A stretch of DNA of 61,974 nt, the filler included, from Dirinaria sp. TL-2023a (taxonomy: Eukaryota), in NCBI GenBank assembly GCA_051941275.1. It is 16 parts of 16 records of this genome, joined end to end, with 100 filler letters (N's around TTAATTAATTAA, not from the genome) between each part and the next. Parts side by side here need not be neighbours in the genome. Positions count along the whole stretch, not along the records: positions 3,945 to 7,760 come from JAVEBF010001960.1; positions 7,861 to 11,667 come from JAVEBF010001961.1; 14 more parts are not named here. One strand, 5' to 3'. The position numbers and the translations under genes were made by a program. Shown here piece after piece: positions 1 through 61,974 of the stretch. A model generated the notes under the pieces. That model ran no database searches. It worked only from the letters and a program-made list of their open reading frames with translations, and was not told the DNA's origin. How positions within the stretch are numbered: position 1 is the stretch's first letter; every line of letters begins with the position of its first letter.

Positions 1-975
1 CGTTTTATCTATCTATCTGATCCTATCCCTATCAAATCAAACAAAATTTCAAGAAATTCCCTCGGCGTCTTTTCTTTCTTCTTGTGTCGCTGCGCTTCGT
101 GATGCGAGGAGAAGGATGTAGTTCATAACGATAAGAAAGAAAGAGTCCTGGAATAGTCGACGATTTGATTCATTTTCTTTCACGACTTCGTCAAACATGC
201 TGCTCTATTAGTTTGGTGGAGAATTTTGGAACGCTGATCATGCATGATCGTGAGTCACCGCTTCGCCCAATCCGAGGGCTGGAAAGACAGGTCTGCAGTG
301 TCTCAAGAAGAGGCAGAACTCTTTCTGCTGGATGATACTGTTGTATTTGTCTGCAAGTAATTTTGTAGTGATCTTTGGAAAAAAACGTTCTTGCCTAATT
401 GGATGTAGAAATATTCACTAAGCTGCAAGATTGGTGATATTTCCTCAAAGGATTAGAGGTGATTGAAGGACTTAGTAGATCGTTTGCGAAAGGTGCTGAA
501 GCAAATTGAAGAAATGTATACTTTACTATATGATAGACGATAGAGGCAGGAAAATCCGGCCATAATACCACGGAAGAATTAGCAACCCATTCGAGAGTTT
601 CCTGTTCGTAAAGTCACCCTTCCAGAGGAGCAGATCTCCGTCGACTGCCTGTTTTGCATGAGTGGAGTATGCGTTGATACACAACTCCGTCTGCAGCCTT
701 AGTTGTTATTACTGATATCTTTCTATTCTTGCTGAACGTATTTGGCCAACGCTCATCCGTCCGACGAATTTGCGCTCGAGGAGAACAGTAAAACTCACAG
801 CTGCATAATGTATCTCTCGAAAACCCGTAATCTATTGAAGAAACTCCTATTGACAGAGTTCCAGCTCATCTCACTACGCTGAAGGAAATCGTTATTCCGT
901 ATCACAGGAAAAAAAGCACCATGCGCATCTGCGACACGTTTCCACCAGGCTTTTTGAGTGACAACAGCATCGATG

Positions 976-2127
976 TCAGACACTACCCTCAGTGGTAGTT
1001 ACACTAGCCTCGATGTTATTGATCTTACTAAATGTACTCCTATTGTCGGAGTTAGTGGCTGAGTCAGCTCGATCTTTCTCTACTCCCGCCATTGAAACTT
1101 CATTGATTTCACGATTCAGTGGAATAAGACGACCGTGATTCCTGCTGTGCATATATCGACTATACCGAATATTAAAGTTCTTCAACAAGTGTGCGATCAA
1201 GGGTCGAAGGGAGGGAAGAACTGCAGCGATGAAGTAGGCCCCTGGCTCGACGCAGATCCACATATGGTTAGGCACGACATCCCAAGTCGGATCGGAGAAG
1301 AACTTGCGGGTGAAGAAGGTGGCAAAGTGAATGGCGGAAGTGACGATGCCACTGCAGAGCAAAGATCAGTTATCAGCAGCAAAATGAGGCAAAGTAGAGA
1401 ATGAGCATCATACATGCTGCCAGTTAGAAAGGTCAGACTTAGACCGACTTTCTGACTCGTTCCAATATGAAGCTTCCATACCAGAGGCAAAGACAGGATG
1501 AGCATTATTATATCCGTGATCAGGTTCGGTAGACTAGCCCAGCGGTACGCGCCTATCAAATCGCCAGTGGCCAGGAATAGTTTTATCCCAATTGTAACGG
1601 ATTGGCTTGCACATAAGTATACCCATCAAGCATGCTGTGAGTCAGTTCAAAATCATGATTATGGCAATTGCGTACACGGCGCAGCGAAGCCGTCGTTGTG
1701 CGAAGACTCGCAGATATAGACACAGAATCGCCATTTTCGGAAGTGAGACCGAGAGTGGATAGAGGAAGTATTCCAAGAACAAAATTTTTAGAAGAACCTT
1801 GAAATTGTCGGGTGTTGCAGTGATGAAGTGACGTCCAGCTCCAGCATACTTTACAAGCACTGCGTATGAAATTATGAGCGCTCGAACGGGTCATATTTGG
1901 ATAGTGGCTGACGGACCAGCGCCGTTAATGACATGGCTGAAGCATCCAAGATAAGCCGGAGGAATGAGCCAGAAGTCAACACCATTGAGCGTTCTCGCGA
2001 ATGCGCGTGCCCAAATAAAAAGTGCGAGAAAGATTGTCTTGAGGATACCGAATGCGATGATCAACTTGACTAGCTGCTGACTGCGGTTGTCGGCGAGATA
2101 TGCCGATGTGGGGTGATTCAGATCCAT
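976..2127 (-). pseudogene. Disrupted PTH11-like (fungal rhodopsin-domain) integral membrane protein without CFEM domain
   Basis: Three exons (introns 1916-1860 and about 1412-1353) give DFWLIPPAY..GAGRH..SLPKMAILCLYLRVF..CKPIRYNWDKTIPGH..PNLITDIIMLILSLPLVWKL..WICVEPGAYFIAAVLPSLRPL, the family signature. Exon 2 has an in-frame TGA at 1644-1642 and a frameshift near 1565. Confidence 0.85.
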
Positions 2128-3844
2128 GCTTGTAGGTGCAAGAGTTTCAGCAGCGATGTCGAATGTATCATGCAGAATTTGAAGAACTCAAGAAGAACAA
2201 GTTCAGTGCTTTTGAATGTTTGTATTATTGCTGGGCCACCACATCGATTGGAAAAGGGCAACTCACCTTCTGAAACTTGCACGCGTGCAGCAAGGTGGTA
2301 CAGCATGCGTCCCGAAAACCATACCATCGAAGTGTCATCAGGTATGCTATCTTCCTACAGCAAAGTCAAGCGAAAAGGGATCAACACGGCGTAGCAATGC
2401 GGGGCATGCATACGCGGCCAGTCCAAGCAAGTCATTTCCTGTCAGTTGGTCCACGGAAGAGAAGCAGAGAAACAACGCTTCCTTGAAACGAGGCTACTGA
2501 TGAGGCGCCGATGTATTGGCAAAATTTACCTGAAAGAAGTGTTCAACGACCACGAGCTGTCAAGGATCCATAAATGGGACGCGGGAATGCATTCGAGATT
2601 CCGCGATATCTACTGGAGAAGACTTGAAGTCGATAACGGTTCTCCGAGAAAGATTGCTCGGCCCAATCAATATACAGTTTAAATCGTTATAGGTATCATG
2701 AAAATCTTCATCAACTCGCTTGCAACCCGCAAAGCGAAGGTCATTGTCTCCGATCAGCTCGCTAGCCAGACTGTCAGTCATATCGACGTAGCGATATATT
2801 CTGCATCGACAGCGTCGACTATTTAATCTGCTCAACGTATTGGTCAGGTTCCACCTTCAACAGCATGGTCCACAGGACTTACACGGAAGAAAAAGAGGCA
2901 GCAGTTGCAGATAACTCTTAGCAATGCAGACACTAATCAAGACGGTCAAGGAGAATAAGGCGACAGCGGCGGCAGGAAAGAAAGTCAAATTGAATGCCCC
3001 GCGGAAGAAGGATGTGTTACAATGGCGGATAAATCCGATCATTTTCGTTATCGCCATAGGCTGCTAAGGTGCAGGTGATTCTCGTGATAGATCCTTCTGG
3101 GGTTCCTACGTAGAACCTCAGATAACCTTAGCCCCCAAGCTATTTCACATATCATACTATGCTTGAACAATCACCAGAGATTACCCAAACAAAAAGTGCT
3201 GAACCGTGCCAAAAGCACTTCAGTCTAATACCATCTGGATCCATGCGGCAACTAGTAGGAATTCCATGCATGAGAACCTATAGTAAAGGCGCATGTAGGC
3301 GGAGCTGTAGGAGGTGGAGGCGGTGTACCAGGTGCTCAGTCTGCGTTTCCGAGGTCTCAAGTGTTAGTCATTCGAAACATTATCATGAACCCCACGGACC
3401 TCGATAATGCCCCAGATAAGCTTACCGCCTGGATTTACCCAACCATACATAGAGTAGAAAGCGGATGCATGCAAGCCTGCAATAGAAGGTGTAAATAGAA
3501 GACAGAGTATGTGGGGAGATGCATGTGAAGTGATCAGGCACTGAATTTGCCTTTCCCGGGTTTCAAATGCAAGTCATCTAAAGCATCAACATTAACTTGA
3601 CATACCTTGATGATCCTGCCGATCAGTTCATCGCCTGGATTTAGGCAAGCAGGTGGTAAAAGGTGCATGTAGAAGGCAGCGCATATAGAGAGACGGTAGC
3701 GCATATAGGGAGACAGTGATAACACGGCACACAGTGCACAGCTCCAGATTTCCAAACATAAGTCATCTGAAACATCAATATGAACTCTCCGTACCTCGAA
3801 CATTCTACCAGTATCGGTGTGTTATCTAGCCCATCATGGCAAGT

Positions 3845-3944
3845 NNNNNNNNNNNNNNNNNNNNNNNNNNNNNNNNNNNNNNNNNNNNTTAATTAATTAA
3901 NNNNNNNNNNNNNNNNNNNNNNNNNNNNNNNNNNNNNNNNNNNN
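3845..3944. other. Artificial contig spacer, first of 15 (others start at 7761, 11668, 15574, 19474, 23369, 27260, 31133, 34999, 38863, 42724, 46582, 50435, 54287, 58136)
   Basis: Identical 100-bp unit N44-TTAATTAATTAA-N44, which has stops in all six frames. The intervening segments decrease monotonically in length. Confidence 0.98.
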
Positions 3945-4014
3945 TCTCAAGGTACATACAGTATGTACACACGTATCGCGAATCCCCGAAGGAGAGAGAG
4001 GGGGGGAGGGGGGT

Positions 4015-5700
4015 TCAATAGATCCTGCGCGGATCCCAGCCGACTTTCCCCGCCCGTGCGGCGACGAAACATGCGAGGCCCATCACGTAGCAGAGGCCCG
4101 TGAACAGGATGAGCCCCCAGTAGCTGCCGCGCGAGACGGTGAGGATCTGTCCTGCGATGGGGATCCCGGTTAGGCAACTAAGGAGGGGGGGGGAGAGGGT
4201 TAGCTTGTTGTTGTTGTTGTTTGAATGCTTTTTCGGGAATGTGTGTGAAATGAGTATTCTGGGAGAATGATGGATAGTAGATGAACAGAGACAGAATGTG
4301 AAACGCGTCATTCTTGATAAGTGTATCCCAGGGGGACTGTGCGTAGGAGGACTGTGCGCAGAGGGGCCAAGAAAAAGGAATAATTTCAACATACCCGAAA
4401 CTCACGATCGTATACGATGTGGCATACCATCGTCCGAAAACCTCCGTCTCACACAGCTGTCCGACGCAGACCGGCGTCAGGCTGATATTGCTCCCGCTCC
4501 CGAAGCCGAACCACACCGCGAAAACGCACAGTTGCGCGATGTTGCCTCCGGCCGTCAACCACAGGCCCAACACGCTCACGAGACACATCGCGACTGTAAC
4601 GATCATGGTATTGAATCTTCCGATCTTATCGGCCACGTAACCCGGTAGCCATCGTCCGAAGACGGAGCCTGCGTTGATCACCGCCAGGATTTGGTAGGCG
4701 AATGCCGAGTTTATTCCTTCTCGCAGCGCGTACGAGGAGATGAACGAGAGCGGCACGAATAAGCCCCATTCGACGAAAAACACCCCCGCGGTGGTGAGCG
4801 CAAAGGTTTTGTTCTTCAATATGCGGAAGTCGGGCCATACGCTTCCTCCAAGCTTGGGAGGCAGACGTGCTCTTATCAGGATGTTGGCAATCAGAAGCAG
4901 GACGAGGAAGATCAACGCCATCACCAGCGATGCGTAGCGAAAGCCAATGCGCGGAAAGAGCGACTGCAGCATCAAAGGGAAAACGATGCCGCCGACGGAG
5001 CCCCCCGTGGCAGCAAGACCGGTTGCGTTTGCGCGCTTTTTGAGGAAGAAGTGAGCAATTGAGGCGACGGCAGGGGTAAAGATTAAGGAGGTTCCAAGGC
5101 CGCCGAGAATGGAGAATGTGAGGATAAAATGCCAGTAGGCTACACGGGATGATTAGCACACCAAATTCCGCCGAGTTGGAAGTAGAGGTAGCAAGATATA
5201 CCGCTGCTAAAAGCGACGCCAACCATTGCACTCAGCAAACACACCGTCCCAGCAACAACGATCCATCGGGGTCCCTTTGCATCGAATACCGGCCCGATTT
5301 GCACGCCGCAGAAGAAACCTAAGAAGACGTAGAGGCTGAAGATCCAGCCTACAGCGGAAGGGGAGTATGACGATAGCTGGTGAGTGGAGATATAGGCTTG
5401 GAAGGTGCCGATTGTATTCATGAGACCAAAAGAGGCCGTCATACCGGAGAAGGACCCGAACACAACGAGCCAGGCTCGTAAGCCTCCTTCTGGATAATAC
5501 ACTTCGTCCAAGGAAGAGTCGCTCTGTTGGATGGCTGGGAAGGCATTCGCCTGACATGACGGATTGTCATCGTGGCAATTGGCTCTGACCTCAACCTCCT
5601 TTCCTCCTGCAAATGCATCTATCTGCTGTTGGACATTGGTATCGTGATATTTTGTGTCCTGGCTGTTTGACCACTGCGAAAGCGTGCGGCGGCACACCAT
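4015..5700 (-). CDS. MFS monocarboxylate-porter family transporter (MCH5-like)
   Basis: Exons 5700-5202, 5139-4395 and 4177-4015 with GT-AG introns. Motifs [43 protein letters not shown] and about 12 hydrophobic segments. Confidence 0.92.
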
Positions 5701-6969
5701 TAGGTCGTGTCAAGGTTTATCTGTGGAGCAGATAGATAGGAAGCGCTGGCACCAGTGTTGCTCAGAAATTACTTCTCTTTAGGCTCTCGAGGAGTGCGAT
5801 TGTGTATTTGACTTGTGCCGTCGTTCGGGATATCGTCCTTGGTGCGAGTTGAGCTATAGTGGGTGGGGGATTGTTGCTCCATGAGGACATAGTATCCATG
5901 CTCTCTCCCATTCATTCACCCTTGCCGGACTTCCCAGCGCTCTCCCCACTGATTACTCCACCGGCGACCACCGTGCTTGTTGAAGGTAAAAGCATGGGAG
6001 GCCCAGCGTTGTGTTCTCCAGAATGCATCATCATCGTCGATTCGGGTATAAGGCGCCATCCTATTTGTTGCTGGATGGAATTGGGTAATAGTCTCCGTTT
6101 TCGGACGGCCGCTATCAATGACTTAATTAATTTATTTAGGGAGTAGTCGCCAGTAGTGTGGGTGGGAAAATTTTGTGCGGGTATGAGAAGTAGAGAGAGG
6201 CAGGTAGCGTGTAAGGGCACAGGGCAGGTGGCGACTCCAGCTTGCCGAATGCCGGTACCCATGAAGCACGACATTGGTGAATGGTCCCGACGCTTGATGC
6301 AGGATACTCGAGACTAAGGCACTGGATGTGGTCACTGTCAGTCCAACTTGGCTGCGGGGGCGCTCGATCGCACGAACCGTTACGAAGTGGTAAACTCTAG
6401 CCAAGTCGACTGCTTTTGTGGTGGATAGAATTATGAGGTCAATCGAGTCAGAAATAATGTAAGTAATAATCACAGAAAGGACAGCAAATCCGGGATCTCG
6501 GTAGAAAGGACGGAAATCGGCCGCGAGAGGGCTGGAAGCATCATCAAAGCAACGAATTAGTAGATGTGTAACTATGCGAGTATGCGTGATAAACAAGAAC
6601 CTGAAGTGTCAAATCACGAAGAGAGCAAAATTTCGAGCATTGAATGGCTTTTCTATGGTGCTATTATTAATGTATCCTATGAGCCGCTCAAGTTGATGTC
6701 AGAGGGCGCTCGACAAAATGTGTGTAGCAAGTAACAGAAGTCCAAGAAAATGCCAAACAATGTCCTGTCGATGCCTAAATACAAGTTATCTGGTTGCGAA
6801 ATGCTTTCCCCCCCTTCCATCTCCATTAACGTCGTGACCCTTTTGTAGATATGAATACCCAACATGAATCCAAACTTTCTCTCATCCCCACACCTAATCC
6901 CCCGAAATTCGGTCGAATGTAGAAGGAGAGCGTAGGCTCGAACGCATAGCAAGCAGCGATAAGGACCGC

Positions 6970-7380
6970 TTACAGCATGACGAGACCGCCAATGACAACA
7001 ACGGCGGCACCAGCCACACCCTTGCTCCAGGCCAACGCATTGCCGGCACCCCGGAATGGCGATGGGCTTGGTGCAACAACGCCGGTGCCGTTGGTGGATG
7101 GCTTTGGGGCACCAGACGAGACGGCAGTCGGGCCGCGGATCTGGCCGTCGGTGAACTGGGACAGAGGGGCGACAGTGCTGGTGCTGGTGGTGCTGATGCG
7201 AGTAGGAGCCTGGATCTGGCCGTCGGTGATCTGGGAGACAGCGCGGGCAGTGGTGCTGGTGCTGGTTACAGCGGTGGCCCGGGTGCTGGCCTGAAGCTGG
7301 CCGTCACTGATCTGAGAAGCTTGACCCATGGCGAGGGCAGCGAAGGAAGCGGCAACGAGGATTTTCTGGATGGTATACAT
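6970..7380 (-). CDS. Small PIR-repeat, probably GPI-anchored cell wall protein (136 aa)
   Basis: Signal peptide; three PIR-type repeats SQISDGQLQ, SQITDGQIQ, SQFTDGQIR; Ser/Thr-rich linkers; FRGAG followed by a hydrophobic C-terminal tail. Confidence 0.9.
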   Translation of the reverse strand: MYTIQKILVAASFAALAMGQASQISDGQLQASTRATAVTSTSTTARAVSQITDGQIQAPTRISTTSTSTVAPLSQFTDGQIRGPTAVSSGAPKPSTNGTGVVAPSPSPFRGAGNALAWSKGVAGAAVVVIGGLVML

Positions 7381-9708
7381 GGTGATTTGGTTTTTTTTGG
7401 TGGTGGGAGGAGGTTATATTAGCGGAGTTAATATGTAGAGCGAATGGTGATGATCGTCGAGTGATCAGAAGCGACTGTAAGTTTTTGCAGAAGACAGACG
7501 ACTTTGCAAATGAGAAGGAGAGAGGGGTTTCTCGTAAGAAGAGTGGATGCAAAGTGGAAATAAAAGGAGAAGGAAGGAGGAGGAATGTAAGAGAAAGGCT
7601 CTTGTTTATCTATGAGCTGCAACGGCACAGTAAGCGTGCCTCAAATTGCCCACACCCACCGCCCATCGTAGCATCTCCACTACCCCCCGCCACTCGCCCT
7701 AGCAACCAATCTGCTCCAATCCCAGCCCGCCTTTCACTTGATTAGCTCTCATCCAGACCCNNNNNNNNNNNNNNNNNNNNNNNNNNNNNNNNNNNNNNNN
7801 NNNNTTAATTAATTAANNNNNNNNNNNNNNNNNNNNNNNNNNNNNNNNNNNNNNNNNNNNGACAGCGTGTGAAGCACTTGATACGACAAAGCAACATAAG
7901 TCTCGTTTTATTCTCGAGTCGCGAGAATAACTAACTCGACAAATCTCTCGACTGAGACTACGTGAATATCGATCGACTCAGACGCAGTTAATTCTTGACG
8001 ATATTTTCAAATACGTTCAAATCATTGAATATTCGAGTTCATTTTATCGAGTCAAGATAATTTAAAAATCATATCGTACTCACGCATGTTCATCGCATGA
8101 AACTCGCAGCGACTTTTCTTGCGAGTTTCAGCGTCATCGATCAATGCGATTGCTAACTCATGAATTTCATAAAAGTTAACACTGCGATTATTCACGACTT
8201 GAACACGTAACGAAAAGAGAGTATTTTCGAGTAACTGAGCGTCTTTAACGAATATTTGCGACACAAAACTTCTCTCAACTCTCGAATCAATAAGACATTT
8301 AATCTCACGAATATCATGAGACGTGTTGACATAAAAAATTCAAATAAAAGTTCTTGATCGTCTTCGAGATGATTTTATCTTTAATGCTGTGACGACAAAC
8401 ATTAGATTTTCGCTTTTTTCGTCTCAGAGTCGCGACGATTTCGTCTCTTCACATACTTTGAGTACTTCGAACACGTAGAGTCGCTAGTATTGTGATCAGA
8501 CTGATCACAAATATAACATCGAACATCGAAAGAAGCGTCAGAAACGCTTTCAGAGACTTCGCTTCGCGAGCGATTCTGAGAGCGATTTTCGCGATCACGA
8601 GAGAAGTTGTTTCGTTCGCTTTTGTCTCGTCTCGCGTGATTCTTTGACTGATTCGATTCGTTTGACGATTTGAAGTTATCATTATTCTCAGTTGCAGCGA
8701 ACGTGTTATCACGTTTTTGCGAGGATTTATTATCTTCACGACTGCTTTTACTCGTGCTGTTATTATTGAAAGAAGTATCAGACTTGTTTAACGATCTCAT
8801 ACTGCGTAAACGATGCTCTATTGTTATATATTCTTGACGCATCTCATTAACATTCTCGTGAGACATGTTGATCGTTTGAGACTCATAACGAATCTTATTC
8901 AAGATCTTGATTCGCAGATGTATAATTTTAATAGCATTCGACGTCTCTCGATTCAATTGATGATACAAGTTTTTCAGATAAATGACAAATTCGTTTACAC
9001 TTTGAGTAAATCGTTGTTTTGTCGATTCGATTTTCATTTCGATTTCAATGATGCGAATCTCGAGCGTGATTAGTCATTCTCGCACGTGAGTAACAAAATG
9101 ATCTCAGATAAAAAGATCTTCAATCTCGCTTGCATGAGTACGTCACTCATCTCGTCGCTTGTCGTTAAATCGAGATGCAGCTCAAGCGATCTTGTGATTC
9201 TCTGTGAGATAATTCAATATATTATCACGAAATCAATTCTCACAGTCTACGAATCAAATGCGAAAATTGTTGATATTGATGACATTCTGCACTCTTGACT
9301 CTTTCACACGAGTGTTCATTTTGCGTTTGTCTCGCACTCTCTCGCGATAATGATTATCGCTATGTTCACGACGATATACGCGAAGACGTTCTTTCGCGAG
9401 CGATGTTTTGACTTCAGCGAGCTCAGCTCTAACTCGTAGAAGTTGCATTTGCATGTTCTCAATCGAAGATTATATCGTAGCTGTCGAAATAACGATAAAA
9501 TTGAATTCATTGTGCGTCGCAGAGACATCGTTAGCTTCGTCTTGCGACGCATTTGCGATGTTATTTTCTTTTTCAGCGACAGTGTTGAGTTGATCATTCG
9601 AGTTCGTGAGTTCTGACGACTTCGAAATATGTCGCTGACGAAGTTGTTGACGTGTCGTGCGATCGCTTTCAGTAAACATCGTTTCATCGAGCAACTTCGT
9701 GCAGACGA

Positions 9709-9720
9709 AGTTATTAGAAT
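9709..9720 (-). promoter_or_regulatory. Putative self-priming primer-binding site
   Basis: ATTCTAATAACT follows the LTR instead of a tRNA-type TGG. Its CTAATAACT is the exact complement of AGTTATTAG at 9873-9865 inside the LTR. Confidence 0.7.
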
Positions 9721-10110
9721 TGTGAGATGAAGAGTCTCGTTTAAGAGAGCTGCGTAGTAGAAACGAAGCTACAGACGAGACACAGACACATCGCGTGAAC
9801 GCGAACGACGATTTTTGCTAACGAGTGCGAGGGACAAAAGAGCAGATTGCTTTTATTGCTAAGACTAATAACTGAGAAGCTCAAAAAAAGTGAGCGACTC
9901 GTTTCTTTATTCAAATACGCTTGCTTTTTCTTTGCTATCTTGATCTCTAAATTCGACCTCGCGCTAGACTCTATCGAAACGCTCTAAACGAGATTGACGT
10001 GGCTCTAACTCGCGCTTCAATAGCAAGCGAGGTCAGTTATCACGAGAGCTATCTTGTCTTTCAAGCAGGCGAGGCTGACGTGCGACGCTCCTGAGGCCAA
10101 AGTCGTCACA
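9721..10110 (-). repeat. 5' LTR (390 bp) of the gypsy element
   Basis: The minus strand begins TGTGA (10110) and ends TCACA (9721). AATAAA at 9857-9852 and an A/T-rich TATA-like stretch near 9915-9903. It lies directly upstream of gag. The second LTR is not in the window. Confidence 0.8.
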
Positions 10111-11667
10111 ATCACGAATAAAACGCTAAAACAGCTTGCACGCGTCGTTTTAACACAGATAAAATTATTGTTCGAGAGATGGATTTAAAAGAGTGTTCAG
10201 TCGACGCATTTCAAAAAAATCGTCATTATAATATTGCGAAAATCGAGCAAAAAAAAATTACACAGATTTCTCAGCATATAAATTTATAGCTTTTCTCGAC
10301 ACATTGAGTAAGACACTAAAATTTATTATCTCGAAACGTCTACGTTACGTCGTCGAGAAACAGAGCACATTATCGAATACGCAGATGAGATTTAAAAAAC
10401 ATCGATCGATGAACACAGCATTATAACTCATAACGAAAAAAGTGCATACGATATAAAACGAAAACAAAAAACGCGTGACATTATTAATAAATTTGAACGT
10501 TTTCGAAACATTCGATAACGTATCGCACGTCAGATTGTTTCACAATATGCGCAAGCGAAAGATATCGACACATCTGTTGACATGAGTGAAAGATTTTCTG
10601 AAGAAACGTCGAATCACACTGACTATTGACGATTACACGCAAACGAAACGTCAAGTGACAATTGAAATATCTCAAAAATCTTCGCTCTCATCGACATTTT
10701 ATTTGTTTTATGACGCAGATTTATTTGAAATGTGCGACGACATACGATTTCGAATTAGTGTTACAGAATTTGTCGACGATATCAACATACTAATTTATAG
10801 CGAGTCGACGAAACGCAATTGTCATCTGTTGAAGAAGATATATGACAAATGCAAACAATGAGCACAGAGACACGACTCAAAATTTTCGAAACGAAAACAC
10901 GAACTGATTCACTTCTCGAGAACTTTCAAAAGATTCAACATGAGCGTCAGCATCAAATTAAATGAAAATGAGATGAAAATCAAATTCGATATCAGAGTGT
11001 TTGAAATGCAACTGAACTCAAAATTGCGATGAAGATTACATCTGCGTGAGATTGAGACGAAACTCGTCGTGAGACACAAAATCACACAAATAATTATCGA
11101 CTTCACATGAGATTCGACAATAACAGCAAACAAACGCATATATTTCGCAGCGTCGCGTTTAGCGATCAGTCACGAAATAATCGTTTGATACACGTCGACG
11201 AATATCAAAAATCATAAAAAGACGATCGATGCGAAATTTCGCTTTATACAAAACAGAGAGTTTCGTCAAATTACAAACGTTTATAAAACGACGTCAACAA
11301 ATACATTACAGATAGAGATCAACACGACGCTCATCGATATTCATCTCAAAAAGCTGTTTCAGAGATCAATAATAAACATGAACGCAAAAGACTGAAAAAA
11401 AAAACGATTGAAACAACGATGACACGCATAAAACGCGATATAAGCTTTAGAAAAAATCGTAAATCAAAGCTCAAAGCGACGTCACTCAAGCTCAAAAAAA
11501 ATAAATGCGTCAAACATTGAGTGAAAAATTTACGTCACGACGACAGATTTGTATCGCGACATCATGAGCGAAGTTTTCGAAAATAGTTATTCAAAATGAG
11601 ACATTAACAATAAAAAATCACAACGCGAACAAATCAAATTCATATTGAAGAATTTACTCGAACGAAA
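10111..11667 (+). mobile_element. Tad-like non-LTR retrotransposon (LINE) ORF2 reverse transcriptase relic, hypermutated
   Basis: Translation with stops and frameshifts gives ILRKSSKK.YTDFSAYKFIAFLDTLSK (ancestral LRKPGK.DY...AYRPIALL.TLGK), TFDNVSHVRL, EISQKSSLSSTFYLFY (ancestral GIPQGSPLSP.LYLFY) and EFVDDINIL (RT active site). Confidence 0.9.
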
Positions 11668-12391
11668 NNNNNNNNNNNNNNNNNNNNNNNNNNNNNNNNN
11701 NNNNNNNNNNNTTAATTAATTAANNNNNNNNNNNNNNNNNNNNNNNNNNNNNNNNNNNNNNNNNNNNCCCCTTCCCGGTGCCCCCTCTCACCTCTGTGCC
11801 TTTCCTGTGCACTGATGATCAAGCACTTGCGACGCCAATGATCGGCTTTTTAATCATACACGTGTACGAGGCATCGAGGCACTGTGCCATTCTGTCTGGG
11901 AGGAAGCACCAATAAAACGGGTGGGCTGTGACTGTGAGCGGAATCATCACGGAGCTGGTGGGAGCATCAGTTCCATTATTCTCACCCAGACCTCGATTTC
12001 CTTGGCTGCTTCATGCCGTGTGCACGGTGCAACTGCAGGCTTCGTCCTTCGTGTTGAAGTGCCTGCATCGTTCGTGCAGATCGCTGGAATATGCGCTTTG
12101 GCGCTCCAATTCCGGCCAAGTCACGTGAAGACGACTGGCCTGGCGAGACTGGGAGCTCCAGTCTTAGCAGTCCTAGCCTTTACCCGAAATGAGCGACCAC
12201 CACCTCACCATGGAGGTAATATAATATCATCACCTTGAGGTCCTGTCGTTGGATGCGAAATGGGATAAGGTACACTGGTCTCATCATAATAAAATTAACT
12301 GTAACAGCATGCTGCAAAGTAAACCTACTGAGCCTTGTTCTACAGAGGCTGTTCATAATCATCAAGCCTGGTGTATCGTGATCGTCTTGTC

Positions 12392-14674
12392 TCATCCATC
12401 AAGTAGCCCTTTCGACGCTTTCTCGCCGCATCTGACTACTTCGCCAACCGCACGCACCAGACTCTCGTCCTTCTTACCGAGCCTTCTCCCCTCGATTTCT
12501 CCCAACAGTCCTCGGACCAGAAGCCGTAGGTTGACTTGTAGGTCCTCGCTTCTCTCTTTCAGCTTCCTTGCCTCTTTCCTATACACCGCCACTGGGTCAT
12601 GGTCTGGAGACGCGGGGCGCAAGCACGAGCTGCCCGCTGTCGAGGTCCGGCCGGGTGTAACAATGCCCAGGGTAGCCAAGGCTTTCGCAGGGATCGAAGA
12701 GACCGACCGAAGAGATGAAGTCGGTGACGGCGTAGATGGGTGTTTGCTGATGGGAGTGGGGCTTGCAAAGCGGCAGGAGGAGATGTAGTTGAGTGCAATG
12801 TATGTAGCCTGGAGAGAATCGAGTAATGCCGCCGGAGCCTGTGGAAAGATGATTCGTAGTGCTGTCGAGGTAGCGTTGTCTCTAGCAGCGGGAAAGCAGG
12901 GCGGAGGACACATTGCGGAAGGCTGAGAGGGATTGACTCTCGAATCCACAGTATTGCCACGATACTGAACACCGCGGTACGTGGGTGCCGACTGCGGTGT
13001 TAGCGAGTGGCTCGAGAGAGGCCTCAACATGGAATAACGGCTATGTGGAGCTGATACCAACGGTGTACGACAAAGAGCCTGTGCAGAGCTTGCACTTGCT
13101 TCATCCAACACGCATATACTTTGGATAATTGGCGAATCGAGGTACAATCTCGCTGTAGGATAATTGTTCAGAGCGGCTTCTAGCTGGCCAACAACGCGTT
13201 CAATCCGATCACTGCTGTCATTGAAGGGGGGTCCCAAGAGGGCTGCTTCGCACGTTCCAGAAGCTGGCGAGACAGGTAGTGCCCGGCGGACAGTGCTCTG
13301 GGCTCGTGGAGTCGAGATCCGCGAAGTCGGCGGTGTATATGGGTAGTCTTGAAGCCTGTCGTGGAGCAATGATTTTTTGTGTGACTGGGCCTTCTCTGCA
13401 GATAAACCCAACCCAACGGATTCCTGAAGGGTGTTTGGCGGCGTTCCATGTTTCCAGCCTGAGTCGAGCTGGCTCTGGTGCTCAGCCGATAGCGGTTTCG
13501 GGGGTGTTACTACCGAATCACGACGCGATATGTTGATCACTTTAGGCTTTGTAGGACTTTGAGTCACAGTCGTGAGATGCTGCTTCCTTGTCAGCAATGG
13601 TTTCCTCCAGGGCCAGAGTCCGCATACGGCTTCTTCGATCTTTTCTTCGCTCCTTGTAGCATCTATCCACAACCTGGGTTTGCTAGGGACTTCTTCATTC
13701 CCATCGCCAGTTCCATCGGACTTACAAGAGCCCACGTGCTGAGTACTCTCCACGGGGTTTTCAACCCAAGGTCTTCTTTTCATGTAGAATGAGCCTGCAC
13801 TACGTCTAAGGCCTTTGGTTCTGGTAATCATGGACCGAGGGTTGGGAAAGATGTTGCTTGCTTTGGCATCCCGTTGGTTGCCAGAGCACAGCTGTGATCG
13901 AAGCCCTTCTCCCAATGATACTGACCGACGCCTGTTCGAATTCTTCATTCGAGGTTGGGCATATGGGAACTGCCGCTCTGTCATACTCTCGTTGTCTTCC
14001 TGGTTGAAAACCTCCTTTGGTGGAAAATCGCACCGATTGCAGTCCGAGATCTTCATCAGAGGCTGCGATGCCGGCCCATCCTGGGAACACAAAGAGTAGG
14101 AACTTTCCAATGTCGAATCGCTAGCATCGCTCGTTGCGGTTTGTGGAGTGAAAGTGATTGGCGATAGTAAGGGCTTCTTAGTGTACAATTGCGTGGTTGT
14201 CGGTCGCTCCTTTACAGAGCCATGGGAAATTTGCGCACCATTAGCTTTTACTTGATTCGATCCATTGAAGAGTACTTTGTGCAAGTTGGCCGATATACGC
14301 CGTGCCTCTGTTTCCTGATCACTATGAAGATTCTTTAGATGATAAGAGAGACCTTTCTCGCTTCTCAACGAAGCCTTTCCCGCGGACCAAGGCCTCGGAA
14401 AGGAGCTTGAGAAGCGAGCATCTTCTTCACGTTTAGGGTATTTCTGCGAGATGTCCGATTTAGGTGGGCTGAGCGGCTTTTGAAGGCCGTCGTAACAAAA
14501 GGAGGGCGCGTCTTGATCGTGATCATATGCGTAACACTCAGCAATGGGAGAAGAATACTTGTGCTTCATGGCGCCATCTTGATGAGATGTAAATGGCATA
14601 GACGTGCTACTGACGGAAGGAGTAGAACAATCCAGGAACGACTGGCCATAAATGCCACCGTGCGCTAGCGCCAT
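12392..14674 (-). CDS. Hypothetical protein, 760 aa, mostly Ser/Pro-rich with a helical C-terminal region
   Basis: Uninterrupted 2.28-kb ORF from ATG. The C-terminal blocks LRIIFPQAPAALLDSLQATYIALNYI and LVRAVGEVVRCGE look ordered. No family recognised. Confidence 0.75.
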   Translation of the reverse strand: MALAHGGIYGQSFLDCSTPSVSSTSMPFTSHQDGAMKHKYSSPIAECYAYDHDQDAPSFCYDGLQKPLSPPKSDISQKYPKREEDARFSSSFPRPWSAGKASLRSEKGLSYHLKNLHSDQETEARRISANLHKVLFNGSNQVKANGAQISHGSVKERPTTTQLYTKKPLLSPITFTPQTATSDASDSTLESSYSLCSQDGPASQPLMKISDCNRCDFPPKEVFNQEDNESMTERQFPYAQPRMKNSNRRRSVSLGEGLRSQLCSGNQRDAKASNIFPNPRSMITRTKGLRRSAGSFYMKRRPWVENPVESTQHVGSCKSDGTGDGNEEVPSKPRLWIDATRSEEKIEEAVCGLWPWRKPLLTRKQHLTTVTQSPTKPKVINISRRDSVVTPPKPLSAEHQSQLDSGWKHGTPPNTLQESVGLGLSAEKAQSHKKSLLHDRLQDYPYTPPTSRISTPRAQSTVRRALPVSPASGTCEAALLGPPFNDSSDRIERVVGQLEAALNNYPTARLYLDSPIIQSICVLDEASASSAQALCRTPLVSAPHSRYSMLRPLSSHSLTPQSAPTYRGVQYRGNTVDSRVNPSQPSAMCPPPCFPAARDNATSTALRIIFPQAPAALLDSLQATYIALNYISSCRFASPTPISKHPSTPSPTSSLRSVSSIPAKALATLGIVTPGRTSTAGSSCLRPASPDHDPVAVYRKEARKLKERSEDLQVNLRLLVRGLLGEIEGRRLGKKDESLVRAVGEVVRCGEKASKGLLDG

Positions 14675-16074
14675 CTCGAGCTGTTTAGTTTAGAAGGAGA
14701 AAGAGATATGAGGGTAGAGAGAAAGAGAGAGTTGTCTTATTTGTCTTGGGAGCCGCCCCTTGAAGGGCACAATTAAAACATATTGACCTAGTAGAAGCAT
14801 TCCACAAGCACATGAGCTGCAGGTCACCCGTGCGGGGCCGTTACCTCACCACGAGGAGACAGTTGGAAGATAGTTCATGCAAGGTAGCATTTAAAGTAAA
14901 AAGGGAGGCTCGCGATACCACGCAGGAGAAAAACGACGTAGAGTCCCTTGCAGTGTCGAAGTGCAAGGCAGGAAGAAAGGCATTGTGTTTTCAGGAGCGC
15001 TGGCTGGAGGTACTCCACTGTTGCGACAGCAGGTCCAGAAGTCATCGCCATCAGAGCATAATTATTCAGCTCATGGCGATCTTGGTGCATACTCATAATA
15101 CAAACAGTAGATGCTCCAGGAAGGGCCCAAAGGACTAGCCAATTTTGTTCCACAAGTTTTTAGGCCGCACGAGTACGTCTTGTAGACTTGTTGGATGATT
15201 GCCTTACAGTATTGTCATTAAATGTTATTGAGATTCGACCTCAATGAGGGTCCAGTCTATACGCATTCATCCTGGCCAATGACTTGATGACTGTAGTAGC
15301 GATTGGTTGCAAGAACAAGATGTCGAAGGAGTGTGAAAGCTACTTTAAGGGTGCCAAAGGAGTTTCCAAAATGCTTTGGAGACTGGCGTGACCATTGAAT
15401 CCATGTCGAGCGCCTCTCTTAAGTCAAAGAAAGATATTACTGATGGTCAAAATTAAGAAAGGGAAGATGCTCAGGATTGGAAGGCACCACTGAGTGTCTG
15501 TGTGTGAGGGAAGGAGCCGAGAGGGATAAGAACTACTCTTGGCACGCTTACCTTAAAGAGCCATCCTCCCACCNNNNNNNNNNNNNNNNNNNNNNNNNNN
15601 NNNNNNNNNNNNNNNNNTTAATTAATTAANNNNNNNNNNNNNNNNNNNNNNNNNNNNNNNNNNNNNNNNNNNNGTGGTACGCCTGCCAAAACCGTTGAAA
15701 GCATTGGTAGATGGGTTGCGAGGCTGAAACCTGAAACGTTCGCCACCTGAAGGACTCGGCATGCCCCAATCACCAAGGAGCCGTGAAGATCAGGCGCCCT
15801 TCAGCATTAAGGCATTTGATTTGCCATCTCCTCCATTTGAAAGTAAATTAATCCCAGAGCCTTGATTGCGTGTGACCCCTCCTCCTTCTCTTCATGCCTC
15901 CCTTTTTTCCCTCCTAGACGAAAAGTCTAGTAGTCTGAATTCCGATTTCTATTACTCGCTTTCCTCCTTTCGGTGACAGGCCAGGTAGAGGAGAAGTGCT
16001 TTCATCTTTGAGTCTCCAACAATCTAATTCGCTAGCGTGACCCTCTACGTCAAATCCCTCACAGTCAGCGGATC

Positions 16075-17092
16075 ATGTCTTCTCAAACACCAACGATCGT
16101 CAACAGTACGTGCTATTCTGCGGATGGGACAATCTCCCAAGACATCCCTTGCGGCTTCTCTTCCATCAATACCTGCTGTGGCTCGGGCTGGGACTGCCTC
16201 GATAACGGTCTCTGCCGTCAGCATGGCACAACTTCTTTCGCCCAAGGCTCGTGCACAGACCCGAACTACGAGAGCTGTCTATCGTTCTGCGACAAGAGTA
16301 AGAAACCTCTAGCAAACAAAAGAAATCGAGATATTAGAGTCTTGGAACTGACTCGTTTGGACTACAGCTGAGTTCTCCGGCCAGACCGAGGTCAGCCGCT
16401 GTGGAACCAACAGCTGGTGTTGTGCCGGAGAACAAGGGAGGCTCGCTGGTGGGAGTGATTGCTGTAACACTAATGGAACTACATCCCTTGAACCATTCCC
16501 ATTCTCCACCATCGTTGCCTCACTAGTGGGGTCGACGTCGGTTTCGATTCAAACGTCCAGTGTTTCCGCGACTTCACCGTCGGCCTCAGCTTCCGCTTCA
16601 GTCCAAAAGACTGGCTCTTCCACCACCCCCAACGCACTGCCAGCTTCTTCAAAGTCCTCCAGCAGCGGGAAACAGACTGCCACACCAGCACGGTCCACTA
16701 CGCAATCCAATGCCCTTGAGCGCGCTTCTAGCGCAACACCCTCGCTAAATACCGCCTCACACGACAACGGACTGAGCACAGGTGCTAAAATCGGCATCGG
16801 TATAGCTGTACCCATCAGTGTGGTTGTACTAGCAGCTCTTGCATTCTTTATATACAAATTCGTTAAGCAAGGGAGGTATCTATCAGACCTCCAACAGAAA
16901 AACAGGAGCAATATGGAAGACCATCGTCGAGACATGTCTCTAGGCCCCACGGGAGGGGCCCATGTCTTTGCTGAAATGGGAGGTGACGGACGGCACGAGA
17001 TTTCCGATGTCTCTGATATCAGACATGAGCTGTCCGGCAGGCCGAGGCATGAGTTACCCGGAAGACTGTTAAATGAGCTGGGTCCGACTTGA
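16075..17092 (+). CDS. Single-pass membrane protein: Cys-rich N-terminal domain, Ser/Thr stalk, TM helix, short tail (Mid2-like layout)
   Basis: Exons 16075-16297 and 16368-17092 (GTAAGA..CTGAC..CAG) join in frame. Motifs CY..DG...DIPC..CCGSGWDCLDNGLC..GSCTD..WCC..DCC, TM LSTGAKIGIGIAVPISVVVLAALAFFIY, and repeated HE(L/I) motifs in the tail. Confidence 0.88.
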
Positions 17093-18051
17093 GCGCCGAA
17101 CTACTCTGGGGCTGGAAGACACAAACCCTGCCGTTTCCTTCTGGCTTGCGACTTTCGACTGCTGTAGACTTTTCGATGCCGAAGCGAGAGAGTGGTAGAG
17201 ATCGCACAAGGAAGAGTCCCGAAGGTCCTTCATTTCTTCAAATGGAAAATGCCCTGTCGCAACGCTTCGATCTCTTCTTTTGATCCAGAGACTTTTCGTT
17301 CACCACCAATTTTGCTAACGCAGGCCGAAACATTGCTCTTGAGTTCTCTCAGTCGTCCTCCCTCGGAGTACGGCGACGTCCAGGACATTCGAATTAGAGT
17401 GTGCATGATCGGGCGGTAATAAGTCGCATGCCAAGGCTCTAAAGTACTTCTCTCCTATGGGAAACGCCTACTCTACGGAGCAGGTAAGCAACTTGGCCTG
17501 CTTCTTACTCCCCGGCCATCCACCGGTCCTTGTGAAACTGTAGTCCACGCCGTTTATACTAAATATCGTCGATTGATTCTCCTACGCTACAAAGCCTACA
17601 GGCATGTTTATTGTATTACTGATAAGGCCACTGCAGCTGCATAAGGTGGCAGGCACTAATGCAACAGCTCGATATCACAGATCCCTGACGATTACTCAAC
17701 AGCCCGGCCCGGCCCACCGTCTGCTTACCTGGCGCCAATCGTTCATGGCGACTCTCCTTCGCCTTTCCCGCGCCTGAGGTCCAGAGCTCTATGCGGGACA
17801 GCTTACTAATATAGTGATCACTCTTCATGTGAAGCAAACTAGTTGTAGGCTCTAGCAATTTAAGGTCGAGGCTACTTCAGCACTCTATACCATAACAGGA
17901 TGAGAAGCTCAGCGGGGTCATCGGTACTAGCACGGACCTAAGAAGGGGCCTGAGGATATAAAGAGCCTCAATTCAGCACCTTCCGAGAGCAACCGTTACC
18001 AAAAGGCATCTTCTCAAGCTTCGACCAAGGCAGAAACTTAGCATCATCGCC

Positions 18052-19422
18052 ATGGCACAGAACCTACCGAAGACTTTCAAGGCGGCGATATTCAAGAAAG
18101 CCAATGCACCTCTCACATTCGAGGATGTTGAGCTGAAATTGCCAACGTATGGCCAAGTCCTGGTGAAAATGCTTGCCGCGGGAGTCTGCCACTCGGATGC
18201 CGGGGTTCAAGCTGGAGCGCTGGGTGACGTTTTGTGAGGCCACCTACCCCACGTTGGTCAAGCTCACGGGCCTGATATTTATCGTCAAAGCCCTCGCATT
18301 CCAGGTCACGAGATCGTCGGTGATGTCGTAGCAGGGCCGCCCACGGAGAAGAAATGGAAAGTCGGTGACCGCGTTGGCGGGACTTGGCACGGCGGTCACG
18401 ACGGCGTATGTAAAGCTTGCAATCGCGGTCTCCACCAGATGTGCGAGAATGAAGCCATCAACGGTGTTACGAAGGATGGTGGCTGTATGCATTTGCCCCT
18501 TTCAAACGTTTCTTGCTGCCAAGTTTCAATACCGATATCGGTCCTCGTATTGTATTGACGTTTGAGATGAAAAGACGCAGAATACACCTTGCTTCGCACC
18601 GAAGCCGTCATCTCGGTCCCTTTGGACATTGATCCAGCCGAGTGCGCTCCGCTGCTCTGCGCCGGCGTGACCGTTTTCAACGGCATGCGCAGGCAAGGGA
18701 TCTACCCCGGTTCGATCGTGGCGGTCCAAGGCCTCGGCGGACTCGGGCACCTGGCGGTGCAGTTCGCCGCCAAAATGGGGTACCGGGTCGTTGCCCTGTC
18801 AAGTAGCGGAAGCAAAGAGAAATTCGCCAAAGACCTCGGAGCGCACGACTACCTTGACGGGAGTAAAGTAGACCAGGCAGCGGAATTGACCAAGATGGGC
18901 GGCGCAAGTATGGTGGTGGCGACGGCGCCGAATATGGATATCGTGAAGGGCTTGGCGGCAGGTTTGGAGATCGGAGGCAAGATCTTGTTGCTGGCTCGTG
19001 AGTCGCTCGCCCTTCTCATTTCTCCCTCTTTTTTTGGGTTTCCTCGTTTCAAGCCCTCGGTTGCGTATGAAGACGCCAGTCCGGCCTTTTTCTCCACCAT
19101 CCACTTCAAACAATCGGGGAGCCGAATTTCATAATTCCTCAATTTTACCGTCCCAGAGCACCGAAACAACCACAAACAACTAACAATCCCCCTTCTAGTG
19201 GCGGGCGACGTCTCGGCCCCGACGCCGCTGCTCATAACCCGCGGCCTCTCCATCCAAGGCTGGCCGGCGGGCAACGCGCTCGACTGCGAAGAGACCATCG
19301 CGTTCGCCGACCTCCAGGGGGTCAAGTGCTTGGTGGAGAAGTTCCCGTTCGAGAAAGCCCAGGAGGCGTTCGAGCATATGTTGAGCGGGAAGGCGAGGTT
19401 CAGGAGCGTTATTACTTTCTAG
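18052..19422 (+). CDS. Zinc-dependent alcohol dehydrogenase (MDR superfamily)
   Basis: Four exons with GVCHSD, PGHEIVG, GHDGVCKAC...MC, APLLCAGVTVFNG, GLGGLGHLA and C-terminal MLSGKARFRSVI. TATA-like GATATAAAG near 17956. Confidence 0.95.
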
Positions 19423-20224
19423 AGATGTTGTGATGCGTTTCGAGGTGGGGGTGAGGGGGATGTGTGGGTAAGGNNNNNNNNNNNNNNNNNNNNNNNNNNN
19501 NNNNNNNNNNNNNNNNNTTAATTAATTAANNNNNNNNNNNNNNNNNNNNNNNNNNNNNNNNNNNNNNNNNNNNCATTTATAGATATCTCTATCAACCCCC
19601 CTTCCTCCGCTTGCCCTTACACCTGAATCTAAATCTAAATCTAAACCCCCCCTCCATACCTTAATATCGTAATATATATATCGATCTTACTTTCATCTTC
19701 ACCTCCCCCCTTTGCCCCTTCGCTTCCAACTCTTTTAAAAATAAACAAAAAAAAAAAGGCTCTCATCTCTCATCTCTATTGTCTATTAGCATTGTTGTAC
19801 ATGCACATGCATGTTGGAATTTATATCTATATGAATCGATCGATGAAACAATGAAACAATGAAATAAGAGAGGAAGAGGAGGTAGAAGAGGAAGTGTGGA
19901 AAAACCTAAAAGCAAGGCAAGGCGTCGGCCGTAGGGAGGGGAAAAAAATTTTTTTTTATCTTGTGGATGGATGGAAGCGGATTTATTTCGAGGGATATGG
20001 GACGTAAAAGAGGATTGAGAGGGGAAAATGGGGAACCAAGGCCTTTTCTATGATATCCTATATCAATTCTTGGAAAAGGAAGGAATGATATAAAAAGAAG
20101 GCGAAGAAAGTATTCGATTCCGCGAATTGATTATCTGAAGTACTTTATACACCCGATGCTTGATGAAGGCTCGCGAGATACGACTCGCAAAACTAGCACA
20201 CATGCTCCTCAAAAAATTTTAAGA

Positions 20225-20857
20225 TTAATCCCTCATCAAATGCCCTTCACCCACAACCCCTCCCTCCTCCACCGTAACCTCAAAATCAAACTCCCGCTCC
20301 ACCTCGACACACATGACATAATTCCCCACCCACAGCTCCTTCAGCATGCGCCACGTCATCTGCTCCCGGGGCACCAGCACGAGTTTATAGCCCGCGACCC
20401 GATCGCGGCAGGTCCACGAGCGGAGCTGCGTGCCCAGCGGGGTGTTGCTGCGGTATGCGTTGCGGCGCGCTAGGAGCCACGGCTTCTCGATGCAGCGCAG
20501 GCATGTGTCGGCGGCGATGGAGCCGTGGTAGTCGTAGAATTCTGTGGTGGTGAAGTAGCCGTCTAGGTGGTAGGAGTATGGGTCTGGCCATCTAGAATAG
20601 GGGGCGTTAGGTTAGTGAGTTCTTTTTTTGGGTTCGTGGGGTTGTGGTAGTCGAGAGGAGTGGGGAACTAACTCGCTTGGTGCTGGTCTGACGAGGGGTG
20701 CGCTGTTTATAGAGGTCTGGTTGGTTGTGGTTGATTGATTGAACGCGTTGGGAAGGAGTTGCGGTGATGCTTGGATGGCGAGTGCCGCTGTGTAAGCGGT
20801 AAGAATGGTGATGGTGAGAAGGATTGCGTTTGACTGGCGATTGGTTGTGCCGAGCAT
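20225..20857 (-). CDS. Small putative secreted protein (about 183 aa), unknown family
   Basis: Exon 1 20857-20673 has a hydrophobic signal. Intron 20672-20592 is GTTAGT..CTAAC..TAG. Exon 2 20591-20225 is open for 122 GC3-rich codons (WPDPYSYHLDGYFTTTEFYDY...LVPREQMTWRML...EFDFEVTVEEGGVVGEGHLMRD*). Confidence 0.8.
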
Positions 20858-21255
20858 GTTCTTGTTGTAGGGAACGACGGGAACATTATGATGGAGAATG
20901 AGAGGAGATGGTACCTTTCCATCAATCACGTTTATTGAATGGCCATCGCATGTTCTGTAGCCGCTTCGGTGACTGGATGAGTATGCTCGCGGCAGCGGCG
21001 CAAAGAGTAAGATGCATTGCCGAGTTGAACACATGCAATGCTGACATTCTAGCCGACGGCTTTTCAGTAATACAGACGAAAGACTGAAAATAGAAGCATC
21101 CAATAGCGATGCTCAAAGATGGATTGCGCGCTGTTATACAATGCCTTGCTGGACCTTACCTCCGTTCATCGCGTGTGCGCTTTAATGGTCGTGGTATCAG
21201 AGATCTTCGTCCTTCATCAGCCCGTAAATGCCAGCTCACAGATGGAAAAAAGAAA

Positions 21256-22713
21256 TCACAACATGGGCATCAGTTTCGCCTCGCTTTCTAAACCCTCCCT
21301 CCTGGTCTCTCGTGCCTGCCTCATCTTCTCCAAAACTTCTTCATCGCTCAAAGGAGCCAGTCCTTCGACGTTCATCGCCTCCTCCTTTCCTGTCCTTACT
21401 TCATACCAAGTTCCCTTCGTCGTCACGTAACTGTCGCCGTTCCCAGTAACTCGCTTAGAAAACTCGGCCCATCTTTCGTAGAATTTCTTGCTAGTTGCCA
21501 ACCCACACCACTCAAGCACCATCGCAAAGCAATGTGGCATTGCCTCCCACATATCGAACTGTACCTGAACTCCCTGTTTTGCCATTTTCGCAGCAAGAAC
21601 CTTGCATTCGTCCACTAGCATCTCTTCGCCCACGCCCATCCATACTGGGCACGCGCCCTTCCAGTCTCTTGCCGCAACAGGAGACGTAAGAGGATGGCAT
21701 AACATGCTGGTCTCGCAGTAGATATCACCGCGCGGTGGAGATGTAGGCCAAACACTGTCTTTCGGATAGCGAGCAATGGCGTTGGGGGTGATTGGAGGTG
21801 GGAGGTAATCGTACTGCATATTGGCCTCTATTGAAGGTAGACTGCGCGTAAGATCTGCCCATGGAGAAGATAGAGTGACACCAGCCGGCATTGGAAGCGG
21901 TAAGCGGACGGTGGTATCGTGGAATTTGAAAGACTGAGACGAAGAGGAGCGGTTTATCTGGAGGAGGAGTTGCAGAAGGCCGAGAGAGATGCCCCCGCCA
22001 GCCGAGTCACCTGCAATAACGATCTTAGAGGCTGGGACCGGTGCGTGAATAGAGCCAGGCGGTGGATAGATAAGGGAGACATATGCGACTAGAGCGTCAA
22101 GAAGCTGAGCTGGAAAGGCCGCTTGGGGTGCGAGGCGATAGCGGACAGACAGACATCTTCCACCTGTCATTCGAGCAAGCCTCGTGGTGAGTGCGCGGTG
22201 CGAAGATGGGTCGCACATGAAGTATGCCCCGCCATGAAAATACAGGAACGTCACGTCGGAGGTAGTGTCCGACATGAGCTTCGCATAATGCTGGGCCTCT
22301 GAGAGATCAGGCCGAGGCTGCTCAGCGTGTGCGTTGGGACGGTAGCCTGTCCATTCCGCTTCCACGGGCGATATTGATGGTATCTCGTAGTGCTCATTGG
22401 CTTCTTTGAGAGCGTCCACAGCCGAGGTCAGGAGAGCGAGCAGCTCTTGCGCTTCTGGCGGAGGTGGGAAAGCGACTTTGGAGATCCACGTTGGCCCTTT
22501 GATGCTTGGATCTCGGAGGCTAAAACGCTGCTGTTTAGATATGGGAGTCGGTTTCGAAGAGGCCAAGAGGGCGCGCAAGAATCCGACTGTGAGTTCGGTT
22601 TTCAAGGTCCATTTCGAGGATGTGGGTGATAGCCACAGGGAATGGTAGATAGTGGACTTGAGGAAGAGGGGGACTTTGGGCAGGAAAAGTCGAAGGACTG
22701 TCTGTAGGTCCAT
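21256..22713 (-). CDS. Alpha/beta hydrolase, hormone-sensitive-lipase (GDxG) family esterase/acetyl hydrolase
   Basis: Intronless 485-aa ORF with LYFHGGAY, YRLAPQ..FPA, AGDSAGG nucleophile elbow, SPWADLT and EAMPHCF. Confidence 0.95.
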   Translation of the reverse strand: MDLQTVLRLFLPKVPLFLKSTIYHSLWLSPTSSKWTLKTELTVGFLRALLASSKPTPISKQQRFSLRDPSIKGPTWISKVAFPPPPEAQELLALLTSAVDALKEANEHYEIPSISPVEAEWTGYRPNAHAEQPRPDLSEAQHYAKLMSDTTSDVTFLYFHGGAYFMCDPSSHRALTTRLARMTGGRCLSVRYRLAPQAAFPAQLLDALVAYVSLIYPPPGSIHAPVPASKIVIAGDSAGGGISLGLLQLLLQINRSSSSQSFKFHDTTVRLPLPMPAGVTLSSPWADLTRSLPSIEANMQYDYLPPPITPNAIARYPKDSVWPTSPPRGDIYCETSMLCHPLTSPVAARDWKGACPVWMGVGEEMLVDECKVLAAKMAKQGVQVQFDMWEAMPHCFAMVLEWCGLATSKKFYERWAEFSKRVTGNGDSYVTTKGTWYEVRTGKEEAMNVEGLAPLSDEEVLEKMRQARETRREGLESEAKLMPML

Positions 22714-24781
22714 GACCTGGTTGTCGGATACGAGCTGGGGTGGAATGTCGAAAGTAAAGGATGTAGAGACAGATCCATAATGATAGATATATTTGCCCTC
22801 CGACTCGGGAAATTTTGGTCTGTTTTGGTGTGTCTTGGTGTGGCACTCAACTGCCCATGCGCGAAATGCGCGAAAATGAGATTTGGACCTCGGAGGTCAC
22901 CGACGTCATGATACGATATGATACGGTACCTACCTAGGCGAGTGTTGCCCTTCTGCCTCCTAAGGTACATACCTTAAGGCTTAAGGCATTTCAATGTTGC
23001 TGGGGATGGCCAGTACGTACTTACCTCATTCTGCTCCTACTTACAGTTCTCTATGGTCATATTGTCAATATGATCAGGAGATAGGTAGGAATTGAGAATC
23101 AAGCATCCACGGCGGACTTGTTCGGTGGCACCGATGGCGCTAGCCAGCATTTTCGTTGCAGAAGGATTTTCTCTCAGTGATTCGCAGATGCATTCTCCAC
23201 TCTCCGAACACGCGATCCTTCGAACAGACCCAAAGGTATTCAGCTTTCGCTCTCGTAGAGTTGCTGACGAGCGCAGAATGTTCCCCCTGCTTGCATTCTA
23301 TAGACGCTTCAGATGAGCATCTTCGACCTGATTCGAACGTTTGTTTCGCAATAGCCTCTGCATTGATGNNNNNNNNNNNNNNNNNNNNNNNNNNNNNNNN
23401 NNNNNNNNNNNNTTAATTAATTAANNNNNNNNNNNNNNNNNNNNNNNNNNNNNNNNNNNNNNNNNNNNGCCATAAGGTTTCAAGGTCTGTAGCTGCTGAA
23501 CGATAAAACATCCATGTAATGAGGAATTGAATTGAAAAGAAGTGAAGGCCATTTTCTGCCGTGAGATGTTTGGTGCGAGCTGATTTTTACTTGGAATTCG
23601 ATGTTCCAAGGCCAAAATAGACCGTCCGCTGCCACGACTAAAGGGGAAACTTGATACTTTATGAACATATGAGAAGTTCAACGAGCGATACTCTGAAACA
23701 TGAATGATTGTCCACTTGATCTGAGGGCACAAAGCGTCACACTGGGGCTCTCGAGAACAATCCGCCTGTACTGATTACGTCAGCTTCTAAAGTTTTACTT
23801 TCTACGAGAGGCTACTCAAATTCATGTGGCTGCTCCAATCGCCGATATCAGAGACTGTTGTGAGGAGATCCTCGTCAGAGCCGTAATTTGCCAGTGCTTC
23901 TGCGAAATTCGCTAATTCCTAGGCTTGATCCTTCTGACAGACGAGAGATAGCGTAATAAAGTAAGATGATTATCTATAGTACCAATGGGCGTAGGAATGC
24001 TTTTTACCTCGTGATCTTTTGTTCCAATGCGGTGGTTTGTTACCAAGCAGACAGCTCCTCAACTCTTGTAGGATGAAAGATGCCTAAGAACGTACAATAG
24101 TGCTTTGTTGGAGATACCAGTTACCGACATGTTGAAAATAATCGTCGTCGCGGTCGTTGTTATTGTTGTGGTTGTTTATCTGACATGATGGACAAACGCA
24201 TCTTTCCGGCAGAAACCAATGGATGAAGTGACCAGGTTAATCTTCTCTATCATAATTCGCTTCTCTTCTCATCTCATCAGTAATAAGATAGATTTCGTAC
24301 GTTCAATTGTCGACCTGCTGGAGCAGTGCGATAAGCTTTGTCGAGTTGATCGGTGGCTTTGCCGCGCATACTACTTCCATCCAGCCTAGCGATCCTACCT
24401 TCGTATATCACTCTCTCCAGACTCTTTCCCTGGTTCCCATGGCGTGGAATGCAAGCGGCCTGACTAAAAGCTTAGTCCGTATTCTCAGAATTCTCGATCG
24501 ATACGACAAAATAACTCTTCATTATGTTTGGTTATGTTTGTGCTGGGTACTTAACATAAATGAAATTCCGCTATCCGAACTCCAGAGGCATGGAGGCGGG
24601 CTCGGCAAACATGTTCAGATGGAAAACCAATGACCTTAGCAGTACATCGGGAACTTTGCAATGTTCGTTTGAATGCGGCGCGTAGCAAAGAATCAGACTA
24701 AAGCTATTGAAAGAGTGGTCTTGAGGATTCAGCAAGTCCAAGGCTTCGAATTTTTAGTCATGGTGCCTCTCTTCAGATCAC

Positions 24782-25771
24782 TCACACTTTGGTGCCTTTT
24801 GCTACAAACCCCCATTTTTCAAAAGCGCCCTCTCCTTCACCAATAACCAAAGGCCTTGCGAAAACGATGAAATCGAAATCCTTACAGCCCGCAGCCTGAA
24901 GCATGCTCTTCATGGCCTCTCTTCCAAACCCGTGCTTGTGCGGCACAGTCCTCGCGGCCTCCTTTGAGAAGTCGTCACCTTTTCCATCACTACCGAGGCC
25001 GTGATCGCCGGTGCGCTCTAGCAAATCGATTATAAAAAGTACGCCCCCTACTCTGAGTCTTTCAACCAGCCGGTCGATGCTAAGTTGGAGGTGCTCAAAA
25101 TGGTGAAACCCCAGACCAATTGCTGCGAAATCAAAATCATAAAGCGCGGTATCCTTGAGCTCCTCGGCAACACCTTGAGGGTTGCACAGGTCACCAACTA
25201 TAGCACAGAAGCTCGGAAGATGTGCCTCCAACGCACGGCGGTTGAACTCGCTCACCATGTTTGTGGACACATCAATACCTGTGCTAGCGGTGAGATAAGG
25301 TTTCAGGGCCTTCGATATGTCAGTTTACGAAGAGCGTGAGAGGCTTTGTGGATAAGCGAAGAAAGATAGAAAGGCAACAAGAACTTGAAAATCCTAGGGA
25401 CTCACGTAAGACACTGTGCCTGGCCCGCAGGCATAATCCAGCAGCTTGACCTGAACCTTCTTGGTTCCACCTGTCTCATCAGAAGCCTCAAGATCATTAA
25501 GGCCGAGCCAGCGCCGATGTTCGCGAAGGTCTTCCGTAACTTGTCCGAGCAGTTTTTTCTGCCAAGGCTTTTCATCGTACTTGCGGGCTACGGTGCTACA
25601 AAGAACGCCTTGTCAGCATTCCGTTCTTGGTAGAGAGAGCGACATGACAATTCTAGTAAACCTAAATGAGATAGTAATCCTTATGGCTGTGTTGCTTGGT
25701 CATATTTGGCTTAAAGCGAAGGCGAAAACTTACTCCCAATGCTCACGATTCAAGGTTGCGATATCGCTCAT
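24782..25771 (-). CDS. Class I SAM-dependent methyltransferase
   Basis: Three exons: MSDIATLNREHWD / ..KYDEKPWQ..KLLDYACGPGTVSY / ALKPY..GIDVSTNMVSEFN..FDFAAIGLGFHHF..RLRVGGVLFIID. Both introns are canonical. Confidence 0.9.
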
Positions 25772-27359
25772 GGTGTTCGTAACTATAGAGGTATAGCGCA
25801 AGTAAACTTAAGGGGCAGAGAAGGAATAGACAGACATGACCAGGACACGAACCAATATTAATATTTGGCTTCGGCGACATTTGGATGGAAACTATTCGGA
25901 CTCTTTCGGAGAGATAGATGATTGGAGCGAACTTCAGGGTCTGTCGAGGGTTCAGTATCATCCGCAAGGTACCTAAGGAGTGCCTGGGAGGGCTAAGGGG
26001 AAAGTGTCCAGATGCCTTGGCAACTATGCAGTCATGCAGTCAAGTGCATGCCGATGTCACCTCGTGTCATGTTATGAAGATCATTGATGCAACCTCGTGT
26101 ACGCGTTCGAGGCCATCGATGCCACGGCCGTAATGAATGTCGTCTCTTCCATGCACTCAGCTGATCTAGGCCCGGTATTACATCGAAGCCGCATCGAAAG
26201 CTTATGCCACCTAATGACTCATATCTTCGACCTCCTCGATGCAGCTGACAGTATTAGCAGTGTGTATGGCAGTGCAAATGGCATTGTGGATGCTAGCGTG
26301 TCAGTTCTTGTTTGCTATATAGACCTCTCCGCCAGAGTGAGCCCATCTCTTCACAAAGAAGATCGACCGCCTAAACATGGCAGCTGGGATGTCAGGTCCA
26401 CATTTTACAATACTGTTAGCTGGCATCGATGATGGGTGGGGCCTTTCCACTACATTAGCAGCCTACTTTGATCTCCTAGCTGCATGATTATGATTGAGCG
26501 TTCATTCTCATGGTTTATCAGGAACAACCAACACGCTTCATCATATCTCTTGATTGGTTTTTAATGTAAATTGTATAATCGCTCTCTTCCGCTGCAGGTG
26601 CGAGATCTCTAAAGCAGGAACCTAAGTTAGCTAGTCCTATAGAGACACCGACTCGACAATGACATTGATCGCTGTAACTGCGGAGTTAGAAATGCCAGTG
26701 CTTTTGAGGGTGCGGCACCTAAGCTCTTGATACAGGCAGCCTGGAAACAGGTAAAGAAAAGTCGCAGTCCAACTAGCATTTTGGAGAGGCGGACTTTCGT
26801 AGCCCATTCTGGATGGTTTTCAAAGGCAAGTGCTGCGAATGCTAACAGGAAATTGAGGACGCCAGTTCAACGCCGGTACTCTGGAACCAATGTGCTATGT
26901 CTGAGACCCTTCACTGAATGCTGCGAGCGTGGAAGCAATGACTATAGATCTACCTTAGTCGATATTGGGTTTAAAGTGTTCTATCTTGTGGCTGGTTCCC
27001 CTCCTTTTTCGGTGACAGCAGTGATAGGGGATTATCGAGCTCAATACCCGAGACCTGAACATTAGCTTCGAACTGATGGAGCACATTCTTGGTTTCCGTA
27101 CGAGAAATACTTTTCCTAGGGTCAGGCTTTTGAATTTAACCTGTGCTTTTGTGATACAGTAGAGTTCCTCCCGTAAGTCTGCAATGAAACTGCTATGCTT
27201 GTTCTGCTCCCCTTTTCACTTCCTAGACATAAATAGCCGGTAAAGTAGAATTGACAGAANNNNNNNNNNNNNNNNNNNNNNNNNNNNNNNNNNNNNNNNN
27301 NNNTTAATTAATTAANNNNNNNNNNNNNNNNNNNNNNNNNNNNNNNNNNNNNNNNNNNN

Positions 27360-30300
27360 GATACCGAAGCCTTGGCTCGAATTGGAAAAGTCCCGTCGAT
27401 AGATTGCGTTGGGCTGCTGAGAATATAGCTCCCTTACGGGTCGGGCTCCTGCACAATTGCGTCTATCTATCAACGTTCAATGCGACCCTCGCGAGCGAAA
27501 ATTTATTATACTCAGTCCGAATGTTAACTCATCAAGCGCACAGTTCTTCCCACGGTGAACGTATTGAGGCTTCCGAGGCCAGAGTTCTACAAAAACTGAA
27601 CGAGCTACAACTAGAATTCCAGCAAGGGAAGCGAGCTGCCCCAGCCTTTTCCCTTGTAACAGTAGAGAATGTTGGCCAGGAAGAAACTTGGAAAAGTATA
27701 ACCACGGAGCTTGAAAATACCGAGCTTGAAGCTGGAACTATATCATCAAATCAACGCTTTATTCGATCGTGGATAGACGAGGTATTCCTAGCCGATGTAG
27801 ACGGAAGTATGAGTAAGTTTTTCAGATAATCTTTACCACCACTACTCATTATTGGTACTATGGTGCCTACTCTGTGGGCGGCCTATACAGTACGCCATAG
27901 AAGTTCTAAATTGATGCAGCCCAATATGAGAACTCTAACTTTGGCATTTCTCGTAGATGAAATACCAGAAGCCTCGCATAGCTCCCCAAAAAGCTCAGCC
28001 TTAGAACTTTCCCGAGAGCCACCGCACAGCGCGTCGTCCAATACTGTCGCGATCGCTCTTGATATGGAGCGCATAGGCCTGGAGCCGACCCATAAAAACC
28101 GACCAGTAAGTGCGAGTTCGCATAGAAGCAAAGACAGCAACTGGCGTCCGGCCAGTCAACCAAATGTGTTTTACGTTCAAAGTTTGCTGAAGAAGATCTT
28201 CAACCTTGAATACGACGACTCTGACACATTGCCGATGAAACGCGTCTACAATCAACTAGATTGGCGCAATCGCGGCTTTCTGTCTCGAACGGATGTCGAA
28301 AGCCACCTACTCCAGGCGAAAAATGGAACCTCCTTCGCTATAGCTAACGAGACACTGGTGCGACTTGTGAATGCTGGTGACACGGATCGAAATGGTAAGC
28401 TATACGTCGAATGGTTCTTCCTTCATTTGAACACAATTCGTGAGCGCTCCAAGCCTCTTTCGCTGCTCGGCATAACCACGAGGTATTCGAAATCTAGAAA
28501 TACCTCGTGGCTGTGCCTTCAAGGTGCCCTCAAAGCTAGATAATATCAATCAAGACCTGACACCAGGTTACCAGAAGCTTACTGTATTTTTATATCCAGG
28601 CCGTATTGATTGCGCCAAATTCATTCGAATCTGTACTGAGCTGGTAGACGGTGCAAGGGAAACGCGCATTCGCATTGCAAATCTCAGCGGCGGTAGAGAA
28701 GCTCGACTAGAGCGCGAATGGCTCAGCGAAGAAAAGGGGGAAAATCTGCCGCTACCGTTCCAATACGAGGCTATCGCCATAGATGGTAACCTTCGGGAAT
28801 ATTTAAACACTGCTACGGGCTATTCTTCACCTCAGGCACCGGGCGTGGATCCAAGGAGTTTCAGTGCCATGGCATTCACTGCTGCAAGAGTCATAGTACC
28901 TCGTCTCAGTTTAAGTCCAGAATGTCTCTGCCTCGAACCATCCTCAGAGGATTGCATACGGTCTTGTGATTTAGTGTGCGAAGCTGCTTTACAATTCACA
29001 GTTCTGGAAGGAGATTCTGGACCTCTAGGAGGCAGCGATCTCGATCTAATTACGAGCACGTTTTATGCGGAAATTCCCGTTTACCGAGGACACCCCAACA
29101 CTAAACTTGAAATTGTTCAGCAAGAGTATTATGAACTTCTACAGAACATTCAAGGATTCGTGAGTAGCCTTCGCTGTCCGACCTTGAGAGACCGTGAGCT
29201 GTCCGATCCGCGCACTCCATTCAAACTTTTCGGGAATGAAACATGGCAAGCAAATTACATGACTTCTTTCGCAAGCCGTATTGGAACCCAATGCAAAAAG
29301 TGCGAGAGCTATGCCCCACTGATCCGTGACTGGAGAAGTTGGTGGGAAAAATATGGCTGCGAGTTGGAAAGTCTATTACATAAACAGAGATCGGCCTTGA
29401 AAAGCGTGAGAGAATGTCAAATCGTTGAAAAAGAAGCAGCAATTAGCAGTGTCAAACTTACTTCAGTTCTGGTCAGTAGACTTAGGAGTAAAAGGGGCTG
29501 GTTCCGTATGTCTTATATCAGCCCTATTCTATGAAAGTCCTTCAACTGACGATTGTCAGGCAGGCAACATTCTTACCGTGCTAAGATTAGTATTACTGGC
29601 ACAACTCCGGCCCGCCATATCACAGGGCAGTGTCATAGCGCTGTACTTTGGTGGTGCCCTGAGCAGTTTGAATTCAACATCAGTCATGATAGTAAATTGT
29701 CTCTTCAAATACAGAATTCTGTATCAAGGAAACCATTATGCGAAGCTAGTTGGGAATTGAATAATGATGGTTTTTTGAGTGGTAAGCTATCCTTCTCTGA
29801 ACAATAATTGACCTTGAGATCTGAATTTCCAATCTTAGAAACGCGGGGACCTATGTCCAAAACGCTTCATACTACTAACCCTTGCGTTATAGACATTGAT
29901 TCTAGTGAACTCTACGACATCATAACAGATGTAGAGGTGAGATTGCAAAAAACAAAGCTCGATGCTTTCCCGGCAGCCTGGAACAATCCGGTTGATTCTT
30001 GCTTCATACTAGCTTACCCATGTCCTTCAGGTTGGGAGCTTACGCAAACAGCTAAGCGGTATTTCTACTTCCAAGAGTCTGATATGTTCCAAAAGACTAT
30101 AGGGCTACCACCCCAACGCGAAGTTGACATGAACGGACTTCGGCTTCCCAAAGGATGGTCCCGAGCGCTCAGAAGAGCTGGGGAATCAGCCGCGGAACGA
30201 GTTTGCTATCAGAAGGAAGATACGTCGGGCTTTCAATGGTCTACGCCGCTATACCAAGGCGAATTCAAGAGGGAAGCAGAGCCAAAGTCGACAGATTACC

Positions 30301-30464
30301 AGCTGTTCGAACGAGACTTTGAGCAGCTTGATCGGGTTACCGAGTGGGATACTGATGTCCATGGATCGAAGCTCACTGAGAGTTGGGTACGACGGAGAGA
30401 CAATGACAGCGGTAGAATGTACCACGTCAATCTAAGCTCTGGCAAAGTAATTTCTGTCGATTAG
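27360..30464 (+). CDS. 5'-truncated multi-exon protein: fungal helical N-terminal domain, EF-hand pair, possible C2-like region, degenerate WW-like repeats
   Basis: Successive long ORFs linked by GT-AG introns (e.g. 28395-28599, about 29506-29559). Splicing rebuilds DTDRNGRIDCAKF after DWRNRGFLSRTDVE. WW-like segments CPSGWE...RYFY, LPKGWS...CY....GFQWSTP and LTESWVRRRDNDSGRMYHVN. Confidence 0.7.
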
Positions 30465-32053
30465 AACAAAGCTGGGAGAATTTTCTTGGAGACTGAGCAA
30501 ACGTCATGGCCACGGATAGAGTAATAGTCGAGACGAGCATCAGCTTTAACGCGTGTTTTCTGTTCCGAGTGTGGCAACTAGCAGCCCACAAAGACATTGC
30601 ATTCACTGTGTACTACTTCTACCTCCTCTCCGATAGACTCGACAAAGATCGAAATCCGCACGAGGAGAGCTCGCGTCTACACCGCTTTATTTGAAGATCT
30701 GCCTGCCTGTAACTACATAAATACCCTTCGTACTAAGGGCTATGGAAGCTTATCAGCATGATTGAAATCCCACCAACGCGATCCTAACTTCTAAAAAAAA
30801 ATACACCTGGAAAATTAATATCTTGAACAATCGACACAAACCGAGATTTCCCTGGAAATCCCTTCATCTGCTTTCAAACGAAAAACGAAAATCGCCCCAC
30901 AGGACATCCCATCTCGTATTCGCGACTTCTATTTTTTCAATTGTCCTTTAATTCGGTCTACCCATCTATCCGATATTCACTGATATCGATGATTCCCCTT
31001 GACTGTGCAGGATTATCCTATCCCTAGATTGCATGTTCCATTATAATGAGGTTTTCCTTTTCGGGGGGTTTTGCGGGCTTTTGAGATGGAGAGTGGTTAG
31101 GTTGGTGGATTATTGGAGCTGCGTTGATGTGTNNNNNNNNNNNNNNNNNNNNNNNNNNNNNNNNNNNNNNNNNNNNTTAATTAATTAANNNNNNNNNNNN
31201 NNNNNNNNNNNNNNNNNNNNNNNNNNNNNNNNTAAAGATCACGAAAGATCACGCACAAGAGATGGACACCACGCAAAATAGGGATGTTATCTAAACCACA
31301 GCATGGACGAAATGCGTCCTCGTTGATCAAATTACAGCGGCAAAATTCATCCCGAGTCACGCCTGCCACGAGGCTCCTGCTACAGTTGCAAAAAAAATGG
31401 GGGGGTTTTTTTTTTCCCCTTCAAAAAAGCTCTTTCCCCCGCGGCGTACGCTCGTTTTCCAATCGGCCACCTTCCTACGCAGGTCATGCAGCCCCAGGTC
31501 TTGTGTAACTTGACATTGGCCCAGCCAGGTATTCTGGATCTCTGACGCGCCTCGTTGAAGATGTTCTCGGTGGAAAGACCCAAGCAGTGACGTTCGTGGA
31601 TCGGAATGTCAAAATCAAGATTTCGAATTCCGCAGTACGAACTCGTAAGAAATCGGCCTTCGGCTTCGAATTTTTGAGCTCTTGCATAGTATCAGCAATC
31701 ATCTATATCAACATTATTAATCATTATTAGAGGTCTCAAACTACATATAGAAATATACTCTTAATTCAATGACTAATTTACACAGAACTATAATACAGTG
31801 CAAAGCGGTGTATGTACTGTGTCGCCAGCGCTCTCGAAGTTCTTTCAAGGGTGCGACGATCATGAACGTAAGTAATAGGATAGGCAATCACATCTTTGAC
31901 TTGCTTTAGTTGGTCTTTCGATGCGATTCAAGACTGCGACTGTGACTAGTCTACGTATCCTGATCAAGGTTTCGGAGAGAAAATCTAGCTCACGAATACT
32001 GCAACTACCTAGGATGGAACCTTGCCATGTCAACGTCCAAACTTCTCGATGGT

Positions 32054-33049
32054 TCATGACACAGTGACATTCGGGGTTGAGGGGAGTCCTGATAGCTTCC
32101 TAAGAGCTTGTGCTCGGAATGAACCTCGAGCTACTACTATGCCGCTCTCCCTGTCCTTGATAGCTATGTTCATCTCCCGGAACATGTTCTCTCTCAACAG
32201 ACTTGCCGGCAGGCCGGCAAAGAAAGATATCATGTCACCCATGGTCATTTGATATTGGGTCTGTTTAACTCGGTTCCAGATCGTTGTCACTTGACTGTCG
32301 AGGGCTTCTTGCCTCACTTGCCACACAGTCAACTGCTCGCGATTTTGCGGAGCAAGCTCCAGCAGTAGCCAGAGCACGATGAAGAAGATATCTCTCCGGT
32401 CGATGCTCTTGCTCAAGAAATCTATTTCGGCTCGCAACTCGTCCTTCGCATTTACCGTGATGCCAGAGCCGATGCCAATGAAGTTGAAAGAGGCACCTGT
32501 ATGATTACTACCCGGATCCGTAAGTCCAATGGACCGCGATTGCTGGAAGCTCGAGTTGCTCTGCCCTGCGACGACATGGAGCAGTTCCGTAGGAAAGAAC
32601 CTTACAATTGCAACGGGCTCCCCGCGATACAATCCAAGAAATTGCGTACTCTGAAAGCGATTATTCTCCAACATAAATCGGACCGTAGAAGTGATGGTCC
32701 ACATTACAAAACGAACACTGACTTTCTGGCCGGTTATGGGTGGGGCTACGATCAGACGGACTTGGGGAAAGTCTTGACGAATCCATGATTGAACGATGAT
32801 TTCGTCCTCAACATGGTGCAGCGCCAATTCGCGCATTGCCATTATCGCCACCATCAGGCATGCTGTCTCTTGAATCAAAGGCCGATACCAGGATGCGACT
32901 GTTGCAAAATCTTCATCTGGCAGATCCGGCAAGTTGGTTAGATTGGATATTTGTCGTGAAGAAAGGTCTGCGACAGCTGGAAGTGACGCAGCAACAGCAA
33001 CAGAAAGGATTGGGGAGAATATAAGAAAATATCGAGGGAATGGTCGCAT
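32054..33049 (-). CDS. Putative secreted protein, 331 aa, unknown family
   Basis: Intronless ORF. The first ATG (33049) gives signal peptide MRPFPRYFLIFSPILSVAVAA. Two similar halves are joined by a Ser/Gly/Asn linker. Confidence 0.8.
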   Translation of the reverse strand: MRPFPRYFLIFSPILSVAVAASLPAVADLSSRQISNLTNLPDLPDEDFATVASWYRPLIQETACLMVAIMAMRELALHHVEDEIIVQSWIRQDFPQVRLIVAPPITGQKVSVRFVMWTITSTVRFMLENNRFQSTQFLGLYRGEPVAIVRFFPTELLHVVAGQSNSSFQQSRSIGLTDPGSNHTGASFNFIGIGSGITVNAKDELRAEIDFLSKSIDRRDIFFIVLWLLLELAPQNREQLTVWQVRQEALDSQVTTIWNRVKQTQYQMTMGDMISFFAGLPASLLRENMFREMNIAIKDRESGIVVARGSFRAQALRKLSGLPSTPNVTVS

Positions 33050-33558
33050 TTTCCTTGATACCAGGCCACGGTATAGAGCGAAGCCAGTATAGACTACCTG
33101 CACCTCAAGCGGTGCTGAGGAGCTCGATGTTAAATACTCTGCCAGAGAGAGCTCCAAGAACGTGACCTGCTTGCCGACATCCCGCTTCGCATGCGATATG
33201 CGACTTCCTAACCCCCACTGTTAATCGGCGCCGCTTTCGCTATATTATGAAGTTGCAGTACTACTAGTACGACTAGCACGAGCTGTGCAAGTTCCTGATC
33301 GTAGTCGAACAAACGTCGATAGCATCGTGAGAAGGCGGTAGCGATGAGCCATTCATCGCGGCAGTATTTTTACCGCTCGCTGCACGTTTTGCTATCCGTC
33401 CTTTTCTCCATCAGTGGTACTCTTAGCAGAGAAATGCTTTCGTTACTCACTATCCTGACTAGGATTGTCTAAAGGTCATCATCCTATCGGCCGGCACTGT
33501 ATGGTTCGTATAGCCAAGCGTTGAGACATTATCACATCGAGACTAGCGCGTGGAACTT

Positions 33559-33587
33559 CTTGGCATTTCCTTGGCATTTCCTTGGCA
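33559..33587. repeat. Short tandem repeat (CTTGGCATTTC) x2.6 in a divergent intergenic region
   Basis: Read directly from the sequence. Confidence 0.8.
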
Positions 33588-33924
33588 CTGCTTCAAATAA
33601 CCGTCCTCACGCTTTTCAATGCCAAGAGAACTCGTTTTCACTCCCTTGAGGTCTGCCAATGATCACCGCTGATGTGACGGGAATGATCAGACATAAATAG
33701 TCACTGGAAAGTTCACTGCAATACTACGAGGCTCTTTTATTTCACAGCAACGCTTTGCGTCTTTTACCAAGCACAAGTCTACGGACGAACCGTCAATTCA
33801 TCATTATGACTCGGCCGGAGTGGGAGTTCAATGATAGATACACTCAATAATTGTCCATTCAAATGCCTCCGTTCAGAGTCTGCATCTAAGCTACTTCAAC
33901 AATCCTGTACAATACCACAATATC

Positions 33925-34998
33925 ATGCTGTATGCACTGGGCTCAAATAGCAACGGCCAACTAGGCATCGGTACTTATGAGGATGTATCAGAAGCCAAAC
34001 CCTGCATTGTTGAGTGTGATGAGAATGATCCTCCTGGGATGCCCATCAAGATATCTGCTGGCGGCAGCCATACACTGCTGCTCTTCGATAGCGGGATACT
34101 CTTCTCTGCCGGAAATAATCAACATGGCCAAGCAGGAGTGAAGCCAAGAGCAAATCTTTCATCCAGTTCTCCAGATTCCGATACAAATTTCACCGAGATC
34201 ACATTCCCCACTGAACTCCCAAAGGTCAAATTATGCTCTACTACCTGGGAGGCATCCATTATCATAACTTTGGATGATGAGGTGTACTCCTTTGGAAGCG
34301 GGCCAAACGGAGAGCTGGGTACAGGGCTGAATAATTCAAGCAACCTAGGGAGACTCCCCAGGATTCCTCCACCAGATGAGACCATCGTCAATATAGCAAG
34401 CGGCATCAAGCATACCGTTGTCGTGCTGTCAAACGGTGACGTCTATGGATGGGGCGACGGCCGAAAAGGGCAATTAGGCGAGCCGGCAGAGATAGTCCGT
34501 GCGCCACGAAAGATCAACGGTGCGAAGTACATAAGGCGCGCTACCTGCGGTGCAGCATTTACATATCTGGTGGGTGATCCGGTCGAAGGCAGACATATAG
34601 TGCTCGGCTCCAATAAATGGGGCGTCAGAGTGCATTCTCCGACGTATATGCGAGGCTGGATAGGGATTGGCTCGAACTGGAACGGTATCATGGCTCTCAC
34701 GAGCAGCGGTGAGCTCGTCACCTGGGGCCGTAATGATAGAGGACAGCTGGGTCCGAGCGGTACCGCGAGACATGATGTTTCGCAGCTTGCTCTGGGAAGC
34801 GAGCATACTGTTGTGTTGACTCGAGAGGGGAAGGTATTAGCCTGCGGATGGGGCGACCATGGGAATTGTGGACCTGAGGTTGATGGAGATGGGGATGTTA
34901 AAGATGCATGGAAGGAGCTTTCTATACCTCCAGTGAATGCTTCTGCGCCAGTCGTCGGCATTGCTGCCGGGTGCGCGACGAGTTTTATGTGGATCAAT
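33925..34998 (+). CDS. ATS1: RCC1-repeat protein, Ats1/Kti13-like; stop codon lost at contig end
   Basis: N-terminal MLYALGSNSNGQLGIG; repeats ISAGGSHT, YGWGDGRKGQLG, WGRNDRGQLG, LGSEHT..ACGWGDHGNCG; C-terminal AGCATSF. Confidence 0.85.
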
Positions 34999-35098
34999 NN
35001 NNNNNNNNNNNNNNNNNNNNNNNNNNNNNNNNNNNNNNNNNNTTAATTAATTAANNNNNNNNNNNNNNNNNNNNNNNNNNNNNNNNNNNNNNNNNNNN

Positions 35099-36978
35099 CC
35101 TCTGCCCTCCTCCCTCACCATCTTCACAGCAAGAGGCAGCAGCCTCTCCAACTCCTCCCTGCGACTCACGCACGCACCCCACACCCAGCCGGCCGAGCTC
35201 GCGGTCGCGATCCCGGAATAGTCCGGGCTGGGCTCGAAGCCGATATTGAGCTCGCGGTTCGAGACCCGGCTGCCCCAGCCGTCCGGGTGCACGAGGAGCA
35301 GGGACCGGCGCGGGGCGTGCCAGCCGCCGTTGTTGAGCACGATGGTCAGCACGGGGAGCTTGTAGCGCTGGCTGATCCAGTAGACGCTGCTGGGCACGCT
35401 GAACAGGAACGTCCCGTCCGCGACGATCTGGCACACGAACCGTGACGAGCCGGCCGCCAGCTTGATTCCCAGGGCTGCCCCGCCGGACCAGCCTAGCCCC
35501 CCGCCGCCGCAGTTGATGTATGTGCCTGGCGTCGAGGGGCGGAGGGCGTCGGCCACGAAGGCGGTGTTGGTTACCGCTTCGATGGCGTAGATTGTGTCGG
35601 CGGGGACGGAGGCGCGGAGGAGGGTTGTCAGGAAGGGGGTGTTGAACGTGCCGTCAGATTTGGGGAGGGCTAGCTCGCGGATCACTGCCTGGCGTTGGTT
35701 GTAGGAGGTTTGCAGGCGGTCACGGCGTGCAGCGTGGATTTCTGGGTCGAGATACGGGGTGAGCTTGGAGGAGATGTATTTGTTCAATTGCGCCAGCGCG
35801 GTGTAGCTGTCGGCGCGATATGTGCCGTCGGCCTCGATCCATCCCACTGGCATCTGCATCTTCAGCGGATCCACGTCAATATGGTATATCCTCGCGTTGT
35901 CGTCTGGTCGGCACTGAGTGGGGATCCAGGGCACGTCGCAATCAAGCACCAGGATTACGTCGGCCGTCTTGATCGCTGGGTCAACTCCGTATCGTAGTCC
36001 CAAACTGGCACGATGAGTTGCCGGGAAACACATGTCGCTGCCACCGGTATCCAGAACTCGCAGATCCGGTATCGCGTCAGCGAGCTTGACCAGTTCCCCT
36101 GGCGCCTTGTGATTCCGCCCACTGTACCCCGTCACCACGAGCGGTTCTCGTGCATACACCAAGGCCTGGGCGACTTCGCTCACGCTCTCTTCTGCTAATG
36201 CCCCGGGCTTTACCCCCCTCCACCGCTCTTGCTTCAAGGTATACGGTTTCTCCAGCTCTTCCTCCAGAGGCTCGCGCGCCGCACATAGGTATACAGGTCC
36301 CGTAGGCGCACTCGTCGCGAACATGAGTGCGCGGTTCACCATCTGCTTGATATTCTTCCCACACTTGACCTCCGCGGTGTACCGACAATACTGCGCCACG
36401 ATGGCCTTCTGATCCGGCACATCCTGGATCCAATGGATATACTCCGTCCTGCTCCCCCGCATCTCCCCTTGGTCCGTGAACGGGCTCAGGCCCGCGAAGA
36501 TGAGAACGGGTGCTCGGCCGCAGGAAGCGTTGTGTACGGCGGCCCCGAGACCTTGGGTGCCGACGTCGACGTGCACGATGACGCATTGCGGGCGGGAGGT
36601 CAGGCGGGCGTAGCCGTCGGCCATGGATAGAGCGACCATCTCATTGGGGCAGGTGATGATGCGTGGGAAGGTGTCCGGGTGGGTGGATTGGCCCTTGGTG
36701 GTGGCTTCTAGGATGGAGGGGTGGTCAGAGCCGAGATTGACGAAGCAGTGCGTTACGCCGGCCTATCGGAAGTATCAATATATATGTGTGCCTGTATTGT
36801 GGAGAGGTTGTATAGTCTGCCCACATACGTCCCATAGCGCCTCGAAGAGAGCATCAGAGGCCGTGTATCTCGACCTACGGAGAGTGTCAGAGTCATTGAA
36901 GCTTCGGTCCATTGAAAGCTCCTCTCAGGAGGATCCTGCAGATGAGCAAAAGGAGAAGCTATAAGAGGGACCTTACAT
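35099..36978 (-). CDS. Thiamine-diphosphate-dependent enzyme (acetolactate synthase/benzoylformate decarboxylase-like), 3'-truncated
   Basis: YTASDALFEALWD / AGVTHCFVNLGSDHPSILEA..CPNEMVALSMADGYAR..HVDVGTQ, and the TPP motif ADGTFLFS...VLNNGGW. The start is either a split AT^G (36978) or ATG 36912. Confidence 0.92.
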
Positions 36979-37805
36979 GTTGAGAAGGGCGCCGCAATGG
37001 ATCAGGCGATGGTGATATCAAGCGAGCAATTGCAGCTGAGACCACCAATTGCGCTTTTTTGGTGCGCAGAACACGAAAGATAGGCAGAGGATCGAGACGG
37101 TCAAGAGGGAAAGCTCAAGAACCTGTGGCCCAAGGACCGTGGAACAGCTCAATGCTCTTCAAAACCTCAGATGGAAGGATGCAGGATCCGTCCCCCGCGA
37201 CTAACCGGCAAGGGAGCCATCAAAGTACCTGCCTAAGGCAAAGTAGTTGCAGTGCAGGATTCGGCCAACGGGCCCAGCATGTCTTCGAGAACAGTCATAG
37301 GATCCATTGAGCCGTACGGTATGTGATTGAAGCTACAGATTATGTAATTCCGCCATGAAGCGGAAAGACTCCGAGTGCGGAAATCATGATTTCTGTACAG
37401 GGCAATTTTTGGTGTTGTAACCCTAGATCAACCCTCAGAGCCTTGTCTTTTAACACATCCCTAAGTGCCTCAATCATTTTCGATATAAGCTCATAAGGTT
37501 GTGTGAGATCGGTGTGGTATTCACAGCATCGAGATGAATTTTGAAATCATTGGGGAAGGACGGATGTCATTCATTTAAACCTTTAATAGCGCCTTGCTAT
37601 CTGCCTTGTCCATTCCCTCTACTCAGCCATGGGTGAAGACTGAACAGAAAATAGTCCACCAATACCCCTGATGGATGCGGGAGGGCATCCTTCTTTCCAA
37701 TTACTTCGCAGCCATCTCTTTCTCATTCTCTCTTCTCTGTCCTTCTCGGCCTCTCTGTTGCTCTTGTCATCATCATTAATCGCACTGTACATGCCAACTT
37801 CCAAA

Positions 37806-38862
37806 ATGGAGGTCTCTACCATTGTCGCTGAAATCAACACTGCTGCCAAAACGTTAGAAGGCAATACTCACGGCGCTCGAGAGAAGCTGCTCGATCTATG
37901 TAGCTCGTTGACTGCGAAGCTGGAGACTCCGAGCGAGATGATTCAGAAGATAGGATGGGCCGAGGAAAGTGCCTTCACAAGCCTGGCAGTCGTACATACG
38001 TATGCCATGCAATAAAAGACTGACTGGAATTAACACTGCAGCCTGCTCGCACTGCCGCAGTACGCTTCGCTGTCGACCTGGACCTGTTTGAGACTTTGAA
38101 AGAGGCCGATCAACCCTTGAGCGCTGGGCAGTTGGCGAAGTCCTCAGATGCTGACCCGGCCTTGATCGGTATGCTTCCGAAAAATAGTAAATAGGACATA
38201 GTAGCAGCATTAACTCTACTTCTTTACCAGCTCGCACGATGAAGCACCTAGCTGCGATGAAAATCGTCAGCGAGGATGGAGGCAACGGATACACTTCGAC
38301 AGCCACTTCCGATGCCCTCACATTGCCCGAATACCGTGACGGGATCATATACACGTCTTGTGCTCACACAATCAAGTTACTGAGTCACTGACTGACAAAA
38401 ACATGCAGCTACGACGTGGCAGGCCCATCGTTCCGCAATCTCCCCAGCTACCTCAAAAAGACCAAATACAGCAACCCGACCAAGCTCGACGACGGACCAT
38501 TCCAAGAAGCCCACGGCACCAACGTGCCCTTCTTTGCATGGCTCGGCCAGAACCCGGTCTACCTGGCAGCATTCAACCACTACATGGGCGGGTACCGCAA
38601 AGGCAAAGCGAGCTGGATGGACCCGGGCTTCTTCCCCGTCGAGAGACTTGACCAGAACCTCGGGCCGGAAGAGGTCTTGCTCGTCGATATCGGTGGCGGG
38701 CTAGGCCACGATCTCGAAGAACTGCGAGCCAAACACCCGCACTTACAGGGACGGCTGATCCTTCAAGAACGTCCTGAAGTGATCCGACAGCTTGGGGATG
38801 CGGCGAGCAAGGGTTTCGAATACATGGAACATGATTTCTTCACCGAGCAGCCTATCAAAGGT
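37806..38862 (+). CDS. Fungal O-methyltransferase of the secondary-metabolite type, 3'-truncated
   Basis: LETPSE...WAE / PAR..RFAVDLDLFE..ADPALI / ARTMKHLAAM / ..LLVDIGGGLGHDL..GRLILQERPEVI..EHDFFTEQPIKG. The first splice donor is atypical (see findings). Confidence 0.9.
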
Positions 38863-39125
38863 NNNNNNNNNNNNNNNNNNNNNNNNNNNNNNNNNNNNNN
38901 NNNNNNTTAATTAATTAANNNNNNNNNNNNNNNNNNNNNNNNNNNNNNNNNNNNNNNNNNNNCTAATAACCCGCTTCTTACTCAGACTTGTTGTGCAAAT
39001 GGGCGTTTTCCCCCGCACTGTCTAGTGAAACCGAAGCAAAACCACCCGCTAAGGCAGACATCAACACCTCGCTAATAGCCTGACAGCATGAAAAATCATC
39101 ATCATAGACAAATGGAGTACTTCCG

Positions 39126-42117
39126 TCACGCAGGCTCTTGGTGGCCGTTTGGAGGGTTGCTTTCCTCTTTCTTTGGCATATCCATAACAGCGTTGCCTTC
39201 GACCGATGAGGTCTTGGGTTCTTCGTCCACATTCGCCATGGTCTTCGTAGCGCTTTGCTGGGTGAGAGCGCTACTGGCGGTTCCCTTGTCGATGGACTGT
39301 GATTCGGTCTTCCTTCGACTGAAATATTCGCCAAGACTGACTTTCTTAACGGGACTCGGTTGTGTAATGCCTGACGTGGAGCTTGACAAGAGGGGAGGGT
39401 AGCTGTGGGAAGCTTGAGCGAATGGGGAGCGGGGTATGAAGGACGTCGTTGCCACGGTCATGGGAGGGGCTGATGATGGGTCGTGAGGATATTGAGGGGA
39501 TGATGGTAGTTGTACCCGAAGATCAGAGGACCGGAATCCATTGGCGAGCTTGTCTCGTCTTGGAGGCAAAGCTGCATTATTCGCAGCTGCCGGAGGTGGA
39601 GGAGGCTTGATTTCGGGGCTCCGCGATTGATCCGGTTGTCTAGCTTCATCGTCCAGTGAGTGCTGCTTCAGGAACGACTGGTCGGCTTGCGGGGCTTCTA
39701 TTTGAGGGCTTTCAATACGGGCAATGTCCTGCATCTCAATGTCTGACGACGAAGGTAAGGGTTGTCCTTCCTTCTGCTCACTGCCAATGCTGTTGATCGA
39801 GCCGAGTTCTGGCGCCAAAGATTTCTCCGAGGATCGGTCTGTTTTGATCTGTGCTAATCGCGCGTATTCATCCATCCTCTCCCGGTCTTGTTGGCAGCGT
39901 ATCAGTAGTCGTTTGCCCCAGGATACATATCGTTGCTTTGGAATCGGTGGCACAGGTGGCTTATACGAGAAATCTTCCTCATCTGGGTCTGTTTGCATAG
40001 ACACGCTGACATAGTTTGGGCGCGCGAGTGAGGACATGGGAACAGGCGTATTTGGTCGAGAATGACGTTTGGCAGACACAGAGCCATCGGGTTTTTGTTT
40101 AGACTGTGATGGCTTGTATATAGGTGAGCCAGATTTCTTGCCAGAAAAATTTGTACCGATATAGCGTGGTCCTGTGGAGGGGCCTGGGGTATTGGGTTGC
40201 GATGTGGGGCCTATACCGTGTCCAAGCTGTTTCTACATCATACCGTTAGCAAGGACTCCGTAACAATGATGTAGAGGGAACCCTTACAGAGCTGGCCGCT
40301 GTAGGCGTGCTGAGGGAAGACCCGCCGCTGTTACGTTTCTTTCGCTTTTGTGAGGGCTGCTGCTTTTCTTGCTCCAGCTGCTCAAGGTTCTTTTCCATTG
40401 CCGCAATTTTCCTCTTCTCTCGATCAGTTATTTCCAAACCAGGGACAACCCCAAAAGCGCCACCCCCTTTGCGGGTGGGTGTCGCTTCACGGCTTCTCGA
40501 CTTGCTACTCGATGTTGATCGACTATTACGTGTATCTTCGTCCTGCCGATTCCTGCCCTCGCTGCTGGCCCTGCTCTGTGACTTGCGCGCCGTGTCAGGA
40601 GTCCTCGTAGACGTCGTATACCCATTACGTGCCTTAAATGTCCTACCATTCGTCAAAGTCATAGCGTTATGTGTCTCGGCCCTTCGATCGTACTTGGCCA
40701 ACCCGCATTGCTCCGGGCTTTCGCATGCGCAGCCACCGAAGTTGGCTAAAACTTTCTCGACCCAATCTGAGACGTAAGCCATGACATCAAAATTACCCTC
40801 CCGTTTGATCTCTGGACTATTAAAGCATTTCCGTATGTGCTCATCCAATGTCCAGGATATTGTTAGCTCTGATCCGGCCCTGATGTCTTCTTTGGCAATG
40901 AAACAAAAGTGATACTCGTTGGTGTTCTCCAAAATGGTCCTCATCTCAAGGTTTGGCTGGCAGCTTCGTCGAATGTAACGACATATGGATCCTTGTTGCC
41001 TTGTGTCGATGTATATGGGCAGTTTGGGATGGAAGAAGACGAAAGGAGTAGGATGGCGCAAATAGTCCCATCTGTTCGCAGGTTCGTGCACATAGTCTTG
41101 CATATGACCGATCTGCCCTTTGAGTTCGCCAACAATTCCTTCTTTCGGTATATCTGTATCAACGCTCAAGGTGATCCATCTTGGCTGTCGGTCGCCCACA
41201 TCCGAAGGCTCGCCAAATCTCTGCTGTTTAGACAAAGAAGGTAAACTCATGCGACCAAGGGGTTCTTGAAGGCGGTGGAAGACATCTTGTGGGGAGAGAC
41301 GATTAGTAGCCTCACTGAGCGAATCGACGTCGTGCGACCAAGAGGACAAGCTCCTTGTGATAGCGATATCGTTGAACAAGTTGGCTTGCATAGGGGTCTC
41401 GCCTGGATCGTTATCGTACAGGCAAAGGAACTCTGGACTATACGGCTGGGAGGGATGCCCGTTGAGCGGTTGCTTGCTGGAACTTTTGCGAGACGCATGC
41501 GACGTCGAGCCAGGAGCCCTTGCGCCATGTGTATCAGCACTGGGCGGCGGCGAGAAGTAGTTATTGGAGTGGGAGGCCCTGTGCGAGGTCTTAGGCCTTT
41601 TGGTTGGGGGCCCATGGTCTCTCGGACTTCTGTTTGTAGGGTCATGATGTGAATCGTTGCCGTCGTGAAAGTACCCGTTTGTCAAGGTTACATTGGACTC
41701 TGATGTCTTCATCCTCTTCTTCGGCGCCTTTGTAGGGGCTTTCTTAGCTTTGCGCTCCTCAGGACGGAAGCGGTCCTTCTGTCGTTCGGTCGCACCCTTC
41801 TTGTCGTACGGTCGGTAATCGCAATCAACACAAGTGTGCTCGATCTTATCCCCATCTGGCGGCACGCCATCTTGGAAGTCTTTGAAATAATAACACTCGA
41901 TGTGTTGCCACGTCTCGCAACGGTCGCAAAACACTGTTAATCCGTCGTCAACTTGGAAACCGCAAAAACACTTGATGGTGTAATCCTCTTCTTCCTCAGG
42001 CGGTACTCCATTGGGTGTTGAGACATTGGCAGTCCTTTCAATCGAGGAGACCGGTCTGACATTAGAGGTAACGGAGGGCGCCGTGTACGTTGTAGTAGGC
42101 TGGGAGAGATCTGTCAT
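39126..42117 (-). CDS. SET3: PHD finger + SET domain protein, Set3/Set4-like
   Basis: PHD IKCFCGFQVDDGLTVFCDRCETWQHIECY..CVDC; degenerate SET RYIRRSCQPN..GSELTISW; one intron about 40287-40233; C-terminal KKVSLGEYFSRRK. Confidence 0.9.
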
Positions 42118-45100
42118 ACTATGACAGACGACCTCCCGGCGACCGTAGTGAAAGAAGTGTGGTTCCGGTGGCTTATGGATCGGGGCGCATGACTTTCTCG
42201 GATACTTCAGACTTCAAAAAGACACTTTGCGCACTCAATAGCGAGATTGGGCGAGGCCGTCAAGGGTCACGTCCGAAGAACGTGCAGCAGCCCAAGAGAG
42301 GTTCTGGTGGAAGAGGATGAGGTTAAATCTTGGGGACGGCACTGGAAATTATTTCGGAATATCTCGTCGGCCGATGATTGTCTCATAGAGTCGAGCATTA
42401 AAGGGTCGTCTTAGGCTCGCTGTCGTGGACTGTGCCTTGGTAAGGAGAGTCGGATTCGAGGACGCCGAAGAGGCCGTGATTGTTACGCGATCTTGCAGGG
42501 CCCGTAAAGACACTCGTGAGCTCGGAGGTGGTTCAAGTACTGTGAATGGGGGAGAATTCTGAGGCGTAGGCGGAGTGGGGGGACGGAATAGAGGAAAGTT
42601 GGCAGGCGGTGGACAGGACGGAGGGCGAGCGTGAAAGTACAGAGTAGAGTTTGGAAGAGTCAAAGGAGTGCCCAGGCGAGCCACGCTCCGAATTCCGCGC
42701 TAGAAAGAAGCGGCCAATCAGGGNNNNNNNNNNNNNNNNNNNNNNNNNNNNNNNNNNNNNNNNNNNNTTAATTAATTAANNNNNNNNNNNNNNNNNNNNN
42801 NNNNNNNNNNNNNNNNNNNNNNNGGTGTGACAACAGGAAGGGGGGGTGTGTCCTTAGCGAGGGCCGTAATAATTCGTTGATGGACCTCGAAGCAAATATA
42901 CTGTTGAAGACATGGTATTTACATATCCTGGGTATTTACATATCCTGTGCTCCATGCCGTTTCCTTTCCTACCTATTCATACTCTTTGTCGAGGCATTTA
43001 TATTCCCTTTTTTCCAACTACCAACCTTGCCGTTATAATTCCAAAGACGCCTTATTTGAAGACAGCAGTAAGGTCGGGAAAACTCGCGCAGAGCGAAAAG
43101 GCGATAGCACGTGGAAGATTGCGTTGATGCTTGAGGATTTTAGTATTGACAGTTGCGATTCGCGAACATCTTTGTTTTGCTGAATGCCGGAGGATTTCTT
43201 TTCACAGACTACTAACTTACATAAAATAGAATTTTCCTATCTGGTGCGTTTGACCTATGTTAATGGTTTTCCCCACGTGTTTGTTGCTACGGGAGTTGCG
43301 CGATGGTATCTATCGACTCTTTTTGCTCAAAGGCTCGAAGTATATGCGTTTTCTGCTGCTTGGTTACTACTAGGAAGCGCTTTATTGGGGATCAATTTTT
43401 TCTTGAGTCTTGCTTGAATTAATGGCTCTGACTAGATGATTCTGATCCTTGACTACTTCTCAGAAGACAGACGCACGAGCGAAGGGCTCAAGTCCATCTT
43501 GATCAGGCTCCCACGAATTCTAGAATCTGTGCGTTGCTGTTGCGGCTTGACCACTGATCTACTCAGCTAGTAGTTGTCAAGCTTTTGATACCTTCCATGA
43601 TAGATATTCTCATAAATCTTCATTCGATCTGCGTTTCAGCAAAATTGTATGTCCAGAAGACTTTCCTTGAATTTTCTAATTTAGACTCGAGTGCGTTCAT
43701 AGATCTACTATACTTTTTGAACTTGATCACGTATACCTTCTCGCACTTTGGAAGGCTCCTTCGTTTGCGAGCGGTCCTACTAGACTATAATGGAGGTCCG
43801 ATGTAAACAGGAATGGAGGAAGCAGGCAGATTCAAGTCTAGGTGGAATTGCCTTACCTGTTTAGGTAAGGGCCCACGTCATCGTGACTAAACTTTAAGTA
43901 CTTCGTCAATCGGACTCCAACGGATGTCGAGATGACGATGACAAATTGGGAACCGTAGGCATGACTGAACTAGAGGAGGCATCTGTTGTCGGTCGCCTCT
44001 GTGTTACAGCTGCTGGTCTGTTCAAGGTCTTTGATAGTTCAAGCACATGTCACGTGCAGAGAAGCGACTTGCAGATTTCGACCGCGAACCCAACTATCCC
44101 TCAAGGATCCTTCATCAATAGTAGTCAGGTCACTTCTTGATGGTGATAAGACGAGATGGACTTCTGAGAAGGTGCAGCTGCGGGTTTCGTAGGATCGTGT
44201 TAACAACACGAAGATCAATATATTAATCAAGATATGGCTTCTAATGATAATGATTTTGCTTTCAAATACAATCTCAGTACGATACATTCCAGCACTTTGC
44301 GAAAGCACATAGACAAGAAGCTGATGAATTGCATTCCTAGGGACAACTGCCCAGTTCGATTGAGCCGATGCTCTTGAAGTTGGGTGAGTAGCCTACAGTG
44401 TCATGTGAACGCGTCCGAGTTCCTGTAGATGATGTTACCGAGACTGAAATATTTAATGATCTTGGAACGCGTACTCTCGAGTGATTATAGATGTCTCGTA
44501 CATCTTCAACAGGTAAGACAGCGCTTGAACGTAACAGAATATAGAAACCGGGTTTCGCCACTTCCTGTGTACAGTGACCTGGTTTTTAAAAAGTCTCTTG
44601 AAAAGATCCTGTCAGACGTTTTCAAGGAGCGTTCAAAATCATATATGGAGCACGAAATGCTGGCAGCGTGGTGGTAACAAAGGACTTTGCTCAACATGAA
44701 AACCGAACGTACCTTCCCTGATTCATGGCCTCGAAATTACTGGCACCACCAAGCAAATATGATAGGGATTTTAATCTCTTCTACGCTTCAAAACTGCTTC
44801 GAGGAATACAATTTCACCAGAAAGCGCATAGCTTGAAACCGAAAATGGCTACGATCTCGTTCTATGTTGGGCTCTTTGATGTCCACGAACGCTTTCCTGA
44901 CCTTGACCACGGCAGTGTCTCATTGACCGATTATCCTGGCTTAAGATTCTCTTGTTTTCTCAAGCCGGGCTACAATTTGCGCTCAGTTATCACGATGTGG
45001 ATATCTATGCTGGTGAAGATGACGTTCTCACAGGCAATGATCAGTATCAAATCAATCCTGTTCGGCTCGGAGAATCTTATCAACGTGGTGGCAATGATTT

Positions 45101-45608
45101 AGTCCTTGTTGAGGAGAGATGATAGTATCATGAGTTCTTCCTTGACCTCTACATTAGGAGGGTGTGCTATGCTACTTCGACTGCGTGGTGCGATGGTTGA
45201 GATATCAAGAGCGTTGAAATGGGCGACATTAATAACATGTGCTCTTATGAACCATGGGAAGCTTCGCTCCTTAGCTATGGATATCTGGAAACGTATCGCA
45301 GAGTCTAGACAGGCCTTTTATGGGAAAGAGAGAAACAAAGGAATAGGTTATCTCTCGTGCCTAAACTTGTATCGGGCTCTAATCAGGACACGCGATCTAA
45401 CTAACGTGCTCTTCGCCTGCCATTCCAGCCTCCAATTGTCATCGAAGCGGATACTCCTTCCAGTCTGACTTACGTCAGGGGCTAGCAATGGCCGCGGTGG
45501 TGGCTTAGAAGTGCGAGCACCTGGATAGTAAGTGCTATTGTATGGTGCTGGATCCTTCTGTAAGTCAGTTGAAGGCACCTAGCTGCTGAGAATATACTGA
45601 CATCATTA

Positions 45609-46316
45609 CTAAGCCCAGAGATCATGCTCAGGCTGCAAAACAAGTTTGTAGCTGACGAAGATACCACACCGCTGTTCGTCACCCGAGACATCGGGCAAAT
45701 CAACAATGGATAGCCTCCAGCCTAGCGACGATGCTACAAGATTAACGAAGTCCGGGAAAATATCGAACGTGTCAATGTTTTCCAGGGTCCATCTATCCAA
45801 GGGTTTTTCCCCTATATTCAAAATGATCTTCTCCGTGACTTGCATTCGGGAAAGGGCTGACACCAGGAATCTCTTATTCACGATCCGGACCATTGTGTCG
45901 GGTAAAATGGTCAGGCTGAGCTCTTTCAAGCAGTAGCCATGGATACTCCAGCTGGATAACGTGTACGCCAGATTCGCGTCTGTCTGAGAGTGCTTGTAGC
46001 CTTCGCAGGAAATGTCGAGCTTGCGGATTCTGTGGAAGTTCTTCTCTACAGGTCCAAAGTCGGAGTTGGCCAGGGCTCCATGCTTGTGGAATCGAAGGCC
46101 GAAGCGACACTGCTGCTAGAAGATTTCGGAAGCTTCTTCGTACATTTGCCGGCACGTCGTCAAGATCGGAGGGCATTTCGATGACGGCCGTGTATTGACA
46201 GGAGAACGCCATCTCGGGGCAAACTTTGGAGCAAGATGGAGAGGGAGGTCATCGAAGAGTTGCTGATAGATTTGGTCGCGGAGCTCGCGTGGCAGCATGA
46301 GAAAATGGCAAGCCAT
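45609..46316 (-). pseudogene. F-box-like (LP.E.R..IY type) gene with one in-frame TAG
   Basis: FLMLPRELRDQIY...PPILTTCRQMYEEASEIF*QQCRF. The same frame continues without further stops through LKELSL to 45609 (236 codons in total). The TAG is at 46118-46116. Confidence 0.75.
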
Positions 46317-47025
46317 CTCGAGCTTTTGGTGGCAGACTGTGGAGGAATGTAGCTAGTTAGATGCTGAAATTGAAGGCTAGATGACAGGTCAATATGATCG
46401 TCTTCGTCTTGCCAAGGCTTTGATACTGACAATGCCTTTTCTGTAGCTTCTGTAAATATCCTGGCGGCTGAGGTAGGAAAGCAAGGTAGCAAACAAGTAA
46501 ATGAGTTTGGAAATGAGACTCCTGGCTGAATGCAGGATGAAGATAGTGTCCCACTCAAAGGAAGTGATATACACTCAGTGANNNNNNNNNNNNNNNNNNN
46601 NNNNNNNNNNNNNNNNNNNNNNNNNTTAATTAATTAANNNNNNNNNNNNNNNNNNNNNNNNNNNNNNNNNNNNNNNNNNNNAAAAAAAAAAAAAAAAAAA
46701 AGTCATCCATTAAGAAAGAGCGGAGAGAGAGTAAGAGAGAAAATGGAAGAGAGGAGAGAAAATCGAGCCTCGAAAATACATCTTGGAATTCTGTTGTTTA
46801 CCTAGAGGAGAGATCAAAAGATACCGTACTGGAGATAAAAGTTAGATCCCTGAGGTTTTCATCATCCCAATCGTTAAAAATCAAAAAAGCCAAATGAATG
46901 CATGCTCGTTCACATCACTCAGCCACCGCATATATGCTCTTCTTCTTACCTGGACCATTGTGTACCGAGATAATCTTCCATCTTTCCCCCACATTTCCCG
47001 ATTGCTGTTCCCACTGCACACCCAC

Positions 47026-49306
47026 TCACAGCTTGCTGGCACAACAGACCTGGCCGTCGCCCGCGATCTTCCCCTCCACTGACGGCTGCTTATGCTGTTC
47101 GCTCAGCAATGTGCTCCGGTTGATTTCCTGGCGACTGGGCGGTACGTCGAGGGACGGGTTCTTCTCGAAGAAGTTGGTCGGCTTGAAACTGACCCGGATG
47201 ATCTCGCACGGCATGATGGGGAAATCCTCGATTCTCGTACTGTGCTGCAAGCCGAACTGCACAAACAGCACCAGGTCCGTGTCGACAATGTCTTCCTTGC
47301 GATCCGCCCAAGCACGGACTCCGGCCCCTCCTCGGGATTGGTTCGTGTACTTCCCCCCCGCGTACAACTCGCCATCGTGGTAGCGCACGGCGTAGATGTT
47401 GTGATCTGCGAACTCGGCGCGCTTGAAATGGAAGCTGTCGGAATCGGCAATGATCTTTTGGAAAGGAGGAGCAGAGATCTTGTATGCGACCGGTTTACCA
47501 TTGATGGGGTTGCGAACGGAAGCGTTCTGGATCTTGAAAGTTCTGTTAGCGTTATAATCGATGTCGAGACCGGCAGAGGTGGGAACCAGGGTCTCGTCAA
47601 TGGTGTACCCTGTGCCATTCGGATTGAAGTCCGAACGTGGCATTGGGTTCGCTTCTTCGTAGACCAGGCGGTTTTCATGGCCATCTATGGCGGGATCGAC
47701 GCGAAGGGAGAATATATGCTGGTGATGGGAAGCGAGGACGCCGGGATGAACGACGGTGCCCCAGGGTACGGATACTCCTGGGTCGATGGGCTGAGTGCTG
47801 AGGATGCCCGTTGCGCGGACTTCGTAATTCATTTCCCCGGCTTGGTTGAATATGAAGGCCGTGATGTATTCGTAATTGGCGATAGTCATGATAGACTGAA
47901 CAACGAGCTCCCGGTTGCGGACTACAGCTGCTCGGCCAGTACGGTAATTGGTGTGTTTCCAACCAATGCCCGCGTCTTGCTCGTGTATGCAGACGACATT
48001 CTCCATTGGCAAGGGCTCGCCGCAATCATTTGAGAGGATGGCACTCAAGTAGTAGATAGAGCCAAGGCAATCGCAGCCAAGCTTGAGGTTGTTGGCCGTC
48101 ATGCCAGCGCCTGCGTCGCCAAGGTCAAAAGCTGCTTTTCGGTTGAATGGTTTCCTCGGATCAGCATATGGTATATTCATGTCCGACATCGAAAGACGGT
48201 AGAAAAGGCTTCTTCCATCATATCGAACCTACAGAGCCAACTATAAGCGTGCTAAAAGTGTCGAGCAAGGGTGATTGCATACATCGTACAGTACCGGGCC
48301 TTCACGCTGGTTAAAGCCAGCACGGAATGACCATTTCTGCCACTCGACAATCTCCCCCGTTTCACCAGCTTTCGTAATTTGGAAGCTGGCCCCTTCGGGT
48401 TGGACTACATTCAGAGGCTTCAAATCCGTTCTCAGGGTTTGATACTCAGGTGCATATTCGCTGGGTGCAAGAATCTCAACAGGCTCCGGTTCCTTGGAAA
48501 AATGATCCGGGCCCGTAGGCAGGTAGTCGATCCGGGAGACTTTGAGATCCACAGCGTCTATCACAGGGGAAACTGGTAAAGGGAAAGCATAGTGGTTTGA
48601 GTGGACGTCTGATAAATTCCCTGGATCACGCATGTACAAGTATAATTGGAACATGCGCCGGTCATCTTGGATTCCATCGGATCCTAGATCATATTAACAA
48701 TGGTGTCTCGTTGGCGAGTACAAGACTGGGAAGCTCGAACCGTAGGTCCAAGGATCGCTGACGATTGCGGATCCTTCTGGAAGCCCCAATCGGGCGATTT
48801 CTCTTTTGACTCTCTCGTCCTCAAGAGCTATCTTCTCGACCAGGATGATCTCCTCTGCGTCCGCAGCGCCGTGAATGTTTCCGCCAAGCCGAATATTGCT
48901 CTCCACTCGCCTACGGCTCAGGCTGACTACGGCCTCATGGAATTTGTCCTGGACATTTCTGATTCAGCACCTAGTCCTAAAGCGTTCAAATGGTGTATAA
49001 GAATGAGATGTTCGAACTCACAGTGTTGCGGATATAGTAGCAAACAAAGGCCTTCCTGTCAATACTGGGTAGTGCCCGACCATTGTGCTCGGCTTCAAGA
49101 TACGGCACCAATTGGGCCTTCTCTGGCTCTTCTAGGGTGATGGCTTTGAAGTGGAAGTTCGTAGCTGATGGATAGAGACCATGGATCAAGTCTCTGGCCT
49201 GGATGATCTCGGAAGCAGTCAAAGGAGATAAAGGATGTGAGGCAGTACGCTTTACTGCCCCCACCTGAGAGGTAGTGAAAGTACTTGATACTTGGTTGGT
49301 CTCCAT
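47026..49306 (-). CDS. Copper amine oxidase, predicted peroxisomal
   Basis: Multi-exon: HPLSPLTASEI, DPWTYG, NNLKLGCDCLG, TPQ consensus ANYEY, Cu ligands HHQHIFSLR and QHSTRIEDFPIMP, C-terminal PTS1 SKL. Confidence 0.96.
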
Positions 49307-49853
49307 GATGAGAATATGTAAGAGAGATAGAGAATAGCAAGAGATGTGGTAGAAGATGTGTTTGATATATGACTGGTTTTTTCCAACGCTCGTAGGGAAT
49401 GGCGCACTGACTGTATCAGTTCGGCAATGAAGGAAGGAGATAGGATCCGGTCAGTGCAATCAGGGCATCAGCTAGTGAAATGGCATAACGGCTTATGCAA
49501 GCTTCCCTAGCAGTAAGTAAAAAGTGAATGGAAGGGCATGCGAGGGACTAGCAAGTCCAAAGTACCTTACTTTGGAAAGGAAGTGGCGACCAGGATCGAG
49601 GTGCTTCTTCCACGCATTCGATACTGCGGGAAGCAGTAGTAGTAAGGTAGTAGTCACACGGTAAGGTAATGTAGGTGATGTACCTATCGCTGCAACCTTG
49701 ACGCTTTTCGACTACAGTACACTACCTTACGGCCACGGTAATCTGGGTTGTAGGAAGGGAGGGGGGGACCCTCGGAGGCCTAGGCCGTGTGTCCAGGCAC
49801 TTATCATACAAGTACTGGTACTAAGGTAAGGTAAGGTACTGTACTACTGGTGC

Positions 49854-49902
49854 TGGGTACTGGGTACTGGGTACTGGGTACTGGGTACTTGGGTACTGGG
49901 TA
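49854..49902. repeat. Heptamer tandem repeat (TGGGTAC), about 7 copies, upstream of the amine oxidase
   Basis: Read directly; one unit has a 1-nt insertion. Confidence 0.9.
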
Positions 49903-50681
49903 TGAACCAGAACCTGAAAGCGTCTGGTGCAGCAATCATTTCGGCCTTGGAAACATCCACCAGCTATGGTGTGCAACCAACCTGGAAGTCGCGAGTGACA
50001 ACCAGAAAGCGTTTAGCAAAGTGGGGTCGATTACCTGACCTTCCCCAACTGAACCGGCCATGACGGGGGACCTAAAAAGCACCTAGGTAAGGTACATTAA
50101 AGTACATTACATAGCTAAGGTAGGGCAGTGGTGGTCGGTGGTCGTGGAAGGTGGTCGTGGTAGTAGCGTGCAAGGAAGCGAAGATTGCCAGGAGGGATCC
50201 ATGCCCTGGGGCAATCGACAGCCCCGATAGAGTAAGAAGGCAGGTGGATGTCGTTGAACCGGAAAGTTTGAGCAAGCCGGACTTGTCTCGCTCAGGCAGG
50301 TCCTTCCGAAGGGAAAAGGCATCGTCCTTTTCGCCCGCGTCAGCCAAGGAAATCTAAATGTGACAGGTCGCCGAGCTCGCGTTGCTCGATGCTGATTGCT
50401 GCGAGGCTCAACGAGGGGGAGGACTGAGGAGGGGNNNNNNNNNNNNNNNNNNNNNNNNNNNNNNNNNNNNNNNNNNNNTTAATTAATTAANNNNNNNNNN
50501 NNNNNNNNNNNNNNNNNNNNNNNNNNNNNNNNNNGCAGTGGTGAGGTTTCGTGTTCGGGGTTCTGATTTTCTTTCCACTCTCTATCTCGTTGCCGAGTTA
50601 TGAACACGGAGAGAGAGTAACGAATTGGAAAGAAGAGAAGCATCAGGAGATCGGTGATTCTTCCGTCAATCATCAGCCAGT

Positions 50682-50709
50682 AGCAGCAGCAGCAGCAGCA
50701 GCAGCAGCA
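50682..50709. repeat. (AGC)9 microsatellite
   Basis: Read directly. Confidence 0.9.
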
Positions 50710-52313
50710 CATAGAGTAAGTCTGCAGAAATCTGGCGGCGTATCGTTTATCCGATCGAGAGAGGAGGACCCTCGTACCTAAGGTAAAGTAGAGAGAGTGT
50801 TCTTGTCAAGGGAACACTTTTTGGGTTTTGTAGGTGGGTAGAGAGAAAAGAGAGAAGCAGAAACCGCCTGGCCCGGCACGGCACCTGACTCATGTTGTGC
50901 CATCGAGATCTGAGATCTTTGCTAGAAAAGCTGATAATCAAGTGCTTCAGAATTCTAGTGGAAATTCTAGTGGAAGTGGCAAGGTTCACAAAAGGTCCGA
51001 CCCATCGCGTCGCGTTTGTTGATTTGTAGGGGAATTTTCGAACAATAGACGAGATAGGCTCGATAGGGTACCGTATTTGAATTTTTTGTCCCCCCCTGGA
51101 TTTGGCGCGCTCGCAACATGTGCGCAGAAATTTGCCAAGAAAACCAAAGTATCTACATCGGGAAGATCAGTACCGCATGCGGCTTAAGGTAAATGGTAGG
51201 GCCACTGGGCCAGCCATTGCTAAGGTATGCGGTTCGTTCATGGCTCTACGGCGGCGACGACGGCAAAAGTGAATACGCGCTGTGTAGACACGTCGAGTTG
51301 GAGCTAGCAAGGACGGGGTGCCCGGCTGGCTGATCGCGTGATTTGCTCGTCTTTCCTCTCGTGGGGTTGTTCGGAAGTAAAGATCGATGGGTGTTTCATT
51401 GGGCCATCTTCCTTCCGAGTACGGGGATCCCCAGAGGCCGATCAATCATAAGCTGTTGTCGAAACCTACAGTGACAAAGGAATTAGTCTTTACGTGCATG
51501 TGGCCACTGGTCACAGTGGTCAGGCTGGTGAGTGGTGAGAAGCTCACTAACCGCACGGCAAAGATCGGTTGCACGAGGCAGATCGGAGCTTTTGTTGGAG
51601 GCGTTCGATCACAAGCTAAGGGGCTGGCGCTAATTGATGCCGCTGCCACCGCCGCTCCAAGCAAGGTACCAAGATTCATGGACCTCCAGCGATGCAAGCA
51701 GTCGAATTCCCACCCACACCCTCGATGGCACAAGATCTGAAGCTCGAGGAAGTAACGTAGGCCACGAGCCCGCTCCGAATCCTGAATAGCCCCTCTGCTG
51801 TCTCGCGATCGTAGTTACGGTTGATCCTAGAGGATTCTTTGCTGGGATTTTTCTCTTGAACGGAACATTGTTGATATAATACGCTGGAGCCACGATATTT
51901 TGTACCATCTTCCATTTCAAGCCGACAAGGCTGACTCCGCCTGTCGCTTTACACCCCCATACCTCAGAGGTCGCTGAACTTTGCTCTCACGAGCGTTGCC
52001 TCGTAGATTGACGGGTGAGTATCCAGGAATAACAGACTTCGATTTCTATGATGAGCAGGGCAAAGCAGAAACCCAGTATCGCCGATGTGAAAGTACTGTA
52101 CAATTGTGGTCGCATCTATTACAACTATAATTAGAGGTGAGTATCAGGAAATGCCAATCATAAGGCGTCGAGAAACTTTTGGTCGATGCAACCCGCTTGC
52201 CCCACCCAGTCTAGAATAATCCTCCGCTAAATCGCTTGATCGTCCTTTAGCCCTGAACTCCTACCTATAACGTTGAGTATGCTAGCATAAACGCCAGGTC
52301 TGCGCCTGACACA

Positions 52314-53968
52314 TCACGGAAAATTGTCGATCTCTGGGGCCGTGCACTCCATAGCCGGGACAAAGCTCGCTAATAAGCTGGGATACCTGTCTTTCGTGGG
52401 CCGTTCAATGCAACTCACGGCTCGTCGTTGGGCGTAGGCATCTATTGAGCCATTGGCGACAGCTTCTTGTCGTTTTTGAGAGACACGAATCATGCGGAAT
52501 GCATCATCATCGTCTGCTCCATCCCTGCTTCCCCATGCAGTCTGCACGGGCCATTAGCACAATCCCGGGATTCAAATGCATGTGAAAATGATTCAGATGT
52601 GATTCAGTGATTCAGCCGGGAGTAAAGGAGTGGGACAACTTTGAAACGGTGGGTTCGGCTTACCACATTCAAGGACAGCATGGCGTAAACTTTGATCACC
52701 AGGCTGTGGAAGTAGCCGAAAAGTATCGACACCGGTAATAAAAGAAAATCCGCCGGATATCTGATATAGTGACCTATCAATTTGACGAACTTGCTCACGA
52801 ACATGAAGACAACCAGAGCGATGAGCCCAAGCTTGTGCAAGTCATGGCTCCATTGCGATGCTGCTTGGAAGTAGAGGTAAAAGAGCAGGCAATCGCACAC
52901 AAACGCCCACTGGGTTAGAGTCGTCAAGTGTACTGCATATGTGCTCCACGGTTGCCATCTATCAAACAGTTATTGGAAAGTCCACAAGTGACTGCGAGAG
53001 CATTCCTGCCCAGCTCACCTCCATATATGGCCATCCCGAAACATGCTCGTGATGTTACTCCGCCAATTACTTCGTGACCAACGCAAACACTGCTTGAGAA
53101 ATTTGGCATTATCTTCCAGAGTAGTCTGCACTTCGGCTTCTTTGTGATACTGATATGCTATTTTTTGACCGTGAGATACCAGCCATCTGGTGATAAAGTT
53201 GTCGTCGTCCGCATTCAGCTGATACTGTCCAAGCCACTCTTCGTGCGTGAATCCATGAGTAAATGCATCGTCTCGCAGGATTTTGGTGCGATAGGCCACC
53301 GTCCTACCGGACAGACAGGGTAAGCCACCGTCAATGTACATACAGGCCGCACAGTCAAAGTTTCTTCGTTCCAAATAGAGAGCTCCAAGGTAACCCCAGA
53401 GCCTCTGCCGAAACGTTGGAGCCTCAGCCCGCCGAAGCCTCTGATTCGTGCCTACTCCACCATACGATTCATCTTCTAATGGAGCCAACATCCACGGCAA
53501 CAGCTTTTTGGGCCAGCTCACATCGTCATCGGCAAATACGGTTATCTCTGTCTTGACCTCAGGAATGGCGCGGACCATTTGACGTCGTTTGTTGGGATGG
53601 GCCACGCTATAAATGCGGACCTTTGAGGTGCCCATACTCTTCACCATTAAATTCGCCCGCAATAAGTTTGCGTCAATTGTTACTAAGATAATCTCAAATG
53701 GTTCCGTGGCGAGGATGCTTCGAATAGAGTCCCAGAGCTCTCCTCCAGCTCCCTCGAGCGAAGGGATGACCACTGTAACGTCACTCGAAGTTAAGCGAGG
53801 ATTCTCCGGTATAGAGATTGGTCGAAGTCTGCAGAAGGCGAACAGATTGACAACCAAGCGGAGATAACGGTACAGACTTGAGAAATCAGTAAGGAAAACG
53901 GGGACGCAGCAATCAGTCACCCAGACGACTTACAATAAGGAGACGAAGAGGTCGAGATTGGATAGCAT
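52314..53968 (-). CDS. CPS1: GT2 polysaccharide synthase, Cps1-like
   Basis: Four exons: MLSNLDLFVSLF/LYRYLRLVVN, PNKRRQM, FADDD, CLSGRT, ADDDNFITRW, QCLRWSRSNW (QxxRW), C-terminal TM helices and TAWGSRDGAD. Confidence 0.9.
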
Positions 53969-55082
53969 GATGAAATCAAACGAGGGTGCGCAATAAGGTT
54001 TGCAATTAGTAAACAACGAGATGATGACATGAGCGAGTGGATGGAGAAGAATTTACAGGAGGTATATAGTGGGAGGGAGCCCGACACGATGGAGCATCGT
54101 CTGCAAAACTCCATCACACAGAGATTAATAGGGCGTATCTGGGTTCAAGAACAGAAGAAATTGCCTAGTGTCGCGCAAGTCGATGGTTGTTTTCAGACGA
54201 AACTGGTCTGGTGCATGGAGCTATTGTCAGAGATCAAGCCATTCCTCAAGCCTCAGGTTACCATTGCCATAATCATGAGCAAGATCNNNNNNNNNNNNNN
54301 NNNNNNNNNNNNNNNNNNNNNNNNNNNNNNTTAATTAATTAANNNNNNNNNNNNNNNNNNNNNNNNNNNNNNNNNNNNNNNNNNNNGCCCCCCCCTCACC
54401 CCTGGTTGTTGCCGCTCACCCAAGACGTCAGGGTCGCGCTCCCTTAAACCCTTTAGTCAATCCGCCGTCATCACTCAACCGGCACCCTTGACTCTTTCTT
54501 ACCTTACCACTATCCTACCCTATCCTATCCTACCCTTACCTTACCTTACTACTACCTTCCTTTACTTTCCCAATACTCCGTACTTTCCCCAACTTCTTTT
54601 GACTCTTTGCGCCCACCCCAGATCGTATGACTTGTAATTTTTGAGCGATTTTTCCGACTTCTTCAGGTGTTGCGATCTCTTCCAACACCTTGTAATCATT
54701 CGCTCGCGTCTTCTTGGTCTTCATTCTGCCCGGTCTTTACCACCACGCCTTGCGCCTTCCGTCGACACCCCCGAGTACAGTCCACCACTCCACACAGACC
54801 CCCACCTGTCGTTAGCATTCACCAAGTTGAGCAACATAAGGTAGTCAGGACGGCCTTTCTACTTGACTCATCTCGAACTTTTCACACGTGTCCCACGACA
54901 CTTCTATCGAAAAGGCTGTGCCCCTAAAGTCAAATAGGTGTATAGTGTTTATATCCTGCAGGGCAGTGATCGGAATTCGCTCACAGTTCAATGCGCAAGG
55001 CCGCTTGTGAACTTCCAGCAAAGCACCGTGACCGCACTTCCAGTCAGATCTTTACCTTGCGGCCGTGGCCGTGTCGCATGGC

Positions 55083-57272
55083 ATGTTTCTACTCCCTTGG
55101 AGTAGTGGGACGGGGAGCGACAAGGTTCTACCAAGGGAGGGAAAGGTCCCAACAACAAAACCTCGGACATCTCCCGTCATACAAATACCCCTCCTAAACA
55201 AAGCGAAGAGAAAAAGGGAGAGCGATGGAACAGGAAATGAAAATGCTGAGATAAGGCCAATAAAGAGACGGACGCCAGAGGAGGCTCCCCACATCCCAAA
55301 GGTTCCAGCAAACATGGGTGTTCTTGTCTCGCCAGCTCCAAACTTTTCGCAAGGTAACAACGATTCTCCATCACCCAGACCAAGGAATAGCGTCGGGAAA
55401 TCCGCCGATGTGAGTCATGTTGGAAGTGGCCAGAACGCCTCTATCCCAGAGACTTCTCCAGAGCAAACTATGCTCAAAAATCAAGACTGTAAAAAAATTC
55501 CAAGATCTCTAGGTGAGCCTGACAGCAGCCTCGACCTTGAGAAACGCAATAAGAGTGCTGATATGCGTAAAGATCCTGGAACACTTACCAAGCTGCAACA
55601 AACCATCGAATCGCAATTCAACCTTGAGATCCTGCTCAAACATCGCGAACTGCGTCTAATAGACCAGGAGCTTGCGAAGTGTCAGATAGCTTTAGAGCAG
55701 CTTCAACGATGCCATGTGATGCCTTATCCAGCAACAACATCGGATCCAACAACAATGTCCACCGTCAGTCAAGGCGCGGGACCATCCTACAAGAGTGAAG
55801 CTGAGCATGCGCCGCCTTGGGGTGTGACTGAAGGCCCATACTCTCGACACTATGCCAAGTGGCTGATACCGGATCCAGCTTTTGGAGATGACACTTCCGA
55901 CGAATCACAACTGCGTGGAAGTGGCAAAGGCTTGCCCGAGCGAACCAGCCGAGGCGGCAAATTCCAAAGGGCCACTGGTGGGATGTCCTCCCGTGCTCAG
56001 CGAGGCTCCGCTCGGGAAAGGTTGCAAGCCTTGCCTCACGGATACCCCGAACCAAAGGAAAACAAAGGACCGATGATTGTGAAGCGTTCTACTGATGGCC
56101 AGATGGTGAAGCTAGTGTGTCTAGATTGTCGTCGAGAAGACTTCAACAGTGCTCAAGGATTCATCAATCACTGTCGGATTGCTCACAGTCGAGGATTCGC
56201 GAGCCATGATGCGGCTGCCATTGCATGTGGTGAAGAAACCGAGGTGGATCCTGCAAGTGGTCCAATAGGAGAGGGTCCTAGCTCCGCCAGTGCTAGCGCG
56301 GGTCTAGTACACCCTCTTATTAGGTCTGCTCATTTGACACGGACAAATCCTACGGTCGCGACGCCTCTTTCAAAGAAGGGGTCAGAGCACCGTGATCGTA
56401 GGAGTTCAGAACGCAACACTCGCCATGCTGGTTCAGTCGGCGTATCTAGCACGCGGAAACCAGGCGCTGTGCTTTCAGCGGCCAGCGAAAAGAACGAAAC
56501 TCCATTCAAACCCTCTCCTCACACTCCTCATCTCTCTGCTTTATATGCAAGAAGTGGATTAGGTGGAGATCTAGATGAGATGGTTACGGAAGCTACGAAG
56601 AAACAGGAGCCTGAGACCCCACTTCCCGATGACGATGAGGAAGATGACCAGGAAATGGAGGAGGCCCCTGAGCACATGGTCGGACACCACACGCTGGGCA
56701 CTCGTGGGTTGTTGAGGGGTGGAGGGCGTCTTCCAGCTCGATCTGGTCTTTCTCCCGCACCGATGCAACGGACGCCGAGCAACAAGAGCACCAGTACTAC
56801 TCATCGAAAGCCTGGGCATCTCCACACGTCTTTACCCAACACAAGCGATTCTTATCACTACAACGGCCCAATTTTGGCTGAAGCAACCCAAAGCTATAAC
56901 CATCACTCAACTCACCACGATCACAGCCCATCAGATACAAATCAAACCTTGAATCTTAGTCCCAACACCATCGAATCTCATCCTGCGCCCAGTCTAGTCT
57001 TCGACGACGAAGATTATCAGAACACGCATTCCGACTCCGACTTACCTAGCTCAGGTGCCGTGTCCGAGGACGATGACTCTTTGGATGTGGAAGTCAAAGA
57101 GCACGACCAGCACGACCAGCATGCCATGGATATTGACGAGACGGCCGAGTCATCTACTGCTGATTTTGGCTTGGAGAAGGCGGGCCATGGCCAACGGCCG
57201 AGGCATAATAGAGAAGCAGCTGCGAGTCAGCCGAGAAGACCCCGAGCAAGGGCGAGAAAGGGTGGGAAATAA
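55083..57272 (+). CDS. Ahc1-like protein (ADA histone acetyltransferase complex component) with C2H2 finger
   Basis: Intronless. QFNLEILLKHRELRLIDQELAKCQIALEQL coiled coil, GPYSRHYAKWL, and VKLVCLDCRREDFNSAQGFINHCRIAH. Confidence 0.85.
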   Translation: MFLLPWSSGTGSDKVLPREGKVPTTKPRTSPVIQIPLLNKAKRKRESDGTGNENAEIRPIKRRTPEEAPHIPKVPANMGVLVSPAPNFSQGNNDSPSPRPRNSVGKSADVSHVGSGQNASIPETSPEQTMLKNQDCKKIPRSLGEPDSSLDLEKRNKSADMRKDPGTLTKLQQTIESQFNLEILLKHRELRLIDQELAKCQIALEQLQRCHVMPYPATTSDPTTMSTVSQGAGPSYKSEAEHAPPWGVTEGPYSRHYAKWLIPDPAFGDDTSDESQLRGSGKGLPERTSRGGKFQRATGGMSSRAQRGSARERLQALPHGYPEPKENKGPMIVKRSTDGQMVKLVCLDCRREDFNSAQGFINHCRIAHSRGFASHDAAAIACGEETEVDPASGPIGEGPSSASASAGLVHPLIRSAHLTRTNPTVATPLSKKGSEHRDRRSSERNTRHAGSVGVSSTRKPGAVLSAASEKNETPFKPSPHTPHLSALYARSGLGGDLDEMVTEATKKQEPETPLPDDDEEDDQEMEEAPEHMVGHHTLGTRGLLRGGGRLPARSGLSPAPMQRTPSNKSTSTTHRKPGHLHTSLPNTSDSYHYNGPILAEATQSYNHHSTHHDHSPSDTNQTLNLSPNTIESHPAPSLVFDDEDYQNTHSDSDLPSSGAVSEDDDSLDVEVKEHDQHDQHAMDIDETAESSTADFGLEKAGHGQRPRHNREAAASQPRRPRARARKGGK

Positions 57273-58357
57273 TCGATTTACGTGTCTTTGGAGTTCAGAG
57301 ACCGCTTCATTCACCGATCATGGTACCCACAGCAGCAGCAACCATTTCTTGCGAAGATTGTATTATCATTTTTTGCATGGCATTTTCTCTATCACTGTTC
57401 TATTCCAGCAAGCGAGGTGTTCTGGGAGTTTTGTTCTTGTCCGGATTATTCTCTAGAGGGAGGCAGAGAGAGAGGGAGACTATGATAGCACATTCTATTT
57501 GGCATCCCATGTGGCAGGCGGCACACTGTTCCTTGACTATTGCTATCAAGAATGCCTCGTTATTTTGAGTAGGAGGCGGACGAAGCGGTATTTATTGAGA
57601 AAATAAATATCAGGTTGGGTAACCTACCTTACCTTAAGGTACTCTAGGCGGACGAGTATATCATTAGCCCTACCTACCTAGGTACTTGAGTACTGGAATC
57701 TGCTTTAGACACCCACACACCCAGAGCTGAGCTGGGAAAGTAGTAGTATAATGAATGATCAACTTTGCCTTTTTATTGGCATTCCATCCCTTTTTTTTTT
57801 TTTTTCTTCTTCTTTCAATATTTTCAAAGAAACAGATCCGTCCTATCTTCCTTTTCTCCCCCCCTCTCCTTTTTTCTCCCCCTTTTTAAACTTCTGGTTC
57901 TGTTTTCTCTGCCAGCTACCTTAGTATTGAATGCGTGAGTGGTATCAAGGTTTTGAATCGAATCTACTTGTTCTAAGAGAAGAGGGTGGTTGTATAGAGG
58001 GATGTTTTCTTTCACCTTTTAACTCTCTACTCTTTCATCCGAAACGATGCAGATATGTATCCTTTTCCTTTTCCTTTTTTTTTTTTTTTTTTTTTTTGGC
58101 TTTGCCTTGATTGTATGGTATTGTATCTTCTCTCCNNNNNNNNNNNNNNNNNNNNNNNNNNNNNNNNNNNNNNNNNNNNTTAATTAATTAANNNNNNNNN
58201 NNNNNNNNNNNNNNNNNNNNNNNNNNNNNNNNNNNCCCAACTATAAAACCCCGCCCTCTCCTCCCCTCCTCCACTGTTCCACATCCCAATCCCAATCCAA
58301 AAGACCCTATCTATCCCATCCAACCCAAAAAATAAACCAACAACCCAACCAGAAAAA

Positions 58358-58573
58358 ATGCCCGAACTCTCCAGCACATCCCATACCGAGCGCGCCAGCA
58401 CTCCCCCCCAAAAAGGCAGAGAAAGCAGCGCAGAAAGCGCCGCTGCTAAGGTTGGTAGTGGTAGTGGTAGTGGTAGTGGGAACAACCGGGACCGGCCGAA
58501 ACCGGAACCGTGGGCGCCCCCGCGACCGCCGAGACCGGATGCCCCGCAGGGGGATGTTGCGCCTGCTGCTTAG
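58358..58573 (+). CDS. Candidate 71-aa low-complexity microprotein
   Basis: TATAAAA at 58242, a C/A-rich leader without upstream ATG, AAAAAAATG start context, and a GC-rich ORF between low-complexity flanks. No homology recognised. Confidence 0.4.
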   Translation: MPELSSTSHTERASTPPQKGRESSAESAAAKVGSGSGSGSGNNRDRPKPEPWAPPRPPRPDAPQGDVAPAA

Positions 58574-58779
58574 GGTGGGTTTTCTTTCGTTTATTTTTGC
58601 TTCGGGAGAAGGGGGAAATGGGGGGTGTAAAGTTTTGATTATTAGAGGGAAAGGAGTGTAAAGAGAAGGGAGGAAGGGGAGGGGAGGGAAGTGGAGGAGT
58701 AGATAGATAGGTACAAAGCCTTTCTGCACACTGTGTGTGTGAGTTTGAAAATTTGCATCCGTGTCTACAAATGACGTGG

Positions 58780-59269
58780 GAAAATCCCCTTGGAAAAGTC
58801 AGGAAACTGTCTGTTTATTTTTTCCTTCTTTTTTTTTTTCTTTTTTGGTGAGGCGGCGGCGGCGGCTGAGAGTGAAGATACACCATCTACTGTGCGCAAG
58901 AAGGCGACGCTATTCATTCTGTATGTATGTCTGCTCATCATAGCAATCTTGTCCTGTTTCTCGCGGAGGAAGAGAGAAAGGAAAAAAAACCAACCAAAAA
59001 AAACAACAACAACAACAAAAACAAACCAAAAAAGGCGCATAGTGAGCTGTATACAGCCTTTGATTCATCTTTGACAGAGGCGGGCGTTCAGCTTCTTTTA
59101 TTGTGCAGCGGGAATCCAGGGTATTATTATCAAATAATCTCTGATTCTATAAAAAAAAAGAAGAAGAAAAAAAAAAAGGAAATGGATATGGGGTCCGGTC
59201 TGGCGTTTGGGGAGAGGGAGAGGAGTGATGGATGTATTTCTCATTTTCTTTCTTCCGTTGTTTTTGTTT

Positions 59270-59301
<32 letters not shown>

Positions 59302-59340
59302 TTTTTTGGTGTTTTCCTATTCTTCAGATTGGATGATTAG
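58780..59340. repeat. Low-complexity poly(A)/poly(T)/(AAC)n region
   Basis: Long homopolymer runs; the poly-Phe and poly-Lys ORFs here are by-products. Confidence 0.85.
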
Positions 59341-61974
59341 ATGCGAGGGGGCCGCAGCTCAAAAAAGGTTTGGGAAAGACAAGAGGGGGTATATGTTTCT
59401 TTGATATCACGCAAGGGGGGAATGCTGAAGAGTATTTATTGATGAAAAGACTTTTGGTGCTTCAGGTAGTCCATATCTGATACAACGTGCGCAAGCTGGC
59501 TGATATATTTTATCAAGGCTATATCAATTTTTTTTTGTTCTTTTTTAAATCGGCACAAGAGGGCACTTGAAAATGGGACCTTAAAACCTACCACAGCTCA
59601 TGACATTCGAGATAGTATTGTATGATATTGTTCGCCGGAGACTCGCAGCCCCTCTTCACTTCGATAGACAAGCCGCGGAGGATCCTCGGCATTGCATATA
59701 ATTTGTGTCCTTTGTAGATCAATCGTTGCTGGTTGCCCTTATCAATCGTAAGCGTGCAACTGCAAGCAAAGTTATTGCTTGTTGTGGTACAGATTTCTCT
59801 GTCATAAGGTAATCAACTGAAAGGACGCTCTTGCAGGAGCTTTCTTGCCTCTCTCTTGATGACGCAAATTCCCTCTCTTTTCGGCCTTGGTTCTTCAATG
59901 GCTACTTTAGCCTATGCACCGTCAGTCTGCAGAATCTCCGTATCTAAAATTGTAGAGTATGGCGCAGTTTGGGCAGCCTGAAAGCTAGTGTCGCTAGTCA
60001 TTGAGACTGCTCGGACTTAATTAGCTTCGAAGTTCATGCGATCATAATCACGGGTATCATTTGCTTCCTGAGAAGTGTTACCATGCTATGCAAGATGGAC
60101 GTTCTGGGGCCTATTATTGTGCGCAATAAAGTGCACTTCGTGACTCATGTAGGACGAAGTTCAGGTCTGCTGAACCACAGAGTCAGTCAAGTACAACACA
60201 TGTGACCGGCTCGCCACGGAGGACTTTTTGATTGCGGAAGGCTTGATGAAATATGTGTTTAGATAACATAAACCGTAGCATCGCGAACAGGAAATTCACA
60301 TGAGTGACTGGATATTTAGACCTGCGTCCAACACACGTGCCGCCTAACCTGCAAACTGGGATATCATGGGCATATGGTAGGGCTGGTTCTAACATGTCTG
60401 GTAAAGGTAACAGGGATCGTACTTTGACTTACTCAGCATACCTTACATTACCGTACCACCTAAGGTGTTTGCCTAAAAAACGATTACCGCACTGCAACCT
60501 CAAGCAGAGAGTTTGGAAGAATTTGCACCTGGACAAGATGCACTACAGGAATGAGATTTTATCACGTCTGTCGAATAGACGTTCGAGGGGAAAACGCAGT
60601 CACAAATGCTGTTAGCGCCGGTTAAAGTCATGAAAATGGGAGGGTACCTTACCTTCGGACGGTAGGAAAAACATAGGGCAAAGCTAACCGCTTTTGGGCT
60701 TAACACTGTGCTCTGTCGGGTTGTAAACATATCCCAGGTAGTTTTTCGAGGTAAAAAGCTAGTCTTAGCGCCTGCTGGAGTGATAAAGATGGAGGGTAAG
60801 GTAAGGCCAAGTACCTTACAGATACATGTAGGTAGCGACGTTACCATACAAGTCTGGCAAAGGCAACAGCGATCACACACTCACTTAGCAAACGGTACGT
60901 TACCGCATCACCTAAGGTGACTGGGAACGAATATAGCACTGCAATGTCAAGCAGAGCATTTGGGAGGATTCGCATTGGAACAGAGTCTGATACCGGGACA
61001 AGAATCTGTCTTCCTCCACTTCTTAGATCCAAATGGACGAGTCGATTGCTTATTATATCAATATATATCTCGGGGTCATGCTGCTACAATCATCAGATAG
61101 TGCATATTTCTTGAACACCAAGGAAGGGCGGGATGAGGCAATATGCGAAAGGCTTGAAGCATCAGACGCTTGATGAAGCTGAATACATATAGGGTTTGTC
61201 ATTAGCCTCGTGCGCTACTGTTCTTAACGATAGGCATTGAGCAGCGAGTGCGATTACGTTTCCATAACCAAGGCTCAATTATTGAGATATGCGTCGTAAG
61301 CAACAAAAGTCTTACGCGTTTGTGGTGAGTGTGTTGAAGTTGCGGAGGTATCGATTGGTAGCGATAGATAGAATACTTTCTGGCGCAGTCTGCTGGACGT
61401 AGTATGATTTTGCTCCGGAAAGGGCCATTTTCGTATGTACTTCAACAGGGAAAAAATTGGTTGGAGTTCTGAAAGGCCTTAACTCAGGAACCATACACTA
61501 GACTTTGGACTAGAGCAGAAGAAATGATGCTTCAAGTATTTATCGTGCTAGTTGGCAAGGCCTTCTGAAAAAATACGTCCGGGTGTTGGACTTTTGCAGC
61601 CGCAAAAATGATCTTCAAAGAAACCTGCTCAATGCGAGTGAAGGGAATTTGAAATTTACGAACCTTAGGAAGGTGTCTCATTGCAGAAACAAGGAGCTTG
61701 CACAATGGATTGATTAGCAACAAGCCGTGAAGCCTGCCAAGAGGATTAGGAGATCACCTGCTTATCAAGGATGTCCAGTAAGTCCCCACCGCCGCCCCCC
61801 AAAACCTCTTCTACCGCGCCTCTTCCCAGAACAAAATGCTGTCATCGCAGCCGCATCCATAGGAAGGGTGTTCAGGATCATAATCCATGTGATGAAGGTG
61901 TTACGAGCTCGGTTTTAGAACCTGAAGCGGTGGTGTAATCCACAATTGAAAGCATGAGCTGGACAGTAAGTGGG

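Follow-up and report, generated by a model that had tools for sequence, protein, structure and literature searches.

The window analysed here, a stretch of 61,974 nucleotides (filler included) from the Dirinaria sp. TL-2023a assembly, is composed of 16 contigs of 3739–3844 bp each, separated by spacers of 44 N, TTAATTAATTAA and a further 44 N. In one of them, two dead retrotransposon fragments lie head to head: an LTR-type gag/protease portion occupies the minus strand and a 5'-truncated, probably LINE-like reverse transcriptase (RT) the plus strand; both contig ends (7861 and 11667) fall within transposon-derived sequence. The features of this contig are as follows:

7861..11667, no strand: CC/GG-poor contig, exactly one whole contig of 3,807 bp with a GC content of 0.377 and N/TTAATTAATTAA spacers at both edges
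8232..8378, minus strand: start of an aspartic protease belonging to the same LTR element as the gag (P0028 residues 343–391, frame -2, E 1e-5)
8408..9679, minus strand: LTR-retrotransposon gag relic with a Cys/His zinc knuckle (P0016 residues 1–417, single tblastn HSP, frame -3, E 8e-75)
9957..10181, no strand: partly spared island covering the LTR/LINE junction and the 5' end of the truncated LINE copy, with 9 of the 12 surviving CC/GG dinucleotides
10111..11530, plus strand: probable non-LTR (LINE-like) RT relic, 5'-truncated (frame 1 at 10111–10254, frame 2 at 10250–11530)

The gag relic aligns with its unmutated relative P0016 over 417 residues, including the motif CxxCxxxxHxxxxxxC. All six in-frame stops at aligned positions are TGA, and five of them lie opposite Trp residues of P0016, as anticipated in the original prediction, which had placed the TGA stops at likely Trp positions. 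The ORF at 8402–9073 on the minus strand comprises 223 aa from stop to stop and 211 aa from the first Met, and it contains no Gly, Pro or Trp; this is the 211-aa gag piece described earlier. A Pfam search gave no match on the mutated gag ORF itself; the Atlas clusters nearest to the gag carry Retrotrans_gag/zf-CCHC domains, and a search for homologues of the unmutated gag P0016 recovered only P0016. The protease motif DSG now reads DSR (GAT TCG AGA) at 8288–8280 on the minus strand, within the translation CLIDSRVERSFVSQ, the P0028 counterpart of which is GLIDSGAERNFVSQ. The arrangement of a Cys/His-knuckle gag followed by a D(S/T)G-type protease is that of an LTR retrotransposon. The RT relic carries the previously noted motif EISQKSSLSS at 10664–10693, followed by FVDD. 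Residues 682–1098 of P0009 align with the RT part (tblastn E 3e-76), and P0047, a relative of normal composition, aligns with it at residues 482–528 and 528–706 (E 4e-14). The RT ORF itself gave a weak RVT_1 match (E 0.013, below the Pfam cut-off), and the relatives that align to the RT part carry PF00078 and PF14529. This copy begins at about residue 636 of 1269 and the Exo_endo_phos_2 endonuclease part is absent. Each tblastn alignment stays in one frame, over 417 residues for the gag and another 417 for the RT; the process gives substitutions, without indels.

The near-absence of CC and GG over 3.8 kb, on which the original prediction was founded, is reproduced by counting and coincides with one whole contig. 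Between 7861 and 11667 there are 3 CC and 9 GG, where base composition predicts 142.3 and 128.7, respectively; the 12 observed dinucleotides compare with a mean of 270.7 and a minimum of 228 in 2000 mononucleotide shuffles (Poisson P ~7e-98). The abundance of CA/TG and CG claimed earlier is also borne out, with counts of 261 for CA (observed/expected, o/e, 1.07), 195 for TG (0.96) and 290 for CG (2.14); TC (319, o/e 1.49) and GA (355, o/e 1.52) are enriched and TA is reduced (206, o/e 0.56). The most enriched trinucleotide pair is TCG+CGA, with 274 observed versus 84 expected (o/e 3.25; mean 1.09 across the other contigs). Both strands are similarly affected in the two relics, the LTR part retaining no CC and three GG and the LINE part neither. 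The suggested comparison with the remaining 15 contigs showed normal CC+GG o/e values there (0.84–1.10), and the ratio (CpC+GpG)/(TpC+GpA) is 0.018 in the contig as against 0.61–1.07 elsewhere. None of the 1074 200-bp windows outside the contig has a CC+GG o/e below 0.42, and the 72 windows within it have a median of 0 and a maximum of 0.38. The signature is thus restricted to the transposable element (TE) contig within this window, and the neighbouring gene-bearing contigs are untouched. No similarity between this contig and the other 15 was found by blastn or tblastx, Rfam gave no match within the window, and no DNA-methyltransferase or deaminase domain or gene was found among the ORFs of the window.

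The surviving CC/GG dinucleotides are located at 8723, 9831, 9832, 9957, 10001, 10031, 10068, 10073, 10090, 10095, 10097 and 10181. This list agrees with the exceptions named previously (8723, 9831 and 10181, together with one island), the island being found at 9957–10097. In the window 9951–10150 the GC content reaches 0.51, with 8 CC+GG against 25.6 expected. Across the whole contig, the surviving CC is followed by T in 9 of 12 cases, six of which are CCTC.

The spectrum of the mutations was derived from protein-level comparisons and composition models. None of the 34 Gly positions of P0016 aligned in the gag has been kept; they correspond to GAN in 13 cases, AAN in 9, AGN in 4 and other codons in 8. 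Nor has any of the 15 Pro positions (5 TCN, 2 CTN, 8 other), and five of seven Trp positions are TGA. Gln codons had a different fate, with 8 of 19 still CAA/CAG and none turned into TAA/TAG. In the RT part, compared with the sister copy P0001, six of seven 'Trp' positions are stops, and Gln is kept at 9 of 12 positions, with TAA at one. The partly mutated relative P0008 is informative in the same respect: in an alignment read by eye, 11 of its 12 surviving Pro residues correspond to Ser in its sisters and one to Leu/Phe, and all five surviving Gly correspond to Asp, Glu, Arg or Ser. Transitions account for everything else that differs (Ala/Val, Thr/Ile, Ser/Phe, Arg/Lys and Asp/Asn). The changes are C:G>T:A transitions only, on both strands and free of indels.

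Composition models lead to the same direction. When every CC was converted to TC in silico in the other 15 contigs, the resulting GC content was 0.38 (0.377 observed), with o/e values of 1.71 for TC/GA, 1.54 for CG and 0.47 for TA, and the rms distance from the observed profile was 0.23; the opposite model, CC>CT, gave an rms of 0.53 and wrongly predicted an enrichment of CT/AG and GC dinucleotides. Since the relatives, whether unmutated or only partly mutated, the codons that once specified Pro, Gly and Trp, and the in-silico mutation of neighbouring contigs all agree, the data support a CpC>TpC change with the 5' C as the target (GpG>GpA on the other strand), acting on both strands of two unrelated retroelement classes; codon fates and models alike thereby uphold the direction proposed initially, together with its suggestion of some CpT involvement. 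CpT is supported as a weaker second target, with CpA and CpG nearly spared: relative to the contig DNA, P0001 is changed at 11 of 98 CpT sites, 6 of 165 CpA sites and 6 of 180 CpG sites, and the ratio (CT+AG)/(TT+AA) is 0.47 versus 0.68 ± 0.06 under the CC>TC-only model. The observed profile departs from that simple model in CG (o/e 2.14 vs. 1.54) and CT/AG (0.87 vs. 1.13), which calls for an effect of the ancestor's composition or for additional targets. The first G is gone as well from roughly half of the mutated Gly codons (AAN/AGN), in some cases after T or C; hence, either the 3' C of CC is perhaps a target too, or the low-complexity Gly-rich tail is unreliably aligned.

Protein records from ENA, NCBI and JGI/IMG show the Gly-/Pro-free signature again in related elements of other assemblies. 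All five matches to the RT piece have 0–1 Gly and 0–3 Pro, and 18 of the 19 matches to P0009 have at most one Gly and at most three Pro over 698–1269 residues, the lone normal match having 60 Gly and 95 Pro; among the gag matches, 6 of 15 are devoid of Gly or Pro. No DNA of the relatives was found in scans of metagenomes, viruses and prokaryote genomes. The 1269-aa relatives contain no TAA/TAG, no frameshift and 50–51 Gln codons. With 27 Trp each, these ORFs resemble the intact active CC-free elements that, according to the original prediction, would speak against a mutational origin; this interpretation was rejected, as the gene caller very probably read TGA as Trp. JGI/IMG models on the same contigs fill exactly the largest Trp-free interval (541–750), ending just before 'W750', and the Arg-to-'Trp' changes (CGA in the contig, 'W' in P0001) fit CGA>TGA. 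Some fragments listed in JGI/IMG (P0004, P0005 and P0010-15) also contain W; either that caller sometimes used TGA as Trp, or a few TGG codons survive. Because TGA is the only stop created by the process, gene callers that translate TGA as Trp yield long false Gly-/Pro-free 'proteins', and such products of relics already sit in public protein collections.

The reading that we favour, with moderate confidence, is a TE-targeted, RIP-like C-to-T hypermutation acting at the DNA level with a new dinucleotide preference, which has brought both relics to saturation. The preferred target is the 5' C of CpC on both strands, with CpT as a second tier and CpA and CpG left almost untouched. Repetitiveness or heterochromatin may have triggered the process. 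Of the 16 contigs, the TE contig alone carries the signature, and public data contain copies related to its elements. The actor would be a base-flipping DNA-methyltransferase-like enzyme, an assignment suggested by the 3' neighbour setting the specificity. With substitutions in place of indels, both strands affected and the neighbouring gene contigs spared, the process behaves like repeat-induced point mutation (RIP), a genome defence that kills transposons, but its dinucleotide preference is opposite to those known. Of the repeat-mutating system with altered specificity put forward in the original prediction, the specificity and the TE setting thus hold; strict RIP and an enzyme of the RID/DIM-2 type go beyond these data. 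The host is inferred to be a fungus. No physical link joins the contig to its gene-bearing neighbours.

A passive route to the same pattern would be slow decay, in which heterochromatic TEs are methylated at CpC/CpT outside the CG context and 5-methylcytosine is deaminated spontaneously over long periods, with no active mutator. It would likewise give C>T changes on both strands, confined to silenced TEs and governed by the 3' neighbour; however, about 96% of the expected CC/GG is gone with very little other damage (the in-frame stretches of 417 and 417 residues), the relatives keep 1269 codons without TAA/TAG or frameshifts and with their Gln codons, and CpG, the usual target of methylation decay, is fully preserved. 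Slow decay is accordingly judged unlikely.

Editing of single-stranded cDNA during reverse transcription by a cytidine deaminase of the AID/APOBEC kind, followed by integration of the mutated copies, is considered quite unlikely. Both affected elements are retroelements, there being no DNA transposon or plain repeat here that could show a cDNA stage to be dispensable, so that the element class is compatible with this route; such editing is also known to leave hypermutated retroelements in an integrated state. Against it, the coding strand of either element shows C>T as well as G>A changes (Pro>Ser, Gly>Asp/Glu; CC 0 and GG 0–3 per element), whereas editing is expected to be strongly one-stranded, and even the unsaturated P0008 keeps Pro (12) and Gly (5) similarly. 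Here it is the base 3' of the cytosine (C or T) that determines specificity, whereas the known members of this deaminase class read the base on the 5' side; the A3G-type CC>CT model fits badly, and near-complete saturation would have to be reached within one retrotransposition cycle.

A foreign contig with a genome-wide CC/GG deficit, or an artefact of sequencing, assembly or library preparation, would agree with the shortness of the contig and its lack of linkage to the others and is highly improbable: the CC-free state is derived (Trp replaced by TGA, catalytic or structural Gly and Pro replaced, as in DSG>DSR and PQGSP-type >SQKSS, and unmutated relatives extant), a functional proteome without Gly, Pro and Trp is impossible, the same signature occurs in records from three sources, the preserved reading frame excludes homopolymer-type errors, and the in-silico mutated neighbours reproduce the GC content of the contig. 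UV-type dipyrimidine damage, which mainly follows the 5' neighbour, was rejected, as it would not single out one contig; CC avoidance as an adaptation of an active element was rejected as well, the coding capacity being destroyed.

Returning to the RIP-like hypermutation of TE DNA, a bolder and tentative proposal, to which we give somewhat less than even credence, is an undescribed genome-defence mutator in a fungal or fungus-like lineage. Working on double-stranded transposon DNA, it would deaminate the 5' C of CpC, and less often of CpT, almost without exception and would leave other contexts practically alone. Candidates could be a new dsDNA deaminase or a RID-like methyltransferase homologue whose preference for the adjacent base has shifted. 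If such a mutator exists, it would have been missed by standard CpA-based surveys, and RIP-like defences would be commoner, and their specificities more diverse, than assumed; as RIP defences are usually detected by CpA-based indices, which a CpC process escapes, surveys of RIP among fungi may carry a bias. With CpC converted almost completely (~100%), the signature is exceptionally clear; the specificity of the enzyme should be readily assayed when the genome becomes available, and would be well worth comparing with the ways in which RID-like enzymes or dsDNA deaminases sense an adjacent base.

Among known systems, APOBEC3G-type cDNA editing (GG>AG on the plus strand) is similar in that CC is recognised and retroelements are the victims. 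APOBEC3G deaminates the 3' C of CC and acts on one strand only. In the contig, unlike in APOBEC3G editing, it is the 5' C that is hit, giving Pro>Ser (11/12) and not Pro>Leu, along with Gly>Asp/Glu, and both strands are saturated in place of a strand-asymmetric GG>AG pattern; the CC>CT model is correspondingly more distant (0.53 vs. 0.23). The TpCpG hypermutation of Pucciniomycotina (Microbotryum, Puccinia, Melampsora and Rhodotorula), as described in PMC3318451, resembles the present case as a RIP-like C-to-T process in TEs with a non-CpA context, and the non-CpA context is also shared by the CpG-biased RIP-like mutation of Aspergillus MATE and of Rhizoctonia, according to PMC2621366 and PMC4014442. 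Those processes destroy TCG or CpG, whereas both are enriched in the contig, which shows an excess of TCG+CGA in place of the TCG>TTG loss of the Pucciniomycotina type.

A literature search yielded no report of a CpC-dominant RIP-like process, its coverage being short on subscription journals and the result no proof of absence. The RIPCAL scheme distinguishes four possible classes, among them CpC>TpC, and PMC2621366 reports no fungus dominated by it. Classical RIP of Neurospora crassa and other Pezizomycotina depends on RID and/or DIM-2, acts before meiosis and is confined to duplicated sequence. The contig resembles it in behaviour: C:G>T:A changes only, on both strands, whole TE copies saturated, no indels and nearby genes spared. 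In classical RIP, as here, the 3' neighbour of C sets the specificity, as expected for base-flipping methyltransferase-like enzymes (bioRxiv 10.1101/344036 and PMC2621366). The contig lacks the CpA>TpA preference: TpA/ApT is 0.57, the published RIP threshold being at least 0.89 (quoted in PMC2621366), and (CpA+TpG)/(ApC+GpT) is 1.05, so the contig goes unflagged, and the expectation that CpA-based indices would under-call it proves right. Where classical RIP favours CpA, with a rise in TpA/ApT and the creation of TAA/TAG stops, this contig shows CpA spared and CpC saturated.

Sixteen separate contigs of 3739–3844 bp, sorted by length, make up the window, with 44 N, TTAATTAATTAA and 44 N between neighbours; neighbouring 'loci' are without physical linkage. 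The joints are the following spacers:

3845–3944: spacer
7761–7860: spacer
11668–11767: spacer
then a spacer every ~3.9 kb

The segment 7861–11667 is exactly the third contig, end to end; this CC-poor contig, the 15 neighbour contigs and relatives at the protein level form the evidence base. It contains 3 CC where 142 are expected and 9 GG where 129 are expected, and the minimum of CC+GG among 2000 shuffles of the contig was 228 (observed 12). The observed/expected ratio (o/e) of CC+GG is 0.84–1.10 across the 15 other contigs, where 0 of 1074 200-bp windows fall below 0.42; the median within the contig is 0 (n = 72). No depletion is seen for CA (o/e 1.07), TG (0.96) or CG (2.14), TC (1.49) and GA (1.52) are enriched, and TA is low (0.56). 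The 12 survivors lie at 8723, 9831–2, 10181 and in a cluster at 9957–10097. The original prediction had described the near-absence of both dinucleotides, exceptions at 8723, 9831, 10181 and in one island (the 9957–10097 cluster), the abundance of CA/TG and CG, and a gag ORF lacking Gly, Pro and Trp, and had proposed the comparison with other contigs; every checkable detail was confirmed, including the gag translation, the motif EISQKSSLSS (10664–10693) and the change of DSG to DSR (8288–8280).

The contig contains two retroelement relics placed head to head, with TE sequence at both contig ends:

9679–8408, minus strand: LTR-retrotransposon gag (residues 1–417 of the gag relative P0016, single frame, E 8e-75)
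8378–8232, minus strand: protease start, downstream of gag (protease-side relative P0028, aligned over the protease motif)
~10111 to 11530, plus strand: non-LTR reverse transcriptase, RT (residues 682–1098 of the RT-side relative P0009, E 3e-76)
10188–10254, plus strand: frame change in the LINE relic (frame 1 to ~10254, frame 2 from 10250)

Judged by these alignments, the minus-strand relic comprises the gag of an LTR retrotransposon and, after it, the beginning of the same element's protease. The RT relic also matches P0047, a relative of normal composition (E 4e-14), and its relatives contain PF00078 and PF14529; it begins two-thirds into the protein, resembling a 5'-truncated LINE insertion. 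The frame change near 10250 is the sole indel-type lesion detected in the coding regions of both elements, and the reading frame is intact over long stretches in both.

The composition model, codon fates, a partly mutated relative and the stops agree on the direction and target of mutation. Exhaustive CC>TC (and GG>GA) conversion of the 15 other contigs in silico gave GC 0.38 (observed 0.377), TC/GA 1.71, CG 1.54 and TA 0.47, with an rms distance of 0.23 to the observed profile; the CC>CT model (rms 0.53) wrongly predicted enriched CT/AG and GC dinucleotides. The unmutated gag relative P0016 (418 aa) has 38 Gly, 17 Pro and 7 Trp. None of 34 Gly positions compared with it is kept (GAN 13, AAN 9, AGN 4, other 8), nor any of 15 Pro positions (TCN 5, CTN 2, other 8), and TGA stands at 5 of 7 Trp positions. 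Comparison of the RT relic with P0047 gave GAN 4, AAN 3, AGN 2 and other 1 for 10 Gly positions, and TCN 3, TTN 2 and other 5 for 10 Pro positions. The RT-side relative P0008 is partly mutated, with 12 Pro and 5 Gly left; in alignments read by eye, its sister copies have Ser at 11 of the 12 Pro and Leu/Phe at one, Asp, Glu, Arg or Ser at all five Gly, and other differences that are transitions (Ala/Val, Thr/Ile, Ser/Phe, Arg/Lys, Asp/Asn). Pro>Ser and Gly>Asp/Glu changes mean that the changed cytosine is the one preceding C. TGG>TGA is the only stop that CC>TC/GG>GA can create; all six in-frame gag stops at aligned positions are TGA, five of them opposite Trp of P0016, and the RT frame has eight TGA and four TAA. 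The TGA stops that the original prediction placed at likely Trp positions hold for gag, and the RT frame has TAA as well. CpC>TpC on both strands, as proposed, is upheld by the codon fates, the model and the near-zero counts per element (LTR part: CC 0, GG 3; LINE part: CC 0, GG 0).

CpT is a second target, less strongly mutated than CpC, in line with the 'some CpT' originally suggested: (CT+AG)/(TT+AA) is 0.47 versus 0.68 ± 0.06 from the CC>TC-only model, and single-transition differences from the RT-side relative P0001, a crude count of non-synonymous changes with direction assumed, affect 11 of 98 CpT, 6 of 165 CpA and 6 of 180 CpG sites. CpA>TpA would turn Gln codons into stops; gag retains CAA/CAG at 8 of 19 Gln positions and has TAA/TAG at none, and 9 of 12 in RT are kept, with one TAA. 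CpG is preserved. T follows the surviving CC in 9 of 12 cases and CCTC occurs in six (binomial P about 0.002); the +2/+3 context may slow the mutator, although most survivors are clustered and the sites are non-independent. On the plus strand, four CCTC survivors (8723, 9831, 10031, 10073) share the hexamer GCGAGG. Where the truncated LINE copy begins at its 5' end, the partly spared island has GC 0.51 and 8 CC+GG versus 25.6 expected; speculatively, it fits a homology-dependent process, since LINE 5' parts are common to fewer copies.

With TpA/ApT at 0.57 and (CpA+TpG)/(ApC+GpT) at 1.05, the contig is therefore unflagged by published RIP criteria, as given in PMC2621366. The ratio (CpC+GpG)/(TpC+GpA), an index unused in RIPCAL, is 0.018 in the contig and 0.61–1.07 in the others, and the expectation that CpA-based indices under-call such sequence was correct.

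All five RT-piece matches (75–43% identity) have 0–1 Gly and 0–3 Pro. Among 19 matches of P0009, 18 have ≤1 Gly and ≤3 Pro over 698–1269 residues and represent several subfamilies (46–93% identity); the sole match of normal composition is 22% identical. Six of 15 gag matches are without Gly or Pro. The relatives' records come from ENA, NCBI and JGI/IMG, so the signature is not unique to this assembly. The full-length relatives P0003, P0008 and P0009 have an open 1269-aa frame with 27 Trp, which at face value looked like a conflict with GG>GA and like intact CC-free copies. Intact active copies were rejected: P0006 and P0007, standard-code JGI/IMG gene models from the same two contigs, have no Trp and span exactly the largest Trp-free interval, 541–750, their last residue lying just before 'W750', and one P0001 'W' is opposite CGA in the contig DNA, as CGA>TGA predicts. 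Very probably, W in the three relatives is TGA misread as Trp by a gene caller, although W is also found in some JGI/IMG-listed fragments. The relatives would then comprise 1269 codons, 27 of them TGA, free of TAA/TAG and of frameshifts and with 50–51 Gln codons intact, a strikingly pure CpC signature. Public protein collections contain such hypermutated LINE relics as long Gly/Pro-free 'proteins'.

Ordinary proteins of eukaryote type are encoded on the other contigs, among them SET+PHD, RCC1 repeats, copper amine oxidase, MFS transporter and GT2. A domain search of ORFs within the window found no methyltransferase or deaminase domain, and three long neighbour-contig ORFs matched no Pfam family at E ≤ 1e-5; the amine oxidase and these three ORFs lie as follows:

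47029–48228 and 48244–48693, minus strand: copper amine oxidase domain, split over two adjacent ORFs that differ in frame (53–407 and 1–41 of the Pfam profile, respectively)
12395–14689, minus strand: ORF of 765 aa, no Pfam family
55032–57269, plus strand: ORF of 746 aa, no Pfam family
32057–33220, minus strand: ORF of 388 aa, no Pfam family

A short spliceosomal intron, or else a frameshift, could account for the split in the amine oxidase. Among solved structures, the best match to this protein is chain 3loy_A ('copper amine oxidase', E 1e-113), presumably a yeast enzyme, and a fungal host is therefore likely.

It seems rather likely that the mutator is a RIP-like, DNA-level, TE-targeted C>T process with the preference CpC >> CpT >> CpA, CpG; TE DNA would be attacked by a mutator whose specificity is set by the base 3' of the cytosine. 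Slow decay driven by methylation is unlikely: long stretches are still in frame despite near-total CC/GG loss, and strand symmetry with intact frames therefore favours a fast mutator. Editing of cDNA appears quite improbable; both dinucleotides, CC and GG, have almost vanished from each element, and the coding strands show C>T as well as G>A, and symmetry and intact frames therefore favour double-stranded genomic DNA over one cDNA strand as substrate. AID/APOBEC deaminases, moreover, read the 5' neighbour, unlike the contig, where the 3' neighbour decides. A contaminant or artefact is very improbable.

A RIP-like process of this kind, dominated by CpC, was not reported in the literature searched in full text; subscription journals (e.g., ascomycete RIP-context surveys) and supplements lay mostly outside it, and an earlier description is possible. 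RIPCAL lists CpC>TpC only as a formal class (PMC2621366), and the known contexts are CpA in most Pezizomycotina, CpG/CpA in Aspergillus MATE, a CpG bias in Rhizoctonia (PMC2621366, PMC4014442) and TpCpG in Pucciniomycotina (PMC3318451), the last being the opposite of the contig, where TCG+CGA is the top-enriched trinucleotide pair (274 vs 84 expected). The 3'-neighbour dependence of the mutation resembles that of RID/DIM-2-type base-flipping methyltransferases; Neurospora RID and DIM-2 each prefer CpA, according to bioRxiv 10.1101/344036.
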